Shown here: positions 1 through 64,000 of the stretch, one piece after another | How the letters are laid out: the number at the start of each line of letters is the position of its first letter | How positions within the stretch are numbered: the first letter of the stretch is position 1 | Assembly: GCF_000026545.1 (NCBI RefSeq) | Contig: NC_011601.1 | Direction: 5' to 3' (one strand) | Source of the DNA: Escherichia coli O127:H6 str. E2348/69 | GTDB taxonomy: Bacteria; Pseudomonadota; Gammaproteobacteria; Enterobacterales; Enterobacteriaceae | Length of the DNA stretch: 64,000 nt | The notes under the pieces: model-generated | What the model was told of the DNA's origin: nothing | The model's database searches: none | Seen by the model: the letters and a program-made list of their open reading frames with translations, nothing else | Program-made: the position numbers and the translations under genes

Positions 1-619
1 GACACCTATTCACAACAAGTTTATTGCTGCACTTGTTGTAGAGAGTATTTGTAAAAACATTTTATGTCGCTAAATAACATGACGATTTCATTATGCATGT
101 TATTTATAAACAGCGACTAAACAGAATATTATTGCGAACAAGGGAAGTGTCAGGAAAGGTCAAGAGGTACTAATAGTTTATATGGCTATAAACATTAGCT
201 ATGGTTAATGTTTGCCTGGTGAAACTAACACCAAATTGCTGTAACCCTCTTTGAATCATAAACTGAAGGATGATGCAGCACAGTTCCTCGCGGACTATCC
301 TGGCTACTACATGACCAAACGCGGATATCATCCTCAAGCAGTCAACTCTGGCAATCTTTTTACTCAGCTATGAGGACCTGATCGTCGACTTTGCCATCTG
401 CATGATGAATCTCCTCAGCAGCAGATGCAGTATTTACCGAAATGAATCCCATGAATAATGCAGTAATTAGTAGTGCTTTCATATCTGATGCCTGTTTTAA
501 ACGATATATTTGGAAGTTGACGAATATCGGAAGGAGCTTCCTCCTTCTTGATCTGTAAATATACAGTTCTAAGCTGTCATAAGACTGACTGTCATATGAC
601 AACGTTGTCAGATTTTTGA

Positions 620-910
<291 letters not shown>

Positions 911-1258
911 TGAATCTAGTTCATAAGATAAATCCGTAACACTCACTTGTTTTAACTTAATATTTTTAATAAAAAGATTAAGTTACTTCCAAATAGCTTC
1001 ATGAACTAGCTAAGAATGCGCTTCATCCAAGGCCTCCTGAAGGCGTTCGGGGATACAATTTAGGGAAGCCTCGAAATGTTGCTGCTCAGCAGCTTTTTCC
1101 ATCCAGTCCCGAAACTAGTTAGGGGTTACTCCATACATTGTTAAATGTCAAAATATTGATAAATGTTTTATAGATAACAGTAAGTTAGCCATATTTTTTC
1201 ATTGACCTTTCATTTGTGACGAAGCAAACTGACCTGAATAGTCGCATAGGGATGTCAT

Positions 1259-2359
1259 ATGATTCCTGAAATTGAACTTAGAGATATTCAGCCAAAGGGA
1301 AGCAGTGATGTCCCGTCGTCTTCGCACATTCAGACTGGATTACCGATTCCAAAAACAGTGCGGGTTCAGTTCTTTAGCCCTGACGAATGGGAGTCGTTTA
1401 CAGAGGAATGGGCAAGTTATCTCAAAAATGAATATGTTGCAGCCAGACGCTTTGGGGGTTCTGGTGATCTTGGGATAGATATTGCTGGTTTCTGTTCTGA
1501 CAAGGGATTCGAGGCGGTATGGGATAATTATCAATGCAAGCGCTATGGACATCCTCTTCGGCCTGGTGATATCTGGGTTGAAATTGGCAAGATTATTTAT
1601 TACTCATATCTTGGCAAATATACCCCTCCACGAAAGCATTTTTTTGTTTGCTCTCAGGGAATAGGAACCAGTCTTGAACAGTTGTTGAACAAGCCTACTG
1701 AGTTGAAAGAAAAATCGATTGAAAACTGGGATAATTACTGTCTCAAGGGTATCACTTCTACTGCTGAAATTCCGTTGACTGGTGCATTAAGAGCTTACCT
1801 CGACGCATTTGATTTCACTATTTTCTCATCAAAATCGATAGTTGAGCTTATCGAAATTCATGCCAGAACGGGTTTTCACTCGGTTCGCTTTGGCGGCGGG
1901 CTGCCGTATCGGCCTAATCCATCTTCTCCACCAACCATACCGACGGAAAATGAAAGCCGATACATTCGCCAGTTGCTTGATGCCTATGGAGACCATTTAG
2001 GCACAAATTTACCAGACGCTGCTTCGTTGGCGTCACACAATCAATTTCGTAGTGACTATCTTCGCCAGCGCGAACGTTTTTATCACGCAGAATCGCTAAA
2101 GAATTTTGCGCGAGATACTGTTCCTGCGGGGACATTTGATGCCTTACAGGATGAAATCTACCATGGCGTAATTGATGTCTGCGAAGATTATCACTTGAGT
2201 GGATTTGCGAGAATGAAAGAAACCATGAAGCACGCTACCACTATCGCTGTCACATCAAATCCGTTGGTCACTTCAATTAAAACACAAGATCGCCAAGGTA
2301 TATGCCATCAGTTGGCTAATGACGATCGCCTGATTTGGGTGCCAGATAATGAATCATAA
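1259..2359 (+). CDS. Mrr-like PD-(D/E)xK nuclease-domain protein; candidate effector (LmuA-like) of a Lamassu/ABC-3C-type defence operon
   Basis: 366-aa ORF; N-terminal motif RRFGGSGDLGIDIAG...WDNYQCKRY matches the Mrr-type restriction endonuclease catalytic signature (D..D...QxK); AGGGA 6 nt upstream of ATG; stop overlaps start of next ORF. Confidence 0.6.
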   Translation: MIPEIELRDIQPKGSSDVPSSSHIQTGLPIPKTVRVQFFSPDEWESFTEEWASYLKNEYVAARRFGGSGDLGIDIAGFCSDKGFEAVWDNYQCKRYGHPLRPGDIWVEIGKIIYYSYLGKYTPPRKHFFVCSQGIGTSLEQLLNKPTELKEKSIENWDNYCLKGITSTAEIPLTGALRAYLDAFDFTIFSSKSIVELIEIHARTGFHSVRFGGGLPYRPNPSSPPTIPTENESRYIRQLLDAYGDHLGTNLPDAASLASHNQFRSDYLRQRERFYHAESLKNFARDTVPAGTFDALQDEIYHGVIDVCEDYHLSGFARMKETMKHATTIAVTSNPLVTSIKTQDRQGICHQLANDDRLIWVPDNES

Positions 2360-2834
2360 AAAACATCCAGAGCCCTTTAATAGTCCTTTCGAAACCGGGA
2401 TACGTTCGCTTGCGATTCTGGTTGCAGCCTTCCCTGAGTCTTATGATTTGCAACGGCTAGTTGAAATGGATTATCTCGTTGTGCATTCCGGTGATGCTGA
2501 TGGTCCTGACAGTTTGCATGCCCCATTACCGATGCGTGCGGGCGAACTACTGGTCAGGCATGGTTTGATTGAAAAGGGATTGATGCTCATGATGAGCAGG
2601 GGGCTCGTCCAACGTGTTTCAGCCAGTGATGGGTTCAACTATCTTGCTGGGGAGCTCGCTGCACCTTTTATCTCTTCTCTTACGACTGAATATTCATGTC
2701 GACTAAAAGTTTGTGCTGAATGGGTAACTGGTGAATTTAAAGACCTGCCTACGCAGGAAATACGGAACATTACGCATCGCTTGTTTCAGCAGTGGTCGAG
2801 TCAGTTCCAGAGTATTCAGTCATCTGGAGGATGA
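2349..2834 (+). CDS. small protein, candidate middle component (LmuC-like) of the three-gene operon
   Basis: 161-aa ORF; ATG at 2349 overlaps the upstream stop (2357-2359) and its TGA (2832-2834) overlaps ATGATGATG of the next gene, implying translational coupling; no recognisable catalytic motif. Confidence 0.5.
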   Translation: MNHKKHPEPFNSPFETGIRSLAILVAAFPESYDLQRLVEMDYLVVHSGDADGPDSLHAPLPMRAGELLVRHGLIEKGLMLMMSRGLVQRVSASDGFNYLAGELAAPFISSLTTEYSCRLKVCAEWVTGEFKDLPTQEIRNITHRLFQQWSSQFQSIQSSGG

Positions 2835-4663
2835 TGATGAGCGATAATTATTTGCAGCTTAGAAAAATTTTGTTCCATGGCCAAACCAAAGAATCCGTTT
2901 TATCTTTTTCATCCGGTATTAATGTGATTTGTGGGGCTTCCGATACCGGCAAATCATTCCTGGCAGAAACTCTGGATTTTATGCTGGGTGGAACGGAGCT
3001 CAGGGAAATTACAGAATTAGCTGCTTATGCAGAAATAACTCTCGATTTTGTCACCAGTGATGGTCGAAGTTGGCGTCTTCAACGTGCAGTGACTGGCGGG
3101 AATTTCAAGTTAACTGATTTGGATGAGCCAGACTCGGAACCTATCGTGCTAAAACAGAAGTACGTTCGGGGTAAAACGGATAATATCTCCAGTTTTTTAC
3201 TTGAACAGATTGGCTTGCCGAATAAGGAGATTTTGAAAAGTAGTACCAAAGCGACGACTCAGGGACTGAGCTTCCGCAATCTGGCGAGACTTGCTCTGGT
3301 TCAGGAAGATGAAATTCAGCATAAAGGCTCTCCCTTTTGGAGTGGGCAGTTCACAACCAAAACCGCTGAACTGGCAACGGTCAAACTGCTGCTGACAGGG
3401 GGTGATGATTCTGCGGTCGTTGCAGTGAGTGGCGATGGTGTAAGCAATACGTCTCAGATTATGTTGATTGATGAGTTAATTGCGGAGTTATCCATTGAAA
3501 TTAAGGATATGGGAGAAGAGCGTGATGATCTGGCTTCCCAACTGACCCGCCTTGAACAATCTATTGAGAGTCAACGTGAATCGCTCACTGCCGCACAGCA
3601 GCAACTAGAGCAGTTATTACAACAAAGGGGACTGGCCTTTGATGAGCGAAACAAAATCCAGGGACGACTGGATGAGATATCCGAACTACTTGCCAGATTT
3701 ACACTTCTGAATGAGCATTATGTTATAGATATCAACCGTCTGAAATCCATTCAGGAGTGTGGCTTGCTCTTCATGCATATTGACGTGATTCCTTGCCCTC
3801 ATTGTGGAGCTAGTCCAGCTCACCAACACCTGGAACAAATATGTGATGGAGATGTAGATTCAATCATTACTTCAGCAACTGCCGAGATGCAAAAGACCGA
3901 ACGACTTTTGGCAGAGCTGAATTGTACAGTCAGAGATCTTGTCAGCGAAAAGCAACGCCTTGAGAAGCAATACATTGTCCATGAAGAGGATTATTTGCGT
4001 CTTGATAAAGCCATTCGGGAAACTATTGCTCCTGAAGTTGACAGTTTCAGGCACTCGTATGCTGAACTGATCGACGAACGGGCCAGTGTCCAGCAATCTA
4101 TTGATTTGTTCTCAAGATTGGACCGGCTGGAAAGCAGGAAAGTGGCATTACAAAGCGATACTCCGGTAAAAAAAGAAAAAAGTGCGGTGCAAAACGGCAT
4201 TCCAGAGTCTGTTGCCCATAGTCTGTCGTTAAAAATCTCCTCTATATTAAAAGACTGGCATTTCCCCGGAGCATGCCAGGTATTTTTTGACAAAGATACT
4301 TCGGATTTTGTAATTGATGGAAAACCTCGCGGTAGCCGGGGAAAGGGGCTACGAGCAATTACCCATGCGGCAGTCAGTGTCGGACTACTTGAGTTTTGCC
4401 AAGAAAATGGGCTATCGCATCCGGGATTCCTAGTTCTGGATTCCCCTCTACTGGCTTACTACAAACCAGAAGGTGAAGATGATGTAGCTTTGCAAGGTAC
4501 TGACTTGAAAGAGAAATTCTATGATTATCTTGTGAAGCACCATAATGAAGATAGTCAGATCCTTATTATAGAAAATCCGCATCCACCGCAAAGCATGAAT
4601 AAACAGATTACTATGACGGTATTCACTGGTAATCCTAGGGTTGGCCGTTTCGGATTGCTTTGA
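2831..4663 (+). CDS. SMC/Rad50-like ABC ATPase with central coiled-coil and CxxC hook (LmuB-like)
   Basis: N-terminal Walker A GASDTGKS (nt 2933-2956); long heptad-rich, Q/E/L-rich central region containing CPHC (nt 3794-3805); C-terminal hhhhD motif FLVLDSP (nt 4427-4447); GGAGG at 2826-2830; start chosen among ATG 2831/2834/2837 (track ORF begins 2792). Confidence 0.65.
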   Translation: MMMSDNYLQLRKILFHGQTKESVLSFSSGINVICGASDTGKSFLAETLDFMLGGTELREITELAAYAEITLDFVTSDGRSWRLQRAVTGGNFKLTDLDEPDSEPIVLKQKYVRGKTDNISSFLLEQIGLPNKEILKSSTKATTQGLSFRNLARLALVQEDEIQHKGSPFWSGQFTTKTAELATVKLLLTGGDDSAVVAVSGDGVSNTSQIMLIDELIAELSIEIKDMGEERDDLASQLTRLEQSIESQRESLTAAQQQLEQLLQQRGLAFDERNKIQGRLDEISELLARFTLLNEHYVIDINRLKSIQECGLLFMHIDVIPCPHCGASPAHQHLEQICDGDVDSIITSATAEMQKTERLLAELNCTVRDLVSEKQRLEKQYIVHEEDYLRLDKAIRETIAPEVDSFRHSYAELIDERASVQQSIDLFSRLDRLESRKVALQSDTPVKKEKSAVQNGIPESVAHSLSLKISSILKDWHFPGACQVFFDKDTSDFVIDGKPRGSRGKGLRAITHAAVSVGLLEFCQENGLSHPGFLVLDSPLLAYYKPEGEDDVALQGTDLKEKFYDYLVKHHNEDSQILIIENPHPPQSMNKQITMTVFTGNPRVGRFGLL

Positions 4664-4830
4664 TTAGGAGGATGGTTTGAATGGAAACACAATGCACAAT
4701 GTCGTGCAGTTGTTGCTGCGCACAATGGTCGTTTATGGACGAAGTTATCACTTCAGTCAAAAGAATTTTAAGTAGCTAAGCTGCGCGTTGGATAGGTAAT
4801 GAAATGACATAAACAGATATTATAGCGACC

Positions 4831-5292
4831 GTGGCATGTGCCATATCAGGGGTCGCCGCGCTATTTTCAGGAATAGCATTATGTCAATCAGCAAAAGCAA
4901 ACCGCAGAGCAAATCAGGTATCAGAGCGAGGCTTGCGTATTGATTTAGTTGATTGTCGTATGAATATACGGAATGCGTTCACGTTAATTATGGATGAGTT
5001 CGAGGCGCAGAGATACGGGCCAGCAGATAACTATATTATTCAGGCAAAAATCACCTTCCGTGATGCGGGTATATTTTTTGGTAATGACGTAAGTGAATTT
5101 CTTACCGAGTTAATGAGACAAATTAGCACCTACAGCGAGATATTTAAAACTAGGACAATGGGCCGTCTTATTTTTGACCCTCAAGGAGATGTTAGAGAGG
5201 AAGAGCAACGATTAGAACAAATAAGGCTATGGGTGATAGCACAGCGTGGGCCCGGCAATGACATGTTCGACAGAATCATGAGTGTTTCATGA
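4831..5292 (+). CDS. hypothetical protein, N-terminal hydrophobic segment; start uncertain (GTG at 4831 or internal ATG)
   Basis: 153-aa ORF with AT-rich rare codons (ata, aga, tta), followed immediately by a stem-loop plus T-tract; no motif recognised. Confidence 0.35.
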   Translation: MACAISGVAALFSGIALCQSAKANRRANQVSERGLRIDLVDCRMNIRNAFTLIMDEFEAQRYGPADNYIIQAKITFRDAGIFFGNDVSEFLTELMRQISTYSEIFKTRTMGRLIFDPQGDVREEEQRLEQIRLWVIAQRGPGNDMFDRIMSVS

Positions 5293-5302
5293 TACACGCT
5301 AG

Positions 5303-5332
5303 ACCCGGCCTCAGTGCCGGGTGTTTAATTTT
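5303..5332 (+). terminator. Rho-independent terminator-like hairpin downstream of the 153-aa ORF
   Basis: acccggc-ctcagt-gccgggt stem-loop followed by gtttaatttt. Confidence 0.45.
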
Positions 5333-5569
5333 CCTAACTACAACCGTCGCCTCACCGTCCCCCAAACGAATCGGAACAGCTGTTCCATGAACAGTCAGAT
5401 GGTGTGGCCCAAATTAGTTGCCCACTACACTTCAAGACTATAAATTCTGGAGTAACAGTCGGTTAGCTTCCTTCATGGGCCAGTCATGGCGAGTTGTTAA
5501 GTATGGCTGTTTGCGATAAGCTTTAGATACTCTTTAGCGTTGGACGGTTACGTCTAGTCGGGTGATTAG

Positions 5570-6607
<1,038 letters not shown>

Positions 6608-6681
6608 AAACCAAGGGAGAATCCAGTCGTTGGCGGTTCATGGATTGTTCTGCTCATTAACAACGACCAAAACCCCATATC

Positions 6682-8004
6682 TTACTTAATACCGTATTCT
6701 CGGCTTAACCGACCGTGCAACCTCAACACATTGGTTTCAACTGCCGTCACCACGTTCTCCGGAAAATCTGTCGGTAATGAAGTCTTCACGTTATCCAGTG
6801 CTGCCGGAATCATTCTGGCAAAGTCACTCAGGATTTCATGCATCTGCACTTCCGGGAATTTCAGCACCTTTGCTGTCGCCAGAAAATGTCGCGGATAAAT
6901 TTTATCGATTGCCGTTTTTTTGCCTTTGGATGCGTTAAGCCCCATTGCCAGTTTGAGATCGCTGATGTGTATTCCCGTACCGCCAAGGACCGGAAATGCC
7001 GAAATGATGTCATAAAATGGTGTGAGCCGATAACTGCCGCCAGCCTGAATAAATACGGAGAAGTTTTTTGCATGGCCATCCGTTGCGCCAATCAACCACT
7101 GGAAGACCTGAAACTTCATAAAATCATAGCGATCTTTCAGCGCCTCGCTGGAGCCCATCAAAAAAGCCATAATTTGCGCGATACCGGGGCCTCCATCTGA
7201 TTCATATTTCACCGATGAAGGTAAACCGAATGTCTGGCACATATCCTCCTGTGGCAAGCGAAGTAAAACCGTTCGCTCAGTATTCCAACGCCTGTCAAAA
7301 CGTTCGACCGCTAACGCGCGCACCCTTCCCGCTTTAATGATTTCTGCGTCCGGAACATTCAACCCGAGTTCTTTCGCCAGCAGCAAACAGTAATACTCAT
7401 TATCAACGCTTTGGCTAAGATCGAGCGTCGCATTGGGCTGTCTGATTTCGCCAATCGGCAATTTGATAATGTGCGTCGTTGGCGTTATTCCCTTCGGAAT
7501 GCACCAGTCATTGCCTATTCTGAGCAGCGCAGTCTTCTCCTGTGCGCCAGCAACCGAGATGCGAAAGTCATTTTCTTCTCTAATCATGCCTAACGGGATA
7601 TCTGCTTTATAAGCCGTTAATACTTCTTCAAGTCTGGCTTCAGTAAGCTTTTCCCATGCCATTATCGGACACGTTACGGTTTCATCTTCGGGGATTAACG
7701 TCACGGCACCAACGCTGTCTCGCCCTATTTCTGACAATAAATCAAACGGTTGTCTGGATTTAGCATGATAACGTTTAACGATCCGGTCACGTACAATCGG
7801 GCTATCGGGTAACAGGTTATCGAAGAAGTTAAATACGGCATCAGAGGTGATATTCCCCCTCTGCAATGGCAGCGAAAGTGACAACGGTCTGGCATAACGG
7901 CTGGCTAACCACTCAGGTGCATACTTAAAGGTGTGCGCGCCGTTGGCTAACTTCGTTAACTCGCCTACCCGCTGGTTGTTCATCCAAGTGACTAGTTTAG
8001 GCAT
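6682..8004 (-). CDS. hipA: HipA serine/threonine kinase toxin
   Basis: 440-aa protein beginning MPKLVTWMNNQRVGELTKLANGAHTF, near-identical to remembered E. coli HipA; start overlaps hipB stop. Confidence 0.95.
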   Translation of the reverse strand: MPKLVTWMNNQRVGELTKLANGAHTFKYAPEWLASRYARPLSLSLPLQRGNITSDAVFNFFDNLLPDSPIVRDRIVKRYHAKSRQPFDLLSEIGRDSVGAVTLIPEDETVTCPIMAWEKLTEARLEEVLTAYKADIPLGMIREENDFRISVAGAQEKTALLRIGNDWCIPKGITPTTHIIKLPIGEIRQPNATLDLSQSVDNEYYCLLLAKELGLNVPDAEIIKAGRVRALAVERFDRRWNTERTVLLRLPQEDMCQTFGLPSSVKYESDGGPGIAQIMAFLMGSSEALKDRYDFMKFQVFQWLIGATDGHAKNFSVFIQAGGSYRLTPFYDIISAFPVLGGTGIHISDLKLAMGLNASKGKKTAIDKIYPRHFLATAKVLKFPEVQMHEILSDFARMIPAALDNVKTSLPTDFPENVVTAVETNVLRLHGRLSREYGIK

Positions 8005-8270
8005 CACCACTCCAGATCTTGCTGTTCTGTTGCTTCTGGCGAGGCATTTTTTGCGTCGCATAGCGTCATTGAGAGTTCAAGCGACTGTAAAATCTTAAAA
8101 AATGTCGTGAGCGAGGTATTGTCAGGATTGTTTTCGAAATTGGAAATTGTCGCCTGCTTAATGCCGATTTTTTTCGCCAACTCGCTCTGCGTCCAGCCGT
8201 TTTGCTGGCGAACCAGTTTCATTGCATTCGCCAATTGCATTGGGCTATAGATCTTCTGAAAGCTCATCAT
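8004..8270 (-). CDS. hipB: HipB antitoxin, HTH DNA-binding protein
   Basis: 88-aa protein MMSFQKIYSP...QSELAKKIGIKQATISNFEN matching HipB. Confidence 0.95.
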   Translation of the reverse strand: MMSFQKIYSPMQLANAMKLVRQQNGWTQSELAKKIGIKQATISNFENNPDNTSLTTFFKILQSLELSMTLCDAKNASPEATEQQDLEW

Positions 8271-8291
8271 GTCATACGTCCACAGCAAATT

Positions 8292-8404
8292 TATCCGCTT
8301 AAGGGGATATTATCAGTTTTATCCTTAGTGAGGATAAAGTCAATCTGGAAACACATCTTATCCGCTCTACGGGATAAACGCTGCGATATCCGCGATCGCG
8401 GATA
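8292..8404 (-). promoter_or_regulatory. hipBA promoter/operator region with four HipB operator palindromes
   Basis: TATCC-N8-GGATA-type palindromes at 8292-8309, 8320-8336 (imperfect), 8359-8376 and 8387-8404, directly upstream of hipB. Confidence 0.7.
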
Positions 8405-8576
8405 AAAAGGAGGATTTAAAAAAGCACATCCTAATGCGGTGGCTTCTTTGACTACCGGAATCTGTAATCTTAATGACCTGGCCGCGTAAAAAACGTCTGT
8501 TCAATGGGGTGATGCCGTGAGGCGAATTTATCAGTTTTATCTACAATTGGGGTAACGCGCTGACGGGAGTAAAAAA

Positions 8577-9335
8577 ATGTCTGACTGGAACCCCTCTTTA
8601 TATCTGCACTTTGCCGCTGAACGATCGCGTCCGGCAGTGGAGCTGCTTGCCAGGGTGCCGCTGGAGAATATCGAATACATTGCCGATCTTGGCTGTGGCC
8701 CAGGTAACAGCACCGCCCTTCTACACCAACGTTGGCCTGCTGCCAGGATAACGGGCATCGACTCATCTCCGGCGATGATTGCTGAAGCGCGCAGTGCTTT
8801 GCCAGACTGCCTGTTTGTGGAAGCAGATATCCGCAACTGGCAACCGGAACAGGCACTCGATCTGATTTTTGCTAATGCCTCGCTGCAATGGCTGCCCGAC
8901 CACTACGAATTGTTTCCTCATTTGGTTTCGTTACTCAGTCCGCTGGGCGTGCTGGCAGTACAGATGCCAGATAACTGGCTGGAGCCGACCCATGTGCTCA
9001 TGCGCGAAGTTGCCTGGGAACAAAACTACCCGGATCGCGGGCGTGAGCCGCTGGCTGGCGTTCATGCTTACTACGATATTCTGAGTGAAGCCGGATGTGA
9101 GGTCGATATCTGGCGAACCACTTACTATCACCAGATGCCGTCGCACCAGGCGATTATCGATTGGGTGACCGCCACTGGATTACGTCCGTGGTTACAGGAT
9201 CTGACCGAGAGCGAACAGCAGCATTTTCTTACGCGCTACCATCAGATGCTGGAAGAGCAATATCCCCTCCAGGAGAACGGACAGATATTGCTGGCATTTC
9301 CGCGTCTGTTTATTGTTGCCCGCCGTAGGGAGTAA
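8577..9335 (+). CDS. tam: trans-aconitate 2-methyltransferase
   Basis: 252-aa protein [12 protein letters not shown]...[10 protein letters not shown] (SAM-binding motif) matching Tam. Confidence 0.95.
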
Positions 9336-9338
9336 TTA

Positions 9339-32165: not shown

Positions 32166-33185
32166 TTATTCAGAAAAAGTGAGTAAGACTTTGCAGCAAT
32201 GTTTTTGATCCTGTTCAAATAAACTAATGGCATCCGCAACATGCTGGAAATCAAATGTATGGGTAATTAGTTTTTCTGCTTTAATTAACCCTTTACTTAA
32301 CCAGTCGATAACGACCGGGAATTTATTTGCATTTAAGCGTGAAGAGAAAATAGAGAGTTCTTTTCCGGTAATTCCTTGCTGAATCACTTCAGACGGTTCA
32401 CTGGAGAAGCCCATCAATACAATACGTGCCGCTGGAGAAGCCAGCGTTACGGCCTCTTTCAAGATTGAAGGATGACAAGCGGCATCGATAATTAAAGTCG
32501 GCTTGATGCCTTTTTCAGCGAAACTCTCGCCAAGCGGTGTCTGGCTGTTATTAATCGCCCAGTCTGCCCCGCTCTCTTTCGCTTTTTCCAGTCGTTCATC
32601 AATGCGATCGGCAACAATCACATTTTTAACGTTATAGACGCCTTTTAATACCTGAACGATCGTCAGGCCGATTGGGCCGGCACCGTAAACCAGAACGGTA
32701 TCATTTTCAGTCGGTTGACCATGACCGGTAACGTTAGCCGCAATGGTAAAAGGTTCGATCATCACCGCATATTGATCGGCCACTGCTTCAGGAATTTTCC
32801 ACGCATTTTTTGCCGGAACCACGGCATATTCACTGAAACCACCGTCAGCGTGCACACCTAATACAGCAAGTGTCGTACAAACGTTCGGCTTACCTATAGA
32901 GCACGGATAGCAATGCCCACAGCTGACCACCGGATCGACAGCAACGCGTTCACCGACTCTGGCGCTTTCCACGCCGTCACCCACTGCATCAATGACGCCA
33001 AAGAATTCATGACCAATGACGCGCGGATATTTCGCAAAAGGATTATGCCCACGGTAAATATGGCTATCTGAACCACAAATTCCGGCAAGTTTAACTTTTA
33101 CTCGTACTTCACCCGCTGACGGGGTGGGTATTTCACGTTCGATAATCGACAGTTGATTCGGTTTTTCAATTAAAATGCTTTTCAT
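32166..33185 (-). CDS. rspB: zinc-binding alcohol dehydrogenase-family protein
   Basis: 339-aa protein MKSILIEKPNQLSIIEREIP... with GHEFFG zinc-ADH motif, matching RspB. Confidence 0.9.
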   Translation of the reverse strand: MKSILIEKPNQLSIIEREIPTPSAGEVRVKVKLAGICGSDSHIYRGHNPFAKYPRVIGHEFFGVIDAVGDGVESARVGERVAVDPVVSCGHCYPCSIGKPNVCTTLAVLGVHADGGFSEYAVVPAKNAWKIPEAVADQYAVMIEPFTIAANVTGHGQPTENDTVLVYGAGPIGLTIVQVLKGVYNVKNVIVADRIDERLEKAKESGADWAINNSQTPLGESFAEKGIKPTLIIDAACHPSILKEAVTLASPAARIVLMGFSSEPSEVIQQGITGKELSIFSSRLNANKFPVVIDWLSKGLIKAEKLITHTFDFQHVADAISLFEQDQKHCCKVLLTFSE

Positions 33186-33196
33186 TACCTTACTCC

Positions 33197-34411
33197 TTAC
33201 CAGTTCCACAGCGTGCCATCTTCCAGACGTGCGACTGGCAGATAAGCAGGTTCATAGGGATATTTCGCCGCCAGCTTTTCATCGAATTCGATGCCAAGAC
33301 CCGGTTTTTCTCCCGGATGCATATAGCCGTTATCGAAAGTCCAGTTGTGCGGGAAGACTTCGAGCATTTGTTCGGAATAACCCATGTATTCCTGGACACC
33401 GAAATTGGGTACCCACAGATCAAAGTGCAGCGCCGCAGCCATGCAGACTGGTGACAAATCGGAAGGACCGTGTGAGCCAGTACGTACCTGATACAGCGAA
33501 GCAAAATCGGCAATCCGGCGCATACCGGTAATTCCGCCTGCATGGGTCAGCGTGGTACGGATATAATCGATGAGTTGCTCTTCAATCAGTTGTTTGCAGT
33601 CCCAGATGCTGTTGAAGACTTCACCCACCGCGATGGGTGTGACGGTATGTTGGCGAATGAGACGGAAGCATTCCTGGTTTTCCGCAGGCGTCGGGTCTTC
33701 CATCCAGAACATGCGATAATCTTCAATGCTCTTACCAAAGCGCGCCGCTTCAATAGGCGTTAAGCGATGGTGCATGTCATGCAGCAGATGTTCATCAAAA
33801 CCAAACTTGTTACGTACCGCGTCAAACAATTTCGGCATGAAATCGAGGTATTTCTCCGTCGACCACAGCTGCTCTTCCGGCCACTGTCCTTTGGTTGCGG
33901 GTTCATAAGCCAGACCTTTACCTTTCGACATGCCGTAGGTGGTTTTCATACCAGGGATTCCGCACTGCACGCGGATGGCTTTGAATCCCAGCTCCTGATG
34001 ACGGGCATAATCATCCAGAGCTTCATCAATACTGTGACCGGTGGTATGGCAATAAACCATCACCCCTTCACGAGACGCGCCGCCGAGTAACTGGTAAAGC
34101 GGCATGTTGGCAGCTTTGGCTTTAATATCCCACAGCGCCATATCAACCGCTGAAATGGCCGACATCGTAACCGGACCGCGACGCCAGTAAGCACCTTTAT
34201 AGAAAAACTGCCAGATATCTTCGATACGGTGTGCATCGCGACCAATAAGCTGCGGACAAAGGTGATCCTGCAAATAAGAGGCCACGGAAAGCTCACGTCC
34301 ATTTAGGGTGGCATCCCCAAGGCCCGTAATACCGTCCTCAGTGGTGATTTTTAATGTGACGAAATTACGCCCCGGACAGGTAACAAAAACTTCAGCCTTT
34401 ACGATCTTCAT
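33197..34411 (-). CDS. rspA: starvation-sensing protein RspA (enolase-superfamily mannonate dehydratase)
   Basis: 404-aa protein [27 protein letters not shown]... matching RspA. Confidence 0.9.
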
Positions 34412-34616
34412 GTTCGATTCCTTGCATCGCTTGTCGTGATGCATGAAATCTACGCAACTGAGCTACTACCATACAAGTATGAAGATCAAAAAAAGCCGGA
34501 GTGATCACAAAAAAAGGCGTATATTTGCGCCGTGAATGGTTGACAAAAGATGAAACAGAATACCTTTTGTCAGCTGACACTTCCTCGTATCTTATTGATA
34601 AAATGGATTTATGTTC

Positions 34617-34943
34617 CTACGTGCGCCCCCAGCCCGCAACAATGATCAACATGCCGCAAAGCGCAATTAACGCCCCCGTCCAGTCATAAAGAGTCAGTTT
34701 CACGCCATCCACAACGCGCAGCCAAATCAACGCCGTGCAGACATAAACGCCACCATAAGCCGCGTAAACACGCCCACTCGCCGCAGGATGCAACGTTAAC
34801 AACCAGACAAACAGCGCCAGTGAAATCCCCGCCGGAAGCAACAGCCAGATACTGGCGTTTCGCTTCAACCACAGCCAGGGCAAAAAGCATCCAATAATTT
34901 CACACAGCGCAGTAGCAAAAAATAGTAACGTTGTTTTAATCAT
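34617..34943 (-). CDS. ynfA: UPF0060 small membrane protein
   Basis: 108-aa 4-TM protein [20 protein letters not shown] matching YnfA. Confidence 0.85.
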
Positions 34944-35077
34944 CTTTGTCACTTATTGACATCACGTATAGTTATAGGGCGACATAATATCATCAATATA
35001 AACACCCTCCTTGAACGTTTTGCGTTCGCAGTGGATGGTGTAGAATCAGCTTTAATCATTCATACAGGGAATGAATT

Positions 35078-35419
35078 ATGAAAATCACTCTCAGCAAACG
35101 AATCGGCCTGCTCGCTTTTCTGCTGCCTTGCGCACTGGCATTGAGCACAACTGTTCATGCCGAAACTAACAAACTGGTGATTGAGTCTGGCGACAGTGCA
35201 CAAAGCCGCCAGCGCGCCGCTATGGAAAAAGAGCAATGGAATGACACGCGTAATCTGCGCCAGAAAGTGAATAAACGCACTGAAAAAGAGTGGGATAAAG
35301 CCGACGCTGCTTTTGATAACCGCGATAAATGTGAGCAAAGCGCCAACATCAATGCCTACTGGGAGCCAAATACTTTGCGCTGCCTGGACCGTCGAACTGG
35401 CCGCGTTATTATCCCCTAA
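35078..35419 (+). CDS. ynfB: UPF0482 secreted protein
   Basis: 113-aa protein with signal peptide, matching YnfB. Confidence 0.85.
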
Positions 35420-35453
35420 CCTGTTATTGATTTAAGGAATGTAAGGACACGTT

Positions 35454-36014
35454 ATGCCAAGCGCCCACAGTGTTAAGCTACGCCCGCTGGAGCGTGAAGA
35501 TTTACGCTATGTACATCAACTCGACAATAACGCCAGTGTGATGCGTTACTGGTTTGAGGAACCCTACGAAGCCTTTGTTGAACTCTCTGATCTGTATGAT
35601 AAGCATATTCACGATCAGAGCGAACGGCGCTTTGTGGTGGAATGTGACGGCGAAAAAGCCGGTCTGGTGGAGCTGGTGGAAATTAACCATGTTCATCGCC
35701 GCGCAGAATTTCAGATAATTATCTCCCCGGAGTATCAGGGGAAAGGTCTGGCAACCCGTGCCGCCAAATTAGCAATGGACTATGGCTTCACCGTTCTCAA
35801 TCTCTATAAGCTGTATCTGATCGTTGATAAAGAGAATGAAAAAGCGATTCACATTTACCGCAAGCTTGGCTTTACGGTTGAAGGTGAATTGATGCATGAG
35901 TTCTTTATTAATGGTCAATATCGTAATGCCATTCGCATGTGTATATTCCAGCATCAGTATCTGGCTGAGCACAAAACACCGGGTCAGACTCTCCTGAAGC
36001 CGACCGCACAATAG
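35454..36014 (+). CDS. speG: spermidine N1-acetyltransferase
   Basis: 186-aa GNAT protein [26 protein letters not shown] matching SpeG. Confidence 0.95.
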
Positions 36015-36016
36015 TA

Positions 36017-36727
36017 TTAATAATAATCGATCGTATTTTTGATGGTGTAAACCCGTTCGACGGCGGGTTTTACTCCTTCATCAACAATGATTAGCTGACA
36101 GTCCACCGGATTGGCGTGATTGTCATACTCACAGCTCTGTTTTACATTACCAACCCGTTGATTATTCAGTAAAGTAACCGCTGTGTAATCTAATTTTTTG
36201 ATCGGGTCCGTTGATGGCGTGGCGCTGACAGATAATGTTTTATCGTTACTTGTTGTGGTTTTACCCAGCGGATACCCCTGATCATCATAGCGATATTCCA
36301 TCTGCATCTGTTTGCTGCTGGCTTTAATCACGAAACCATTATCATCGGTTTCCCAACTCACCCCGGCAGAAGGTAATTCTGCTAGCTGGCATTTTCCCTG
36401 CAAACGAACTCTTTTCTCCAGCGTCTCGGCATCACGGTAATAATTGGCGTCCAGTACCAGGGCAACCAAGGTATTATTTTCCAGATCCAGTAATTCGAGA
36501 GAATCAAAACAGCCTTCTTCCGACAAAGTCCCCGAAACACGTTTCGTCACTTCACCTTGCTCATCCATTAATGTCTGAGTGAAATCTTTTACGGGACCAC
36601 GCAGCGGATCAAAATCGAATTCATTAGAGAAACTGGCCATCTCCGGGGTAAATGAAAGTGTTACCTCTGTGCGGTCACATCCTGTGAGTAATATCGCGAG
36701 TAAGCATGGCAGTAATTTGTATTTCAC
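36017..36727 (-). CDS. ynfC: lipoprotein YnfC
   Basis: lipobox LLTGC after KYKLLPCLLAIL; start taken as GTG at 36727 (alternative ATG at 36763). Confidence 0.8.
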   Translation of the reverse strand: MKYKLLPCLLAILLTGCDRTEVTLSFTPEMASFSNEFDFDPLRGPVKDFTQTLMDEQGEVTKRVSGTLSEEGCFDSLELLDLENNTLVALVLDANYYRDAETLEKRVRLQGKCQLAELPSAGVSWETDDNGFVIKASSKQMQMEYRYDDQGYPLGKTTTSNDKTLSVSATPSTDPIKKLDYTAVTLLNNQRVGNVKQSCEYDNHANPVDCQLIIVDEGVKPAVERVYTIKNTIDYY

Positions 36728-36831
36728 AACAGTCACCTGAGAGTAGAGATGATTCTCAATCATAGTAGCAAATACAGTACTTTACACGTTAAATGCTATG
36801 CTTAAAGAAGTTATCTTCGCGTAAGGAGCTT

Positions 36832-37140
36832 ATGATGAAACTCTCAACCTGCTGTGCCGCGCTTCTGCTCGCCCTCGCCTCACCCGCGGTACTCGCCGCG
36901 CCGGGATCCTGTGAGCGCATACAGCGCGATATATCACAGCGCATTATCAATAATGGCGTACCCGAAAGCAGCTTCACGTTAAGTATTGTACCCAATGACC
37001 AGGTTGATCAGCCTGATTCCCAGGTCGTCGGGCATTGCGCTAATGATACGCATAAAATTCTCTACACCCGTACCACCAGCGGTAACGTCTCTGCTCCCGC
37101 GCAGTCTACCCAGGATAACGCGCCTGCTGAACCGCAGTAA
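36832..37140 (+). CDS. ynfD: secreted protein YnfD (DUF1161)
   Basis: MMKLSTCCAALLLALASPAVLAAPGSCERIQ... signal peptide; matches YnfD. Confidence 0.8.
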   Translation: MMKLSTCCAALLLALASPAVLAAPGSCERIQRDISQRIINNGVPESSFTLSIVPNDQVDQPDSQVVGHCANDTHKILYTRTTSGNVSAPAQSTQDNAPAEPQ

Positions 37141-37338
37141 CACATTATCGACTGAACGCCGGATACGACACATCCGGCGATTTGAACATACAACATAATC
37201 CCACCTTATTACTCATACCCTTCTATTGATATGGATTAATAATTATTAACCCCAAATGGGTAGACTCTCTCTATTGTTAGCGCGCTAAATATTCAATATA
37301 TAAACATTTATATAACGATAAAGAACAGGGAGTGAGTT

Positions 37339-39765
37339 ATGTCCAAAAATGAACAAATGGTGGGCATCAGCCGCAGAACACTCGTTAAATCTACCGCGAT
37401 AGGTTCTCTGGCGCTGGCTGCAGGCGGTTTTTCTTTGCCGTTTACCCTGCGCAGTGCAGAAGCAGCGGTACAACAGGCCAACGAAAAAGTGGTCTGGGGT
37501 GCCTGTTCCGTCAACTGTGGTAGCCGCTGTGCACTTCGTCTGCATGTTAAAGATAATGAAGTGACCTGGGTGGAAACTGACAACACCGGCAGCGACGAGT
37601 ATGGCAACCATCAGGTACGCGCCTGTTTGCGCGGTCGCTCCATCCGTCGGCGTATTAATCATCCCGATCGCCTGAATTACCCAATGAAACGCGTGGGCAA
37701 ACGCGGCGAAGGCAAATTCGAACGGATTAGCTGGGATGAAGCCCTGGATACTATCGCCAGTAGCCTGAAAAAAACCGTCAAACAATATGGCAATGAGGCT
37801 GTATATATTCAGTACTCTTCGGGGATTGTTGGCGGCAATATGACCCGCTCTTCTCCATCAGCCTCGGCGGTCAAACGCCTGATGAACTGCTACGGCGGTT
37901 CACTAAATCAGTATGGCTCCTACAGCACTGCGCAAATTTCCTGTGCCATGCCCTACACCTACGGCAGTAATGATGGCAACAGCACCACGGATATTGAAAA
38001 CAGCAAGCTGGTCGTGATGTTTGGTAACAACCCGGCTGAAACCCGCATGAGCGGCGGTGGCATCACCTATCTTCTTGAAAAAGCACGCGAGAAATCGAAC
38101 GCAAAAATGATTGTTATCGATCCGCGATATACCGATACGGCTGCTGGTCGTGAAGATGAATGGCTTCCTATTCGCCCGGGCACCGATGCCGCGCTGGTTG
38201 CGGGTATTGCCTGGGTATTGATTAACGAAAATCTCGTTGATCAACCTTTTCTCGATAAATACTGCGTCGGCTATGACGAAAAAACCTTACCCGCAGATGC
38301 ACCCAAAAATGGTCACTATAAAGCCTATATTCTTGGTGAAGGCGATGATAAAACAGCGAAAACGCCGCAGTGGGCTTCGCAAATTACAGGTATCCCGGTA
38401 GACCGTATCATCAAACTGGCGCGTGAAATTGGCACAGCAAAACCCGCTTATATCTGCCAGGGCTGGGGGCCGCAACGCCAGGCAAACGGCGAGCTGACGG
38501 CACGCGCTATTGCTATGTTGCCTATTTTGACGGGCAATGTCGGCATCAGCGGCGGAAATAGTGGTGCGCGTGAATCGACCTACACCATTACCATCGAACG
38601 CTTGCCGGTGCTGGATAATCCGGTCAAAACGTCAATCTCCTGCTTCAGCTGGACAGATGCTATCGATCATGGCCCGCAAATGACGGCAATCCGCGACGGC
38701 GTCCGGGGCAAAGATAAACTAGATGTGCCCATTAAGTTCATCTGGAACTACGCGGGAAATACCCTGGTTAATCAGCATTCTGACATCAACAAAACGCATG
38801 AAATTCTGCAGGACGAATCGAAATGCGAAATGATTGTGGTCATCGAAAACTTTATGACCTCATCGGCAAAATATGCCGACATTCTGCTGCCAGACCTGAT
38901 GACCGTTGAGCAGGAAGATATTATTCCTAACGACTACGCCGGTAACATGGGATATCTCATTTTCCTCCAGCCTGTCACCAGCGAAAAATTCGAACGCAAA
39001 CCAATTTACTGGATCCTGAGTGAAGTCGCGAAACGTCTTGGACCTGACGTCTATCAAAAGTTCACTGAAGGTCGCACGCAGGAACAATGGTTACAACATC
39101 TGTACGCCAAAATGCTTGCCAAAGATCCGGCGTTACCGTCTTACGACGAATTAAAAAAAATGGGTATCTATAAGCGTAAAGATCCCAATGGTCATTTTGT
39201 CGCCTACAAAGCATTTCGTGACGACCCCGAGGCAAATCCACTTAAAACGCCTTCCGGTAAGATTGAAATTTATTCCAGCAAGCTGGCGGAAATTGCCCGT
39301 ACCTGGGAACTGGAAAAAGATGAAGTGATAAGCCCACTGCCGGTTTATGCCTCAACCTTTGAAGGCTGGGACTCCCCTGAACATAGTGCCTTCCCACTGC
39401 AACTGTTTGGTTTCCATTACAAATCCCGTACGCACTCGACCTACGGCAACATTGATGTCCTGAAGGCAGCCTGCCGTCAGGAAGTGTGGATCAACCCTAT
39501 AGATGCACAGAAACGTGGGATTGCCAACGGCGATATGGTGCGGGTGTTTAACCATCGTGGCGAAGTTCGGCTACCAGCCAAAGTGACACCACGCATTCTC
39601 CCTGGAGTTAGTGCTATGGGCCAGGGAGCCTGGCACGAGGCCAATATGTCTGGCGATAAAATCGACCACGGCGGCTGTGTGAATACGCTAACCACTCTGC
39701 GCCCTTCACCACTGGCGAAGGGAAACCCGCAGCACACTAATCTGGTCGAGATCGAAAAAATATAA
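37339..39765 (+). CDS. ynfE: DMSO-reductase-family molybdoenzyme catalytic subunit (Tat-exported), selenate-reductase-like
   Basis: 808-aa protein with twin-arginine signal (SRRTLVKS) and Cys-rich 4Fe-4S motif CSVNCGSRC; matches YnfE. Confidence 0.9.
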   Translation: MSKNEQMVGISRRTLVKSTAIGSLALAAGGFSLPFTLRSAEAAVQQANEKVVWGACSVNCGSRCALRLHVKDNEVTWVETDNTGSDEYGNHQVRACLRGRSIRRRINHPDRLNYPMKRVGKRGEGKFERISWDEALDTIASSLKKTVKQYGNEAVYIQYSSGIVGGNMTRSSPSASAVKRLMNCYGGSLNQYGSYSTAQISCAMPYTYGSNDGNSTTDIENSKLVVMFGNNPAETRMSGGGITYLLEKAREKSNAKMIVIDPRYTDTAAGREDEWLPIRPGTDAALVAGIAWVLINENLVDQPFLDKYCVGYDEKTLPADAPKNGHYKAYILGEGDDKTAKTPQWASQITGIPVDRIIKLAREIGTAKPAYICQGWGPQRQANGELTARAIAMLPILTGNVGISGGNSGARESTYTITIERLPVLDNPVKTSISCFSWTDAIDHGPQMTAIRDGVRGKDKLDVPIKFIWNYAGNTLVNQHSDINKTHEILQDESKCEMIVVIENFMTSSAKYADILLPDLMTVEQEDIIPNDYAGNMGYLIFLQPVTSEKFERKPIYWILSEVAKRLGPDVYQKFTEGRTQEQWLQHLYAKMLAKDPALPSYDELKKMGIYKRKDPNGHFVAYKAFRDDPEANPLKTPSGKIEIYSSKLAEIARTWELEKDEVISPLPVYASTFEGWDSPEHSAFPLQLFGFHYKSRTHSTYGNIDVLKAACRQEVWINPIDAQKRGIANGDMVRVFNHRGEVRLPAKVTPRILPGVSAMGQGAWHEANMSGDKIDHGGCVNTLTTLRPSPLAKGNPQHTNLVEIEKI

Positions 39766-39822
39766 CCCACTACGACCATAAATTTTGACATGACATTTTG
39801 TTTGAAAAGCAATAAGTGAGTA

Positions 39823-42249
39823 ATGATGAAAATCCATAACACAGAGGCGCTCATGTCGGCTGAAATCAGTCGTAGAAGTCTGATGAAAACCTCCGCACTT
39901 GGCAGTCTCGCGCTGGCAAGCAGTGCTTTCACTTTGCCGTTTTCCCAAATGGTCCGAGCGGCACAGGCACCGGTAGAAGAGAAAGCGGTCTGGAGTTCCT
40001 GCACCGTTAACTGCGGGAGCCGCTGTCTGTTACGTTTGCATGTGAAAGATGACACCGTGTACTGGGTGGAGTCTGATACGACAGGTGACGACGTTTACGG
40101 TAATCATCAGGTTCGGGCATGTTTACGCGGGCGCTCTATCCGCCGACGGATGAATCATCCTGACAGGTTGAAATATCCCATGAAGCGCGTCGGCAAGCGC
40201 GGTGAAGGTAAATTTGAACGGATAAGTTGGGACGAAGCCCTGGATACCATCAGTGATAATCTTCGGCGGATCCTAAAAGATTACGGCAATGAGGCTGTAC
40301 ATGTTCTCTATGGAACAGGCGTAGATGGCGGAAACATCACCAACTCAAACGTCCCGTACCGTCTGATGAACTCTTGCGGTGGTTTTCTCAGTCGCTATGG
40401 CAGCTACAGTACCGCACAGATCAGTGCCGCAATGAGTTATATGTTCGGTGCCAATGATGGCAACAGCCCGGATGATATCGCCAATACGAAACTGGTCGTT
40501 ATGTTCGGAAATAACCCGGCAGAAACACGGATGAGCGGCGGTGGTGTCACTTACTACGTCGAGCAAGCCCGCGAACGTTCAAACGCACGCATGATCGTCA
40601 TCGATCCACGTTATAACGACACAGCTGCCGGGCGTGAAGATGAATGGCTGCCCATTCGCCCTGGCACCGATGGCGCACTGGCCTGTGCGATTGCCTGGGT
40701 ACTGATTACTGAAAACATGGTCGATCAGCCATTTCTCGACAAATATTGTGTTGGTTACGATGAAAAAACGCTGCCAGCTAACGCTCCACGTAACGCGCAT
40801 TATAAAGCCTATATTCTGGGCGAAGGGACTGACAGCATAGCTAAGACGCCGGAATGGGCAGCAAAAATCACCAGCATCCCGGCAGAAAAAATTATCCAGT
40901 TGGCACGAGAGATCGGTTCAGCAAAACCGGCTTATATTTGTCAGGGTTGGGGGCCACAACGACATTCCAACGGCGAGCAAACGTCCCGCGCTATTGCCAT
41001 GCTTTCCGTTCTCACCGGTAACGTCGGCATAAACGGCGGCAACTCAGGTGTACGCGAAGGTAGCTGGGATCTGGGGGTAGAATGGTTCCCGATGCTCGAG
41101 AATCCAGTTAAAACGCAGATTTCCGTCTTTACATGGACAGATGCCATCGACCATGGTACGGAAATGACCGCGACCCGTGATGGTGTTCGAGGAAAAGAAA
41201 AACTGGATGTCCCCATCAAGTTTTTATGGTGCTACGCCAGTAACACATTGATCAATCAACATGGCGACATCAATCACACCCATGAGGTGCTTCAGGATGA
41301 CAGCAAGTGCGAGATGATTGTTGGCATTGACCACTTCATGACTGCCTCGGCTAAGTATTGCGATATCCTGTTACCCGACCTGATGCCAACAGAGCAAGAA
41401 GACCTTATCTCTCATGAGTCTGCCGGGAATATGGGCTATGTGATCCTCGCCCAACCCGCAACCTCAGCAAAATTTGAACGCAAACCCATCTACTGGATGC
41501 TGAGCGAAGTCGCCAAACGCTTAGGACCAGACGTTTATCAAACCTTTACTGAAGGTCGCAGTCAGCATGAATGGATCAAATATCTCCATGCGAAAACGAA
41601 GGAACGTAACCCTGAGATGCCCGACTACGAGGAGATGAAAACGACCGGGATCTTTAAGAAAAAATGCCCGGAAGAACACTACGTCGCTTTCCGCGCATTC
41701 CGTGAAGATCCACAGGCAAACCCGTTGAAAACACCTTCGGGGAAAATCGAAATTTATTCTGAACGACTGGCGAAGATTGCAGATACCTGGGAATTGAAAA
41801 AAGATGAAATTATTCATCCCCTTCCTGCGTATACCCCAGGTTTTGATGGCTGGGACGATCCCCTGCGGAAAACCTATCCACTGCAACTAACGGGCTTCCA
41901 CTACAAAGCGCGTACCCACTCCAGCTACGGCAATATTGATGTGTTACAGCAGGCCTGCCCACAAGAGGTGTGGATCAACCCTATTGATGCTCAGGCACGC
42001 GGTATCCGTCATGGCGATACCGTGCGGGTATTTAACAATAATGGAGAAATGCTGATTGCCGCAAAAGTGACTCCGCGTATTCTGCCTGGCGTTACCGCCA
42101 TCGGGCAAGGTGCGTGGCTTAAAGCGGATATGTTTGGTGACCGGGTCGATCACGGCGGCAGTATCAATATTCTGACCTCTCACCGCCCTTCACCGCTGGC
42201 AAAGGGAAACCCGTCGCACAGCAATCTTGTCCAGATCGAAAAGGTTTAA
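39823..42249 (+). CDS. ynfF: DMSO-reductase-family molybdoenzyme catalytic subunit (Tat-exported), paralog of ynfE
   Basis: 808-aa protein with Tat signal (SRRSLMKT) and CTVNCGSRC; matches YnfF. Confidence 0.9.
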   Translation: MMKIHNTEALMSAEISRRSLMKTSALGSLALASSAFTLPFSQMVRAAQAPVEEKAVWSSCTVNCGSRCLLRLHVKDDTVYWVESDTTGDDVYGNHQVRACLRGRSIRRRMNHPDRLKYPMKRVGKRGEGKFERISWDEALDTISDNLRRILKDYGNEAVHVLYGTGVDGGNITNSNVPYRLMNSCGGFLSRYGSYSTAQISAAMSYMFGANDGNSPDDIANTKLVVMFGNNPAETRMSGGGVTYYVEQARERSNARMIVIDPRYNDTAAGREDEWLPIRPGTDGALACAIAWVLITENMVDQPFLDKYCVGYDEKTLPANAPRNAHYKAYILGEGTDSIAKTPEWAAKITSIPAEKIIQLAREIGSAKPAYICQGWGPQRHSNGEQTSRAIAMLSVLTGNVGINGGNSGVREGSWDLGVEWFPMLENPVKTQISVFTWTDAIDHGTEMTATRDGVRGKEKLDVPIKFLWCYASNTLINQHGDINHTHEVLQDDSKCEMIVGIDHFMTASAKYCDILLPDLMPTEQEDLISHESAGNMGYVILAQPATSAKFERKPIYWMLSEVAKRLGPDVYQTFTEGRSQHEWIKYLHAKTKERNPEMPDYEEMKTTGIFKKKCPEEHYVAFRAFREDPQANPLKTPSGKIEIYSERLAKIADTWELKKDEIIHPLPAYTPGFDGWDDPLRKTYPLQLTGFHYKARTHSSYGNIDVLQQACPQEVWINPIDAQARGIRHGDTVRVFNNNGEMLIAAKVTPRILPGVTAIGQGAWLKADMFGDRVDHGGSINILTSHRPSPLAKGNPSHSNLVQIEKV

Positions 42250-42259
42250 GGAGTAGCCC

Positions 42260-42877
42260 ATGACCACACAATATGGATTTTTTATCGATTCCAGCCGCTG
42301 TACTGGCTGTAAAACCTGCGAACTGGCGTGCAAAGATTTTAAAGATCTTGGCCCGGAAGTCAGTTTCCGCCGTATTTATGAATATGCTGGCGGCGACTGG
42401 CAGGAAGATAATGGCGTCTGGCACCAGAACGTGTTCGCTTATTATCTCTCCATCTCCTGTAACCATTGCGATGACCCCGCATGTACAAAAGTCTGCCCCA
42501 GCGGCGCAATGCATAAGCGTGAAGATGGCTTTGTGGTGGTTGATGAAGATGTTTGTATCGGCTGCCGCTACTGCCACATGGCTTGTCCGTACGGCGCGCC
42601 ACAGTACAATGCTGAAAAAGGGCACATGACGAAGTGCGATGGTTGTTATTCGCGCGTCGCCGAGGGGAAACAACCCATATGTGTCGAATCCTGCCCGCTG
42701 CGTGCACTTGAGTTCGGTCCAATTGAAGAGCTGCGCCAGAAGCACGGCACTCTGGCTGCCGTCGCGCCACTGCCGCGCGCACATTTCACAAAACCCAATA
42801 TCGTTATCAAACCTAACGCCAACAGCCGCCCGACCGGCGATACCACTGGTTATCTGGCTAATCCGGAGGAAGTGTAA
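42260..42877 (+). CDS. ynfG: 4Fe-4S ferredoxin-type electron-transfer subunit
   Basis: 205-aa protein with four Cys clusters (CxxCxxCxxxCP), matching YnfG. Confidence 0.9.
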   Translation: MTTQYGFFIDSSRCTGCKTCELACKDFKDLGPEVSFRRIYEYAGGDWQEDNGVWHQNVFAYYLSISCNHCDDPACTKVCPSGAMHKREDGFVVVDEDVCIGCRYCHMACPYGAPQYNAEKGHMTKCDGCYSRVAEGKQPICVESCPLRALEFGPIEELRQKHGTLAAVAPLPRAHFTKPNIVIKPNANSRPTGDTTGYLANPEEV

Positions 42878-42878
42878 A

Positions 42879-43733
42879 ATGGGAAATGGATGGCATGAAT
42901 GGCCACTGGTTATCTTTACCGTATTGGGTCAATGCGTAGTAGGCGCGCTGATTGTTAGCGGAATTGGCTGGTTCGCCGCCAAAAATGACGCAGACCGTCA
43001 GCACATTATTCGTGGCATGTTTTTCCTCTGGCTGTTGATGGGCATCGGGTTTATTGCCTCTGTCATGCACCTGGGATCGCCACTGCGGGCGTTTAACTCG
43101 CTGAATAGAATCGGAGCTTCTGGTCTGAGTAACGAGATTGCTGCCGGTTCCATATTTTTTGCCGTTGGCGGATTATGGTGGCTGGTGGCGGTCATCGGTA
43201 AAATGCCGCAAGCGTTGGGGAAACTCTGGTTACTTGTCAGCATGGCGCTCGGCATCATTTTCGTCTGGATGATGACCTGCGTGTATCAAATCGACACTGT
43301 GCCAACCTGGCATAACGGTTACACTACGCTGGCTTTCTTCCTGACGGTATTGTTGAGCGGTCCAATACTTGCTGCCACAATTCTGCGTGCAGCCCGCGTT
43401 ACATTTAATACCACACCATTTGCCATCATTAGCATTCTGGCGCTGATCGCTTGTGCCGGGTTGATTGTGCTGCAAGGTTTGTCTCTGGCGTCTATTCACT
43501 CATCCGTACAACAAGCCAGCGCACTGGTACCAGATTACGCCTCCTTACAGGTCTGGCGTGTGGTATTGTTATGCGCAGGTCTTGGATGCTGGCTTTGTCC
43601 GCTCATTCGTCGCCGTGAACCTCACGTTGCCGGACTTGTTCTGGGGCTAATCCTCATTCTTGGCGGTGAGATGATCGGGCGTGTGCTCTTTTATGGCCTG
43701 CACATGACGGTAGGAATGGCTATTGCAGGTTAA
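42879..43733 (+). CDS. ynfH: DmsC-like membrane anchor subunit
   Basis: 284-aa multi-TM protein from MGNGWHEWPLVIF; ATG 1 nt after the ynfG stop; the longer track ORF is an in-frame upstream extension. Confidence 0.9.
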   Translation: MGNGWHEWPLVIFTVLGQCVVGALIVSGIGWFAAKNDADRQHIIRGMFFLWLLMGIGFIASVMHLGSPLRAFNSLNRIGASGLSNEIAAGSIFFAVGGLWWLVAVIGKMPQALGKLWLLVSMALGIIFVWMMTCVYQIDTVPTWHNGYTTLAFFLTVLLSGPILAATILRAARVTFNTTPFAIISILALIACAGLIVLQGLSLASIHSSVQQASALVPDYASLQVWRVVLLCAGLGCWLCPLIRRREPHVAGLVLGLILILGGEMIGRVLFYGLHMTVGMAIAG

Positions 43734-57700: not shown

Positions 57701-58645
57701 ATGAAGCTTAAGAACACCCTCCTGGCGTCGGCACTGCTTTCTGCTACGGCATTCTCCGTTAACGCAGCAACAGAACTGACACCGGAGCAAGCGGCAGCGG
57801 TTAAACCTTTTGACCGTGTAGTGGTTACCGGTCGTTTTAATGCTATTGGCGAAGCGGTGAAAGCCGTTTCTCGTCGCGCAGATAAAGAAGGTGCCGCCTC
57901 TTTTTATGTTGTCGACACTTCTGATTTTGGTAACAGCGGTAACTGGCGTGTGGTCGCTGACCTCTATAAAGCCGATGCTGAAAAAGCAGAAGAAACAAGT
58001 AATCGCGTAATTAACGGTGTTGTCGAACTGCCGAAAGATCAGGCTGTTCTGATTGAACCGTTTGACACGGTCACCGTCCAGGGCTTCTATCGTAGCCAGC
58101 CAGAAGTCAATGATGCCATCACCAAAGCGGCAAAAGCGAAAGGTGCCTACTCTTTCTACATTGTTCGTCAAATCGATGCCAACCAGGGTGGTAACCAGCG
58201 TATTACTGCATTCATCTATAAAAAAGATGCTAAGAAACGTATCGTCCAGAGCCCGGATGTCATCCCGGCAGATTCCGAAGCAGGACGTGCAGCTCTGGCT
58301 GCCGGTGGCGAAGCCGCGAAGAAAGTTGAGATCCCGGGTGTTGCGACTACCGCATCACCAAGTTCTGAAGTCGGTCGCTTCTTTGAAACCCAGTCATCAA
58401 AAGGCGGGCGTTACACCGTCACGCTCCCGGACGGCACTAAAGTCGAAGAACTGAACAAAGCGACAGCAGCGATGATGGTCCCGTTCGACAGCATCAAATT
58501 CTCTGGCAACTACGGCAACATGACCGAAGTCTCCTATCAGGTTGCGAAACGTGCCGCGAAGAAAGGTGCTAAGTATTACCACATCACCCGCCAGTGGCAG
58601 GAACGTGGTAATAACCTGACCGTCAGCGCAGATCTGTATAAATAA
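57701..58645 (+). CDS. ydgH: periplasmic protein YdgH (DUF1471 repeats)
   Basis: 314-aa protein with signal peptide and three internal repeats, matching YdgH. Confidence 0.9.
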   Translation: MKLKNTLLASALLSATAFSVNAATELTPEQAAAVKPFDRVVVTGRFNAIGEAVKAVSRRADKEGAASFYVVDTSDFGNSGNWRVVADLYKADAEKAEETSNRVINGVVELPKDQAVLIEPFDTVTVQGFYRSQPEVNDAITKAAKAKGAYSFYIVRQIDANQGGNQRITAFIYKKDAKKRIVQSPDVIPADSEAGRAALAAGGEAAKKVEIPGVATTASPSSEVGRFFETQSSKGGRYTVTLPDGTKVEELNKATAAMMVPFDSIKFSGNYGNMTEVSYQVAKRAAKKGAKYYHITRQWQERGNNLTVSADLYK

Positions 58646-58830
58646 CTATTCAGTTACTCCTATAAGGCGGCTTGATGCCGCCTTTCGCATTTTTAGTCAT
58701 AAATTTCCCTGCGACCATTGCATGCAGACACATCTCTTCGTAAAATCCCGCGCTTCAGTGGCAAACTCCATTTTTATGCGTTTTGCCCTAATATTTATTC
58801 TTCTTGTCACGTTTTAATCACTGGATATCG

Positions 58831-60213
58831 ATGGAAAAGAAACTGGGACTGAGCGCACTCACCGCGCTGGTATTAAGCTCAATGCTGGGCGCGGGTGTTT
58901 TCAGTCTGCCGCAAAATATGGCGGCAGTTGCCAGCCCGGCAGCACTGCTCATCGGCTGGGGTATTACTGGCGCTGGCATTTTATTGCTGGCCTTTGCCAT
59001 GCTGATCCTCACGCGCATTCGCCCCGAACTTGACGGCGGTATCTTTACCTATGCCCGCGAAGGGTTTGGCGAGCTAATCGGCTTTTGTTCCGCATGGGGA
59101 TACTGGCTGTGCGCGGTCATCGCCAACGTCTCCTATCTGGTGATCGTTTTTTCCGCGTTAAGCTTTTTTACGGACACGCCGGAATTGCGCCTGTTTGGCG
59201 ATGGTAATACCTGGCAATCGATCGTCGGTGCATCGGCTTTATTGTGGATTGTTCACTTTTTGATCCTGCGCGGGGTGCAAACCGCTGCCAGCATTAACCT
59301 TGTGGCGACACTGGCAAAATTGTTGCCGTTGGGTCTGTTTGTTGTGCTGGCGATAATGATGTTCAAACTGGATACCTTCAAGCTCGACTTCACCGGACTT
59401 GCACTTGGCGTACCCGTGTGGGAACAGGTGAAAAACACCATGCTGATCACCCTGTGGGTTTTCATTGGTGTGGAAGGTGCCGTGGTTGTTTCTGCGCGTG
59501 CGCGTAATAAGCGTGATGTTGGCAAAGCGACACTGCTGGCGGTTCTCTCCGCTCTGGGCGTTTATTTGCTGGTAACGCTGCTTTCGCTGGGCGTGGTGGC
59601 ACGTCCTGAACTGGCTGAAATTCGTAACCCGTCAATGGCCGGTCTGATGGTGGAAATGATGGGACCGTGGGGCGAAATCATCATCGCTGCCGGTTTGATC
59701 GTTTCCGTTTGCGGCGCGTACTTAAGCTGGACCATCATGGCAGCAGAAGTTCCGTTCCTTGCAGCCACTCATAAAGCATTCCCACGCATTTTTGCGCGCC
59801 AGAACGCACAAGCTGCGCCATCCGCTTCACTGTGGCTGACCAACATCTGCGTGCAAATTTGTCTGGTGCTCATCTGGCTGACCGGTTCCGATTACAACAC
59901 ATTGCTGACCATCGCCTCAGAAATGATTCTGGTGCCCTATTTCCTGGTCGGCGCGTTCTTGCTGAAAATCGCAACCCGTCCACTGCATAAGGCGGTAGGT
60001 GTCGGTGCCTGCATTTATGGCTTATGGTTATTGTACGCCTCTGGTCCAATGCATCTGCTGTTGTCCGTCGTTCTGTATGCGCCAGGGCTACTGGTCTTCC
60101 TGTACGCGCGTAAAACGCATACACATGATAATGTACTGAATCGTCAGGAAATGGTGCTGATTGGCATGCTGTTAATTGCCTCAGTTCCGGCGACCTGGAT
60201 GCTGGTGGGATAA
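58831..60213 (+). CDS. ydgI: APC-family putative arginine:ornithine antiporter
   Basis: 460-aa protein from MEKKLGLSALTALVLSSMLGAGVFSLPQN, matching YdgI. Confidence 0.9.
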   Translation: MEKKLGLSALTALVLSSMLGAGVFSLPQNMAAVASPAALLIGWGITGAGILLLAFAMLILTRIRPELDGGIFTYAREGFGELIGFCSAWGYWLCAVIANVSYLVIVFSALSFFTDTPELRLFGDGNTWQSIVGASALLWIVHFLILRGVQTAASINLVATLAKLLPLGLFVVLAIMMFKLDTFKLDFTGLALGVPVWEQVKNTMLITLWVFIGVEGAVVVSARARNKRDVGKATLLAVLSALGVYLLVTLLSLGVVARPELAEIRNPSMAGLMVEMMGPWGEIIIAAGLIVSVCGAYLSWTIMAAEVPFLAATHKAFPRIFARQNAQAAPSASLWLTNICVQICLVLIWLTGSDYNTLLTIASEMILVPYFLVGAFLLKIATRPLHKAVGVGACIYGLWLLYASGPMHLLLSVVLYAPGLLVFLYARKTHTHDNVLNRQEMVLIGMLLIASVPATWMLVG

Positions 60214-60249
60214 CGTTCATCCCATCGTTGGATAGCAAAGGAGATAACG

Positions 60250-60972
60250 ATGGGTAAAGTCCAGCCCTTGCCAATATTAATTACTGGCGGTGGTCGTCGC
60301 ATCGGCCTCGCCCTCGCCTGGCATTTCATTAATCAAAAGCAACCGGTGATTGTCAGCTATCGGACGCACTATCCCGCCATTGATGGACTGATTAACGCAG
60401 GTGCGCAGTGTATTCAGGCTGATTTTTCGACCAACGACGGTGTGATGGCGTTTGCCGATGAAGTACTAAAAAGCACCCATGGCCTGCGTGCTATTTTGCA
60501 TAACGCCAGCGCGTGGATGGCAGAAAAACCAGGTACACCACTGACCGACGTACTGGCTTGCATGATGCAGATCCACGTTAATACCCCATACCTACTCAAC
60601 CATGCACTGGAAAGATTACTGCGTGGGCACGGACACGCCGCCAGCGATATCATTCACTTTACCGATTATGTGGTGGAGCGCGGTAGCGACAAACATATTG
60701 CCTATGCTGCAAGCAAAGCGGCACTGGATAATATGACCCGCTCGTTTGCCCGCAAGCTGGCACCGGAAGTGAAAGTGAATTCTATTGCGCCATCGCTAAT
60801 CCTGTTTAATGAACATGATGATGCCGAATATCGACAACAGGCGCTGAATAAATCACTGATGAAAACAGCGCCTGGCGCGAAAGAAGTGATCGACCTGGTC
60901 GATTACTTACTTACCAGCTGCTTTGTCACCGGACGCAGTCTCCCACTTGATGGCGGTCGTCATCTGCGTTAA
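60250..60972 (+). CDS. folM: dihydromonapterin reductase (SDR family)
   Basis: 240-aa SDR with ITGGGRRIG nucleotide-binding motif, matching FolM. Confidence 0.9.
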   Translation: MGKVQPLPILITGGGRRIGLALAWHFINQKQPVIVSYRTHYPAIDGLINAGAQCIQADFSTNDGVMAFADEVLKSTHGLRAILHNASAWMAEKPGTPLTDVLACMMQIHVNTPYLLNHALERLLRGHGHAASDIIHFTDYVVERGSDKHIAYAASKAALDNMTRSFARKLAPEVKVNSIAPSLILFNEHDDAEYRQQALNKSLMKTAPGAKEVIDLVDYLLTSCFVTGRSLPLDGGRHLR

Positions 60973-61304
60973 TGCAGCTTAATCCAGCATATAATCAACA
61001 CCCATGCGCTTATTCCCCAGCACGCAACAGAACCAACAAAAGCAGCGGGCAAGCGCATCATTCCGGTGAAATACCATAGCGATGCCAGGTAAACAAAATA
61101 GGGAATAATCGACCACATACTAAAAATGATGGTTGCGCGTAAGGCTTCAATGCCGCGTTCGCTGGCAACAATATAATGCGCGATAAGCGCAAAGGTCGGG
61201 AAAAGTGGAATCAGCCCGGCGATATAATAATTTTTCGTTTTTGCTAAAACACCAATCAACAGCACTACCAGCGCACCGAGCGCGGCTTTGATTACCAGCC
61301 CCAT
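60969..61304 (-). CDS. ydgC: GlpM-family inner membrane protein
   Basis: 111-aa 4-TM protein matching YdgC. Confidence 0.85.
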   Translation of the reverse strand: MGLVIKAALGALVVLLIGVLAKTKNYYIAGLIPLFPTFALIAHYIVASERGIEALRATIIFSMWSIIPYFVYLASLWYFTGMMRLPAAFVGSVACWGISAWVLIICWIKLH

Positions 61305-61432
61305 CTTTTTACCTTAACACTTCCATAACAAGTCATCAGTAGAATACCTGATGAAACCTTGTTTAGAAACGATTGATAGTAAGTAAAAACAGTGCGGTGT
61401 ATTGTGACGTCTTTATATCTACCGTGAATGTT

Positions 61433-62152
61433 ATGAACACTATCGTATTTGTGGAAGATGATGCGGAAGTCGGTGCACTGATTGCCGCATACCTGGCAAA
61501 ACATGATATGCAGGTTACCGTAGAGCCGCGCGGCGACCGGGCCGAAGAAACTATTCTGCGAGAAAATCCGGATTTGGTGTTACTCGACATCATGCTACCA
61601 GGCAAGGACGGCATGACCATTTGTCGTGATTTACGCGCAAAGTGGTCCGGACCGATTGTTCTTCTAACCTCTCTCGATAGCGATATGAACCACATCCTGG
61701 CACTGGAAATGGGCGCCTGCGACTATATTCTCAAAACGACGCCCCCTGCTGTTTTGCTAGCGCGTTTACGTTTGCATTTGCGTCAGAATGAGCAAGCTAC
61801 AGTGACCAAAGGTATTCAGGAAACGTCTCTGACTCCCTACAAAGCCCTGCATTTCGGCACGTTGACCATCGATCCCATCAACCGCGTAGTCACCCTGGCT
61901 AACACTGAAATCTCGCTCTCGACAGCTGATTTCGAATTATTGTGGGAATTAGCTACCCATGCCGGGCAAATCATGGACCGCGATGCATTGCTGAAAAATT
62001 TACGCGGCGTCAGTTATGACGGTCTGGATCGTAGCGTGGACGTGGCTATTTCGCGGTTAAGAAAAAAACTGCTCGATAACGCCGCAGAACCTTATCGTAT
62101 TAAAACCGTGCGTAACAAAGGCTATCTTTTTGCGCCTCATGCGTGGGAATAA
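61433..62152 (+). CDS. rstA: two-component response regulator (OmpR family)
   Basis: receiver domain (DDAEVG, LLDIMLPGKDG) plus winged-helix output domain, matching RstA; start at MNTIVFVEDD. Confidence 0.9.
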   Translation: MNTIVFVEDDAEVGALIAAYLAKHDMQVTVEPRGDRAEETILRENPDLVLLDIMLPGKDGMTICRDLRAKWSGPIVLLTSLDSDMNHILALEMGACDYILKTTPPAVLLARLRLHLRQNEQATVTKGIQETSLTPYKALHFGTLTIDPINRVVTLANTEISLSTADFELLWELATHAGQIMDRDALLKNLRGVSYDGLDRSVDVAISRLRKKLLDNAAEPYRIKTVRNKGYLFAPHAWE

Positions 62153-62155
62153 GCG

Positions 62156-63457
62156 ATGAAAAAACTGTTTATCCAGTTTTACCTGTTATTGTTTGTCTGC
62201 TTCCTTGTGATGTCTCTGCTGGTCGGGCTGGTGTACAAATTTACCGCCGAACGCGCAGGCAAACAGTCGCTGGATGATTTGATGAACAGTTCGCTGTATC
62301 TGATGCGTAGCGAATTGCGTGAGATCCCCCCACACGACTGGGGTAAGACGCTGAAAGAGATGGATTTAAATCTCTCTTTCGATCTGCGTGTCGAGCCGCT
62401 GAGTAAATACCATCTTGATGATATTTCCATGCACCGGCTGCGTGGCGGCGAAATTGTCGCCCTGGACGATCAGTACACGTTTTTGCAACGTATCCCGCGC
62501 AGCCACTACGTGCTGGCAGTTGGTCCTGTTCCTTATCTTTATTACCTCCATCAGATGCGATTGCTGGATATCGCCCTGATCGCTTTTATTGCCATTTCCC
62601 TCGCCTTTCCGGTGTTTATCTGGATGCGTCCGCACTGGCAGGATATGTTAAAACTGGAAGCAGCGGCGCAACGATTTGGCGATGGGCATCTCAATGAACG
62701 TATCCACTTTGATGAGGGTTCGAGCTTTGAACGACTTGGTGTTGCATTTAACCAGATGGCGGACAATATCAACGCCTTGATTGCCAGCAAAAAACAGCTT
62801 ATTGACGGTATCGCTCACGAACTGCGAACACCGTTAGTGCGCCTGCGTTATCGACTGGAGATGAGCGATAACCTGAGCGCCGCCGAATCCCAGGCGTTGA
62901 ACCGCGATATCAGTCAACTTGAAGCTTTAATTGAAGAGCTTCTGACTTATGCCCGACTCGATCGCCCACAAAACGAGCTTCATCTTAGCGAACCAGACCT
63001 GCCGTTGTGGCTGTCAACGCATCTGGCAGACATTCAGGCAGTAACGCCCGATAAAACGGTACGGATAAAAACGCTCGCGCAAGGCCATTATGCGGCGTTG
63101 GATATGCGCTTAATGGAGCGTGTGCTGGATAATTTGCTCAATAACGCCCTGCGCTACTGTCATTCAACGGTTGAAACCAGCCTGCTACTGTCGGGGAATA
63201 GAGCGACATTAATTGTTGAGGATGATGGCCCAGGGATTGCCCCAGAAAACCGCGAACATATCTTTGAACCTTTTGTTCGCCTCGATCCCAGCCGGGATCG
63301 CTCAACCGGCGGCTGCGGGCTGGGGCTGGCAATTGTCCACTCTATAGCACTGGCAATGGGCGGTACGGTTAATTGTGACACCAGCGAACTGGGTGGTGCC
63401 CGCTTCTCGTTCAGCTGGCCGTTATGGCATAACATCCCGCAATTTACCTCTGCCTGA
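62156..63457 (+). CDS. rstB: two-component sensor histidine kinase
   Basis: 433-aa protein with H-box (IAHELRTPL) and G-box ATPase motifs, matching RstB. Confidence 0.9.
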   Translation: MKKLFIQFYLLLFVCFLVMSLLVGLVYKFTAERAGKQSLDDLMNSSLYLMRSELREIPPHDWGKTLKEMDLNLSFDLRVEPLSKYHLDDISMHRLRGGEIVALDDQYTFLQRIPRSHYVLAVGPVPYLYYLHQMRLLDIALIAFIAISLAFPVFIWMRPHWQDMLKLEAAAQRFGDGHLNERIHFDEGSSFERLGVAFNQMADNINALIASKKQLIDGIAHELRTPLVRLRYRLEMSDNLSAAESQALNRDISQLEALIEELLTYARLDRPQNELHLSEPDLPLWLSTHLADIQAVTPDKTVRIKTLAQGHYAALDMRLMERVLDNLLNNALRYCHSTVETSLLLSGNRATLIVEDDGPGIAPENREHIFEPFVRLDPSRDRSTGGCGLGLAIVHSIALAMGGTVNCDTSELGGARFSFSWPLWHNIPQFTSA

Positions 63458-63499
63458 CACTATGCGCACGGTGGTCAAGTCATCACCATTGTGCTATAA

Positions 63500-64000
<501 letters not shown>

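Follow-up and report, generated by a model that had tools for sequence, protein, structure and literature searches.

A short signal-peptide-bearing reading frame of Escherichia coli E2348/69 as the probable 5' stub of a BhsA-like DUF1471 gene

Relationship of the short frame to the DUF1471 family

The DUF1471/YhcN/BhsA-McbA family comprises periplasmic proteins of about 90 residues, which are confined to Enterobacteriaceae and possess signal peptides of about 20 residues; the DUF1471 fold consists of a four-stranded sheet and helices, and for two members, SrfN and YahO, experiments have demonstrated that the signal peptide is cleaved between residues 21 and 22 (PMC4092069). Together with BhsA/YcfR, McbA and YhcN, these two proteins belong to a stress- and biofilm-associated group. 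Here we consider a stretch of 64,000 nucleotides (henceforth the window), whose positions 1-1300 match the chromosome of the enteropathogenic E. coli strain E2348/69 (O127:H6) with 100% identity. A first-pass annotation had proposed that a gene for a 40-residue secreted peptide resides on the minus strand at 360..482. The frame exists and reads exactly as described, with 40 codons from 482 to 360 followed by a stop (reverse-strand translation: MKALLITALFMGFISVNTASAAEEIHHADGKVDDQVLIAE). Nonetheless, we regard it as very probable that this frame is a pseudogene stub of a BhsA-like DUF1471 gene, whose signal peptide was inherited. It shares with the family the N-terminal 31 residues, including a signal peptide of 21 residues, but the alpha+beta domain of about 55 residues that defines DUF1471 is wholly missing.

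All three regions of a signal peptide are present in the 40-residue frame: an n-region (M-K), an h-region of 14 residues (ALLITALFMGFISV, mean Kyte-Doolittle value of 2.41) and a c-region (NTASA) with small residues at -3 and -1. Cleavage is predicted between residues 21 and 22 (after ASA and before AEE), which would leave a tail of 19 residues. The tail is acidic, as the first-pass annotation had stated for its mature peptide; its composition, however, is that of ten linker residues of the ancestral gene, AEEIHHADGK, followed by nine codons of junction DNA. The longest mechanical ORF at this site is 360..602 (-), which begins with TTG at 602 and encodes 80 aa; the start that had been preferred to it, Met at 482, coincides with the annotated starts of intact homologues. 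The sole Shine-Dalgarno-like element of the stub is a weak AGG located 8-10 nt 5' of the ATG; the corresponding element of the intact gene in strain W4 is AGAGG.

The evidence for common descent comes from both the protein and the DNA level. In a BLASTP comparison, codons 1-31 (window 482 to 390) align with residues 1-31 of the intact, 83-aa protein of strain W4 (MKALLITTLVMGFISVNAASAAQEINHADGKEKIGVVSASNAYTLDELSNTLSRKADEQGATSFKILSTTGNNRLHGVAEIYK) with 26 of 31 residues identical (84%, E 2e-17). The alignment ends at residue 31, and similarity to the intact W4 gene is lost straight after ...HADGK. In the intact protein, the Pfam domain PF07338 (YdgH/BhsA/McbA-like) occupies residues 32-83 (E 1.5e-18), i.e. 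almost exactly the part that is absent from the stub, and a Pfam search for this domain in the 40-aa and the 80-aa frames revealed no match even at E<=10. Scans of both frames against Pfam and NCBIfam assigned them to no family; the best matches (Tcp10_C with 12 bits and DUF5547 with 14.5 bits) were far below the cut-off. According to blastn, the intact loci L004, L007 and L008 are homologous to the window from position 389 on, across the spacer and as far as position 708 in the 3' end of the gene for an SDR-family oxidoreductase, while window 245-388 yielded no match to these loci. Thus, what had been taken for a complete gene of a secreted peptide corresponds to the first 31 codons of an 83-codon DUF1471 gene, from which the whole PF07338 domain has been deleted.

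A word-indexed protein search with the 40-aa peptide retrieved 13 E. coli variants of the stub and no full-length protein. The intact homologues were located by a "distant" DNA search, with window 389-708 being ~75-77% identical to them. They comprise WP_021571236.1 from strain 2017-19-1CC, WP_061092945.1 from W4 and WP_016243451.1 from ECONIH4, each of 83 aa, and they have the same start position and the same upstream SDR neighbour as the stub. Although these are the closest intact relatives found, their DNA identity over window 389-708 is only ~76-77%, and the copies in these three strains therefore stand for an allele or lineage of the cassette that has diverged rather than for the direct parent of the stub. 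Over the 31 shared codons, the stub differs from the intact alleles by 7-10 synonymous and 4-8 non-synonymous substitutions, which is the signature of a once-coding sequence. As regards membership in DUF1471, the domain itself is absent, while the ~20-residue signal peptide, cleavable around 21/22, is present and descent is indicated by both homology and synteny. The stub derives from a member of the family but cannot itself be a functional one, and it is best classed as a pseudogene of DUF1471 descent rather than as a family member or a new small-protein gene.

The feature is already known and annotated as a pseudogene; it is not a new gene for a secreted peptide. RefSeq/PGAP lists at 390..482 (-) the pseudogene H4J01_RS25675 (NZ_CP059840.2), described as "multiple stress resistance protein BhsA" with the C-terminus missing, and equivalent calls exist in strains A25 and JA0072 (equivalents AOY78_RS22630 and JS570_RS24245). 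The PGAP pseudogene ends at the homology breakpoint at 390, whereas the open frame of the first-pass annotation runs on to the stop at 360. The features of the region are collected in Table 1.

Table 1. Gene remnants and associated elements around the stub (window coordinates)
Feature	Coordinates	Strand	Evidence
5' remnant of DUF1471 gene, codons 1-31 (signal peptide of 21 residues and 10 mature residues)	390..482	-	PGAP, BLASTP, Pfam, blastn
9 junction codons (VDDQVLIAE) and TAA stop, foreign to the ancestral gene	360..389	-	similarity to W4 lost; no blastn match to intact loci; alpha/beta hydrolase match confined to 255-354
Ancestral SDR-DUF1471 spacer with weak AGG Shine-Dalgarno and palindrome TGTCATATGACA	483..607	-	~76-77% DNA identity to intact spacers
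3' end remnant of SDR-family oxidoreductase gene, stop codon at 608-610	608..708	-	window 389-708 aligns to L007:5094-4767 (SDR 3' end, spacer, DUF1471 5' end)
Fragment of LysR-family regulator gene, helix-turn-helix part only	710..823	+	PGAP pseudogene; PF00126 HTH_1, E 1.5e-8, profile 24-55 of 60; 81-83% to LysR gene of L007/L008
Fragment of alpha/beta hydrolase gene by the junction	255..354	+	intact gene present in 90 E. coli genomes, part of it matched at 83-85% DNA identity; PGAP "hypothetical protein" 257-355, partial at both ends

The proposed ancestral cluster and its decay across strains

In strain 2017-19-1CC the cluster is intact, with a LysR gene divergent from a row of genes for an SDR oxidoreductase, the DUF1471 protein and a RamA-like HTH protein, and it adjoins ydeT/ydeS/ydeR, i.e. 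the window's own locus. The chromosomal neighbourhood of the window is flanked by a fimbrial operon and, at the opposite end, by hipBA. An SDR gene lies upstream of the intact DUF1471 gene in all three strains, being frameshifted in W4 and split by IS3 in ECONIH4. The LysR regulator accompanies the intact DUF1471 gene in 2017-19-1CC and ECONIH4, and the downstream HTH gene accompanies it in 2017-19-1CC and W4. The SDR-DUF1471-HTH set of W4 (L004 1675-5008) is located inside an integrase-bearing island at tRNA-Sec, and the LysR/SDR/DUF1471 set of ECONIH4 (L008) is situated among IS elements. The SDR-DUF1471 pair thus occurs away from this locus as well, and we conclude that the cluster moves horizontally.

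The extent of loss varies among the strains examined. In CFT073 and JA0072 the SDR gene upstream of the stub is still complete. According to blastn, E2348/69 lacks the counterpart of CFT073 L003:3709-4620, which contains the greater part of the SDR gene, the divergent SDR/LysR promoter region and, from the start of the LysR gene, ~80 nt. In MNCRE44 the deletion is larger and leaves a stump of 14 codons (MKALLITALFMGFS followed by a stop), while in K-12 nothing matches the stub region. The strains can therefore be arranged in a series of progressively greater loss: CFT073/JA0072, E2348/69, MNCRE44 and K-12.

We propose the following scenario. An ancestral cluster, located between a ydeQRST-type fimbrial operon and hipBA, would have encoded a LysR regulator and, divergently, an SDR oxidoreductase, a periplasmic DUF1471 protein of 83 aa (BhsA/YhcN-like) and a small RamA-like HTH protein. 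The DUF1471 gene would then have lost everything from codon 32 on by a deletion that fused the remainder to unrelated DNA, the source of nine additional codons and a stop. Because its start codon, its weak ribosome-binding site and its Sec signal peptide of 21 residues survived, the stub resembles a complete gene for a small secreted peptide. In E2348/69 there would have been a second deletion, reaching from the SDR gene, most of which it took, across the SDR/LysR promoter region into the start of the LysR gene. Any product of the stub would consist of the signal peptide and an unstructured tail of 19 residues, devoid of the DUF1471 fold, and would most likely be degraded and functionless. The homology, the breakpoint, the loss of the domain and the differences between strains are observed, and from these we infer that the stub is neither expressed nor functional.

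A perfect 12-nt palindrome (TGTCATATGACA) is present just past the SDR stop codon (window ~588-603, minus strand). The intact locus of W4 keeps part of it, and in the ancestral cluster it may have been bound by a regulator.

Constraint on the frame, expression signals and competing interpretations

Of 5426 complete genomes, about 318 retain at least 80% of window 330-620, and matches to this region occur in roughly 900 E. coli genomes. E2348/69 and A25 possess an intact 40-codon frame; in CFT073 and JA0072 the frame is open as well, with substitutions. The first-pass annotation had itself named, as grounds for abandoning the gene, a frame disrupted in close relatives in which the DNA is conserved, and this is the situation we observe: the DNA of the stub region in close relatives is 95-98% identical, yet the frame carries damage of several kinds. 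All three differences among the remnant alleles (G12E, T18N and G30S) are non-synonymous and none is synonymous, which is a very small count. G12E, the state of CFT073 and of several database gene calls, puts a charged residue halfway along the hydrophobic core. Among gene calls from public assemblies, P0007, P0008 and P0012 have in-frame deletions of the hydrophobic core, P0009-P0011 and P0013 exhibit four differing downstream fusions after residues 25-31, and P0006, an upstream-extended partial call, has L at the position of the start Met, which would be compatible with possible loss of the start codon; at the extreme is the MNCRE44 stump described above. Across the strains that retain the DNA, the frame thus shows no sign of purifying selection.

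Signals for expression are scarce. A promoter scan by crude consensus match found no sigma-70-like site on the minus strand of 483-607, and its lone minus-strand match (354 to 327) lies downstream of the ORF. A single terminator-like hairpin was detected on the plus strand at 529-541; with a mean of 0.3 in shuffled sequence, one match is not much above expectation. The search of window 1-1300 against Rfam at E<=1 gave only a chance match to a eukaryotic scaRNA (19 bits versus a gathering score of 47) and no known sRNA. If the SDR and DUF1471 genes were co-transcribed, the divergent SDR/LysR promoter region would be a likely driver of both; this region is deleted in E2348/69. Dedicated transcription of the stub is probably absent.

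An alternative is that the truncated frame is a true small gene acquired by co-option. Its translation would begin at Met-482, and its product would pass through Sec and be cut after A-S-A to release a functional acidic peptide of 19 residues. The intact start codon with AGG 8-10 nt upstream, the well-formed signal peptide and the persistence of the open frame in several B2-type strains speak for it; chance alone can keep short open frames for a long time, and persistence does not rule out use. However, we consider co-option very unlikely in view of the Glu in the hydrophobic core, the core deletions, the L at the start-Met position in one partial call and the differing fusions in other assemblies, the reduction to 14 codons in MNCRE44, and the exclusively non-synonymous differences among the remnant alleles. 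Moreover, nine of the 19 "mature" residues derive from junction DNA, the frame matches no family, and the promoter region of the upstream operon is deleted in E2348/69. Even lower is the probability we assign to the orphaned signal peptide and its tail being still translated and exported in E2348/69, A25 and similar strains as a newborn micro-peptide; if so, it could serve as a periplasmic or secreted acidic, His-rich peptide or as a decoy substrate of signal peptidase, and it would present a case of a small gene born from a pseudogene.

The 80-aa ORF has in its favour that it is the longest mechanical frame at the site, but that it is a real gene seems extremely improbable, since the 40 codons that it adds upstream of Met-482 are spacer between the SDR and DUF1471 genes and begin right after the SDR stop codon. 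This spacer has indels of 8 nt and 1 nt compared to the intact W4 locus and is hence not a conserved frame; the intact homologues start at the Met equivalent to 482, and the only Pfam match, to DUF5547, is sub-threshold (14.5 bits versus a cut-off of 25). In addition, the signal peptide would be placed 40 residues inside the protein, and a signal peptide buried so deep would not function in Sec export. We give next to no credence to the view that an ORF whose N-terminus resembles a signal peptide has arisen here by chance in non-coding, AT-rich DNA. To be sure, frames of this type are common: a crude signal-peptide filter is passed by roughly four Met-started frames (~4.3) per mononucleotide-shuffled 64-kb window, compared to 28 in the real window, and the signal-peptide pattern by itself is not beyond chance. 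We count the signal peptide as real because intact DUF1471 proteins have homologous N-termini (E 2e-17), with which it aligns. Specific protein and DNA homology to real DUF1471 genes and synteny with the SDR and LysR genes argue against chance, and the BLASTP match to the intact DUF1471 protein together with the blastn homology over 389-708 refute it. The interpretation of the frame as a stub of a DUF1471 gene therefore remains the one we favour. A perfect-looking signal peptide followed by a short tail is exactly what the 5' remnant of a gene looks like, and small-protein scans should therefore compare their candidates with the N-termini of longer family members before new genes are proclaimed.

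The surrounding mosaic and the wider window

The first-pass annotation had placed the frame in otherwise non-coding, AT-rich DNA. The region is indeed AT-rich (GC content 0.34-0.43 in window 1-1350), but it is a mosaic of gene fragments rather than ancestrally non-coding sequence. The stub is one of several such fragments here, the stretch from the fimbrial operon to hipBA being in decay and prone to rearrangement, and it carries little biological weight. Window 797-901 corresponds to DNA that in CFT073 lies just after the ORF of acetylxylan esterase, with the last 3 nt overlapping the stop codon of that ORF. This piece, the alpha/beta hydrolase fragment, the SDR 3' end and the LysR helix-turn-helix fragment make up four further fragments within less than 700 nt, and they record nested deletions that differ among the strains examined.

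The gene fragments adjoin a three-gene defence system of the Lamassu type at window 1259-4663 (+), identified by PADLOC (LmuA 2e-133, LmuC 1.9e-54, LmuB 6.4e-176) and annotated by PGAP as "ABC-three component system". Strain A25 has window 1-1008 in common with E2348/69, but where E2348/69 has this system, A25 has another variant ("middle component 1"). This suggests that the stretch between the fimbrial operon and hipBA is a hotspot for defence islands. Further along, at window 5660-6061 (+), lies an ORF of 133 aa annotated as "reverse transcriptase domain", which matches positions 1-123 of the 308-position model of retron RT type I-A (E 5.6e-49). It is probably a truncated retron RT, as the match covers only this first part of the model. 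Fragments of an integrase and of hypothetical genes are located between this ORF and hipA.

A genuine contrast to the stub is provided by the same window at ~22,000-24,600 (L010 435-1639 reversed), where the annotated small-protein genes mgtS (31 codons) and mgtT (34 codons) are found, together with a fragment of YdeI.

Follow-up and report, generated by a model that had tools for sequence, protein, structure and literature searches.

The window, a stretch of 64,000 nucleotides of contig NC_011601.1 from Escherichia coli O127:H6 str. E2348/69, carries three co-directional genes on the plus strand that form a compact operon. lmuA (1259-2359) encodes an effector of 366 aa, with an N-terminal Mrr-like PD-(D/E)xK domain followed by a CTD6; lmuC (2349-2834) encodes a small middle component of 161 aa that belongs to the ABC-3C MC2 family; and lmuB (2837-4663) encodes a short SMC/Rad50-like ATPase, 608 aa long in RefSeq, with a single CxxC zinc hook. 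The lmuC ATG lies inside lmuA, giving an 11-nt overlap, and a GGAGG-ATG-ATG-ATG element at 2826-2839 spans the lmuC TGA (2832-2834); the lmuB start chosen by RefSeq is the ATG at 2837, 6 nt 3' of GGAGG. These overlapping stop and start codons show translational coupling of lmuA, lmuC and lmuB. The original prediction, made from the letters of this DNA, had placed the three open reading frames and their overlaps correctly; its figure of about 610 aa for ORF3 and its residue K41 count from the ATG at 2831, and K41 is K39 in RefSeq numbering.

The operon is AT-rich, as had been judged by eye: its GC content is 44.6% and its GC3 38-41%, against 48.7% GC for the whole window and 54.8% GC with 58.5% GC3 for the comparison gene tam. 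It is also missing from this position in K-12, as the original prediction stated, with K-12 homology ending at window position 244 and returning at 6573. Upstream of lmuA, the segment 892-1258 (plus strand) is conserved, and its left edge is a homology boundary in two comparisons: similarity to the ColV-type plasmid p779-2 and to the MB64 chromosome begins at window position 892 in both cases. This segment is presumed to hold a promoter and leader that travel with the operon; a simple sigma-70 scan upstream of lmuA detected no promoter.

The predicted nuclease domain of LmuA occupies approximately residues 35-205. It contains the motifs G69-D70-x-G72-x-D74 and Q92-C93-K94, invariant in homologue alignments (with D70, D74, Q92 and K94 as the key residues), and its model adopts a confident PD-(D/E)xK fold with Mrr-like nucleases as nearest neighbors, bearing out the Mrr-type signature reported for ORF1. 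The Mrr assignment rests on motif, predicted fold and family membership, Pfam Mrr_cat giving no significant match to LmuA. Pfam places CTD6 (PF20282) at residues 232-360; within this part, residues 279-366 are modeled with low confidence (pLDDT <50). A profile of LmuA homologues retrieved nothing meaningful from PDB sequences.

In LmuB, the Walker A G33-ASDTGK39-S40, S500, the Walker-B-like strand FLVLD535-S536, H582 and the single C320-P-x-C323 are all invariant in homologue alignments; the Walker A, the Walker-B-like strand and the CxxC are motifs first noticed in ORF3 in the original prediction. Short Lamassu LmuB proteins have been described as having a deviant Walker B, hhhhD[Q/S/T/E] (PMC12663957), and the hhhhD-S found here fits this description. 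Structure prediction, one of the checks proposed at the outset, yields an ABC head split between residues 1-190 and 457-608 and an antiparallel coiled coil formed by helices 204-314 and 340-440, with C320-x-x-C323 at its apex. In Foldseek searches, the best matches to this model are solved Lamassu LmuB chains (9hqx_B, 9hqu_A and 9uxh_F; E-values 1.7e-14 to 9e-14), ranked ahead of Rad50 and SMC, and a profile of LmuB homologues matches 9hqu_A at 9e-9. Position 189, within the invariant motif K183-LLL-TG-x-DD, stands out: it is Gly in E2348/69 LmuB as opposed to I/V/L in 24/24 aligned homologues, with Val in the plasmid and MB64 alleles.

All three proteins match PADLOC Lamassu models end to end: LmuA at 2e-133 against the LmuA model, LmuC at 1.9e-54 against the LmuC model PDLC03871, and LmuB at 3.1e-176 against the LmuB model PDLC03863, covering profile positions 2-606 of 610. 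With full-length HMM E-values of 1e-54 to 1e-176, the match to Lamassu is not due to chance. In Pfam, LmuC matches MC2 (PF20288; 2e-47) in addition to the CTD6 match of LmuA, and together these upheld the proposed Lamassu/ABC-3C identity; of the two Pfam families named in advance, AAA_23 was found in LmuB as anticipated, but Mrr_cat did not reach significance in LmuA. RefSeq names the trio 'ABC-three component system protein / middle component 2 / AAA family ATPase'. NCBIfam models cover neither LmuA nor LmuC, and for LmuB the SMC/Rad50 matches all stay below threshold; single-sequence phmmer searches of the three proteins against PDB sequences returned zero matches. Millman et al. (bioRxiv 10.1101/2022.05.11.491447) label this type of LmuC wHTH.

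The locus combines the LmuB, LmuC and LmuA of a type II (short) Lamassu in a conserved co-directional operon and, equally, the ABC ATPase, MC-family middle component and CTD-bearing effector of an ABC-3C system. The order of effector, middle component and SMC-like ATPase, with the same overlaps, is kept in Dickeya and Advenella, and conserved lmu loci in distant Proteobacteria adjoin other defense genes. The three genes are identified and complete, with all catalytic and architectural motifs conserved. We put at a little under 80% the probability that the three genes make up a type II ('short') Lamassu of the Mrr-nuclease subtype, Lamassu-Mrr in DefenseFinder naming, working by the mechanism of its homologs. 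In ABC-3C terms, the locus consists of an Mrr-CTD6 effector, an MC2 middle component and a small Rad50-like ATPase. Judged by its sequence, it appears to be an ordinary, already classifiable member of Lamassu, a known family of bacterial systems that defend against phages and plasmids, and a candidate member of a known subtype.

Copies 99.9% identical to the operon reside mostly on conjugative plasmids. In complete E. coli genomes, 58 of the 69 places in which it occurs are on plasmids; 43 of the 51 PLSDB plasmids that carry it are conjugative; and both E. coli and Klebsiella have conjugative virulence plasmids that bear the module at 99.9% identity. No copy was found in the phage genomes searched. 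The operon came in as part of a mobile module, 4.2 kb or longer, whose usual carriers are conjugative plasmids. The E2348/69 proteins differ at two amino acids only from the widespread plasmid allele; the allele shared by plasmids and MB64 has LmuB V189 and LmuA M239.

In E2348/69 the operon sits in a small decaying defense island. A downstream ORF of 162 codons (4804-5292, plus strand), which goes with the operon in E. coli without belonging to the Lamassu core, is disrupted by TAA in place of CAA at codon 3 (base 4810) and is intact in MB64 (WP_238092898.1); a terminator-like hairpin follows at 5303-5322. This ORF was considered as a fourth Lamassu component and rejected: it has no family match in PADLOC, NCBIfam or PHROGs and no counterpart in the Dickeya and Advenella loci, the gene 3' of the Dickeya locus being dissimilar on direct comparison and none being evident at the Advenella locus. 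The adjoining retron Ec78 is a remnant, missing 55 bp after msr, most of RT, and ptuAB, and the integrase survives only as fragments. Because of LmuB Gly189 and the decaying flanking genes, the E2348/69 copy of the operon may be weakened.

Each step of the proposed mechanism is drawn by homology from the solved Lamassu systems of Vibrio cholerae and Salmonella, which are of the Cap4-CTD7/MC3 kind and for which sequestration, release and tetramer formation have been described (PMC12663957; bioRxiv 2025.03.14.643221; bioRxiv 2025.06.23.660979), and from the validated SE15 Lamassu-Mrr. Two LmuB subunits and LmuC would keep one LmuA monomer inactive, with its C-terminal oligomerization domain buried. 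The LmuB/LmuC module would detect DNA ends or aberrant replication structures arising from phages or plasmids, and ATP binding or hydrolysis by LmuB would set LmuA free. Free LmuA would then oligomerize via CTD6, bringing the Mrr nuclease domains together, and the assembled nuclease would cut DNA indiscriminately, leading to cell death or arrest and aborting the infection. Oligomeric activation of an Mrr-CTD6 LmuA is an extrapolation, since structures have been solved for CTD7/MC3 systems, whose nuclease is Cap4. It is conceivable, if rather improbable, that Mrr-CTD6/MC2 activation is unlike the Cap4-CTD7 tetramer, e.g., in having another oligomeric state or a preference for modified DNA, and that its almost exclusive presence on conjugative ColV-type plasmids reflects plasmid competition, not classic phage defense. 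An anti-phage or anti-plasmid phenotype that requires LmuB ATPase activity, the LmuA active site and LmuC has been shown only for the relatives SE15, Salmonella and Vibrio, and would extend to the E2348/69 Lamassu by analogy.

The state of the island bears on whether the chromosomal copy still works. It could be a genuine Lamassu-Mrr that has become an attenuated or inactive relic: Gly189 of LmuB is unique among 25 aligned sequences, all others having I/V/L at this site, which invariant residues flank on both sides; Val is present in the plasmid and MB64 alleles; and the same island contains the nonsense codon 3 of the downstream ORF, the truncated retron Ec78 and the integrase fragments. However, the three lmu frames are intact and full length, every catalytic motif is kept, only two amino acids separate the operon from the widespread plasmid allele, and a single Val-to-Gly change need not destroy function; we regard attenuation or loss of activity as unlikely. 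Counted against the preferred reading, a Lamassu-Mrr acting as its homologs do, are, besides Gly189 and the decaying flanks, the low identity to SE15 (only 35/42/26%), the low-confidence model of CTD6, the lack of significance of Mrr_cat, and a B. cereus relative of LmuA that is closer (40% identical) than SE15 LmuA but gave no defense in Millman's assay (bioRxiv 10.1101/2022.05.11.491447).

The distribution of the operon raises the question of its main target. A primary role in plasmid conflict or maintenance, comparable to plasmid elimination by DdmABC in V. cholerae, would have it exclude competitors of its conjugative carriers. Plasmid carriage in 58/69 places, the conjugative nature of 43/51 carrier PLSDB plasmids, the zero copies in phage genomes and the anti-plasmid activity of Lamassu relatives (bioRxiv 10.1101/2022.05.11.491447; bioRxiv 2025.03.14.643221) all point this way, yet anti-phage activity is what was scored for the validated Lamassu-Mrr relative (bioRxiv 10.1101/2022.05.11.491447), and a plasmid-borne, plasmid-triggered system must spare its own carrier. 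We consider plasmid conflict very unlikely as the main role, although it is compatible with phage defense and would use an identical molecular mechanism. Type IV-like restriction, in which the Mrr domain cuts modified foreign DNA and LmuB serves as a DNA-tracking motor without cell death, is hardly credible: LmuA has the Lamassu CTD6 and no DNA-recognition domain N-terminal to the nuclease, cultures with SE15 Lamassu-Mrr collapse at high multiplicity of infection, a hallmark of abortive infection (bioRxiv 10.1101/2022.05.11.491447), and short LmuB proteins, with their deviant Walker B, are very poor ATPases (PMC12663957; bioRxiv 2025.03.14.643221). A stand-alone type IV Mrr enzyme, which acts alone and has its Mrr_cat nuclease at the C-terminus behind a DNA-binding domain, was likewise rejected, the nuclease here being N-terminal and fused to CTD6 and its gene coupled to lmuC and lmuB.

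To our knowledge, the Mrr-CTD6/MC2 branch of Lamassu has no solved structure or biochemistry, so a well-conserved E. coli representative is a reasonable structural subject. The ABC-three-component annotations of E2348/69 gain a defense-system name, Lamassu-Mrr, with little significance beyond annotation, and LmuB G189 and V189 form a natural allele pair for a simple functional comparison.

A validated relative answers the question, raised in the original prediction, of whether the subtype has been characterized: Lamassu-Mrr is already validated in E. coli SE15, where the system (SG108) protects by abortive infection and depends on LmuC as well as on the ATPase and effector (bioRxiv 10.1101/2022.05.11.491447). 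The O150:H5 strain SE15 has the same three-gene architecture, with proteins of 379/168/620 aa compared to 366/161/608 aa here. Both systems have PDLC03852 and PDLC03871 as best PADLOC models, the Mrr motif GxGDxGxD...YQCK followed by CTD6, and a CxxC at the same place in LmuB. Identity is 35% for LmuA, 42% for LmuC over its full length and 26% for LmuB over the first 400 aa, and the genomic locations differ. The E2348/69 operon is not the tested SE15 sequence: SE15 is absent among the matches of at least 99% identity listed, and the proteins are 26-42% identical. For the E2348/69 sequence cluster, the literature searched yielded no experimental test, nor any pairing of Lamassu with E2348 or with ColV.

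Wadjet (JetABCD) and Gabija (GajA) were rejected, with only marginal P-loop or coiled-coil matches (JetC 0.0077, GajA 0.0018) and none of the partner genes, JetA/JetB/JetD for the one and GajB for the other. Rad50-Mre11/SbcCD shares with LmuB the Rad50 head, coiled coil and zinc hook, and evolution of Lamassu from SbcCD has been proposed (PMC12663957). By contrast, the E2348/69 locus lacks an Mre11/SbcD phosphoesterase, the LmuB coiled coil is much shorter, its Walker B is D-S as opposed to D-E in Rad50, and the Lamassu nuclease is releasable whereas that of Rad50-Mre11/SbcCD is fixed on the complex (bioRxiv 2025.03.14.643221). An assignment to Rad50-Mre11/SbcCD was rejected on the missing partner gene, NCBIfam Rad50/SMC scores of 14-23 bits against cut-offs of 567-1087, and the D-S Walker B.

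DdmABC of V. cholerae and LmuACB of Salmonella enterica (9hqu, 9hqx, 9uxh) have the same gene order as E2348/69 and a short LmuB of the same fold, which Foldseek aligns end to end at E 1e-14 and an identity of only ~15%. They and the E2348/69 system belong to one sub-family, defined by a small LmuB, LmuA CTD6-12 and LmuC MC2-8 (bioRxiv 2025.03.14.643221). DdmABC and LmuACB differ in having a Cap4 effector with CTD7 and an MC3 LmuC, in place of the Mrr-like effector with CTD6 and the MC2 LmuC found here, and V. cholerae LmuB has no zinc hook (PMC12663957), whereas the CxxC of E2348/69 LmuB is invariant. With ABC-3C there is no difference: CTD6, MC2 and the ABC ATPase make the E2348/69 trio a direct member by Pfam, ABC-3C being synonymous with type II Lamassu (bioRxiv 2025.06.23.660979).

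Judging by its sequence, the three-gene operon at 1259-4663 is a new member of a known, experimentally validated defence subtype, Lamassu-Mrr. On the plus strand, lmuA (ORF1, 1259-2359, 366 aa) encodes the effector, lmuC (ORF2, 2349-2834, 161 aa, starting 11 nt within ORF1) the middle component, and lmuB (ORF3, 2837-4663, 608 aa from the RefSeq start) an SMC/Rad50-like ATPase. GGAGG at 2826-2830 precedes in-frame ATGs at 2831, 2834 and 2837 that span the ORF2 TGA; the overlapping stop and start codons are as the original prediction described them, and its K41 is K39 in RefSeq numbering because RefSeq begins ORF3 at ATG 2837. The AT-richness formerly judged by eye agrees with the computed values: GC is 44.6% in the operon vs 48.7% in the whole window, and GC3 is 38-41% vs 58.5% in the core gene tam. 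The window comes from the chromosome of enteropathogenic E. coli O127:H6 E2348/69: three assemblies of this strain match 1100-4800 at 100% identity, and NZ_LT827011.1 1656472-1659876 is the counterpart of 1259-4663.

Profile searches support the Lamassu/ABC-3C reading. LmuA, LmuC and LmuB match PADLOC models PDLC03852 (2e-133), PDLC03871 (1.9e-54) and PDLC03863 (3.1e-176) end to end, and Pfam places the ABC-3C effector C-terminal domain CTD6 at ORF1 residues 232-360, the middle-component family MC2 across ORF2 and AAA_23 in ORF3. Type II Lamassu and ABC-3C are the same systems under two names (bioRxiv 2025.06.23.660979). The operon is detectable by standard defence-system HMMs, and RefSeq already names its products 'ABC-three component system protein', 'ABC-three component system middle component 2' and 'AAA family ATPase'. 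Homologues of LmuA (1917 clusters at 90% identity, E<=1e-5) and LmuB (at least 700 on the same terms) are spread over Gamma-, Beta- and Alphaproteobacteria, with near-constant lengths of 365 and 608 aa, respectively. Loci in Dickeya and Advenella keep the CTD6, MC2, ATPase order and the gene overlaps of the window operon, and are flanked by further genes of defence type, among them TIR, SEFIR and HerA-like DUF87 with HNH.

The Walker A, CxxC and Walker-B-like strand originally noticed in ORF3 are all present and invariant in 25 aligned homologues, as C32-GASDTGKS-F41, C320-P-x-C323-G and ...D535-S536-P; also invariant are a signature-like G495-K-x-R-x-S500-x-GKG and H582. The D-S Walker B agrees with the short-Lamassu consensus hhhhD[Q/S/T/E] (PMC12663957). 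In the predicted structure, two head halves (residues 1-190 and the C-terminal part) are joined by paired helices (204-314 and 340-440) with the CxxC loop between them. The top PDB Foldseek matches of this model are solved Lamassu LmuB chains, ahead of Rad50, SMC and JetC: Salmonella 9hqx_B and 9hqu_A (E 1.7e-14), the latter also reached by the LmuB sequence profile (9e-9), with 9uxh_F and, from an LmuAB-DNA complex, 9ux7_A also among the best.

For the effector, the proposed Mrr-type PD-(D/E)xK nuclease is backed by an invariant motif, a predicted fold and a published label, but not by a match to Pfam Mrr_cat. The window LmuA does not match Mrr_cat, and 14 of 26 aligned homologues do so at E<=0.1 only (best 1.4e-3); support for 'Mrr' from sequence is therefore weak. 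Invariant residues, in an alignment including SE15 and Bacillus proteins, are G66, G67, G69, D70, G72, D74, W88, Q92, C93 and K94; they make up a D...QxK pattern, which is typical of Mrr-like enzymes. AlphaFold models residues ~35-205 (pLDDT 80-97) with the alpha-beta-beta-beta-alpha-beta core of PD-(D/E)xK nucleases and the C-terminal CTD6 part at low confidence; Foldseek returns Avs3, Cap4 and FokI, all at marginal E-values. Single-sequence and profile searches of the PDB detected no solved structure related to LmuA. Proteins homologous to LmuA have been labelled 'Mrr nuclease' (Millman et al., bioRxiv 10.1101/2022.05.11.491447).

The operon, as predicted, is absent from K-12: it lies in a 6.3-kb insertion (245-6572) that replaces the yneL region, with the ydeQRST fimbrial operon on one side and hipA (hipBA) on the other. 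Within this island, an 80-aa ORF at 360-602 (minus strand) matches phrog_29776 over its full length (7.5e-53) where RefSeq has only a partial BhsA-like pseudogene. A site-specific integrase (6185-6607, minus strand) and an HTH gene are fragmentary here, so the island looks like an old integrative element now decaying. At the same site, strain MB64 carries the same Lamassu and then an intact retron Ec78 (RT, PtuA, PtuB). E2348/69 holds an Ec78-type remnant (5529-6061, plus strand): an Rfam msr RNA (5529-5593, 79.9 bits vs a gathering score of 52) and a partial RT gene (5660-6061), cut after ~130 codons and matching the first ~123 of 308 profile positions only. Relative to MB64, ~55 bp are lost near 5610, just past msr at the expected place of msd, and ptuA and ptuB are absent from the retron site. 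The chromosomal E. coli copies that we compared have an ORF downstream of lmuB (4804-5292, plus strand, 162 codons, hydrophobic N-terminus, no family match in our searches), which IS1 cuts at 5063 in plasmid p779-2. In E2348/69 a C to T change at base 4810 turns codon 3 of this ORF into TAA, so that the RefSeq annotation is limited to a 100-aa fragment starting at 4990; downstream lies a strong hairpin resembling a terminator (5303-5322). The island is decaying in E2348/69, yet the three Lamassu frames are intact.

Among 5426 complete E. coli genomes, 65 carry the operon at >=99% identity; of its 69 locations in them, 58 are plasmid-borne. PLSDB has it on 51 plasmids (45 Escherichia, 6 Klebsiella; 43 conjugative), and the phage genomes searched hold no copy. 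Its carriers include conjugative ColV-type virulence plasmids: on p779-2 it sits amid the ColV-type virulence genes iss, iroB, ompT and mig-14, in a block shared with window 892-5063 (locus L003 8793-12964; 7 mismatches in 4172 bp, 99.8% identity) whose right edge is cut by IS1. Of the seven mismatches, only two alter a protein sequence: where E2348/69 has LmuA L239 and LmuB G189, the plasmid encodes M and V, respectively. Codon 189 (3401-3403) is GGT in E2348/69, and Val in the plasmid and MB64 alleles. Since the 24 other LmuB sequences of the alignment all have I, V or L here, within the invariant motif K183-LLL-TG-x-DD, the E2348/69 allele may be impaired or attenuated.

The gene set is complete, its genes are translationally coupled and its motifs are intact; for the remaining steps of the mechanism we infer the following from other Lamassu work (PMC12663957; bioRxiv 2025.03.14.643221; bioRxiv 2025.06.23.660979). 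An LmuB dimer and LmuC would sequester one LmuA via its CTD, and the complex would detect DNA ends or replication-associated structures. ATP binding or hydrolysis would liberate LmuA, which would oligomerise to form the active nuclease site, as it does in the tetramer of CTD7 systems, an arrangement that CTD6 may or may not share. Cleavage of DNA without sequence preference would then kill the infected cell.

A literature search found nothing on the window's sequence cluster or on Lamassu in E2348/69. In the work of Millman et al. (bioRxiv 10.1101/2022.05.11.491447), the Lamassu-Mrr of E. coli O150:H5 SE15 protected E. coli; it depended on lmuC and on the ATPase and effector sites, and liquid cultures showed the behaviour of abortive infection. 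A Bacillus cereus Lamassu-Mrr gave no defence in the same study. The SE15 proteins (379/168/620 aa) match the same PADLOC models as the window proteins but are only 35% (LmuA), 42% (LmuC) and 26% (LmuB) identical to them; the B. cereus LmuA is 40% identical to its window counterpart. The solved Lamassu systems combine a Cap4-CTD7 LmuA with an MC3 LmuC, whereas the window operon combines Mrr-like-CTD6 with MC2; all belong to one sub-family, with small LmuB, CTD6-12 and MC2-8.

Follow-up and report, generated by a model that had tools for sequence, protein, structure and literature searches.

Two Lamassu-family systems in which the effector LmuA was labelled 'Mrr nuclease', SG107 and SG108, have been reported (Millman et al., 2022; bioRxiv 10.1101/2022.05.11.491447). 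SG108, from Escherichia coli O150:H5 SE15, comprises an Mrr nuclease LmuA, a wHTH LmuC and an SMC LmuB and was marked as defending, under the name 'Lamassu-Mrr'; SG107, from B. cereus 172560W, gave no defence in the screen (marked 'x'). In the Lamassu systems that were tested, including that of SE15, defence was lost upon point mutation of the SMC ATPase or of the effector domain and upon deletion of lmuC, and infection at high MOI led to culture collapse, a sign of abortive infection (Millman et al., 2022). The activation principle is known from cryo-EM structures of V. cholerae and S. enterica Lamassu of the Cap4 type. In these, two LmuB and one LmuC hold a single LmuA, contacting only the CTD of LmuA. 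DNA ends or phage replication origins trigger the release of LmuA, which then forms a cyclic tetramer with paired nuclease domains and cuts DNA; the solved Lamassu nucleases cleave dsDNA. The authors of these structures argued that effector domains can be exchanged because only the CTD is contacted. A 'short Lamassu' has also been defined, with an LmuB of ~600 aa, a Walker B of the form hhhhD[Q/S/T/E] and an optional CxxC (Haudiquet et al.).

Here we report on a locus of enteropathogenic E. coli O127:H6 E2348/69 that is related to these systems. Within a 64-kb stretch of its chromosome (the window, to which all coordinates refer), three genes lie on one strand, overlapping or abutting:

1259-2359, plus strand: lmuA (ORF1), 366 aa, from the ORF listing; RefSeq WP_000611893.1, 'ABC-three component system protein'
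2349-2834, plus strand: lmuC, middle component (MC2), 161 aa; PADLOC LmuC PDLC03871, E 1.9e-54
2837-4663 (RefSeq start), plus strand: lmuB, short SMC/Rad50-like ABC ATPase, 608 aa; PADLOC LmuB PDLC03863, E 2.3e-176
2933-2956, plus strand: LmuB Walker A, G33ASDTGKS40, by motif search
3794-3805, plus strand: LmuB zinc hook, C320PHC, the only CxxC, by motif search
4427-4444, plus strand: LmuB Walker B-like motif, F531LVLDS (residues 531-536), of the hhhhDS form, by motif search

The order of the genes and the family membership of all three proteins were observed directly. The product of ORF1 matched PADLOC LmuA PDLC03852 over residues 23-363 (E 2e-133), and lmuC begins within lmuA, sharing 11 nt with its end. 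RefSeq names LmuC 'ABC-three component system middle component 2' and LmuB 'AAA family ATPase'; the latter also matched Pfam AAA_23 (E 2.3e-8), besides coiled-coil families. With a Walker A, a Walker B, a CxxC, a coiled coil and a length of 608 aa, LmuB has the features of a 'short Lamassu', and the locus as a whole has the composition of a Lamassu/ABC-3C operon, that is an effector, a middle component and an SMC/Rad50-like ATPase, with the C-terminal ABC-3C CTD of LmuA lying behind an N-terminal effector domain. All three proteins are related to those of the verified SE15 Lamassu SG108: LmuA at 35% identity over its full length (E 5e-67), LmuC at 42% (E 4e-39) and LmuB at 26% against the first 399 residues of SE15 LmuB, those available (E 5e-30). 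Matches of LmuA, LmuC and LmuB to PHROGs indicate that phage-borne relatives exist. We are confident that ORF1 encodes LmuA and that this protein serves as effector in a three-gene 'short' Lamassu (ABC-3C) of the Mrr/CTD6/MC2 sub-type, with a predicted Mrr-like endonuclease as its N-terminal half; by analogy with related systems, the mechanism would be abortive. By the same analogy, the E2348/69 locus would serve in defence against phages or plasmids through abortive infection. A literature search found no paper linking Lamassu with E2348/69.

The first-pass annotation of this DNA had noted a D-x-G-I-D pattern followed by Q-C-K-R-Y in ORF1 and read it as an Mrr-type catalytic core; the pattern lies where it was said to lie and with the sequence claimed, within a larger predicted domain:

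1367-1663, plus strand: Mrr-like PD-(D/E)xK nuclease core (~residues 37-135), with helix 41-55, strands 61-64, 75-78 and 88-94, helix 106-117 and strand 126-131
1391-1393, plus strand: E45 codon, for a glutamate conserved in the first helix, in SPDEWE (SPSRFE in Mrr); kept in 95/96 homologues and aligned with Mrr E172
1454-1546, plus strand: the reported motif, LmuA residues 66-96, GGSGDLGIDIAGFCSDKGFEAVWDNYQCKRY, its coordinates matching exactly
1454-1546, plus strand: layout of the motif, GGSGD70LGID74 ... YQ92C93K94RY
1466-1468, plus strand: D70 codon GAT, read from the sequence
1478-1480, plus strand: D74 codon GAT, read from the sequence
1532-1534, plus strand: Q92 codon CAA, read from the sequence
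1535-1537, plus strand: C93 codon TGC, read from the sequence; invariant in 96/96 homologues
1538-1540, plus strand: K94 codon AAG, read from the sequence
1589-1591, plus strand: K111 codon, a lysine in the helix after the QCK strand; invariant in 96/96 homologues

A regular expression for this layout, G.GD.G.D-(10-30)-[QE].K, had a single match in the 64-kb window translated in all six frames, and none in 100 shuffled windows. Conservation was assessed in 96 diverse LmuA relatives (31-87% identity) drawn from a 50%-clustered library. Eight columns were invariant in this set (D70, G72, D74, Q92, C93, K94, K111 and F211), and E45 was retained in all relatives except one. Such conservation points to strong selection on the motif. 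In every one of the 96 relatives, the QxK element has Cys in the middle (C93, window 1535-1537); the EcoKMrr residue is Ala.

Direct searches did not connect LmuA with Mrr. A Pfam scan returned CTD6 only, with no Mrr_cat match at E<=10; pairwise BLASTP against EcoKMrr gave no match; searches of PDB sequences with phmmer and two profile searches found no nuclease, only chance-level matches such as AhpF and T4 gp6; and NCBIfam yielded no match for LmuA or LmuC. Since BLASTP against EcoKMrr found nothing, a profile-profile comparison was needed, and we aligned the 96-homologue LmuA alignment by hhalign with one of the EcoKMrr catalytic domain and 24 relatives. The two families matched with 81.5% probability (E 1.1e-5), pairing E45, D70, D74, Q92 and K94 of LmuA with E172, D199, D203, Q219 and K221 of EcoKMrr, and the segments SPDEWE, GGSGDLGIDI and YQCKRY with SPSRFE, GGTGDGGIDG and VQAKRW, respectively. 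The Mrr_cat profile (PF04471), proposed at the outset as a means of verification, gave a mixed outcome: it missed LmuA itself but matched 10 of the 96 relatives at E<=0.001 (best 5.7e-6) and 51 at E<=0.1. SE15 LmuA matched it over residues 49-119 (i-E 0.0021), and likewise carries CTD6. The columns of the motif also align with those of the LmuA proteins of SE15 and B. cereus 172560W.

An AlphaFold2 model of LmuA built on the 96 diverse sequences reached a mean pLDDT of 95.8 and a pTM of 0.87, and a run on a shallow alignment (63-87% identity; pLDDT 56) was set aside. The core of the model is alpha-beta-beta-beta-alpha-beta, D74 starting the second strand and Q92-x-K94 lying on the third. This is the placement described for the Mrr superfamily, in which an aspartate at the start of the second strand and a (Q/E)xK on the third form the metal-binding motif D...(Q/E)xK (PMC2938202). 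Judged from sequence, D74 is the 'PD' aspartate and Q92-x-K94 the '(D/E)xK' element. D70, D74 and K94 had together been put forward as catalytic residues; all three are in register with EcoKMrr D199, D203 and K221, and D74 and K94 are the canonical catalytic pair, whereas D70 is a residue of the conserved GD.G.D loop. For metal binding and catalysis, the residues predicted in LmuA are E45, D74, Q92 and K94. Because conservation, transitive Pfam matches, the hhalign comparison and the predicted fold agree, the N-terminal half of LmuA is supported as a divergent Mrr-like PD-(D/E)xK nuclease domain with an intact, conserved catalytic set, as the first reading of the motif had it. The Mrr match is nonetheless remote, lying under the Pfam thresholds for LmuA itself; with direct searches failing, the evidence for the link to Mrr consists of a moderate score in the profile-profile comparison, transitive Pfam matches that are weak, and the predicted fold. 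The conservation of the motif, the modelled fold and the domain architecture are themselves direct observations, from which we infer that LmuA acts as a divalent-metal-dependent DNA endonuclease.

That LmuA falls under the Pfam Mrr_cat threshold might also be taken as a sign of a catalytically dead REase fold that binds only DNA or a partner, the toxic activity residing elsewhere, and inactive REase domains do exist in defence proteins; one of them, NA-iREase1, gave a single faint match among the 96 relatives. Yet inactivated domains show the reverse of what is seen here, where the E...D...QxK set is invariant or nearly so even among relatives with as little as 31% identity; the LmuB ATPase is the sole other enzymatic domain in the three proteins, and effector-domain mutations abolished defence in the tested Lamassu, that of SE15 among them. 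Since the catalytic set is invariant, we rejected an inactive fold as very unlikely. Some RNases, too, have PD-(D/E)xK folds, and an active LmuA nuclease could in principle have RNA (e.g. tRNA or rRNA) instead of DNA as its physiological substrate. We consider this highly improbable, given that the nearest relatives in structure and sequence, namely the Mrr superfamily, FokI, the LlaBIII nuclease and Cap4-type LmuA, are without exception DNA endonucleases and that the solved Lamassu nucleases cut dsDNA.

Beyond the nuclease core, the remaining 270 residues of ORF1 had been thought to hold no recognisable motif, which proved incorrect for most of the C-terminal half:

1886-1915, plus strand: RFGGGLPYRP segment (residues 210-219; consensus RFGGGLPxRP), between the N-terminal half and CTD6
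1952-2338, plus strand: CTD6 domain of ABC-3C systems (residues 232-360); Pfam PF20282, E 4.5e-48

CTD6 is the single significant Pfam domain in LmuA and was found in each of the 96 homologues when these were scanned individually. Its predicted roles are to bind LmuB2-LmuC and to promote oligomerisation. Within the segment that precedes it, F211 is invariant and G212 is kept in at least 90% of the 96 homologues; because a flip of the N-domain has been reported for solved LmuA, we speculate that RFGGGLPYRP may be the inter-domain hinge for such a movement.

The presence of this domain also bears on whether ORF1 could be an Mrr-like type IV restriction enzyme that acts alone and depends on DNA modification, recognising methylated DNA by itself and having no connection with its neighbour genes. 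The catalytic motif does align with EcoKMrr, and some database entries call relatives 'restriction endonuclease'. Against this, Pfam detected no Mrr_N, winged-helix or other DNA-recognition domain, CTD6 being all that is found besides the weak nuclease signal; CTD6 is present in every one of the 96 relatives, the reading frames of lmuA and lmuC overlap, and the three genes travel together on ~100 plasmids. With no recognition domain, and with CTD6 and the operon obligatory across relatives, we rejected a stand-alone enzyme as extremely improbable. LmuA is not classed here as a type IV restriction enzyme because it is without a recognition domain and its nuclease is N-terminal and fused to CTD6.

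For LmuA as a Lamassu effector, a mechanism can be proposed from the solved Cap4-CTD7-MC3 complexes and from the genetics of SE15 Lamassu-Mrr. In uninfected cells, one inactive LmuA would be sequestered through its CTD6 by an LmuB dimer and LmuC. Aberrant DNA, such as DNA ends or phage and plasmid replication intermediates, would be sensed by LmuB, and ATP-driven engagement of the LmuB heads would release LmuA. Free LmuA would then oligomerise via its CTD, pairing the nuclease domains into an active site, and the active nuclease would cut DNA indiscriminately so that the infection is aborted. The E2348/69 system would thus follow the same logic as Cap4-type Lamassu with an Mrr-like head replacing Cap4, a view supported by the solved LmuA chains being the best structural neighbours of the LmuA model. 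The stoichiometry of sequestration and the tetrameric state of the oligomer are extrapolated to Mrr-CTD6-MC2, because the solved complexes are CTD7/MC3 and the E2348/69 system is CTD6/MC2.

The three genes form part of a block that is shared with plasmids:

892-5063, plus strand: mobile Lamassu cassette, also present on IncF conjugative plasmids, by blastn against plasmid pSA186_3

In a blastn comparison of window positions 1-9000 with pSA186_3, an IncFIA conjugative plasmid carrying the cassette between iss and sopAB, one match of 4172 bp was obtained (892-5063, 99.83% identity), which ends at an IS1 in the plasmid. On the plasmid side, the block covers positions 5634-9805 of locus L004, next to iss and sopAB. 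Of 5426 complete E. coli genomes, 110 carried the block, in 114 copies of which 100 (~88%) were plasmid-borne. PLSDB has it on 51 plasmids; 43 of these are conjugative, and Klebsiella plasmids are represented, at 97.8% identity. The 367 bp of the block that precede lmuA presumably hold the promoter; a scan for consensus promoters upstream of lmuA found nothing convincing. Window 1000-5400 is identical (100%) to NZ_LT827011.1 1656213-1660613. The E2348/69 chromosome apparently acquired the same block as the IncF plasmids.

The Lamassu family is known to attack plasmids, yet the copies of this cassette in E. coli are mostly plasmid-borne. Because ~88% of these copies are on IncF-type, mostly conjugative plasmids, the Mrr/CTD6/MC2 Lamassu could be mainly a plasmid-borne weapon against competing plasmids or phages, and, because the CTD6/MC2 sub-family is without an experimental structure, the geometry of its oligomeric activation may differ from that of the Cap4/CTD7 tetramer; we regard this combined proposal as possible but doubtful. 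If the cassette is such a weapon, the plasmid that carries it would need some way of not setting it off.

The E2348/69 cassette is embedded in a decayed island, which has a fimbrial operon on one side and hipBA on the other. The GC content of the island is ~38-46%, compared with ~50% for the core genes that flank it; elsewhere the window consists of core E. coli sequence. Further features lie downstream of lmuB:

4831-5292 (RefSeq CDS 4990-5292), plus strand: small ORF directly downstream of lmuB, 100-153 aa by choice of start
5529-6061, plus strand: degraded retron, msr RNA followed by a truncated reverse transcriptase
6682-8288, minus strand: intact hipA/hipB toxin-antitoxin pair, immediately beyond the island

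Searches of PADLOC, NCBIfam and PHROGs gave no match for the small ORF. The plasmid-shared block takes in its 5' part, IS1 cutting the plasmid version at ~5063, and a terminator-like hairpin (5303-5322) lies 3' of it. The retron msr RNA at 5529-5593 matched Rfam RF00170 (79.9 bits, E 8.9e-14), whereas its reverse-transcriptase ORF stops after 158 aa, matching positions 1-123 of the 308 of PADLOC RT_I-A and scoring 114 bits against a cut-off of 235 for NCBIfam retron_St85_RT. Pseudogene fragments of bhsA and an HTH regulator are found upstream of the cassette (~390-830), and those of a site-specific integrase between the retron remnant and hipA (~6185-6575). The hipA ORF is 459 aa long, extending upstream of the RefSeq start (440 aa). 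Pseudogene fragments and low GC together suggest an old integrative defence island adjoining hipBA.

Such surroundings raise the question of whether the chromosomal copy is a silent remnant of the decayed island that contributes nothing to the strain. Fragments of bhsA, the HTH gene and the integrase flank it, as does the truncated reverse transcriptase of the retron, and the sequence preceding lmuA has no strong sigma-70 consensus. Against this, the three ORFs of the cassette are intact, the 4.2-kb block with its 367 bp upstream of lmuA is 99.83% identical to the plasmid copies, and it is 100% conserved in three E2348/69 assemblies. A silent remnant seems improbable to us.

These results assign a function to a hypothetical three-gene block of the prototype EPEC strain E2348/69, and the same assignment covers many IncF (ColV-like, iss-carrying) conjugative plasmids. 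They also provide precise residues for mutagenesis, namely D74 and K94 of LmuA and K39 of the LmuB Walker A. What is known of Lamassu is unchanged: LmuA effectors of the Mrr type have been known since 2022 and the structural basis of activation since 2025, and the E2348/69 system is a member of the already described Lamassu-Mrr kind.

Among known systems, EcoKMrr and the Mrr superfamily (Mrr_cat PF04471; MspJI, AspBHI) share the predicted catalytic core, but LmuA has neither their N-terminal DNA-recognition domain nor a direct Pfam match. Unlike in EcoKMrr, the LmuA nuclease is fused to an ABC-3C CTD, and its control would presumably come from an SMC-like sensor and not from DNA modification. 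The solved Lamassu systems (V. cholerae DdmABC and S. enterica LmuACB; PDB 9nxx, 9ny1, 9ny5, 9hqx, 9hr5 and 9uxi) combine a Cap4 nuclease with CTD7 and MC3, in contrast to the Mrr-like/CTD6/MC2 combination of E2348/69, with which they share ~11-16% identity in structural alignments. At 40% full-length identity (E 2e-96), the LmuA of B. cereus 172560W SG107 is the closest tested relative, and its WDNYQCK and GGxGDxGxD motifs are identical; the lack of defence by SG107 in the screen (Millman et al., 2022) counts against our preferred explanation. SE15 Lamassu-Mrr, for which abortive-infection defence has been demonstrated, represents a different sub-clade at 26-42% identity. It nonetheless resembles the E2348/69 system in its lmuA-lmuC-lmuB gene order, in an LmuA that combines a weak Mrr_cat signal with CTD6, in the motif GG(A/S)GD.G.D...YQCK(H/R)Y and in a short LmuB with one CxxC.

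Follow-up and report, generated by a model that had tools for sequence, protein, structure and literature searches.

A Lamassu LmuB ATPase on the Escherichia coli E2348/69 chromosome with a predicted zinc hook and a Walker B motif lacking the catalytic glutamate

Rad50/SbcC is the proposed evolutionary origin of Lamassu, and short Lamassu systems are described as having a Walker B of the form hhhhD[Q/S/T/E], between zero and two CxxC hooks, DNA-end sensing and tetramerisation of LmuA (PMC12663957). DNA-end sensing and the release and tetramerisation of LmuA are established for Vibrio cholerae LmuACB, whose LmuB has no zinc hook (PMC12663957). In Salmonella LmuB, defence is lost when the hook, Walker A or the signature is mutated, and the ATPase turns over at about 1/min with DNA (10.1101/2025.03.14.643221); regulation of LmuB ATPase activity by DNA has also been reported (10.1101/2025.06.23.660979). 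In E. coli SE15, Lamassu-Mrr acts as an abortive-infection defence for which the SMC ATPase site is required (10.1101/2022.05.11.491447). Zinc is not resolved in the published LmuB cryo-EM maps (10.1101/2025.03.14.643221; 10.1101/2025.06.23.660979), and the authors of the Salmonella LmuACB study list the need for ATP hydrolysis in Lamassu activation as an open question (10.1101/2025.03.14.643221).

We analysed a 64,000-nt stretch of the E. coli E2348/69 chromosome (the window), for which an original prediction had picked out three motifs: GASDTGKS (nt 2933–2956), CPHC (nt 3794–3805) and FLVLDSP (nt 4427–4447). Translation agrees with these assignments and places all three in one ORF frame. This ORF is lmuB, the third gene of an lmuA-lmuC-lmuB operon:

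1259–2359, + strand: lmuA, effector of 366 aa with a putative N-terminal Mrr-like PD-(D/E)xK nuclease and a C-terminal ABC-3C CTD6 domain (aa 232–360)
2349–2834, + strand: lmuC, middle component of 161 aa (PADLOC LmuC, E=1.9e-54; Pfam MC2, E=2e-47)
2837–4663, + strand: lmuB, Rad50/SbcC-like coiled-coil ABC ATPase, 608 aa from the third ATG

The mechanical lmuB ORF begins at GTG 2792 and contains in-frame ATGs at 2831, 2834 and 2837; we took ATG 2837 as the start because it is supported by RefSeq and by the N-termini of homologues (MSDN...). Assignment to LmuB is backed by the operon partners, as lmuA and lmuC lie directly upstream of lmuB in overlapping or abutting ORFs (the lmuC/lmuA overlap is 11 nt, and the lmuC TGA stop overlaps the ATG run that opens lmuB). 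The lmuB product matches PADLOC LmuB model PDLC03863 (E=2.3e-176, residues 16–622 of a 623-aa query starting at GTG 2792), eight more PADLOC LmuB models and Pfam AAA_23, and RefSeq names the operon genes as 'ABC-three component system' proteins. LmuB/DdmC, which had been suggested as a comparison, proved in both the PADLOC and the Foldseek searches to be the protein's own family. It is very likely that the ORF encodes the LmuB sensor of a three-gene Lamassu of the short Mrr type, an ABC-3C/DdmABC-like abortive-infection system, in which it would act as a slow, binding-driven switch.

The identity of the effector follows from matches to PADLOC LmuA (E=2e-133) and Pfam CTD6 (E=4.5e-48), and LmuA is 35% identical to LmuA of the E. 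coli Lamassu-Mrr locus, labelled 'Mrr nuclease' by Millman et al. Its N-terminal part carries a candidate nuclease motif, G69-D70-x-G72-x-D74 ... Q92-C93-K94, the residues of which are invariant in 37 homologues. Mrr_cat gave weak matches only, to 15 of these 37 (best E=0.012), the AF2 model was poor (pLDDT 53), and sequence and profile searches of LmuA against the PDB returned no matches. The motif and the weak HMM matches suggest a fold by which the N-terminal part of LmuA would be a putative Mrr-type nuclease.

The AlphaFold (AF2) model of LmuB has a pLDDT of 92.2, and Foldseek with this model returned Lamassu LmuB chains at ranks 1–5 (9hqu, 9hqx, 9uxh and 9nyg; E=2e-18 to 4e-14), followed by Rad50. 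Single-sequence phmmer against the PDB gave only marginal P-loop matches; a 100-sequence LmuB profile reached 9hqu (E=1.8e-22) and brought hook, signature and Walker B of the two proteins into register. LmuB is modelled as a split ABC head from which two antiparallel coiled-coil arms of about 100 residues each extend, with a CPxCG hook at the apex:

3446–3775, + strand: ascending coiled-coil arm, helices aa 204–225 and 229–313 (AF2), including the decoy motif IMLIDE discussed below
3776–3853, + strand: hook loop, aa 314–339, at the coiled-coil apex, with C320-P-H-C323-G at nt 3794–3808 followed by a His-rich stretch
3854–4153, + strand: descending coiled-coil arm, helix aa 340–439 (AF2 secondary structure)

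CPHC is the sole CxxC in LmuB. By itself the motif is weak evidence for a hook, because 8.7% of shuffled sequences of LmuB composition contain one; we accepted the hook because C320 and C323 are kept in 141/141 of the LmuB representatives used to assess conservation (29–56% identity), with G324 in 137/141. Against E. coli SbcC, hhalign put the LmuB CPHCG in register with the CPLCG hook (probability 86.6%, E=4.5e-6), and in the PDB profile search it fell opposite the CPMCG hook of Salmonella LmuB. The original prediction had placed a single CPHC near the midpoint of the heptad-rich region, where Rad50 and SbcC carry their hooks, and this held: AF2 puts CPHC in the loop between helices 229–313 and 340–439. 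By sequence and position, CPHC is a predicted zinc hook. A candidate intramolecular C2HC zinc site (C320, C323, H331 and C336) was rejected, H331 being present in only 42/141 representatives and C336 in only 48/141. A globular SMC/MukB-type hinge is absent from the apex of the AF2 model, where the 26-residue loop (aa 314–339) joins the arms.

The elements of the nucleotide site are as follows:

2933–2956, + strand: Walker A/P-loop, G33-A-S-D-T-G38-K39-S40, after strand 27–33 and running into helix 39–49 (AF2)
3302–3307, + strand: putative Q-loop equivalent, Q156-E157, from its position after a strand
4328–4354, + strand: divergent signature, R498-G-S-R-G502-K503-G504-L-R506, at the N-terminus of helix 503–523, leading into the Walker B strand
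4427–4447, + strand: Walker B strand F531-L-V-L-D535, then S536-P537; beta-strand 531–535 (AF2), following the signature helix
4556–4582, + strand: H-loop-equivalent strand, Q574-I-L-I-I-E579-N580-P-H582; strand 574–578 (AF2), with Asn replacing the switch His

In Walker A, G33, G38 and K39 are invariant (141/141) and position 40 is Ser or Thr in every representative. The Walker B Asp, D535, is likewise found in 141/141; at the next position 113 representatives have Ser and 28 have Thr, with no case of Glu, Gln or Asp, and Pro537 follows in 138/141. In the alignments FLVLDSP falls opposite LILDQP (9hqu) and IIYDQP (9ny5), and a pattern of the form hhhhD[EQD] occurs in the C-terminal 170 residues of just one of the 141 representatives. 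The claim that the Walker B Asp is followed by Ser-Pro with no Glu is thereby upheld, and the alignment indicates that the clade as a whole lacks the catalytic Glu and has Ser or Thr in its place. LmuB fits both parts of the Walker pattern expected for short Lamassu, Gx4GK[ST] and hhhhD[Q/S/T/E] (PMC12663957).

No LSGGQ signature was found in LmuB, as had been stated at the outset; its counterpart is a divergent R-x3-G-K-G in which G502 and G504 are invariant (141/141) and K503 is present in 133/141. In Salmonella LmuB the residue corresponding to K503 is the signature Ser S536, the HMM alignment setting G-K-G against G-S536-G (9hqu) and G-S-G (9ny5). At the Q-loop equivalent, position 156 is variable (D/S/N/T/Q) and E157 is found in 135/141; residues 157 and 503 covary, the pairs being E/K in 133 representatives, D/R in 4, E/Q in 2, Q/A in 1 and Y/A in 1. 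Q574 and N580 of the H-loop equivalent are kept in 141/141, and position 579 is Glu in 134 and Asp in 7. A profile of the C-terminal head alone gave weak E-values against the PDB (0.14–0.38), its alignment extending to the V. cholerae LmuB H-loop, QIIVLDHA (9ny5). Aligning the LmuB profile with the C-terminal head of E. coli SbcC (single sequence) by hhalign produced no meaningful alignment; the register of Walker B and signature therefore rests on the LmuB structures and the AF2 secondary structure.

Taken together, the LmuB nucleotide site retains the Walker A Lys and Walker B Asp, which serve ATP binding, and is missing the canonical hydrolysis elements, having no Walker B Glu, Lys in place of the signature Ser and Asn in place of the H-loop His. 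We tentatively propose, as a possibility that we hold to be less than even, that the Mrr/MC2/CTD6 LmuB clade has remodelled all three hydrolysis-linked motifs together (D-[S/T]-P, G-K-G and E-N), with the Q-loop Glu covarying with the signature Lys. With all three motifs remodelled, the LmuB homodimer would carry two degenerate, 'CFTR-NBD1-like' sites, and would be either a one-shot switch latched by ATP without hydrolysis or an enzyme working by a lysine finger in trans. This three-motif remodelling is possibly the only undescribed detail of the locus: in the literature searched, the Walker B variant is described and no description of the G-K-G and E-N changes was found.

Solved and assayed relatives suggest how such a site might be used. 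Two LmuB chains would dimerise via the hook and coiled coils, and the dimer, with LmuC, would hold one LmuA monomer sequestered and inactive. ATP-dependent head engagement would then allow the complex to clamp, or to recognise, an invader's DNA ends or replication intermediates, whereupon LmuA would be released, oligomerise through its CTD and become an active nuclease, killing the infected cell. The deviant ATP site would make LmuB a slow, binding-driven switch and not a motor, in keeping with the slow or regulatory sensor ATPase first put forward and, by analogy, with the published biochemistry of LmuB relatives, which are of the D-Q type. ATPase rates have been measured for D-Q type LmuBs only, and E2348/69 LmuB is of the D-S type; hydrolysis in the E2348/69-type clade is probably even slower than in the assayed D-Q type proteins, or absent. 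A D-S/G-K-G/E-N site might differ from the D-Q type in being either fully inactive or compensated.

The operon is an accessory element, found in 65/5426 E. coli genomes and mostly plasmid-borne, and is 99.9–100% identical in 67 E. coli records, many of them conjugative plasmids. On the E2348/69 chromosome it lies in a decayed island, flanked by pseudogene fragments (integrase, HTH and BhsA) and a truncated retron RT, and the GC content there is 0.40–0.45, against about 0.49–0.52 in the rest of the window. Canonical sbcCD lies elsewhere in the E2348/69 genome, its SbcC having LSGGE and LFLDE.

That the site is compensated, with hydrolysis unimpaired, is the alternative to be taken most seriously, although we consider it unlikely. 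K503 would serve as a trans lysine finger on the gamma-phosphate, and E579 or E157 as the general base replacing the Walker B Glu. K503, E579, N580 and E157 are nearly or fully invariant among the 141 representatives, E157 and K503 covary, and K503 aligns with the signature Ser that, in the motif of solved relatives, contacts ATP in trans. However, the covariation rests on eight exceptions that are probably phylogenetically clustered, and the same conservation would be expected if these residues stabilised ATP-dependent head engagement without catalysis; moreover, loss of either the Walker B Glu or the H-loop His cripples hydrolysis in known ABC ATPases. Decay is a further reading of the deviant motifs, which would then mark a non-functional gene in a degraded genomic island, as the pseudogene fragments and truncated retron RT of the flanks and the lower GC of the region might suggest. 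We regard this as very improbable, since the lmuA, lmuC and lmuB ORFs are all intact, the operon is near-identical in records that include conjugative plasmids, the deviant residues do not vary even among representatives as distant as 29% identity, and the same residues occur in a locus matched to the experimentally active Lamassu-Mrr.

The SbcC-like CPxCG hook, the Rad50 structures among the Foldseek matches and weak Rad50/SMC/RecN NCBIfam matches at the P-loop could be read as signs of a housekeeping Rad50/SbcC-type repair ATPase that, together with a nuclease, acts on breaks or hairpins in host DNA. Yet the NCBIfam Rad50 models score 14–15 bits against cut-offs of 700–1087 and all Rad50/SMC scores fall far below their cut-offs; LmuB has neither a D-E Walker B nor LSGGE, its neighbours are LmuA and LmuC and not SbcD/Mre11, and the presence of canonical sbcCD elsewhere and the accessory, largely plasmid-borne nature of the operon also argue against this role, which is effectively refuted. 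Even less credible is a mis-assignment of the motifs, a concern raised by the original prediction itself, in which the true Walker B would lie elsewhere. FLVLDSP had been called the only good Walker-B-like strand; that assignment stands, but a second hhhhD pattern with D-E, IMLIDE (aa 208–213, nt 3458–3475), had been overlooked. We judged it a decoy because it lies within AF2 helix 204–225, at the base of the coiled coil, and is not conserved (D in 57/141 and E in 61/141). In addition, IMLIDE is N-terminal, whereas ABC/SMC proteins carry their Walker B in the C-terminal head, alignments with solved LmuBs put Walker B at 531–536, and, as noted above, the C-terminal 170 residues almost never contain hhhhD[EQD]. 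The mis-assignment concern is thus refuted for Walker B, and is half right for the signature, which is present but strongly divergent. The reading of LmuB as the binding-driven sensor of a Lamassu system remains the preferred one.

The motif observations on LmuB are correct but ordinary, the zinc-hook motif and the Walker B without Glu being published family traits; novelty is low because earlier work on Lamassu covers CxxC hooks and hhhhD[Q/S/T/E] Walker B motifs in the short type, a slow ATPase stimulated by DNA, and defence that depends on hook and ATP site. The operon carries an ABC-3C annotation in RefSeq and is picked up by PADLOC; the finding adds little beyond the correct recognition, from raw sequence, of the hallmark features of a published defence ATPase. 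A literature search for Lamassu together with E2348 found no papers, and no structure or ATPase measurement of the D-S/G-K-G/E-N subtype was found in the PDB or in the literature searched. The result has modest value as a pointer, in that the EPEC prototype E2348/69 and many IncF virulence/resistance plasmids carry an intact D-S/G-K-G/E-N Lamassu, comparison of which with D-Q type LmuBs could show whether Lamassu activation needs ATP hydrolysis at all.

Among known systems, the Lamassu-Mrr of SE15 (O150:H5), for which a chromosomal locus of strain SA186 stands in (it is 100% identical to the SE15 clone over the clone's first 399 nt), has the same order as E2348/69, LmuA (Mrr-like plus CTD), LmuC (MC2) and LmuB, and also adjoins a retron. 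Its LmuB shares the hook and the deviant ATP-site set (CSLCG, S-H-G-K-G, VVIDSP and IVIEN), although identity to E2348/69 is only 28% for LmuB and 35% for LmuA; the SA186 type occurs on the chromosome of 511 E. coli genomes and on no plasmid, whereas the E2348/69 operon is mostly plasmid-borne. Salmonella enterica LmuACB (9hqu/9hqx) is the best structural and profile match and resembles E2348/69 in its CPxCG hook at the coiled-coil apex and its deviant Walker B. The two LmuBs are about 15% identical and differ in Walker B (D-Q versus D-S) and signature (G-S536-G versus G-K-G), and the Salmonella protein is 660 aa long, matches DUF3732 and, unlike that of E2348/69, works with a Cap4-type nuclease effector. 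V. cholerae DdmABC/LmuACB (9ny5, 9nyg and 9uxh) has the same three-component architecture and a short LmuB, but with Walker B IIYDQP, signature G-S-G and an H-loop, LDHA, that keeps the His. Rad50/SbcC proteins share the split ABC head, the antiparallel coiled coil and a CPLCG-type hook followed by His, while E. coli SbcC differs from LmuB in its LSGGE, its LFLDE, its much longer coiled coil (1047 aa) and its partner SbcD. Degenerate ABC-transporter sites such as that of CFTR NBD1 have a Walker B ending in LDSP, with Ser for Glu, and have lost the H-loop His; ATP binding at such sites is stable, and hydrolysis is very slow or absent. CFTR is a heterodimer in which the degenerate site has a competent partner site, whereas both composite sites would be degenerate in an LmuB homodimer, so that the likeness is an analogy of mechanism only and not one of close homology.

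The three genes of the operon, labelled 'ABC-three component system protein', 'ABC-three component system middle component 2' and 'AAA family ATPase' by RefSeq, matched the PADLOC models for LmuA (2e-133), LmuC (1.9e-54) and LmuB (2.3e-176), and their Pfam matches were ABC-3C CTD6, MC2 and AAA_23, respectively. The NCBIfam Rad50, SMC and RecN models matched LmuB at the P-loop only, with scores far under the curated cut-offs; from these matches, the operon is assigned as a type II, 'short' Lamassu system. In LmuA, G69-D70-x-G72-x-D74 ... Q92-C93-K94 is invariant among 37 homologues, of which 15 gave weak Mrr_cat matches, and the protein is 35 % identical to an LmuA labelled 'Mrr nuclease' by Millman et al. 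As its structure model is poor, we infer only a putative Mrr-type effector.

All motifs of the original prediction lie in the third gene, lmuB: GASDTGKS, CPHC and FLVLDSP translate from their assigned ranges in a single shared frame. The mechanical ORF begins with a GTG at 2792; the start at 2837, which gives 608 aa, is backed by RefSeq and by homologue N-termini (MSDN...), and residues are numbered from the Met at this position. At the lmuC–lmuB junction (2822–2842, GGAGG-ATGATGATGA), GGAGG precedes three in-frame ATGs (2831–2839), the first two overlapped by the TGA stop of lmuC, an arrangement that points to translational coupling. The upstream pair, lmuA and lmuC, share 11 nt (2349–2359). 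Conservation was assessed in an alignment of 141 full-length LmuB representatives from a 50 %-clustered library (29–56 % identity to the query), and the AlphaFold2 model was built from 100 homologues (mean pLDDT 92.2).

Motifs and AlphaFold2-predicted elements of LmuB (+ strand), with conservation among the 141 representatives
1–187: N-terminal head (predicted)
G33–S40 (nt 2933–2956): Walker A, with K39; G33, G38 and K39 141/141 each
E157 (nt 3305–3307): putative Q-loop; 135/141
204–225 and 229–313: ascending helices (predicted)
314–339: loop with CPHC (predicted)
C320-P-H-C323 (nt 3794–3805): hook; C320 and C323 141/141 each, G324 137/141
340–439: descending helix (predicted)
482–608: C-terminal head (predicted)
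R498–R506, including K503 (nt 4343–4345): signature region; R498 139/141, G502 and G504 141/141 each, K503 133/141, R506 138/141
F531-L-V-L-D535-S536-P537 (nt 4427–4447): Walker B; D535 141/141, position 536 Ser 113/141 or Thr 28/141 (never Glu, Gln or Asp), P537 138/141
Q574–N580: H-loop region; Q574 and N580 141/141 each, position 579 Glu 134/141 or Asp 7/141

In the model, the CPHC loop lies between the ascending and descending helices, which places the CxxC at the predicted apex of an antiparallel coiled coil where no hinge domain is present. CPHC is the sole CxxC of LmuB; since 8.7 % of shuffled sequences of LmuB composition contain a CxxC, the motif alone proves little, and the evidence for a hook is its conservation rather than its presence. 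With hhalign, the hook region matched that of E. coli SbcC (C506-PLCG; probability 86.6 %), while the C-terminal head, aligned directly to one SbcC sequence, gave nothing meaningful. The predicted apex, the two invariant cysteines and the SbcC alignment bear out the Rad50/SbcC-like hook position originally proposed. In most relatives, CPxCG precedes a short run of Pro and acidic residues, which leads into one to four His (aa 324–336, nt 3806–3844; consensus CPLCGA-PE-[HQ][QH]H), recalling CPLCGSSSHP of E. coli SbcC. A candidate fourth zinc ligand, C336, occurs in only 48/141 representatives.

Foldseek searches of the PDB placed Salmonella enterica LmuACB first (9hqu, E value 2e-18; 9hqx, E value 3e-18), ahead of V. 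cholerae-type LmuACB (9uxh, 9nyg) and then Rad50 complexes, SMC heads and JetC; a 100-homologue profile search also matched 9hqu (E value 1.8e-22), with hook, signature and Walker B aligned. CPxCG corresponds to CPMCG in Salmonella LmuB (9hqu), whereas V. cholerae LmuB (9ny5) has no hook. G502-K503-G504 aligns with G535-S536-G537 (9hqu) and G-S-G (9ny5), and VLDSP with LILDQP and IIYDQP, respectively. The 9hqu alignment stops before the H-loop; QILIIEN stands against QIIVLDHA of 9ny5, and an invariant Asn takes the place of the H-loop His. S536 of Salmonella LmuB is described as a 'signature motif' residue, and its Arg mutant was made to block head engagement (10.1101/2025.03.14.643221). Because K503 aligns with S536, the LSGGQ equivalent here is R-x3-G-K-G, a highly divergent form in which Lys replaces the Ser; a canonical LSGGQ is absent, as reported from the sequence alone, but a divergent counterpart had been missed.

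FLVLDSP, taken initially as the only good Walker-B-like strand, is indeed the Walker B: FLVLD forms β-strand 531–535 directly after helix 503–523 in the model, with an additional strand (574–578) leading into E579-N580. However, a second hhhhD-E motif, IMLIDE (LmuB 208–213), had been overlooked. It is helical in the model and not conserved, and is rejected as a decoy. Only 1/141 representatives has hhhhD[EQD] within its C-terminal 170 residues; together with the residues at position 536, this indicates that the lack of the catalytic Glu is a fixed trait of the aligned clade, neither a lesion of this copy nor the mis-assignment that had been offered as an alternative.

The hook and a Walker B lacking Glu have both been published as Lamassu family traits, and the operon is already picked up by standard pipelines. 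In the LmuBs of short Lamassu systems, the Walker A is canonical, the Walker B reads hhhhD[Q/S/T/E] and there are 0, 1 or 2 CxxC hooks; LmuA1B2C1 detects dsDNA ends and lets go of LmuA, whose tetramer is the active nuclease, and an origin from SbcCD has been proposed (PMC12663957). A 2023 review gives 'CPxCG or similar' hooks and an E-to-Q Walker B (PMC10586767), while the LmuBs of B. cellulasensis and V. cholerae have a 'naturally deviant' Walker B, the former with a CQYC hook at its distal tip (10.1101/2025.06.23.660979). Salmonella LmuACB hydrolyses ~1 ATP/min, with DNA only, and phage defence is lost when its LmuB carries zinc-hook mutations, K40I in Walker A or S536R in the signature (10.1101/2025.03.14.643221). 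A sensor or clamp rather than a motor, as first suggested, agrees with this accepted view.

The 'Lamassu-Mrr' operon of E. coli SE15 protects through abortive infection, and mutating its SMC ATPase site, effector or lmuC abolishes defence (Millman et al., 10.1101/2022.05.11.491447). The first 399 nt of the SE15 clone have at least 99 % identity to 511 E. coli chromosomes; at one of these, the SA186 locus (L004), the operon comprises LmuA, MC2 and a 628-aa LmuB. This LmuB, 28 % identical to that of E2348/69, carries CSLCG, S-H-G-K-G, VVIDSP and IVIEN. Judging by the matched locus, a Lamassu with the D-S / G-K-G / E-N site seen in E2348/69 functions in vivo and depends on its ATPase site, which may serve at least ATP binding. 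The SA186 locus also adjoins a retron (Ec67-family RT, L004:3244–5001).

What looks like a decayed retron lies just downstream of the E2348/69 operon, with an msr RNA at 5529–5593 (+; Rfam RF00170, 79.9 bits, E value 6.7e-14) followed by a reverse transcriptase ORF (region 5529–6061, +) spanning only about the first 120–145 residues of retron RT models (positions 1–123 of 308 in PADLOC RT_I-A; NCBIfam St85-family). An intervening ORF (4831–5292, +; RefSeq: 4990–5292, 100-aa hypothetical protein) matched nothing in PADLOC, NCBIfam or PHROGs and is followed by a terminator-like hairpin (5303–5322). Between a fimbrial cluster and hipBA, RefSeq pseudogene fragments (HTH protein, BhsA, site-specific integrase) flank the operon on both sides, GC content is 0.40–0.45 in the first 6 kb of the window against about 0.49–0.52 for most of the remainder, and nt 1–6700 resemble what is left of an integrated defence or mobile island. 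The entire operon (1100–4800), chromosomal in E2348/69, recurs with 99.9 % identity on large conjugative plasmids from E. coli and Klebsiella; 57/67 lmuB matches in complete E. coli genomes are on plasmids, and 43/51 PLSDB matches are conjugative. The single plasmid examined was IncFIB/IncFIC, and iss, ompT and mig-14 lay close by.

A housekeeping Rad50/SbcC is rejected, given the sub-threshold NCBIfam scores, the absence of an SbcD partner, a canonical sbcCD (LSGGE, LFLDE) elsewhere in the genome and the accessory nature of the operon (65/5426 genomes). A decaying gene is also rejected, given intact ORFs, 99.9–100 % identity over 67 records and motifs invariant down to 29 % identity. Alternatively, though we consider this unlikely, the site could be compensated, K503 supplying a lysine finger in trans and either E579 or E157 acting as the base. 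The only hint is that E157 and K503 covary (E/K 133, D/R 4, E/Q 2, Q/A 1 and Y/A 1), suggesting that they touch directly, either within one chain or between engaged heads, but the covariation comes from few, probably related sequences. A more novel reading, less likely than not, is that in the Mrr/MC2/CTD6 LmuB clade the already described D-S or D-T Walker B changed in concert with a G-K-G signature and an E-N H-loop; the literature searched held no description of the coupled G-K-G and E-N changes in this clade, and literature and PDB searches returned neither a structure nor an ATPase measurement for a D-S type LmuB.

LmuB thus belongs to a Lamassu operon, has a fold with an apex hook and keeps its ATP-binding residues, and three residues classically tied to hydrolysis are replaced clade-wide. 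By analogy with studied relatives, LmuB would dimerise via hook and coiled coils, LmuB2–LmuC would sequester one LmuA, and ATP-dependent head engagement on DNA ends would set LmuA free to oligomerise and cause cell death. NBD1 of CFTR has a degenerate, ATP-retaining site with an LDSP Walker B and a lost H-loop His. The LDSP Walker B and missing H-loop His of LmuB resemble this site, and an LmuB homodimer would carry two such sites.

Follow-up and report, generated by a model that had tools for sequence, protein, structure and literature searches.

The published structures and reconstitutions of Lamassu (ABC-3C) contain LmuA, LmuB and LmuC only (PMC12663957). The window analysed here, a stretch of 64,000 nucleotides from Escherichia coli O127:H6 str. 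E2348/69 (NC_011601.1), carries a complete operon of this kind, with LmuB, the LmuC middle component and an LmuA effector bearing an ABC-3C C-terminal domain. Directly behind LmuB, the original prediction had pointed to a strong Shine-Dalgarno (SD) sequence followed by a short Cys-rich frame (hereafter mini-ORF), which was read as a small metal-binding or regulatory peptide, as a coupling or leader device for the next ORF, or as chance. The features of this region are as follows, L009 and L015 being two comparison loci with a more diverged LmuB.

1259–2359, plus strand: LmuA, Lamassu/ABC-3C effector with a CTD6 domain (Pfam PF20282 CTD6, E = 2.7e-48; PADLOC LmuA, E = 2e-133), named “ABC-three component system protein” in RefSeq.
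2349–2834, plus strand: LmuC, ABC-3C middle component 2 (Pfam PF20288 MC2, E = 1.7e-47; PADLOC LmuC, E = 1.9e-54).
2837–4663, plus strand: LmuB, SMC/Rad50-like ATPase (PADLOC LmuB, E = 6.4e-176; Pfam AAA_23; RefSeq CDS), stop TGA at 4661–4663.
4666–4671, plus strand: perfect SD-like AGGAGG (Klebsiella alleles have AGGTGG and L009 has AGATGG, and L015 lacks an SD).
4672–4680, plus strand: ATG GTT TGA, aligned with ATG GTC TGA in L009 and with ATG GTT ATA, in the frame of a PFIN-family gene, in L015.
4681–4779, plus strand: mini-ORF of 32 codons, ATG at 4681 and TAA at 4777–4779, encoding METQCTMSCSCCCAQWSFMDEVITSVKRILSS with 5 Cys.

Reading and translation of the sequence confirmed the AGGAGG, the ATG-GTT-TGA and the 32-codon ATG frame at these positions, and the location right after the ATPase gene is correct, since the LmuB ORF ends with the TGA at 4661–4663. 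The hexamer lies 3 nt past the LmuB stop, and the ATG of the mini-ORF is found 9 nt beyond the end of the hexamer, which is a good spacing, and 18 nt after LmuB. A second frame of 32 codons, opening with TTG (4677–4775), stands behind the same AGGAGG. The peptide METQCTMSCSCCCAQWSFMDEVITSVKRILSS had been credited with seven cysteines. This count was wrong: five are present, at residues 5, 9, 11, 12 and 13, i.e. five Cys across nine residues, and they include a run of three consecutive codons, TGT TGC TGC. The mini-ORF ends 25 nt before the ATG of the next gene, ORF4, and it is not annotated as a CDS in any RefSeq or GenBank record carrying the segment. Within it, CACAATG occurs three times (4688–4732) and GCACAATGTCGT / GCACAATGGTCGT form an imperfect direct repeat of 12–13 nt, 26 nt apart, perhaps a short stretch duplicated as the DNA decayed. 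The threefold CACAATG / GCACAATG(G)TCGT repeat was not retained as a real element: the repeat search was silent and the pattern is within chance.

AGGAGG occurs at 11 sites on both strands of the window, compared to about 27 expected from base composition. Two of these 11 sites have an ATG 4–10 nt downstream, where roughly one is expected by chance, and the one in front of the mini-ORF is the only such SD-ATG site in the window that leads at least 30 codons. None of the other AGGAGG sites lies ahead of a long ORF. Among the 295 ATG ORFs of 25–60 codons in the six frames, 10 encode at least five Cys and 3 have at least four Cys within nine residues; clusters comparable to that of the mini-ORF are present in two further small ORFs of the window that carry no annotation. 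Together, these results show that a Cys-rich frame behind an SD is unusual yet within chance for a 64-kb window.

No credible family was obtained for the mini-ORF peptide in Pfam, NCBIfam or PADLOC; PADLOC pVip matches (E about 0.05) were dismissed as low-complexity Cys matches. Exact matches were found neither for the four peptide alleles, looked up among about 15 billion proteins, nor for the peptide of the alternative frame, and an exhaustive phmmer search returned only two called allelic variants. The RNA of the 156-nt region folds no better than its shuffles (z = −0.28). In the tail after LmuB, no Rfam family was detected, leader RNAs included, and the promoter scan gave 0 promoter-like sites. 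The terminator search found no strong candidate before 5303, with weak 5–6-bp hairpins only inside the mini-ORF.

Conservation was evaluated in Lamassu loci with a diverged LmuB, which is 90, 89, 81, 81, 78, 76, 76, 74 and about 66% identical to that of the window. The mini-ORF is absent from all Lamassu loci examined in this 90–66% range and is thus not co-conserved with LmuACB. Lack of the frame in homologous islands had been named in the original prediction as the outcome that speaks against it, and this outcome was observed. In the diverged loci, LmuB is followed by AbiGi, an Mrr-like gene, an unknown 140-aa gene, opposite-strand genes, a PFIN-family gene, DUF2971 genes or a 65–66-aa gene. 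In L009 (LmuB 90%), only the first 25 nt past the stop are common with the window, at 84% identity; AGATGG stands in place of the SD and ATT in place of the ATG.

The 65–66-aa protein (MPYIQVEKDGLLYEAEYF...NGMTE.AAA.TALRNLIR...) is encoded behind LmuB, with an SD of its own, in L005 (4353–4550), L019 (4065–4265) and L015 (4903–5100). These loci are of E. coli Nissle-type, Xenorhabdus bovienii and metagenomic origin, with an LmuB 66–78% identical to that of the window. Unlike the mini-ORF, this protein is conserved across genera. It belongs to no Pfam or NCBIfam family, and its gene could be a real accessory gene of its Lamassu clade.

The sequence that follows LmuB in L015 (LmuB 78%) bears on the origin of the segment. 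Two blocks of the window were aligned with it:

4664–4705, plus strand: 5' block of the putative remnant, homologous to the L009 tail and to the beginning of the PFIN-family gene in L015.
4770–4793, plus strand: candidate 3' block of the same remnant, 18 of 24 nt identical to L015 (P 0.04–0.12 when taken alone).

In L015, the positions equivalent to the start of the segment read ATGGTTATAATGGATAAA... and form the beginning of a called 118-aa gene, whose product contains a PFIN domain (PF22162, plasmid fertility-inhibition factor; E = 2e-9). This PFIN-family gene (4345–4900) is itself frameshifted and the 118-aa product ends early. Its C-terminal third (…GFTNGIARTIWLLANG…) runs in another frame, and the repaired frame continues ...VTELRVGFTNGIARTIWLLANG, in agreement with Serratia. 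Intact PFIN-family homologues of about 180 aa are found on Serratia and Pantoea plasmids, where they are not beside Lamassu. Their N-terminus is conserved, demonstrating that the shared 5' block is genuine coding sequence. The L009 tail also matches the L015 protein, in frame over 36 positions (MV*IETLVLEQYG...EWGDLYYHY / MVIMDKSILAQYG...EFGDLFFHF; E = 1e-5 in a small search space).

At the DNA level, the window matches L015 by blastn with 72.9% identity over 70 nt (E = 2e-8), aligned to about +42, and shuffles of the local alignment of window positions +1 to +45 gave P about 0.0005 with L015 and with L009 each. These data show that the 5' block is homologous to both loci. Compared with L009 and L015, a net 5 nt are missing from the window, past codon 4 of the mini-ORF. 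The ancestral GCA CAA TAT GGT (A Q Y G) corresponds to GCA CAA TGT CGT in the window, where the mini-ORF, shifted by one base, reads ..TGC ACA ATG TCG TGC..; as a consequence of the deletion, ancestral codons are read out of frame and give the first two Cys codons of the mini-ORF.

Further downstream, window positions 4772–4792 encode VAKLRVG in a frame that is not that of the mini-ORF, the corresponding residues being VTELRVG in the repaired L015 frame and ALRLCFG in Serratia. Homology of the 3' block (4770–4793) to the PFIN-family gene appears moderately supported, as does that of the middle of the tail (P about 0.01–0.1). When a collinear alignment with long deletions allowed was applied to the whole tail, the score was 28 vs 14.7 ± 2.8 (0/1000 shuffles); without the first 45 nt it was 19 vs 11.9 ± 2.6 (P about 0.011), and the reverse-complement control remained at the null level (score 10). 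For individual blocks of the tail beyond the first 45 nt, P ranges from 0.01 to 0.3. Collinear DNA homology at the same genomic position, as expected of a PF22162 pseudogene remnant, was thus found, with strong support over the 5' block and moderate support over the remainder of the tail, from two informative relatives only (L009 and L015) and a frameshifted copy in the latter. When homologues of the L015 PFIN-like protein were sought by a word-based search, only the protein itself came back, tblastn of this protein against the window tail gave nothing significant, and the mini-ORF peptide has no PFIN profile match in Pfam. The proposal that the stop of the mini-ORF aligns with the ancestral stop codon was dropped because the L015 “stop” itself arises by frameshift.

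On its 3' side, the segment adjoins a distinct module:

4793–4803, plus strand: junction and start of the ORF4/retron module, where homology to the ORF4 copy of a Lelliottia plasmid begins (TAGGTAATGAAATG).
4804–5292, plus strand: ORF4, hypothetical protein of 162 aa when intact, with a TAA at codon 3 (4810–4812) in E2348/69; RefSeq annotates only 4990–5292.
5303–5332, plus strand: strongest terminator-like hairpin downstream (7 pairs, 6 G-C, T-rich tail next).

ORF4 is a separable module, as Lelliottia and Enterobacter plasmids have it without the mini-ORF. It has a hydrophobic N-terminus and is also found without Lamassu, no family was detected for it in Pfam or NCBIfam, and hardly any two records annotate the same start. 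Salmonella/Citrobacter-type copies of ORF4 are intact. Other copies are each broken in a different way: E2348/69 by the codon-3 TAA, Klebsiella by 2 bp inserted after the ATG, K. quasipneumoniae by a TAG inside the frame, Lelliottia by the loss of 1 bp, and the E. coli IncF plasmids by IS1, which cuts the gene at about 5063. The hairpin at 5303–5332 is likely to be the end of any transcript carrying the mini-ORF. It is followed by a degraded retron (5529–6061) composed of an msr RNA (5529–5593; Rfam RF00170, 79.9 bits) and a truncated reverse-transcriptase ORF. The E2348/69 retron is devoid of PtuA/PtuB effectors, and an intact retron Ec78-type RT-PtuA-PtuB is present at the corresponding position in related Klebsiella plasmids and Salmonella-type contigs. 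The defence island is flanked by an intact hipA/hipB toxin-antitoxin pair (6682–8330, minus strand) and by integrase fragments.

The mini-ORF was found only in copies at least 97% identical, from E. coli, Salmonella-type contigs, Klebsiella plasmids and metagenomes. The E. coli records with the segment number 67 and are mostly IncF plasmids. A genome-collection scan using LmuB returned one locus only, identical to the window. The DNA pattern of the LmuB-end/tail junction gave four matches in metagenomes, all of them known alleles, and two more that are chance matches without LmuB; none was found in the viral contigs scanned. Gene finders call the mini-ORF only as a 42-aa stop-loss allele (TAA to AAA) and as a 64-aa rearranged allele. 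The latter is a fusion; its contig agrees with the window through 4747 (after codon 22) and carries unrelated DNA beyond. In the metagenome contig L031 (window 2058–4747 plus 6576–8420), LmuA is truncated beside a Tn3-family transposase fragment, and ahead of hipA some 610 nt of unrelated sequence take the place of window positions 4748 to about 6575, which contain ORF4 and the retron remnant.

Among close copies, the SD changes from AGGAGG to AGGTGG in Klebsiella, and the pA130-TEM allele combines E2V with a 1-nt insertion that causes a +1 frameshift. The full set further comprises C12Y, carried by K. quasipneumoniae and metagenome alleles, R28G and S32N, together with the stop loss and the breakpoint after codon 22. 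Every difference is thus nonsynonymous or disruptive, with 0 synonymous and 4 nonsynonymous changes, vs 27 synonymous and 16 nonsynonymous codon changes in LmuB for the same genome pairs. Observing 4 nonsynonymous changes out of 4 has a probability of 0.47 under neutrality and of 0.019 given an LmuB-like constraint. The tail has diverged by 2.1%, vs 2.0% for the broken ORF4. Most E. coli and Salmonella copies keep the frame unbroken, an observation of little weight because these copies are nearly identical. Among the near-identical copies, neither a synonymous excess nor a consistently kept start, stop and frame, as left by purifying selection, was observed. No invariant Cys pattern was found either, given C12Y and homologues that are near-identical copies only.

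If the mini-ORF encoded a working Cys-rich peptide with a metal-binding, redox or regulatory role, made from the Lamassu transcript as a fourth component, this would agree with the perfect SD at 9-nt spacing straight after LmuB, with the five Cys in nine residues and with the lack of a strong terminator before 5303. An AGGAGG at this ideal distance from an ATG, 18 nt behind a translated gene, is a strong initiation context and weighs against an accidental frame. We regard such a peptide as very unlikely, as the frame is missing from every examined Lamassu locus with LmuB at or below 90%, C12Y loses one Cys, the SD is weakened in Klebsiella, and frameshifted, stop-loss and truncated alleles exist. 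Moreover, synonymous changes are 0 vs 4 nonsynonymous, the peptide matches no family, comparable Cys clusters recur in two further small ORFs of the window without annotation, and Lamassu was reconstituted from three proteins (PMC12663957). With a frame that is not conserved and changes that are all nonsynonymous or disruptive, the metal-binding or regulatory peptide first proposed is not supported. The position of the mini-ORF between LmuB and ORF4, 25 nt before the ORF4 ATG, could alternatively point to a leader, a translational-coupling device or a Cys-sensing attenuator controlling ORF4. Regulatory leader peptides (trp, his, leu) contain runs of the sensed amino acid, and the three consecutive Cys codons resemble such runs. 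However, ORF4 is a separate module present in Lelliottia/Enterobacter plasmids without the mini-ORF, with homology from about 4793, and it is broken in E2348/69, K. pneumoniae, K. quasipneumoniae and Lelliottia and IS1-cut in E. coli plasmids; both facts argue against a coupling device. In addition, the mini-ORF is followed by no terminator or antiterminator (z = −0.28, weak 5–6-bp hairpins inside it) and no Rfam leader was detected. Control of ORF4 by the mini-ORF is hardly credible on these grounds, and the coupling or leader device of the original prediction is not supported either.

The mini-ORF could also be a pure chance ORF in plain spacer without any pseudogene history, its likeness to L009 and L015 reflecting a short conserved Lamassu 3' flank. 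Chance statistics permit this, and the PFIN similarity is weak past the first 45 nt or so (P 0.01–0.3 for individual blocks). A plain spacer is nevertheless unlikely: the 5' block is coding sequence in the L015, Serratia and Pantoea homologues, and those of Serratia and Pantoea are not beside Lamassu. Furthermore, the L009 tail matches the L015 protein in frame over 36 positions, and the best-matching blocks are collinear, the 3' block reading VAKLRVG vs VTELRVG. Chance was the closest of the three readings initially offered; more exactly, the frame is best described as an accident inside a decayed gene remnant with an inherited start codon.

The explanation that we favour, and hold to be probable, is that 4664–4793 is a collapsed, 3'-truncated PFIN-family remnant, within which the mini-ORF opens by accident at the surviving ancestral ATG. 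The ancestral Lamassu cassette would have borne a PFIN-family gene (about 180 aa, about 540 nt) starting 18 nt past the LmuB stop. In the E. coli/Salmonella/Klebsiella lineage, internal deletions would have shrunk this gene to about 130 nt (4664–4793), and the remnant would have been cut at about 4793, where ORF4 and the retron Ec78-type module were joined. The ancestral ATG would persist at 4681, and the net 5-nt deletion past codon 4 would shift the frame. The AGGAGG itself is presumably a recent T-to-A change from AGGTGG; this polarity is the most parsimonious one because T is found both in Klebsiella (AGGTGG) and in the outgroup L009 (AGATGG).

The E. coli allele of the mini-ORF may be translated at some level, which is made plausible by AGGAGG-N9-ATG and by the lack of a strong terminator before 5303. 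Any peptide produced would probably be without function, and nothing in the sequences compared seems to indicate selection on it. It could be argued that the E. coli/Salmonella allele, after recently acquiring its perfect SD through one T-to-A change, is translated from the lmuACB transcript and yields a very young, lineage-restricted Cys-rich micropeptide born from pseudogene wreckage, i.e. a proto-gene in a defence island that might weakly affect Lamassu or redox/metal handling; we see only a very slim chance of this. The mini-ORF is real sequence but most likely neither a functional feature nor a conserved peptide gene. A textbook-looking SD, ATG and Cys-rich frame beside a defence operon would thus be the debris of a lost neighbour, a mainly negative result, and this frame should be neither annotated nor followed up as an accessory peptide of Lamassu. 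The case also illustrates that real small genes can be told from such accidents by comparing relatives of the flanking gene at graded distances, the 65–66-aa gene behind LmuB being conserved in the same comparison.

Compared with Lamassu (ABC-3C) systems, the mini-ORF begins 18 nt past LmuB in an operon with all three genes, but these are three-protein systems (PMC12663957) and it is not conserved alongside them. With the PFIN family (PF22162), the locus shares the first 45 nt or so past LmuB and probably 4770–4793, which are DNA-homologous to the L015 member; unlike that family, it has no intact domain, about 130 of about 540 nt are left, and the peptide similarity ends after four residues. 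The trpL, hisL and leuL attenuators are also short ORFs with a codon run for one residue, as TGT TGC TGC in the mini-ORF, but the latter has neither terminator/antiterminator nor conservation, follows a gene and precedes no biosynthetic operon. Finally, like junction debris of defence islands, it belongs to a short orphan segment between two mobile modules, here Lamassu on one side and ORF4 with the retron on the other, which keeps the start of a former gene and displays frameshifting deletions and neutral-looking substitutions. It differs from such debris by its perfect SD at ideal spacing so that, unlike most of it, the mini-ORF may be translated.

Follow-up and report, generated by a model that had tools for sequence, protein, structure and literature searches.

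The gene examined here lies in a decayed island between yneL and hipA (positions 892-6575, + strand; blastn against L006 and L002) within the window, i.e. the whole 64,000-nucleotide stretch of Escherichia coli O127:H6 str. E2348/69 that was analysed. The island carries two internal deletions relative to its intact form. Its left part is a Lamassu/ABC-3C operon (1259-4663, + strand) composed of lmuA (1259-2359), lmuC (2349-2834) and lmuB (2837-4663), identified with PADLOC, Pfam and PGAP (PADLOC scores of 2e-133 for LmuA, 1.9e-54 for LmuC and 2.3e-176 for LmuB; Pfam matches to CTD6, MC2 and AAA_23). Farther downstream is the remnant of an Ec78-type (type I-A) retron (5529-6061, + strand; Rfam and the PADLOC model RT_I-A), made up of an msr (5529-5593; RF00170, 79.9 bits) and a truncated reverse transcriptase (RT; 5660-6061) that halts after ∼133 aa. 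The ORF between them had been placed by an earlier note between a defence operon and a retron remnant, and this was borne out, with Lamassu/ABC-3C on one side and the msr and truncated type I-A RT on the other. Beyond the retron remnant are minus-strand fragments of tyrosine recombinases (6185-6607), followed by hipA, hipB, tam, yneE and uxaB.

In the intact island (MB64, wlxctx60 and L006) the Ec78-type retron is complete, with PtuA and PtuB, and intact islands are closed off by an operon that comprises three tyrosine-recombinase-fold genes and a small fourth gene of 144 aa. Judged by gene layout, it is this terminal recombinase trio that the island shares with GInt and SE-type elements (PMC5385486, PMC10214605), whereas in E2348/69 only fragments of the recombinase operon survive (6185-6607). 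GInts are reported from 7.5% of Escherichia replicons (PMC10214605). Both deletions emerge from comparing window 6047-6575 with L006 7303-14959: one took out the remainder of the RT along with ptuA, ptuB and an Xre/MbcA pair, and the other removed most of the genes for the 788-aa and 516-aa recombinase-fold proteins. The E2348/69 retron cannot work.

Several further observations concern the island and its relatives. Just beyond the recombinase remnants, at window 6576-6605, is a sequence of 24-30 bp that is also present at the L005 end (100%) and, 424 bp past the gene block, in L004 (96.7%); in this island family it probably marks the right junction or attachment site. At the left ends, Lamassu-type and Mokosh-type islands share 117 bp at 70% identity (window 892-1008 versus L004 2314-2428). 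This stretch is upstream of the first defence gene and may be a common island end or a promoter region. Directly after the lmuB stop is a small Cys-rich ORF of 32 codons (METQCTMSCSCCCAQWSFMDEVITSVKRILSS; window 4681-4779, + strand), 8-9 nt past a strong AGGAGG, which travels with Lamassu and is identical in plasmid p779-2; it may not be coding, since both of its differences from L003 are non-synonymous. In L014, from Salmonella enterica, ORFs of 410 aa and 185 aa (7830-9665) replace lmuC (161 aa) and lmuB (608 aa), and this Lamassu operon, upstream of a start-damaged copy of the gene under study, looks decayed.

The 153-aa ORF with a GTG start that had been described earlier is present as a mechanical open frame at 4831-5292 (+ strand; ORF list), with no SD-like sequence upstream, and its N-terminus is hydrophobic as claimed (ACAISGVAALFSGIALC); the internal ATG, previously placed at 4957, is actually at 4960-4962 (Met53). 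Intact 162-aa homologues (P0002-P0005; 85-99% identity) define an ancestral CDS of 162 codons (MTQTDIIATVAC...SVS) plus stop at 4804-5292 (+ strand), which is interrupted at codon 3 in E2348/69. The ancestral start ATG (4804-4806, + strand) aligns with the start of these homologues, and 7 nt ahead of it is an SD-like AGGT (4794-4797, + strand; AGG at 4794-4796) that is conserved in L003, L004 and L005. Alignments showed that a C-to-T change at 4810 produced a TAA nonsense codon (4810-4812, + strand) where intact alleles have CAA (Gln3). CAA is found at codon 3 in plasmid p779-2, L004, L005, L006, L007 and L013 (alignment and translations), and in the MB64 and wlxctx60 genomes of E. coli the intact protein carries the accession WP_238092898.1. 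The PGAP annotation at the E2348/69 locus covers 100 aa only, starting at ATG 4990.

Inspection of the sequence revealed no Shine-Dalgarno ahead of GTG 4831, ATG 4960 or ATG 4990, and a scan upstream of the gene within the window found no sigma-70-like promoter. The start appears uncertain because codon 3 is a nonsense codon (TAA versus CAA). The doubt voiced in the earlier note was thus justified with respect to a GTG without SD, but the ancestral ATG at 4804 with its AGG, and the in-frame TAA at 4810-4812 that follows, had been overlooked. At least 90% of family members, including those at 23% identity, keep Asp5 in the N-tail, which supports ATG 4804 as the true family start and argues that the N-tail extension belongs to the protein. 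Given the stop at codon 3 and alternative starts that lack an SD, the E2348/69 copy is a pseudogene, dead or nearly so, and at best a weakly re-initiated, N-terminally clipped allele. Such a copy would yield at best traces of clipped protein, via SD-less re-initiation at GTG 4831; a product from this codon would be without the conserved N-tail.

Codon usage was as foreign-looking as first reported, with 8 ATA, 5 AGA, 2 AGG, 5 TTA and 2 CTA codons; together these rare codons make up 13.5% of the ORF versus 4-7% of neighbouring genes, and the GC content of the ORF is 42.5% versus 48.7% for the window. The terminator hairpin previously reported at 5303-5332 (+ strand) was recovered by a scan as an intrinsic-terminator-like hairpin (5303-5322) and a T-run to 5332, which close the gene block, and its stem is kept in L003, L004 and L005. 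In shuffled sequence, ORFs that reach 153 aa or more arose 0.05 times per island and 1.3 times per 64-kb window; length alone is weak evidence, and the case for a real gene stands on conserved homologues.

When 1.84 billion representative proteins were searched exhaustively with phmmer, full-length relatives of 157-185 aa were returned at 23-35% identity (E 3e-18 to 1e-4); with profile searches (E 1e-22 to 1e-76) the family grew to some 40 clusters, whose proteins are 157-199 aa long. Named members are from Escherichia, Salmonella, Enterobacter, Buttiauxella and Yokenella. Five residues are invariant across the family (I46, L48, R52, G151 and F155), and a C-terminal motif, G-x-x-x-F-x-x-x-M/I, is common to it. 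Nei-Gojobori dN/dS between Lamassu-type and Mokosh-type copies was 0.28-0.44, with values >1, on tiny counts, among close Lamassu-type copies. The ORF and its relatives had no family match in Pfam, PADLOC, NCBIfam or PHROGs; the earlier failure to recognise a motif therefore holds against these databases, and a conserved family exists nonetheless. From these comparisons the family appears to be undescribed, unannotated, rare and so far restricted to Enterobacterales.

Searches outside this range returned little. A prophage-type member, compared by tblastn with 50,697 phage genomes, had no match, and a scan of IMG/VR with the family alignment gave pattern matches with zero confirmed relatives. 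A scan of 100,044 species-representative genomes returned one locus, an E. coli-type island on a contig labelled as a Bacillota MAG (L013; JAEYGZ010000003.1). This contig carries the E. coli island of Lamassu, gene and Ec78 retron at 98.8% identity, and its label is probably a binning error.

It had been suggested that the frame may be non-functional. For the family this is contradicted by the dN/dS range and by homologues at 23-35% identity, and for this copy it largely holds, given the codon-3 stop and SD-less starts; the E2348/69 frame represents a disabled copy of a genuine gene. Of the remote-homology checks proposed at the same time, sequence searches recovered full-length homologues, and a Foldseek search of BFVD gave nothing significant.

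The model was built with AlphaFold2 from an eight-sequence alignment and had a mean pLDDT of 77, with a core above 90 (ten-residue blocks over residues 51-110 at 90-95). In it, a helix spanning residues 4-68 runs from a membrane segment into a compact four-helix bundle. The predicted membrane segment (codons 6-27; 4819-4884, + strand; scan of hydrophobicity and composition) is Gly/Ala/Ser/Thr-rich and marginally hydrophobic, and is followed by a basic flank, KANRRANQ; the predicted bundle (codons 46-160; 4939-5283, + strand) holds I46, L48, R52, G151 and F155. Among members the N-tail is 5-14 residues long and acidic with a near-invariant Asp, and the membrane segment is 53-68% Gly/Ala/Ser/Thr, has summed Hessa values of 0.2-3.0, and shows small-xxx-small spacing (S15, A19, G23). 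The basic juxtamembrane C-flank is a feature of the island subfamilies; flanking charges are weak in the prophage subfamily. In the island subfamilies these flanking charges, from which alone orientation was read, suggest an N-out, C-in topology, and the basic flank after the membrane segment suggests a cytoplasmic bundle. The family profile had no match below E 0.1 among PDB sequences. A four-helix bundle is a generic fold, so fold searches do not discriminate function.

The SD, CDS and terminator together form a discrete block (4793-5358, + strand) with 91-93% identity to islands of unrelated flanks (blastn). The window shares only 4793-5358 with L004 (90.8%) and only 4793-5360 with L005 (93.5%); both have a type I Mokosh system (MkoA, E 0; MkoB, E 7.7e-147) ahead of the gene, and neither has a retron. 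In L016-L019, also without a retron, the same Mokosh is 95% identical until 47 nt before the start codon, after which a 173-aa allele with 35% identity appears. L020 has a third allele, 26% identical, on the upstream side of that Mokosh. Alleles of 26-35% identity are found beside flanks that are 94-95% identical. In L020 (1032-4387), mkoA has an internal deletion of ∼1.6 kb (L004 4449-6045) that leaves separate NERD and helicase genes. That the L020 assembly might be circular or in tandem was considered and dropped, there being no terminal overlap.

A strong terminator after mkoB is followed by a conserved non-coding leader of ∼200-350 nt (73-95% identity) containing the hairpin CGGGTAAATAATTACCCG (terminator/leader at L004 9597-10000, L016 9601-10000, L020 53-239 and L005 182-589). 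In Mokosh-type islands this leader precedes all three alleles, whose proteins are 26-35% identical; it has no match in Rfam and is absent from the E2348/69 window. No inverted repeats flanking the block were found in the window.

A distant subfamily is found in prophages, divergently oriented from an Erf-like gene and upstream of terminase genes. On a phage-like contig (L021 1823-2825), two members, P0014 (158 aa) and P0034 (177 aa), stand in tandem next to an Erf-like gene. One prophage (L011 8652-9453) has an insertion immediately behind the family gene, made up of a gene with an Ntox44 domain and a companion of 143 aa that is its probable immunity gene; the insertion shows the site to be a variable cargo slot.

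Related Mokosh loci were found in about 300 E. coli genomes, where similarity to the query does not run past the mkoB stop; in two that were inspected, no family gene is annotated downstream. In complete E. coli genomes, the gene or its stump is carried by 67 of 67 records with this Lamassu allele, and a link to Lamassu thus keeps some probability, but these records are at least 99% identical and count as one lineage. The island contexts are likewise not independent, as they belong to one island family with flanks that are 94-99% identical. The block follows either Lamassu or Mokosh, with or without an Ec78 retron, and has relatives in prophage slots. We therefore read the gene as self-contained mobile-element cargo within GInt-like integrative defence islands, and as neither a part of the retron nor an obligate part of Mokosh or, probably, of Lamassu. 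Of the roles proposed in the earlier note, cargo gene is thus upheld, by a self-contained block in defence islands and prophage accessory slots. A retron-associated effector remnant is not, since the same block occurs without a retron (L004, L005, L016-L019) and other Ec78-like retrons share only 5429-5528 with the region.

Inactivation of the gene is recurrent. The TAA allele is also present in L015, and its protein cluster comprises 98 member sequences. Insertions of 2 bp right after the ATG give ATG TGA in L003, where rescue from a GTG is possible, and ATG TAA in L014 from Salmonella. In 57 E. coli plasmids the same gene is cut by IS1 at a point corresponding to 5063-5064 (unstranded; blastn and alignment), and two other damaged forms are P0009, a fusion of IS3 type, and P0006, whose C-terminus has been replaced. 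In the set of complete E. coli genomes, the intact gene was found in 4, the TAA allele in 5 assemblies and the IS1 stump in 57 plasmids.

The explanation that we favour for the locus as a whole, i.e. a disabled copy of a genuine gene whose intact form acts at the membrane independently of its neighbours, would stand a little short of an even chance. Context and architecture suggest, as a tentative reading that is plausible rather than probable, that the protein in its intact form works alone and at the membrane as a factor for phage exclusion or abortive infection (Abi). Such a protein would sit in the inner membrane and oligomerise via the small-xxx-small motifs of its membrane helix. Phage infection would be excluded or aborted at the membrane, with genome entry blocked or the membrane depolarised, and the action would be independent of neighbouring systems. 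The cost of the intact protein would explain the frequent knock-outs, although frequent disruption would also be expected of any dispensable cargo gene. A bolder version, which we consider speculative and rather unlikely, would have a new single-gene membrane-acting exclusion/Abi module with a dedicated slot in GInt-type islands behind the conserved leader, alleles that are swapped wholesale, insertion made potential-dependent by the weakly hydrophobic anchor and the acidic tail so that phage depolarisation could be sensed, and toxicity that drives the knock-outs.

An accessory subunit or effector of the adjacent Lamassu or Mokosh, adding a membrane-damaging output as Csx28 does for Cas13b, would fit the position of the gene directly downstream of the defence operon and in the same orientation, with no convincing terminator between lmuB and the gene. 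The 67 of 67 Lamassu records that carry the gene or its stump, the three very different alleles adjoining the same Mokosh, and the Csx28-like architecture point the same way. We nevertheless hold this to be unlikely: one block accompanies two unrelated systems with breakpoints at the SD and past the terminator, a strong terminator and a separate conserved leader part the gene from mkoB, and in L020 the gene is upstream of Mokosh. Moreover, homology ends at the mkoB stop in about 300 E. coli genomes with Mokosh, the 57 plasmids keep Lamassu though IS1 cuts the gene, and prophage relatives lack such a partner. The narrower idea of a third Mokosh component was dropped on the basis of one shared island lineage, the intervening terminator and the many Mokosh loci without the gene. 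Service to the mobile element itself, as a regulator of lysis timing (SAR-type antiholin) or of induction or maintenance, seems improbable too. Here the Gly/Ala/Ser-rich, marginally hydrophobic membrane segment resembles SAR domains, the gene occurs in prophages and integrative islands alike, its position and leader are conserved within the island backbone, and synteny with Erf recurs in two prophage types. However, the islands have no lysis genes, the prophage holin and endolysin are about 8 kb off (L010), the N-tail is without the positive charge that SAR proteins usually have, charge bias would put the bundle in the cytoplasm, and the gene has been lost from islands that stay (the window and the plasmids).

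A role as an anti-defence or counter-defence protein of mobile elements is, in our judgement, very unlikely. Anti-defence genes are often found beside recombination genes such as Erf, as the prophage relatives are, and rapid allele turnover (26-35% identity beside 94-95% identical flanks) would suit this role. Against it, the chromosomal defence islands that harbour the gene have it oriented like their defence operons, the libraries searched returned no match, and known anti-defence proteins are not usually membrane-anchored. Two other readings have almost no probability left. A remnant of the retron's own effector module could account for the constant 237 nt by which the gene precedes msr in all Lamassu-type islands. 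It is already contradicted by the data, as the Ec78-type effectors PtuA and PtuB are downstream of the RT and unrelated to the gene, the gene is found without a retron, other Ec78-like retrons have only 5429-5528 in common with the region, and no PADLOC retron model matches. A chance open frame that codes nowhere would be compatible with the ∼1.3 ORFs of such length in a shuffled window, the lack of any matching database family and an E2348/69 copy without a usable start. It is already contradicted by the full-length homologues, which keep their motifs at 23-35% identity, together with a dN/dS of 0.28-0.44, a confident structure prediction, and conservation of both SD and terminator.

For annotation, the locus that RefSeq lists as a 100-aa hypothetical protein beginning at an internal Met should rather be called a pseudogene, its intact form coding for a 162-aa membrane protein, and in work on E2348/69 neither this ORF nor the adjoining truncated retron should be counted as an active defence gene. 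For defence biology, the locus brings to light a compact, unannotated family that recurs in enteric defence islands and prophages. Its distinctive anchor, cassette-exchange-like allele turnover and frequent inactivation make the family a cheap, testable candidate for a single-gene exclusion/Abi factor.

Comparison with known proteins gave few leads. Weak in-register matches were obtained to Pfam DUF6680 (E 0.009, one member) and DUF6082 (E 0.005, best of two), uncharacterised families of similar length (∼170 aa); all scores were below gathering thresholds (best 16.1 bits versus a cut-off of 23.2), and 1 to 2 of 23 members matched. A literature search on the protein accession, the locus tags and DUF6680/DUF6082 found no mention. 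Unlike the three neighbouring genes, the ORF has no PADLOC or Pfam match that would make it a Lamassu component, and PADLOC gave no match for the gene as a component of type I Mokosh or of a type I-A retron. More broadly, no homology of the family to any defence or exclusion protein was detected with PADLOC, Pfam, NCBIfam, PHROGs or hhalign against SieA and SieB.

Two comparisons concern phage lysis proteins. The N-terminal segment of the family, being 53-68% Gly/Ala/Ser/Thr and marginally hydrophobic, resembles the SAR segments that phage endolysins and the T4 RI antiholin carry, and is likewise rich in weakly hydrophobic residues. Summed Hessa values were about 0.5-0.8 for reference SAR segments and -2.5 for lambda Rz, versus 0.2-3.0 for the family. 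Unlike SAR proteins, the family has an acidic N-tail instead of a basic one, lies outside any lysis cassette and lacks an enzymatic domain; with an acidic N-tail and a basic C-flank, the predicted topology of the island subfamily is the reverse of SAR. I-spanins (Rz-like) have an N-terminal membrane helix, a periplasmic coiled coil, an embedded or adjacent lipoprotein gene and a position in the lysis cassette. This identity was rejected, as no further + strand ORF reaching 40 aa is present within 4804-5292, the predicted fold is a compact four-helix bundle, and the prophage relatives are far from holin and endolysin genes.

Csx28, a membrane-pore accessory protein of type VI-B CRISPR-Cas13b (PDB 8gi1), may be alike in architecture, with the qualification that a four-helix bundle is a generic fold. 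P22 SieA and SieB show no relationship to the family by hhalign (probabilities of 0.15% and 0.22%, respectively), but resemble it in size (SieA, 164 aa), in membrane association and as stand-alone accessory genes in non-essential slots of mobile elements. Though undescribed, the family falls into a familiar category, that of small membrane proteins carried by mobile elements.

Follow-up and report, generated by a model that had tools for sequence, protein, structure and literature searches.

The window analysed here, i.e. the whole stretch of 64 000 nucleotides, is 100% identical over the 897 nt that were queried to the genome of Escherichia coli E2348/69 (EPEC O127:H6), and the RefSeq annotation of the identical E2348/69 record was mapped onto it. 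On the minus strand lie hipA, which codes for the toxin kinase (6682-8004; also present in the list of open reading frames), and hipB, which codes for the antitoxin and repressor (8004-8270; the alignment with K-12 hipB ends at the start codon). On the plus strand lies tam (8577-9335, ATG at 8577), which codes for trans-aconitate 2-methyltransferase. hipB and tam are direct divergent neighbours, separated by a spacer of 306 nt (8271-8576) without any intact gene, and all the coordinates of the original prediction, which had placed the two starts at 8270 and 8577, about 300 bp apart, hold. That prediction had also stated that K-12 carries an autotransporter pseudogene and the lsr operon between these genes. 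This agrees with the annotation of K-12 MG1655, where the order is hipA, hipB, yneO (the autotransporter pseudogene), lsrK, lsrR, lsrACDBFG, tam; this autotransporter and lsr block is indeed absent from the window. A scan of positions 7800-9000 for Rfam families gave no match at E-values up to 1. Beyond the 3′ end of hipA (window positions ~5260-6580 and upstream; 2256-7571 in locus L002), there are integrase fragments and a gene with a reverse-transcriptase domain, and the same E2348/69 stretch carries an ‘ABC-three component system’ that includes an AAA ATPase; the corresponding position in K-12 is occupied by the ydeQRST fimbrial genes. The stretch downstream of hipA appears to be an integration spot of variable content, similar to a defence island.

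From left to right, the spacer consists of the hipBA control region, 37 nt of lsrK, 59 nt of lsrG and the lsrG-tam intergenic spacer, an arrangement co-linear with K-12. The hipBA control region (8271-8424, minus strand) is homologous to the K-12 sequence upstream of hipB up to position 4598 (K-12 positions are those of locus L001), and this homology ends at 8424, where the first of two joins, J1 (8424|8425), is located. The internal fragment of lsrK that follows (8425-8461, minus strand) corresponds to K-12 positions 10830-10866, inside the lsrK coding sequence (10618-12210), and keeps its K-12 orientation. In a sensitive search, the 38 nt from 8424 to 8461 (K-12 counterpart 10829-10866) matched inside annotated lsrK in thousands of genomes, with 94.7-100% identity. 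After the second join, J2 (8461|8462), come the last 59 nt of lsrG (8462-8520, plus strand; stop codon TGA at 8518-8520). They correspond to K-12 positions 19231-19290, from which they differ by one substitution (G>T) and by the loss of 1 nt near the 5′ end of the fragment; when the spacer was aligned with the K-12 flank, homology to the lsrG-tam side began in the 8460s. The remaining 56 nt (8521-8576, plus strand), the lsrG-tam intergenic spacer, have the same length as in K-12 and hold the putative tam promoter and ribosome-binding site.

Compared with K-12, about 14.6 kb is missing, in two co-linear gaps. The first (~6.2 kb, K-12 positions 4599-10829) comprises an autotransporter gene of the yneO/ECSE_1600 type, the DNA that separates it from lsrK, and the 3′ end of lsrK; the second (~8.4 kb, 10867-19230) comprises the remainder of lsrK, lsrR, lsrACDBF and most of lsrG. 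The lsr debris left behind, 37 nt from lsrK and 59 nt from lsrG, amounts to 96 nt. Because coding debris of two lsr genes is present, the spacer is a secondary deletion and not an ancestral empty site.

The left part of the spacer carries the operators of HipB. Their consensus is TATCC-N8-GGATA, and four of them, O1 to O4, are known at the hipBA promoter (PMC3920265, PMC3376134). The window has four operators too, at the K-12 positions. O1 (8292-8309) is an exact TATCC-N8-GGATA sequence, identical to O1 of the published K-12 O1O2 oligonucleotide, which reads ...GGGGATATTATAAGTTTTATCC... (PMC3376134); O3 (8359-8376) and O4 (8387-8404) are matches to the pattern. O2 (8320-8336) differs from its K-12 counterpart in that it reads TATCC TTAGTGA GGATA, with a spacer of 7 nt caused by the loss of 1 nt in the E2348/69 (O127:H6) lineage only: the canonical 8-nt spacer is present in K-12, as well as in six further genomes carrying this hipB-tam junction, while the 7-nt form occurs in 4 of 20 395 records, the three listed being E2348/69 and two O127:H6 records. 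Such a spacer may weaken HipB binding at O2 or shift the phasing of the operators. A second difference from the K-12 array lies in the 10-nt linker between O1 and O2, where the window has C for A, giving GATAAT instead of TATAAT on the hipB-sense strand. The polymorphic base (window 8314, K-12 4487) is position 1 of this -10-like hexamer, which is putatively the -10 element of the hipBA promoter. GATAAT is found in the window, in other B2 genomes, in O157:H7 PV15-279 and in strain 19KM1831, and TATAAT in K-12-type alleles. The linker reads TTATCAGTTT in the window and many E. coli, TTATAAGTTT in K-12, TTTTCAGTTT in Escherichia sp. E1V33, TTGTCAGTTT in Escherichia sp. MOD1-EC7003, and TTAGTGGTTT or TCTGCTCTTT in Pseudocitrobacter.

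A scan for two HipB operators 10 nt apart, with one genome per species, gave 103 stretches. In many of these, from many genera of Gammaproteobacteria, the tandem operators are located directly upstream of a hipB homologue, and the linkers are variable. Two to four HipB-type operators in a 28-nt register were seen upstream of hipB homologues in Vibrio, Aliivibrio, Photorhabdus, Serratia, Pantoea, Halomonas and other genera (loci L007-L109); the half-sites and the 10-nt length of the linker are far more widely conserved than the linker sequence.

In the right part of the spacer, the hexamer TACAAT (8542-8547, plus strand), preceded by a C (sigma-S-like), is the putative -10 of tam. tam is listed as RpoS-dependent (PMC2907692), and the consulted part of another study reports that its expression rises on entry into stationary phase in the lsr-negative B2 strain 83972 (PMC12263705). 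Upstream of tam in Enterobacter and in the enterobacterial MAG OH_SBB_50, the sequence CTATTCT is found, and what lies upstream of this motif is unrelated; the distance from the end of the motif to the tam ATG is 30 nt for CTATTCT in the MAG and 29 nt for CTACAAT in the window. A consensus scan of 8150-8700 for sigma-70 promoters and intrinsic terminators returned no sites, and the promoter assignments given here, for hipBA and for tam alike, come from reading the sequence and comparing it with other loci.

hipB and tam were found in one contiguous match in 963 of 5426 complete E. coli genomes. Six lsr-negative genomes of diverse source, among them Nissle 1917 and the type strain ATCC 11775, have exactly the same break points. 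The junction is common to B2 strains, as a single origin implies: Nissle 1917, ATCC 11775, three further genomes and strain A25 have it. The arrangement in the window, with hipB and tam contiguous and neither lsr nor autotransporter genes between them, is that of the B2-type allele, and E2348/69 is a strain that we take to belong to phylogroup B2; the assignment of the junction to this phylogroup is based on known strain identities and on the literature.

The sequences at the joins bear on the way in which the DNA was lost. J1 falls in a GGC common to both K-12 parents, which read ...TAAATAAGGC on the hipB side and ...CAATGGCACATCC in lsrK. Strain A25, isolated from a monkey (L116, around position 3000), has the same junction and reads AAGGCACATCC, with two G (AAGGCAC), at J1, as a join through the GGC microhomology should give; one of these G is missing from E2348/69 and from five other genomes. 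The records of a pig isolate and of MS 16-3 give the same BLAST pattern as A25. At J2, lsrK ...ACCGGAAT is joined to lsrG CTGGAATCT... with zero overlap, giving the present CTGTAATCT, and a GGAAT motif is found 2 nt from the join. The joins would have arisen by illegitimate recombination with little homology. In bacteria, illegitimate, microhomology-poor deletion and stepwise erosion of pseudogenes share two properties with this junction: there is 0-3 nt of homology at the break points, and short co-linear fragments of the lost genes remain. It differs from stepwise erosion in that no intermediate stages of the hipB-tam junction were found within E. coli: synthetic queries for an allele with J1 only or with J2 only matched none of the 5426 genomes at ≥80% coverage. 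One reason for the lack of such intermediates could be that a single complex break-repair event removed the 14.6 kb, with the 37 nt of lsrK captured as filler, and that there never were two successive deletions. The fragment being co-linear and in its native orientation is also counted in favour of such an event. Against it, Escherichia sp. MOD1-EC7003 has an independent lsr-negative allele in which at least three pieces of lsrK form a patchwork, as stepwise pseudogene erosion yields, and partial lsr deletions are common in E. coli (REL606; consulted part of Brito et al. 2013). We consider the single event rather unlikely. The lsr-positive strain 19KM1831, whose lsrK stretch is identical to the fragment, was considered as a pre-deletion relative and rejected, because its tam and hipA are ~95-96% identical to those of the window, i.e. 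as distant as in other phylogroups.

In MOD1-EC7003 (L101, 2596-2997), lsr is lost and hipB lies next to tam, with a spacer of 400 nt. The debris consists of lsrK 10973-11000 and 11184-11307, then the lsrG tail from 19237 (K-12 numbering), lsrK being in three pieces. The outer end points are within 2 nt (after GGATTTAAAAAA) and 6 nt (in the lsrG tail) of those of the B2 deletion. A common origin of the two deletions was considered but is not supported, since they have no junction in common and MOD1-EC7003 is equidistant from all the E. coli alleles. One random deletion does not explain end points that nearly coincide in this way; they point either to convergent erosion to functional boundaries or to a deletion hot spot. 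Our best guess is that lsr was eroded stepwise in both lineages, down to functional limits that would be set by the region upstream of hipBA and by that of the tam promoter. More precisely, the final ~55-60 nt of lsrG and the run of A upstream of O4 could mark the functional limits of the tam and hipBA control regions, respectively.

Other genomes show different changes at this locus. In REL606 (L110), everything between the autotransporter N-terminus and a point within lsrD is absent, including these two parts. ST648 (L005) and O157:H7 3-5-1 (L006) have lost hipB and part of hipA, and lsrA of the O157 strain is also frameshifted. In the species representative E. coli SCPM-O-B-8794 (L015, 826-1130), ~83 nt separate the hipBA operators from the 3′ flank of lsrK, without yneO/ECSE_1600; the autotransporter gene itself is thus variably present between hipB and lsr.

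The original prediction had drawn attention to a 14-bp direct repeat in the spacer. We confirm that TTATCAGTTTTATC occurs in two exact copies in the window, at 8310-8323 and 8528-8541 (both plus strand), and nowhere else in it, even when one mismatch is allowed (0.03 further matches expected). The left copy was said to overlap a HipB operator, and it does: it adjoins O1 and consists of the 10-nt O1-O2 linker and TATC, the 4 nt with which O2 begins. Its sequence on the hipB-sense strand, GATAAAACTGATAA, contains most of GATAAT. The right copy starts 7 nt past the lsrG stop codon and, as had been stated, 49 nt upstream of the tam ATG; it ends directly before the putative tam -10 and therefore lies, probably, just upstream of the -10 of tam's own promoter. 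Similarity between the copies extends leftwards, to 19 identities in 22 nt. No other pair of direct repeats of at least 14 nt lies within 400 nt in the window. Such a pair arose in 9% of 64-kb windows simulated with a first-order Markov model and, by extrapolation, about seven pairs are expected by chance in a 5-Mb genome; in simulations of the 306-nt spacer alone, the chance falls to 0.015% (∼1.5×10−4).

Both exact copies are present at the corresponding places in lsr-positive genomes, for example in strain 19KM1831 and in O157:H7 PV15-279, where they are 14.8 kb apart (left copy at 1 948 794, right copy at 1 963 614, beside lsrG). The repeat is therefore older than the deletion. An exact 36-mer containing the left copy in its C form was found in 2205 records, more than twice the number of the 963 junction genomes; most other records have a single difference, and they include K-12-type genomes, for instance REL606. 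The context of the right copy was found in ~4400 genomes. In strain VE-T9 (L004), an IS200/IS605 element directly after the lsrG stop codon removes the right 14-mer. The check that had been proposed thus has a positive outcome, as the repeat exists at the junctions of lsr-positive genomes. In K-12 itself each copy has one substitution (TTATAAG.. on the left; TTATCAA.. on the right, where the whole copy is TTATCAATTTTATC), so that the two match at 12 of 14 positions. For MOD1-EC7003, where the left copy begins TTGTCAG.. and the right one is exact, the figure is 13 of 14. The two copies drift independently of each other between lineages.

The prediction offered two explanations for the repeat, a recombination scar and an ancestral junction sequence, neither of which we can uphold. 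The first would have the lsr block excised by recombination between the two 14-nt direct repeats, the repeat being the footprint. The copies do lie on either side of the missing block, in direct orientation, and lsr-positive genomes have both of them, so that there is a likeness to short-direct-repeat-mediated deletion (slipped mispairing/RecA-independent), where direct repeats flank the deleted DNA in undeleted genomes. But recombination between direct repeats removes the intervening DNA and keeps one copy, whereas here two remain. Between them are still 204 nt, made of O2-O4 and the DNA upstream, the 37 nt of lsrK, the 59-nt lsrG tail and 7 nt of the lsrG-tam spacer, and the break points are located outside the repeats, 101 nt from the left copy and 66 nt from the right one, towards the inside. 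A synthetic junction with one copy gave no single-piece match in the 5426 genomes, only matches in two pieces or with mismatches. Because both copies survive, they were not the substrate of recombination, and this origin of the deletion is almost certainly wrong.

The second explanation takes hipB and tam to have been adjacent before lsr arrived, with the repeats as att-like sites or as a target-site duplication of a yneO-lsr island. Neighbourhoods of this kind exist: hipB and tam are adjacent and divergent, without lsr and with uxaB nearby, in the MAG OH_SBB_50 (L022, 5175-7325), and hipBA and tam lie 3-4 kb apart without lsr in Enterobacter wuhouensis (L029, 20-4070) and E. soli (L084, 5215-11333). 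Moreover, lsr is thought to spread horizontally (cited in the consulted part of PMC12263705). The hipBA-tam neighbourhood may thus be older than the presence of lsr in Escherichia. Even so, the B2 junction is secondary, since the lsrK and lsrG debris in the spacer shows that lsr was once present and then lost. An island bounded by the repeats would also include O2-O4, yet the same four-operator array is found at hipBA of Pseudocitrobacter, at loci where no lsr protein matches were detected, and hence these operators belong to hipBA and not to an inserted island. In addition, the 14-mer is absent upstream of tam in the MAG and in Enterobacter, and a site with one copy was not found in the 5426 genomes. 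The repeats do not behave as the att sites or target-site duplication of a genomic island, and it is highly improbable that the window retains an ancestral empty site.

Another possibility is that the 14-nt (19/22 nt) sequence is a cis-element shared by the hipBA and tam promoters. Its TTATC-N4-TTATC form would be the candidate site for one factor acting on either side of yneO-lsr and coupling the expression of the persistence toxin to that of a stationary-phase methyltransferase; if this were true, the B2 deletion would have reduced the distance between the two sites to 218 nt. The match is locally improbable, both copies are in promoter regions, and tam is a stationary-phase, RpoS-dependent gene. 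However, the left copy covers the putative -10 region on the opposite strand, while the right one precedes the -10, on the same strand; the copies vary separately among lineages, and neither is conserved outside Escherichia. Nor is the 14-mer a HipB operator, as the left copy is the linker and the right one is without the TATCC-N8-GGATA palindrome. Inspection by eye revealed no convincing match to an IHF consensus or a Fur box in the 14-mer. A shared binding site is very improbable on this evidence, and so is the coupling that it would provide.

We are left with coincidence, which is argued by exclusion and is the best reading of the identity of the two copies, because none of the mechanistic readings holds and most of the left copy is operator-related TTATC/TATCC sequence. 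The counterpoint is that a 14-nt (19/22) match between the flanks of the deletion is improbable when these flanks alone are considered (∼1.5×10−4).

Taken together, the hipB-tam spacer is very probably the scar of a fixed deletion that removed the lsr locus (AI-2 uptake and processing) and is typical of phylogroup B2, and the 14-nt repeat is older and unrelated. About 14.6 kb is missing in two co-linear gaps, and the lsrK fragment and the end of lsrG are left. Direct observation covers the anatomy of the spacer, the break points, the occurrence of both repeat copies in lsr-positive genomes and the sharing of one junction by many genomes; the mechanism of recombination, the number and order of the deletion events and the promoter assignments are inferred. 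The deletion would have made divergent neighbours of the HipB-operator array with the hipBA promoter, on one side, and tam's own promoter, on the other, and would have severed tam from any transcription coming out of the lsrA promoter. The repeat, which would owe its identity to the chance resemblance of two AT-rich promoter segments, would have become conspicuous only when the deletion brought its copies within 218 nt of each other.

The loss of lsr from phylogroup B2 is already known. lsr was inferred to have been present ancestrally in E. coli, so that genomes without it have lost it (Brito et al. 2013, PMC3595036), and more than 95% of B2 genomes keep <100 bp of lsr homology, with tam retained (Keizers et al. 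2025, PMC12263705), as stated in the consulted parts of these papers. The 96 nt of debris fits this <100-bp class. Compared with the lsr-negative B2 genotype as described in the same parts, the window is alike in that lsrRK-lsrACDBFG is absent, the residue is <100 bp and tam is kept, and there is no difference of substance. The nucleotide-level junction (37-nt lsrK fragment, 59-nt lsrG tail, GGC microhomology and joint loss of the autotransporter gene) is not described in those parts of either paper. Our analysis adds the anatomy of the scar at nucleotide level, which shows loss rather than primary absence, the loss of the autotransporter gene as well, and evidence against taking the 14-nt repeat for a recombination footprint. 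The possible meaning of the absence of lsr for the fitness of B2 strains has already been published, and the finding, real but ordinary, has little significance beyond bookkeeping. It leaves two small leads: the independent lsr losses in two Escherichia species, which end at nearly the same outer limits, and the O2 spacer deletion in the E2348/69 lineage.

Follow-up and report, generated by a model that had tools for sequence, protein, structure and literature searches.

The tandem molybdoenzyme genes ynfE and ynfF of Escherichia coli are, with high probability, an old pair heading an FNR-activated operon, whose members evolve independently of one another and rarely fuse in register. The pair belongs to the textbook genetics of anaerobic respiration in E. 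coli and its duplication is ancient, ordinary and already known; our literature search found no paper describing natural ynfE::ynfF hybrids.

The Locus and Its Gene Identities

The 64,000-nucleotide stretch that we analyzed (herein referred to as the window) is a 100% match to the annotated genome of E. coli E2348/69, in which the operon ynfEFGH-dmsD is annotated. An initial annotation of the window, made from the letters alone, had described two consecutive 808-codon ORFs as ynfE and ynfF, and both ORFs are found on the plus strand as described (37339–39765 and 39823–42249, each of 808 codons plus a stop). The first is ynfE, tandem copy 1 (808 aa; RefSeq WP_000041664.1); the second is ynfF, tandem copy 2, for which RefSeq takes the second ATG as the start (39826–42249, 807 aa; WP_012601528.1), the 808-codon version opening 3 nt upstream at 39823. 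Between them lies a spacer (39766–39825) that holds the ynfF ribosome-binding region. The gene names follow from the RefSeq annotation and from the family models, as each protein scores above its own NCBIfam cutoff and below that of its paralog: YnfE reaches 1792.8 and YnfF 1483.4 on the YnfE model (NF041885, cutoff 1675), and YnfF reaches 1773.3 and YnfE 1475.3 on the YnfF model (NF041884, cutoff 1650).

Both products fall within the DmsA/YnfE family of membrane-bound Mo-bisMGD reductases (TIGR02166, cutoff 777.7; scores 1397.6 and 1285.5), share the Pfam order Molybdop_Fe4S4, Molybdopterin, Molydop_binding, and are accompanied on the plus strand by the partners of that family. These are ynfG (42260–42877; TIGR02951, 264.8 against a cutoff of 214.1), the four-cluster iron–sulfur electron-transfer subunit common to YnfE and YnfF; ynfH (42879–43733), a DmsC-family membrane anchor and quinol oxidase subunit whose orthologous product matches Pfam DmsC (the profile search gave no NCBIfam HMM match for the ynfH product); and dmsD (43776–44390; NF008632, 344.2 against a cutoff of 162), the Tat proofreading chaperone. 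The sequence features that the initial annotation had listed are likewise present in the translations: a twin-arginine motif (SRRTLVK in YnfE, SRRSLMK in YnfF), from which Tat export is predicted; the cluster motif (CSVNCGSRC and CTVNCGSRC, respectively); and the shared block LVVMFGNNPAETRMSGGG. In both proteins, the C-x3-C-x3-C spacing is followed by a fourth Cys approximately 31 residues on, and cluster binding is predicted.

The window thus holds the ynfEFGH-dmsD selenate/tellurate reductase operon of E. coli and Salmonella, with the same gene order and matching family models and with no difference from the known operon (Lubitz & Weiner 2003, Guymer et al. 2009, and Fujita et al. 2021, as cited elsewhere). 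A related system is DmsABC, with which it shares the Pfam architecture, the A/B/C subunit logic and the chaperone DmsD; the signal peptide of YnfF is DmsA-like, and DmsA orthologs of other genera are 65–69% identical to YnfE and YnfF. The two proteins nevertheless branch apart from the DmsA clade (bootstrap 100) and score below the DmsA cutoff (NF011566, 1600; YnfE 1346.8, YnfF 1317.4), and dmsABC is elsewhere on the chromosome. The PDB copy that we searched holds no structure of YnfE, YnfF or DmsA; the closest solved structures are the periplasmic S-/N-oxide reductases Rhodobacter DorA and E. coli TorA, of the same Mo-bisMGD fold family (best sequence matches 1eu1, 7l5i, and 1dmr, at an E-value of about 1e-75). 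These matches barely cover the N-terminal region, where YnfE and YnfF have their Fe–S cluster domain, and we take the matched proteins to be soluble enzymes that lack an N-terminal Fe–S cluster.

From the literature, YnfE and YnfF would each be a Tat-exported catalytic subunit that holds molybdenum as bis-MGD and, near its N-terminus, a [4Fe-4S] cluster, and either of them would dock on the common YnfG and YnfH after DmsD-assisted maturation; with YnfH as the menaquinol-oxidizing anchor, the complex would act as a periplasm-facing selenate/tellurate reductase. DmsD binds the signal peptides of DmsA, YnfE, and YnfF (PMC5203670), and deletion of ynfEF abolishes Se(VI) reduction in E. coli (PMC12724226). 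YnfE would give most of the activity and YnfF, separately repressed by RyhB, little: in Salmonella, YnfE is described as the main subunit (PMC5203670), YnfF is described as adding little to selenate reduction (Guymer 2009, as cited in PMC5203670), and in a reporter construct RyhB represses ynfF translation through a segment from −60 to +24 that includes the spacer (PMC4666370). The operon is directly activated by FNR from a site at −40.5 (PMC3688515). An FNR-box-like sequence (TTGATatggATTAA, 37226–37239, plus strand) with one mismatch to TTGAT-N4-ATCAA lies in the operon promoter region upstream of ynfE and is presumably the functional site.

An Old Duplication without Gene Conversion

The initial annotation had called the two proteins closely similar and their genes a known tandem duplication that forms the largest internal repeat in the window, and each of these statements holds. 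The proteins share 567 of 801 aligned residues (71%; BLASTP, E = 0), the same identity that is reported for Salmonella YnfE and YnfF (PMC5203670), and the literature treats them as paralogous selenate-reductase subunits (PMC5203670; PMC12724226). Self-BLASTN of the window returns the ynfE/ynfF pair as the single substantial repeat (37483–39758 against 39979–42242, both on the plus strand; 2,286 bp, 70.7% identity); the pair is the largest repeat because the sole other match is a 34-bp palindrome.

At the DNA level, the two copies are far apart. Codon-aligned nucleotide identity is 69.7% and third-position identity 46%; synonymous sites are saturated (pS 0.71), with dN/dS at 0.09; and the signal-peptide regions (the first ~145 nt) give no DNA-level alignment. 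Exact in-register identity never extends beyond 17 nt (the shuffled mean for the longest run is 20), and no k-mer is common to the two genes at k ≥ 18 (tested at k = 18, 20, 21, 25, and 31). Neither sliding pS windows nor a run-length permutation test detects gene conversion between the copies, there being no window of low pS and no excess of run length, and a mosaic scan of E. coli-like proteins found no mosaics. A cluster of substitutions in the ynfF remnant of ST131 strains (41742–41887) was considered as an E-to-F conversion tract and rejected, since only 7 of its 21 sites match ynfE. In a phylogeny spanning several genera, bootstrap support is 100 for the E clade, the F clade and the DmsA clade alike, with sequences grouping by gene and not by species; the E and F clades are sisters at 94% support, a placement that comes from a single NJ tree in which the F stem is long. 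The pair therefore carries neither of the marks of concerted evolution (tracts of raised identity and clustering by species): it goes back to a single tandem duplication, older than the divergence of Escherichia, Salmonella, Citrobacter, and Kluyvera, after which each copy evolved on its own under purifying selection and without gene conversion.

The same divergence bears on assembly. The initial annotation had warned of potential assembly collapse, which the data do not support: the copies share none of the k-mers (at assembler k ≥ 21) that make a repeat prone to collapse, both are intact in the window, and a single contiguous match recovers 80% or more of the two-gene region in 5126 of 5426 complete E. 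coli genomes. The pair cannot be collapsed by k-mer assemblers.

In-Register Hybrids in Escherichia coli

Recombination between ynfE and ynfF, which the initial annotation had raised as a possibility, is supported, though it is rare: in-register hybrids exist, and they do not arise through long exact homology. Clean ynfE::ynfF hybrids encode 808 aa and have lost exactly one 2,484-bp unit. They occur in draft assemblies and in no fewer than 10 and no more than about 29 of the 5426 complete genomes, the lower figure resting on single-piece 3,559-bp matches among those listed (three mapped, in ECONIH4, CAVP776, and JCC-EE 7, and seven with identical search statistics). The ≥80% coverage statistic is unusable for counting hybrids, because normal genomes are likewise joined into one place. 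Both the search strategy and the selection for intact ORFs bias detection toward in-register, in-frame products, and the hybrid query is F-biased, so that late crossovers are under-sampled; a protein search with the first 150 aa of a hybrid returned short fragments only.

Site-by-site switches from E- to F-type residues distinguish seven crossovers among the 808-aa E. coli proteins, five of which map to patches of 5–10 nt shared by the two copies (all on the plus strand). From 5′ to 3′, these are 38029–38036 (AACCCGGC, within the block LVVMFGNNPAETR; ynfF partner 40513–40520) in the JCC-EE 7 hybrid; 38371–38375 (partner 40855–40859) in hybrid P0152 (L060); 38485–38494 (AACGGCGAGC; partner 40969–40978) in the hybrid of ECONIH4 and CAVP776; 38716–38720 (partner 41200–41204) in hybrid P0160 (L061, L062); and 38893–38901 (GACCTGATG; partner 41377–41385) in hybrid P0166 (L063). 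The hybrids retain the ynfE promoter and signal peptide, the ynfE–ynfF spacer is deleted in every one of them, and their context is ynfD, one gene, ynfG. Neither a reciprocal F-to-E chimera nor a triplication was seen. Crossovers are not enriched in the most similar segments of the two genes (local E/F similarity lies at percentiles 24–89), and as local similarity is not unusually high, their guidance by homology is suggested by the exact register.

Three further candidates proved to be something else. CPE35 carries an out-of-register 1,171-bp deletion that joins ynfE nt 1497 to ynfF nt 185; the ZH193-type match (83%), considered as an E/F recombinant, reflects two deletions, of 580 and 274 bp, inside ynfF, without microhomology at the junctions; and H160 (strain 14EC007), a generically named "ynfE" considered as a conversion mosaic, is a frameshifted ynfE.

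Most of the hybrid proteins come from draft short-read assemblies (NCBI drafts, Logan) and form clusters of a single member, which would fit an origin as assembly artefacts, the paralogs having been collapsed or misjoined. We regard this explanation as very unlikely: crossover patches of 5–10 nt are far below the k of any assembler, and the two genes lack common k-mers at 18 nt or above; hybrids are present in closed genomes of independent isolates, with one and the same allele (WP_104457354.1) in ECONIH4 and in CAVP776, the latter recorded from Charlottesville, Virginia; the hybrids lie mid-contig (contigs of 30–198 kb) with normal flanks; and one Citrobacter hybrid is common to three species.

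In E. coli, RecA-dependent exchange has a minimal processing segment of ~23–27 nt, and RecA-independent deletion is known between nearby bacterial repeats. With ~70% identity and uninterrupted runs of no more than 17 nt, the ynfE–ynfF pair is ill suited to classical RecA recombination. Rare in-register deletions of exactly one 2,484-bp unit nonetheless take place in it, crossing over at the 5–10 nt patches and yielding a single intact hybrid with the 5′ part of ynfE and the 3′ part of ynfF, from which the RyhB-responsive spacer is lost; replication slippage or homeologous exchange between adjacent copies is the probable route. The outcome resembles the Lepore-type unequal crossover of tandem paralogs, such as the human delta/beta-globin or opsin hybrids: an in-register exchange drops one unit and leaves a single-copy hybrid, 5′ from copy 1 and 3′ from copy 2, under the promoter of copy 1 and between intact flanks. 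The E. coli case differs from it in the mere ~70% identity of the two genes and in the shortness of the patches at which they cross over.

Hybrids and Single-Copy States in Other Genera

Similar chimeras are found in Salmonella, where comparison with that genus's own E and F sequences gives four or five in-register junctions. In three Citrobacter species (the C. youngae group), a single hybrid, in which a ynfF body follows the promoter and signal peptide of ynfE, replaces both genes. Its first 6 diagnostic sites are E-type, 110 of the 113 that follow are F-type, and its upstream region is E-type, including the FNR box; an FNR-box-like site is conserved upstream of both C. amalonaticus ynfE and the hybrid.

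The E-type signal peptide of the C. youngae group might instead be the ancestral state of YnfF, with ynfE lost by plain deletion. As E and F are sister clades, the first ynfF presumably had an E-like 5′ end, and Kluyvera ynfF has three E-type diagnostic residues near its N-terminus; we nonetheless consider this origin extremely improbable. The first 170 nt of the hybrid match C. amalonaticus ynfE at 80% identity, an ortholog-level value on a par with that between its body and C. amalonaticus ynfF (82%), whereas no alignment is possible between the 5′ ends of the paralogs; a DmsA-type signal peptide is common to the nearest F orthologs and the DmsA outgroup; and the switch is abrupt, at about nt 170–176, with ynfE-type sequence upstream.

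The sampled genomes of Enterobacter, Kosakonia, and Phytobacter have no ynfF at this locus, and the single-copy genes of these genera and of Rouxiella, which we considered as possible chimeras, are E-type throughout; the few F-type sites in them look ancestral, because Rahnella has them too. Kluyvera has ynfF without ynfE at the locus examined.

Much of this would be expected of an inert, diverged duplication, too different to recombine, in which single-copy states are ordinary deletions or ancestral absences: DNA identity is 70% with saturated synonymous sites, conversion tracts are absent and the E and F clades are separate; in most complete E. coli genomes a single match takes in 80% or more of the two-gene region; chimerism is absent from the E-only genes of Enterobacter, Kosakonia, and Phytobacter; and many lesions of the pair are IS insertions, a prophage insertion, or internal and out-of-register deletions. 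That reading is unlikely in view of the junctions, which are exactly in register in at least seven cases in E. coli and four or five in Salmonella, with one fixed in Citrobacter, as exact register is very improbable for random deletion endpoints over 2.4 kb.

Loss and Retention of ynfF

In 546 of the 5426 complete E. coli genomes, including that of ST131 strain EC958, ynfF is a pseudogene with two deletions, and ynfE and ynfF are among the most pseudogenized metabolic genes (PMC13322260). These observations, together with the absence of ynfF from the loci sampled in Enterobacter, Kosakonia, and Phytobacter and the small contribution to selenate reduction ascribed to it (Guymer 2009, as cited in PMC5203670), could indicate that YnfF is a redundant, decaying copy and no functionally distinct isoenzyme. 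We find this rather doubtful, given that the pair has a dN/dS of 0.09, that the F clade is conserved in four genera, that RyhB control is specific to ynfF, that the Citrobacter clade retained the F body and dropped the E body, and that Kluyvera retains ynfF without ynfE at the locus examined.

Implications

The naming of hybrids in current annotation is inconsistent: those with mid-gene crossovers fall slightly below both curated cutoffs and receive a generic family name, and those with early crossovers are called YnfF despite their YnfE promoter and signal peptide. As a consequence, the genes called for this locus in pangenomes and metabolic models can be misleading. The loss of an intact ynfF from approximately 10% of complete E. 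coli genomes, among them the ST131 reference EC958, is relevant to studies that count YnfF among the S-/N-oxide reductases of ST131. The ynfF signal reported for EC958 (PMC12096835) would accordingly stem from a transcript that is truncated and frameshifted.

Adjacent paralogs of 70% identity can still fuse in register, and the resulting enzymes may be active. We tentatively suggest, as a possibility that is somewhat short of even, that functional chimeric molybdoenzymes arise repeatedly in nature from the ynfE–ynfF pair, by in-register exchange at many positions, and that they escape RyhB and can replace both parents, as in Citrobacter. If so, the pair would represent a bacterial Lepore-type gene fusion between copies of just ~70% identity, and its products would form a ready-made domain-swap panel for what makes YnfE, and not YnfF, an effective selenate reductase; natural chimeras of this kind could help to find which parts of the protein determine substrate specificity in the enzyme family.

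The Pair and Its Surroundings

The segment 37000–44500 matches E. coli E2348/69 (O127:H6) at 100% and covers the annotated ynfE, ynfF, ynfG, ynfH and dmsD. The two ORFs of the initial annotation (37339–39765, ynfE; 39823–42249, ynfF; 808 codons plus a stop each) lie where it placed them, with the RefSeq start of ynfF one codon inside the ORF, at 39826 (807 aa). Their naming agrees with the E2348/69 annotation and with curated NCBIfam models: YnfE and YnfF pass their own models (1792.8 vs. a cutoff of 1675 and 1773.3 vs. 1650, respectively), and each fails that of its paralog and that of DmsA. Equivalog models are also passed by ynfG and dmsD; YnfH (42879–43733) has no NCBIfam HMM match at E ≤ 0.001, and RefSeq presumably took the name "selenate reductase membrane anchor subunit YnfH" from a rule that uses no HMM. 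YnfE and YnfF share 567 of 801 residues (71%) over their full length by BLASTP, the same Molybdop_Fe4S4–Molybdopterin–Molydop_binding architecture and the motifs initially quoted for both (SRRTLVK/SRRSLMK, CSVNCGSRC/CTVNCGSRC and LVVMFGNNPAETRMSGGG). The PDB copy searched holds no structure of YnfE, YnfF or DmsA, the closest entries being Rhodobacter DMSO reductase and TorA (about 1e-75).

A near-consensus FNR box lies at 37226–37239, and the ynfEFGH-dmsD operon is listed among those directly activated by FNR (PMC3688515). The product is a membrane-bound, Tat- and DmsD-dependent selenate reductase (PMC5203670) with YnfE as its main catalytic subunit, YnfF being said in the statement credited there to Guymer 2009 to "not contribute greatly"; Salmonella YnfE and YnfF are likewise 71% identical (PMC5203670), and deletion of ynfEF abolishes selenate reduction in E. 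coli (PMC12724226). RyhB is a translational repressor of ynfF and dmsA (PMC4666370) and acts through a segment, −60 to +24 of ynfF, that corresponds to the ynfE–ynfF spacer and the DmsA-like 5′ end. Since the literature thus already treats the pair as selenate reductase subunits, its description as a known tandem duplication stands. Both genes also rank among the most often pseudogenized metabolic genes (PMC13322260).

Elsewhere in the window, some 8 kb upstream of the operon, is ydfZ (28953–29156), annotated as a "putative selenium delivery protein". A small island adjoining hipBA (about 257–6574), with two annotated "ABC-three component system" proteins, an AAA-family ATPase, a short reverse-transcriptase-domain protein and fragments of integrase and other genes, looks like a decayed mobile element with a candidate defence system.

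An Old Duplication

Whole-window self-BLASTN bears out the claim that the pair is the largest internal repeat (37483–39758 vs. 39979–42242; 2286 bp, 70.7%). The only other self-match is a near-perfect (88%) 34-bp palindrome at 10346–10379, between uxaB and yneE by coordinates converted from the RefSeq record. Codon-aligned identity of ynfE and ynfF is 69.7% (0.79, 0.84 and 0.46 at the three codon positions), with saturated pS (0.71), dN of 0.21 and dN/dS of 0.09, and pS is at least 0.59 in every 60-codon window. The copies are identical in register over at most 17 nt, shorter than the shuffled mean of 20, and no k-mer of at least 18 nt is common to the two genes on either strand.

A YnfF query against one genome per species returned 53 loci. 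In a neighbor-joining tree of 50 family members, the F, E (Enterobacteriaceae, Rahnella and Rouxiella) and DmsA clades each have 100% bootstrap support, and a joint E+F clade including one Pasteurellaceae copy has 94%. Relatives cluster by gene rather than by species, as expected of one old duplication without concerted evolution, and that is how the pair arose. The contents of the ynfD…ynfG-ynfH-dmsD slot vary between lineages. Escherichia, Salmonella and C. amalonaticus have both E and F there; Enterobacter, Phytobacter, Kosakonia and Rouxiella have E alone; C. youngae and two further Citrobacter species have what looks like F alone; and Rahnella and Mesocricetibacter pair E with a gene of the DmsA clade. 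In these Rahnella loci (L017, L018, L037, L040, L052) and the Pasteurellaceae Mesocricetibacter (L043), the two genes are followed by one B-C-DmsD set. Kluyvera cryocrescens carries ynfFGH directly after dmsABC, without ynfD/dmsD flanks; loci with complete dmsABC and then ynfFGH are L034 and L036 (Kluyvera cryocrescens, MGYG-HGUT-00110).

In-Register Hybrids

Of 119 diagnostic sites, the first 6 are E-type in the C. youngae-group gene, and 110 of the other 113 are F-type. The entire Tat signal peptide of this gene is YnfE-type; the F orthologs closest to it have a DmsA-type one, as does the DmsA outgroup. In the DNA the change is abrupt and in register at about nt 170–176 (…GATAAAG|CTGTCTGGAGTTCC…), just past the onset of E/F nucleotide homology. 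An E-like N-terminus could have been the ancestral state of F; this idea is rejected because the gene matches C. amalonaticus ynfE at 80% over its 5′ 170 nt and the ynfF of that species at 82% over its body, the 5′ ends of paralogs permit no alignment, and the upstream region, FNR box included, is ynfE-type. A single in-register loss of one unit in the common ancestor of the three species would account for the sequence.

A full-length protein search with this hybrid returned 808-aa E. coli proteins of intermediate identity. Scored site by site, each of eight is a clean E-to-F switch: P0152 (E2–344, then F347–808), P0155 (366|381), P0154 (382|386), P0159 (451|459), P0160, P0161 and P0163 (459|468) and P0166 (513|522). 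In the three looked up, no A-subunit gene other than the hybrid lies between ynfD and ynfG; the hybrid sits mid-contig (contigs of 30–198 kb) and has its crossover within 5–9 nt of E=F identity. Single-piece matches of 3559 bp occur in the closed genomes of ECONIH4, six "0H" strains and CAVP776. ECONIH4 and CAVP776 share an identical allele (crossover at gene nt 1147–1156); in JCC-EE 7 and one more record the crossover is at nt 691–698, within the NNPAETR block quoted in the initial annotation. Of ten closed-genome hybrid records, these three strains were mapped directly and seven assigned from identical search statistics. Equally clean chimeras occur in Salmonella, as judged by comparison with the E and F of that genus: P0140/P0141, P0143, P0145/P0146/P0149 and P0156. 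All chimeras run E to F, and the E. coli-like proteins scanned include no F-to-E chimera, triplication or mosaic. Hybrid names are inconsistent because mid-gene hybrids, such as that of ECONIH4 (1642.9 and 1615.7), fall just under both NCBIfam cutoffs, and those of JCC-EE 7 and Citrobacter pass as YnfF.

Other Lesions of the Region

At least 80% of 37339–42249 is present in one place in 5126 of 5426 complete E. coli genomes. The ynfE-3′/spacer/ynfF-5′ junction occurs in 5289, compared with 5318 that hold any ynfEF sequence, which leaves at most 29 candidate hybrids. The first exceptions inspected have lesions other than E/F crossovers: two deletions within ynfF in ZH193, an IS1-associated deletion in MB07152, an out-of-register 1171-bp deletion in CPE35 (L005), and in STLIN_13 (L003) a prophage site-specific integrase that adjoins ynfE truncated at 38735 (ynfE nt 1397). 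Strain H1 (H69) breaks at the same nucleotide, and the features that its match overlaps include an IS30 element; this position in ynfE may be an attachment site for a phage.

The two deletions of ZH193 (580 and 274 bp; window equivalents 40540–41119 and 41894–42167; no junction microhomology; loci L002, L006) make ynfF a pseudogene in 546 of the 5426 genomes, ZH193 and ST131 strain EC958 among them. In EC958, "ynfF" expression has been measured and YnfF counted among related S-/N-oxide reductases (PMC12096835). In the ST131-type ynfF remnant (comparison with L002), 17 of 21 substitutions fall within 146 bp (41742–41887) adjoining the second deletion; conversion by ynfE is ruled out, its base being matched at only 7 of 21, and the cluster may reflect import of a divergent tract or decay in place. 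Many out-of-register, in-frame YnfE::YnfF fusions of 946–1206 aa also occur in E. coli (P0121–P0137, many independent; e.g., E786 to F386, E604 to F246 and E330 to F186), with one internal partial duplication of ynfE (P0130; E1–690 + E278–808). In E. coli O145 RM9154-C1 (L067), ynfE nt 1–1487 is joined in register to ynfF nt 1482–2427, and the joint itself (window equivalents 38825/41304) is occupied by an IS3-family element; three further STEC records (H142, H151, H152) give similar IS-containing matches. A 350-bp contig (L058, coverage about 1) of Alkalicoccobacillus porphyridii (Bacillota), 100% identical to E. coli YnfF residues 219–334, is almost certainly E. coli contamination.

Recombination or Assembly Collapse

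The pair had been proposed as a potential substrate for recombination or assembly collapse; the second of these concerns proves unfounded. Collapse is not credible as the explanation of the hybrids, given the lack of a usable shared k-mer, crossovers of 5–10 nt, hybrids in closed genomes and an allele recurring in separately sequenced isolates. Recombination is upheld by rare natural in-register hybrids in E. coli, Salmonella and Citrobacter. Because these hybrids are exactly in register at many different positions, the event is probably guided by alignment between the homeologous copies; the crossovers show no concentration in the E/F segments of highest similarity. Candidate routes would be slippage during replication of the adjacent repeats and an exchange that tolerates mismatches.

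As for the window itself, it carries the known ynfE–ynfF tandem pair, intact and ordinary. Our searches of the literature found no description of natural ynfE::ynfF hybrids. The pair usually persists because hybrid events are rare and both copies are under purifying selection, and the rare in-register hybrids constitute a modest, apparently undescribed population-genomic observation.
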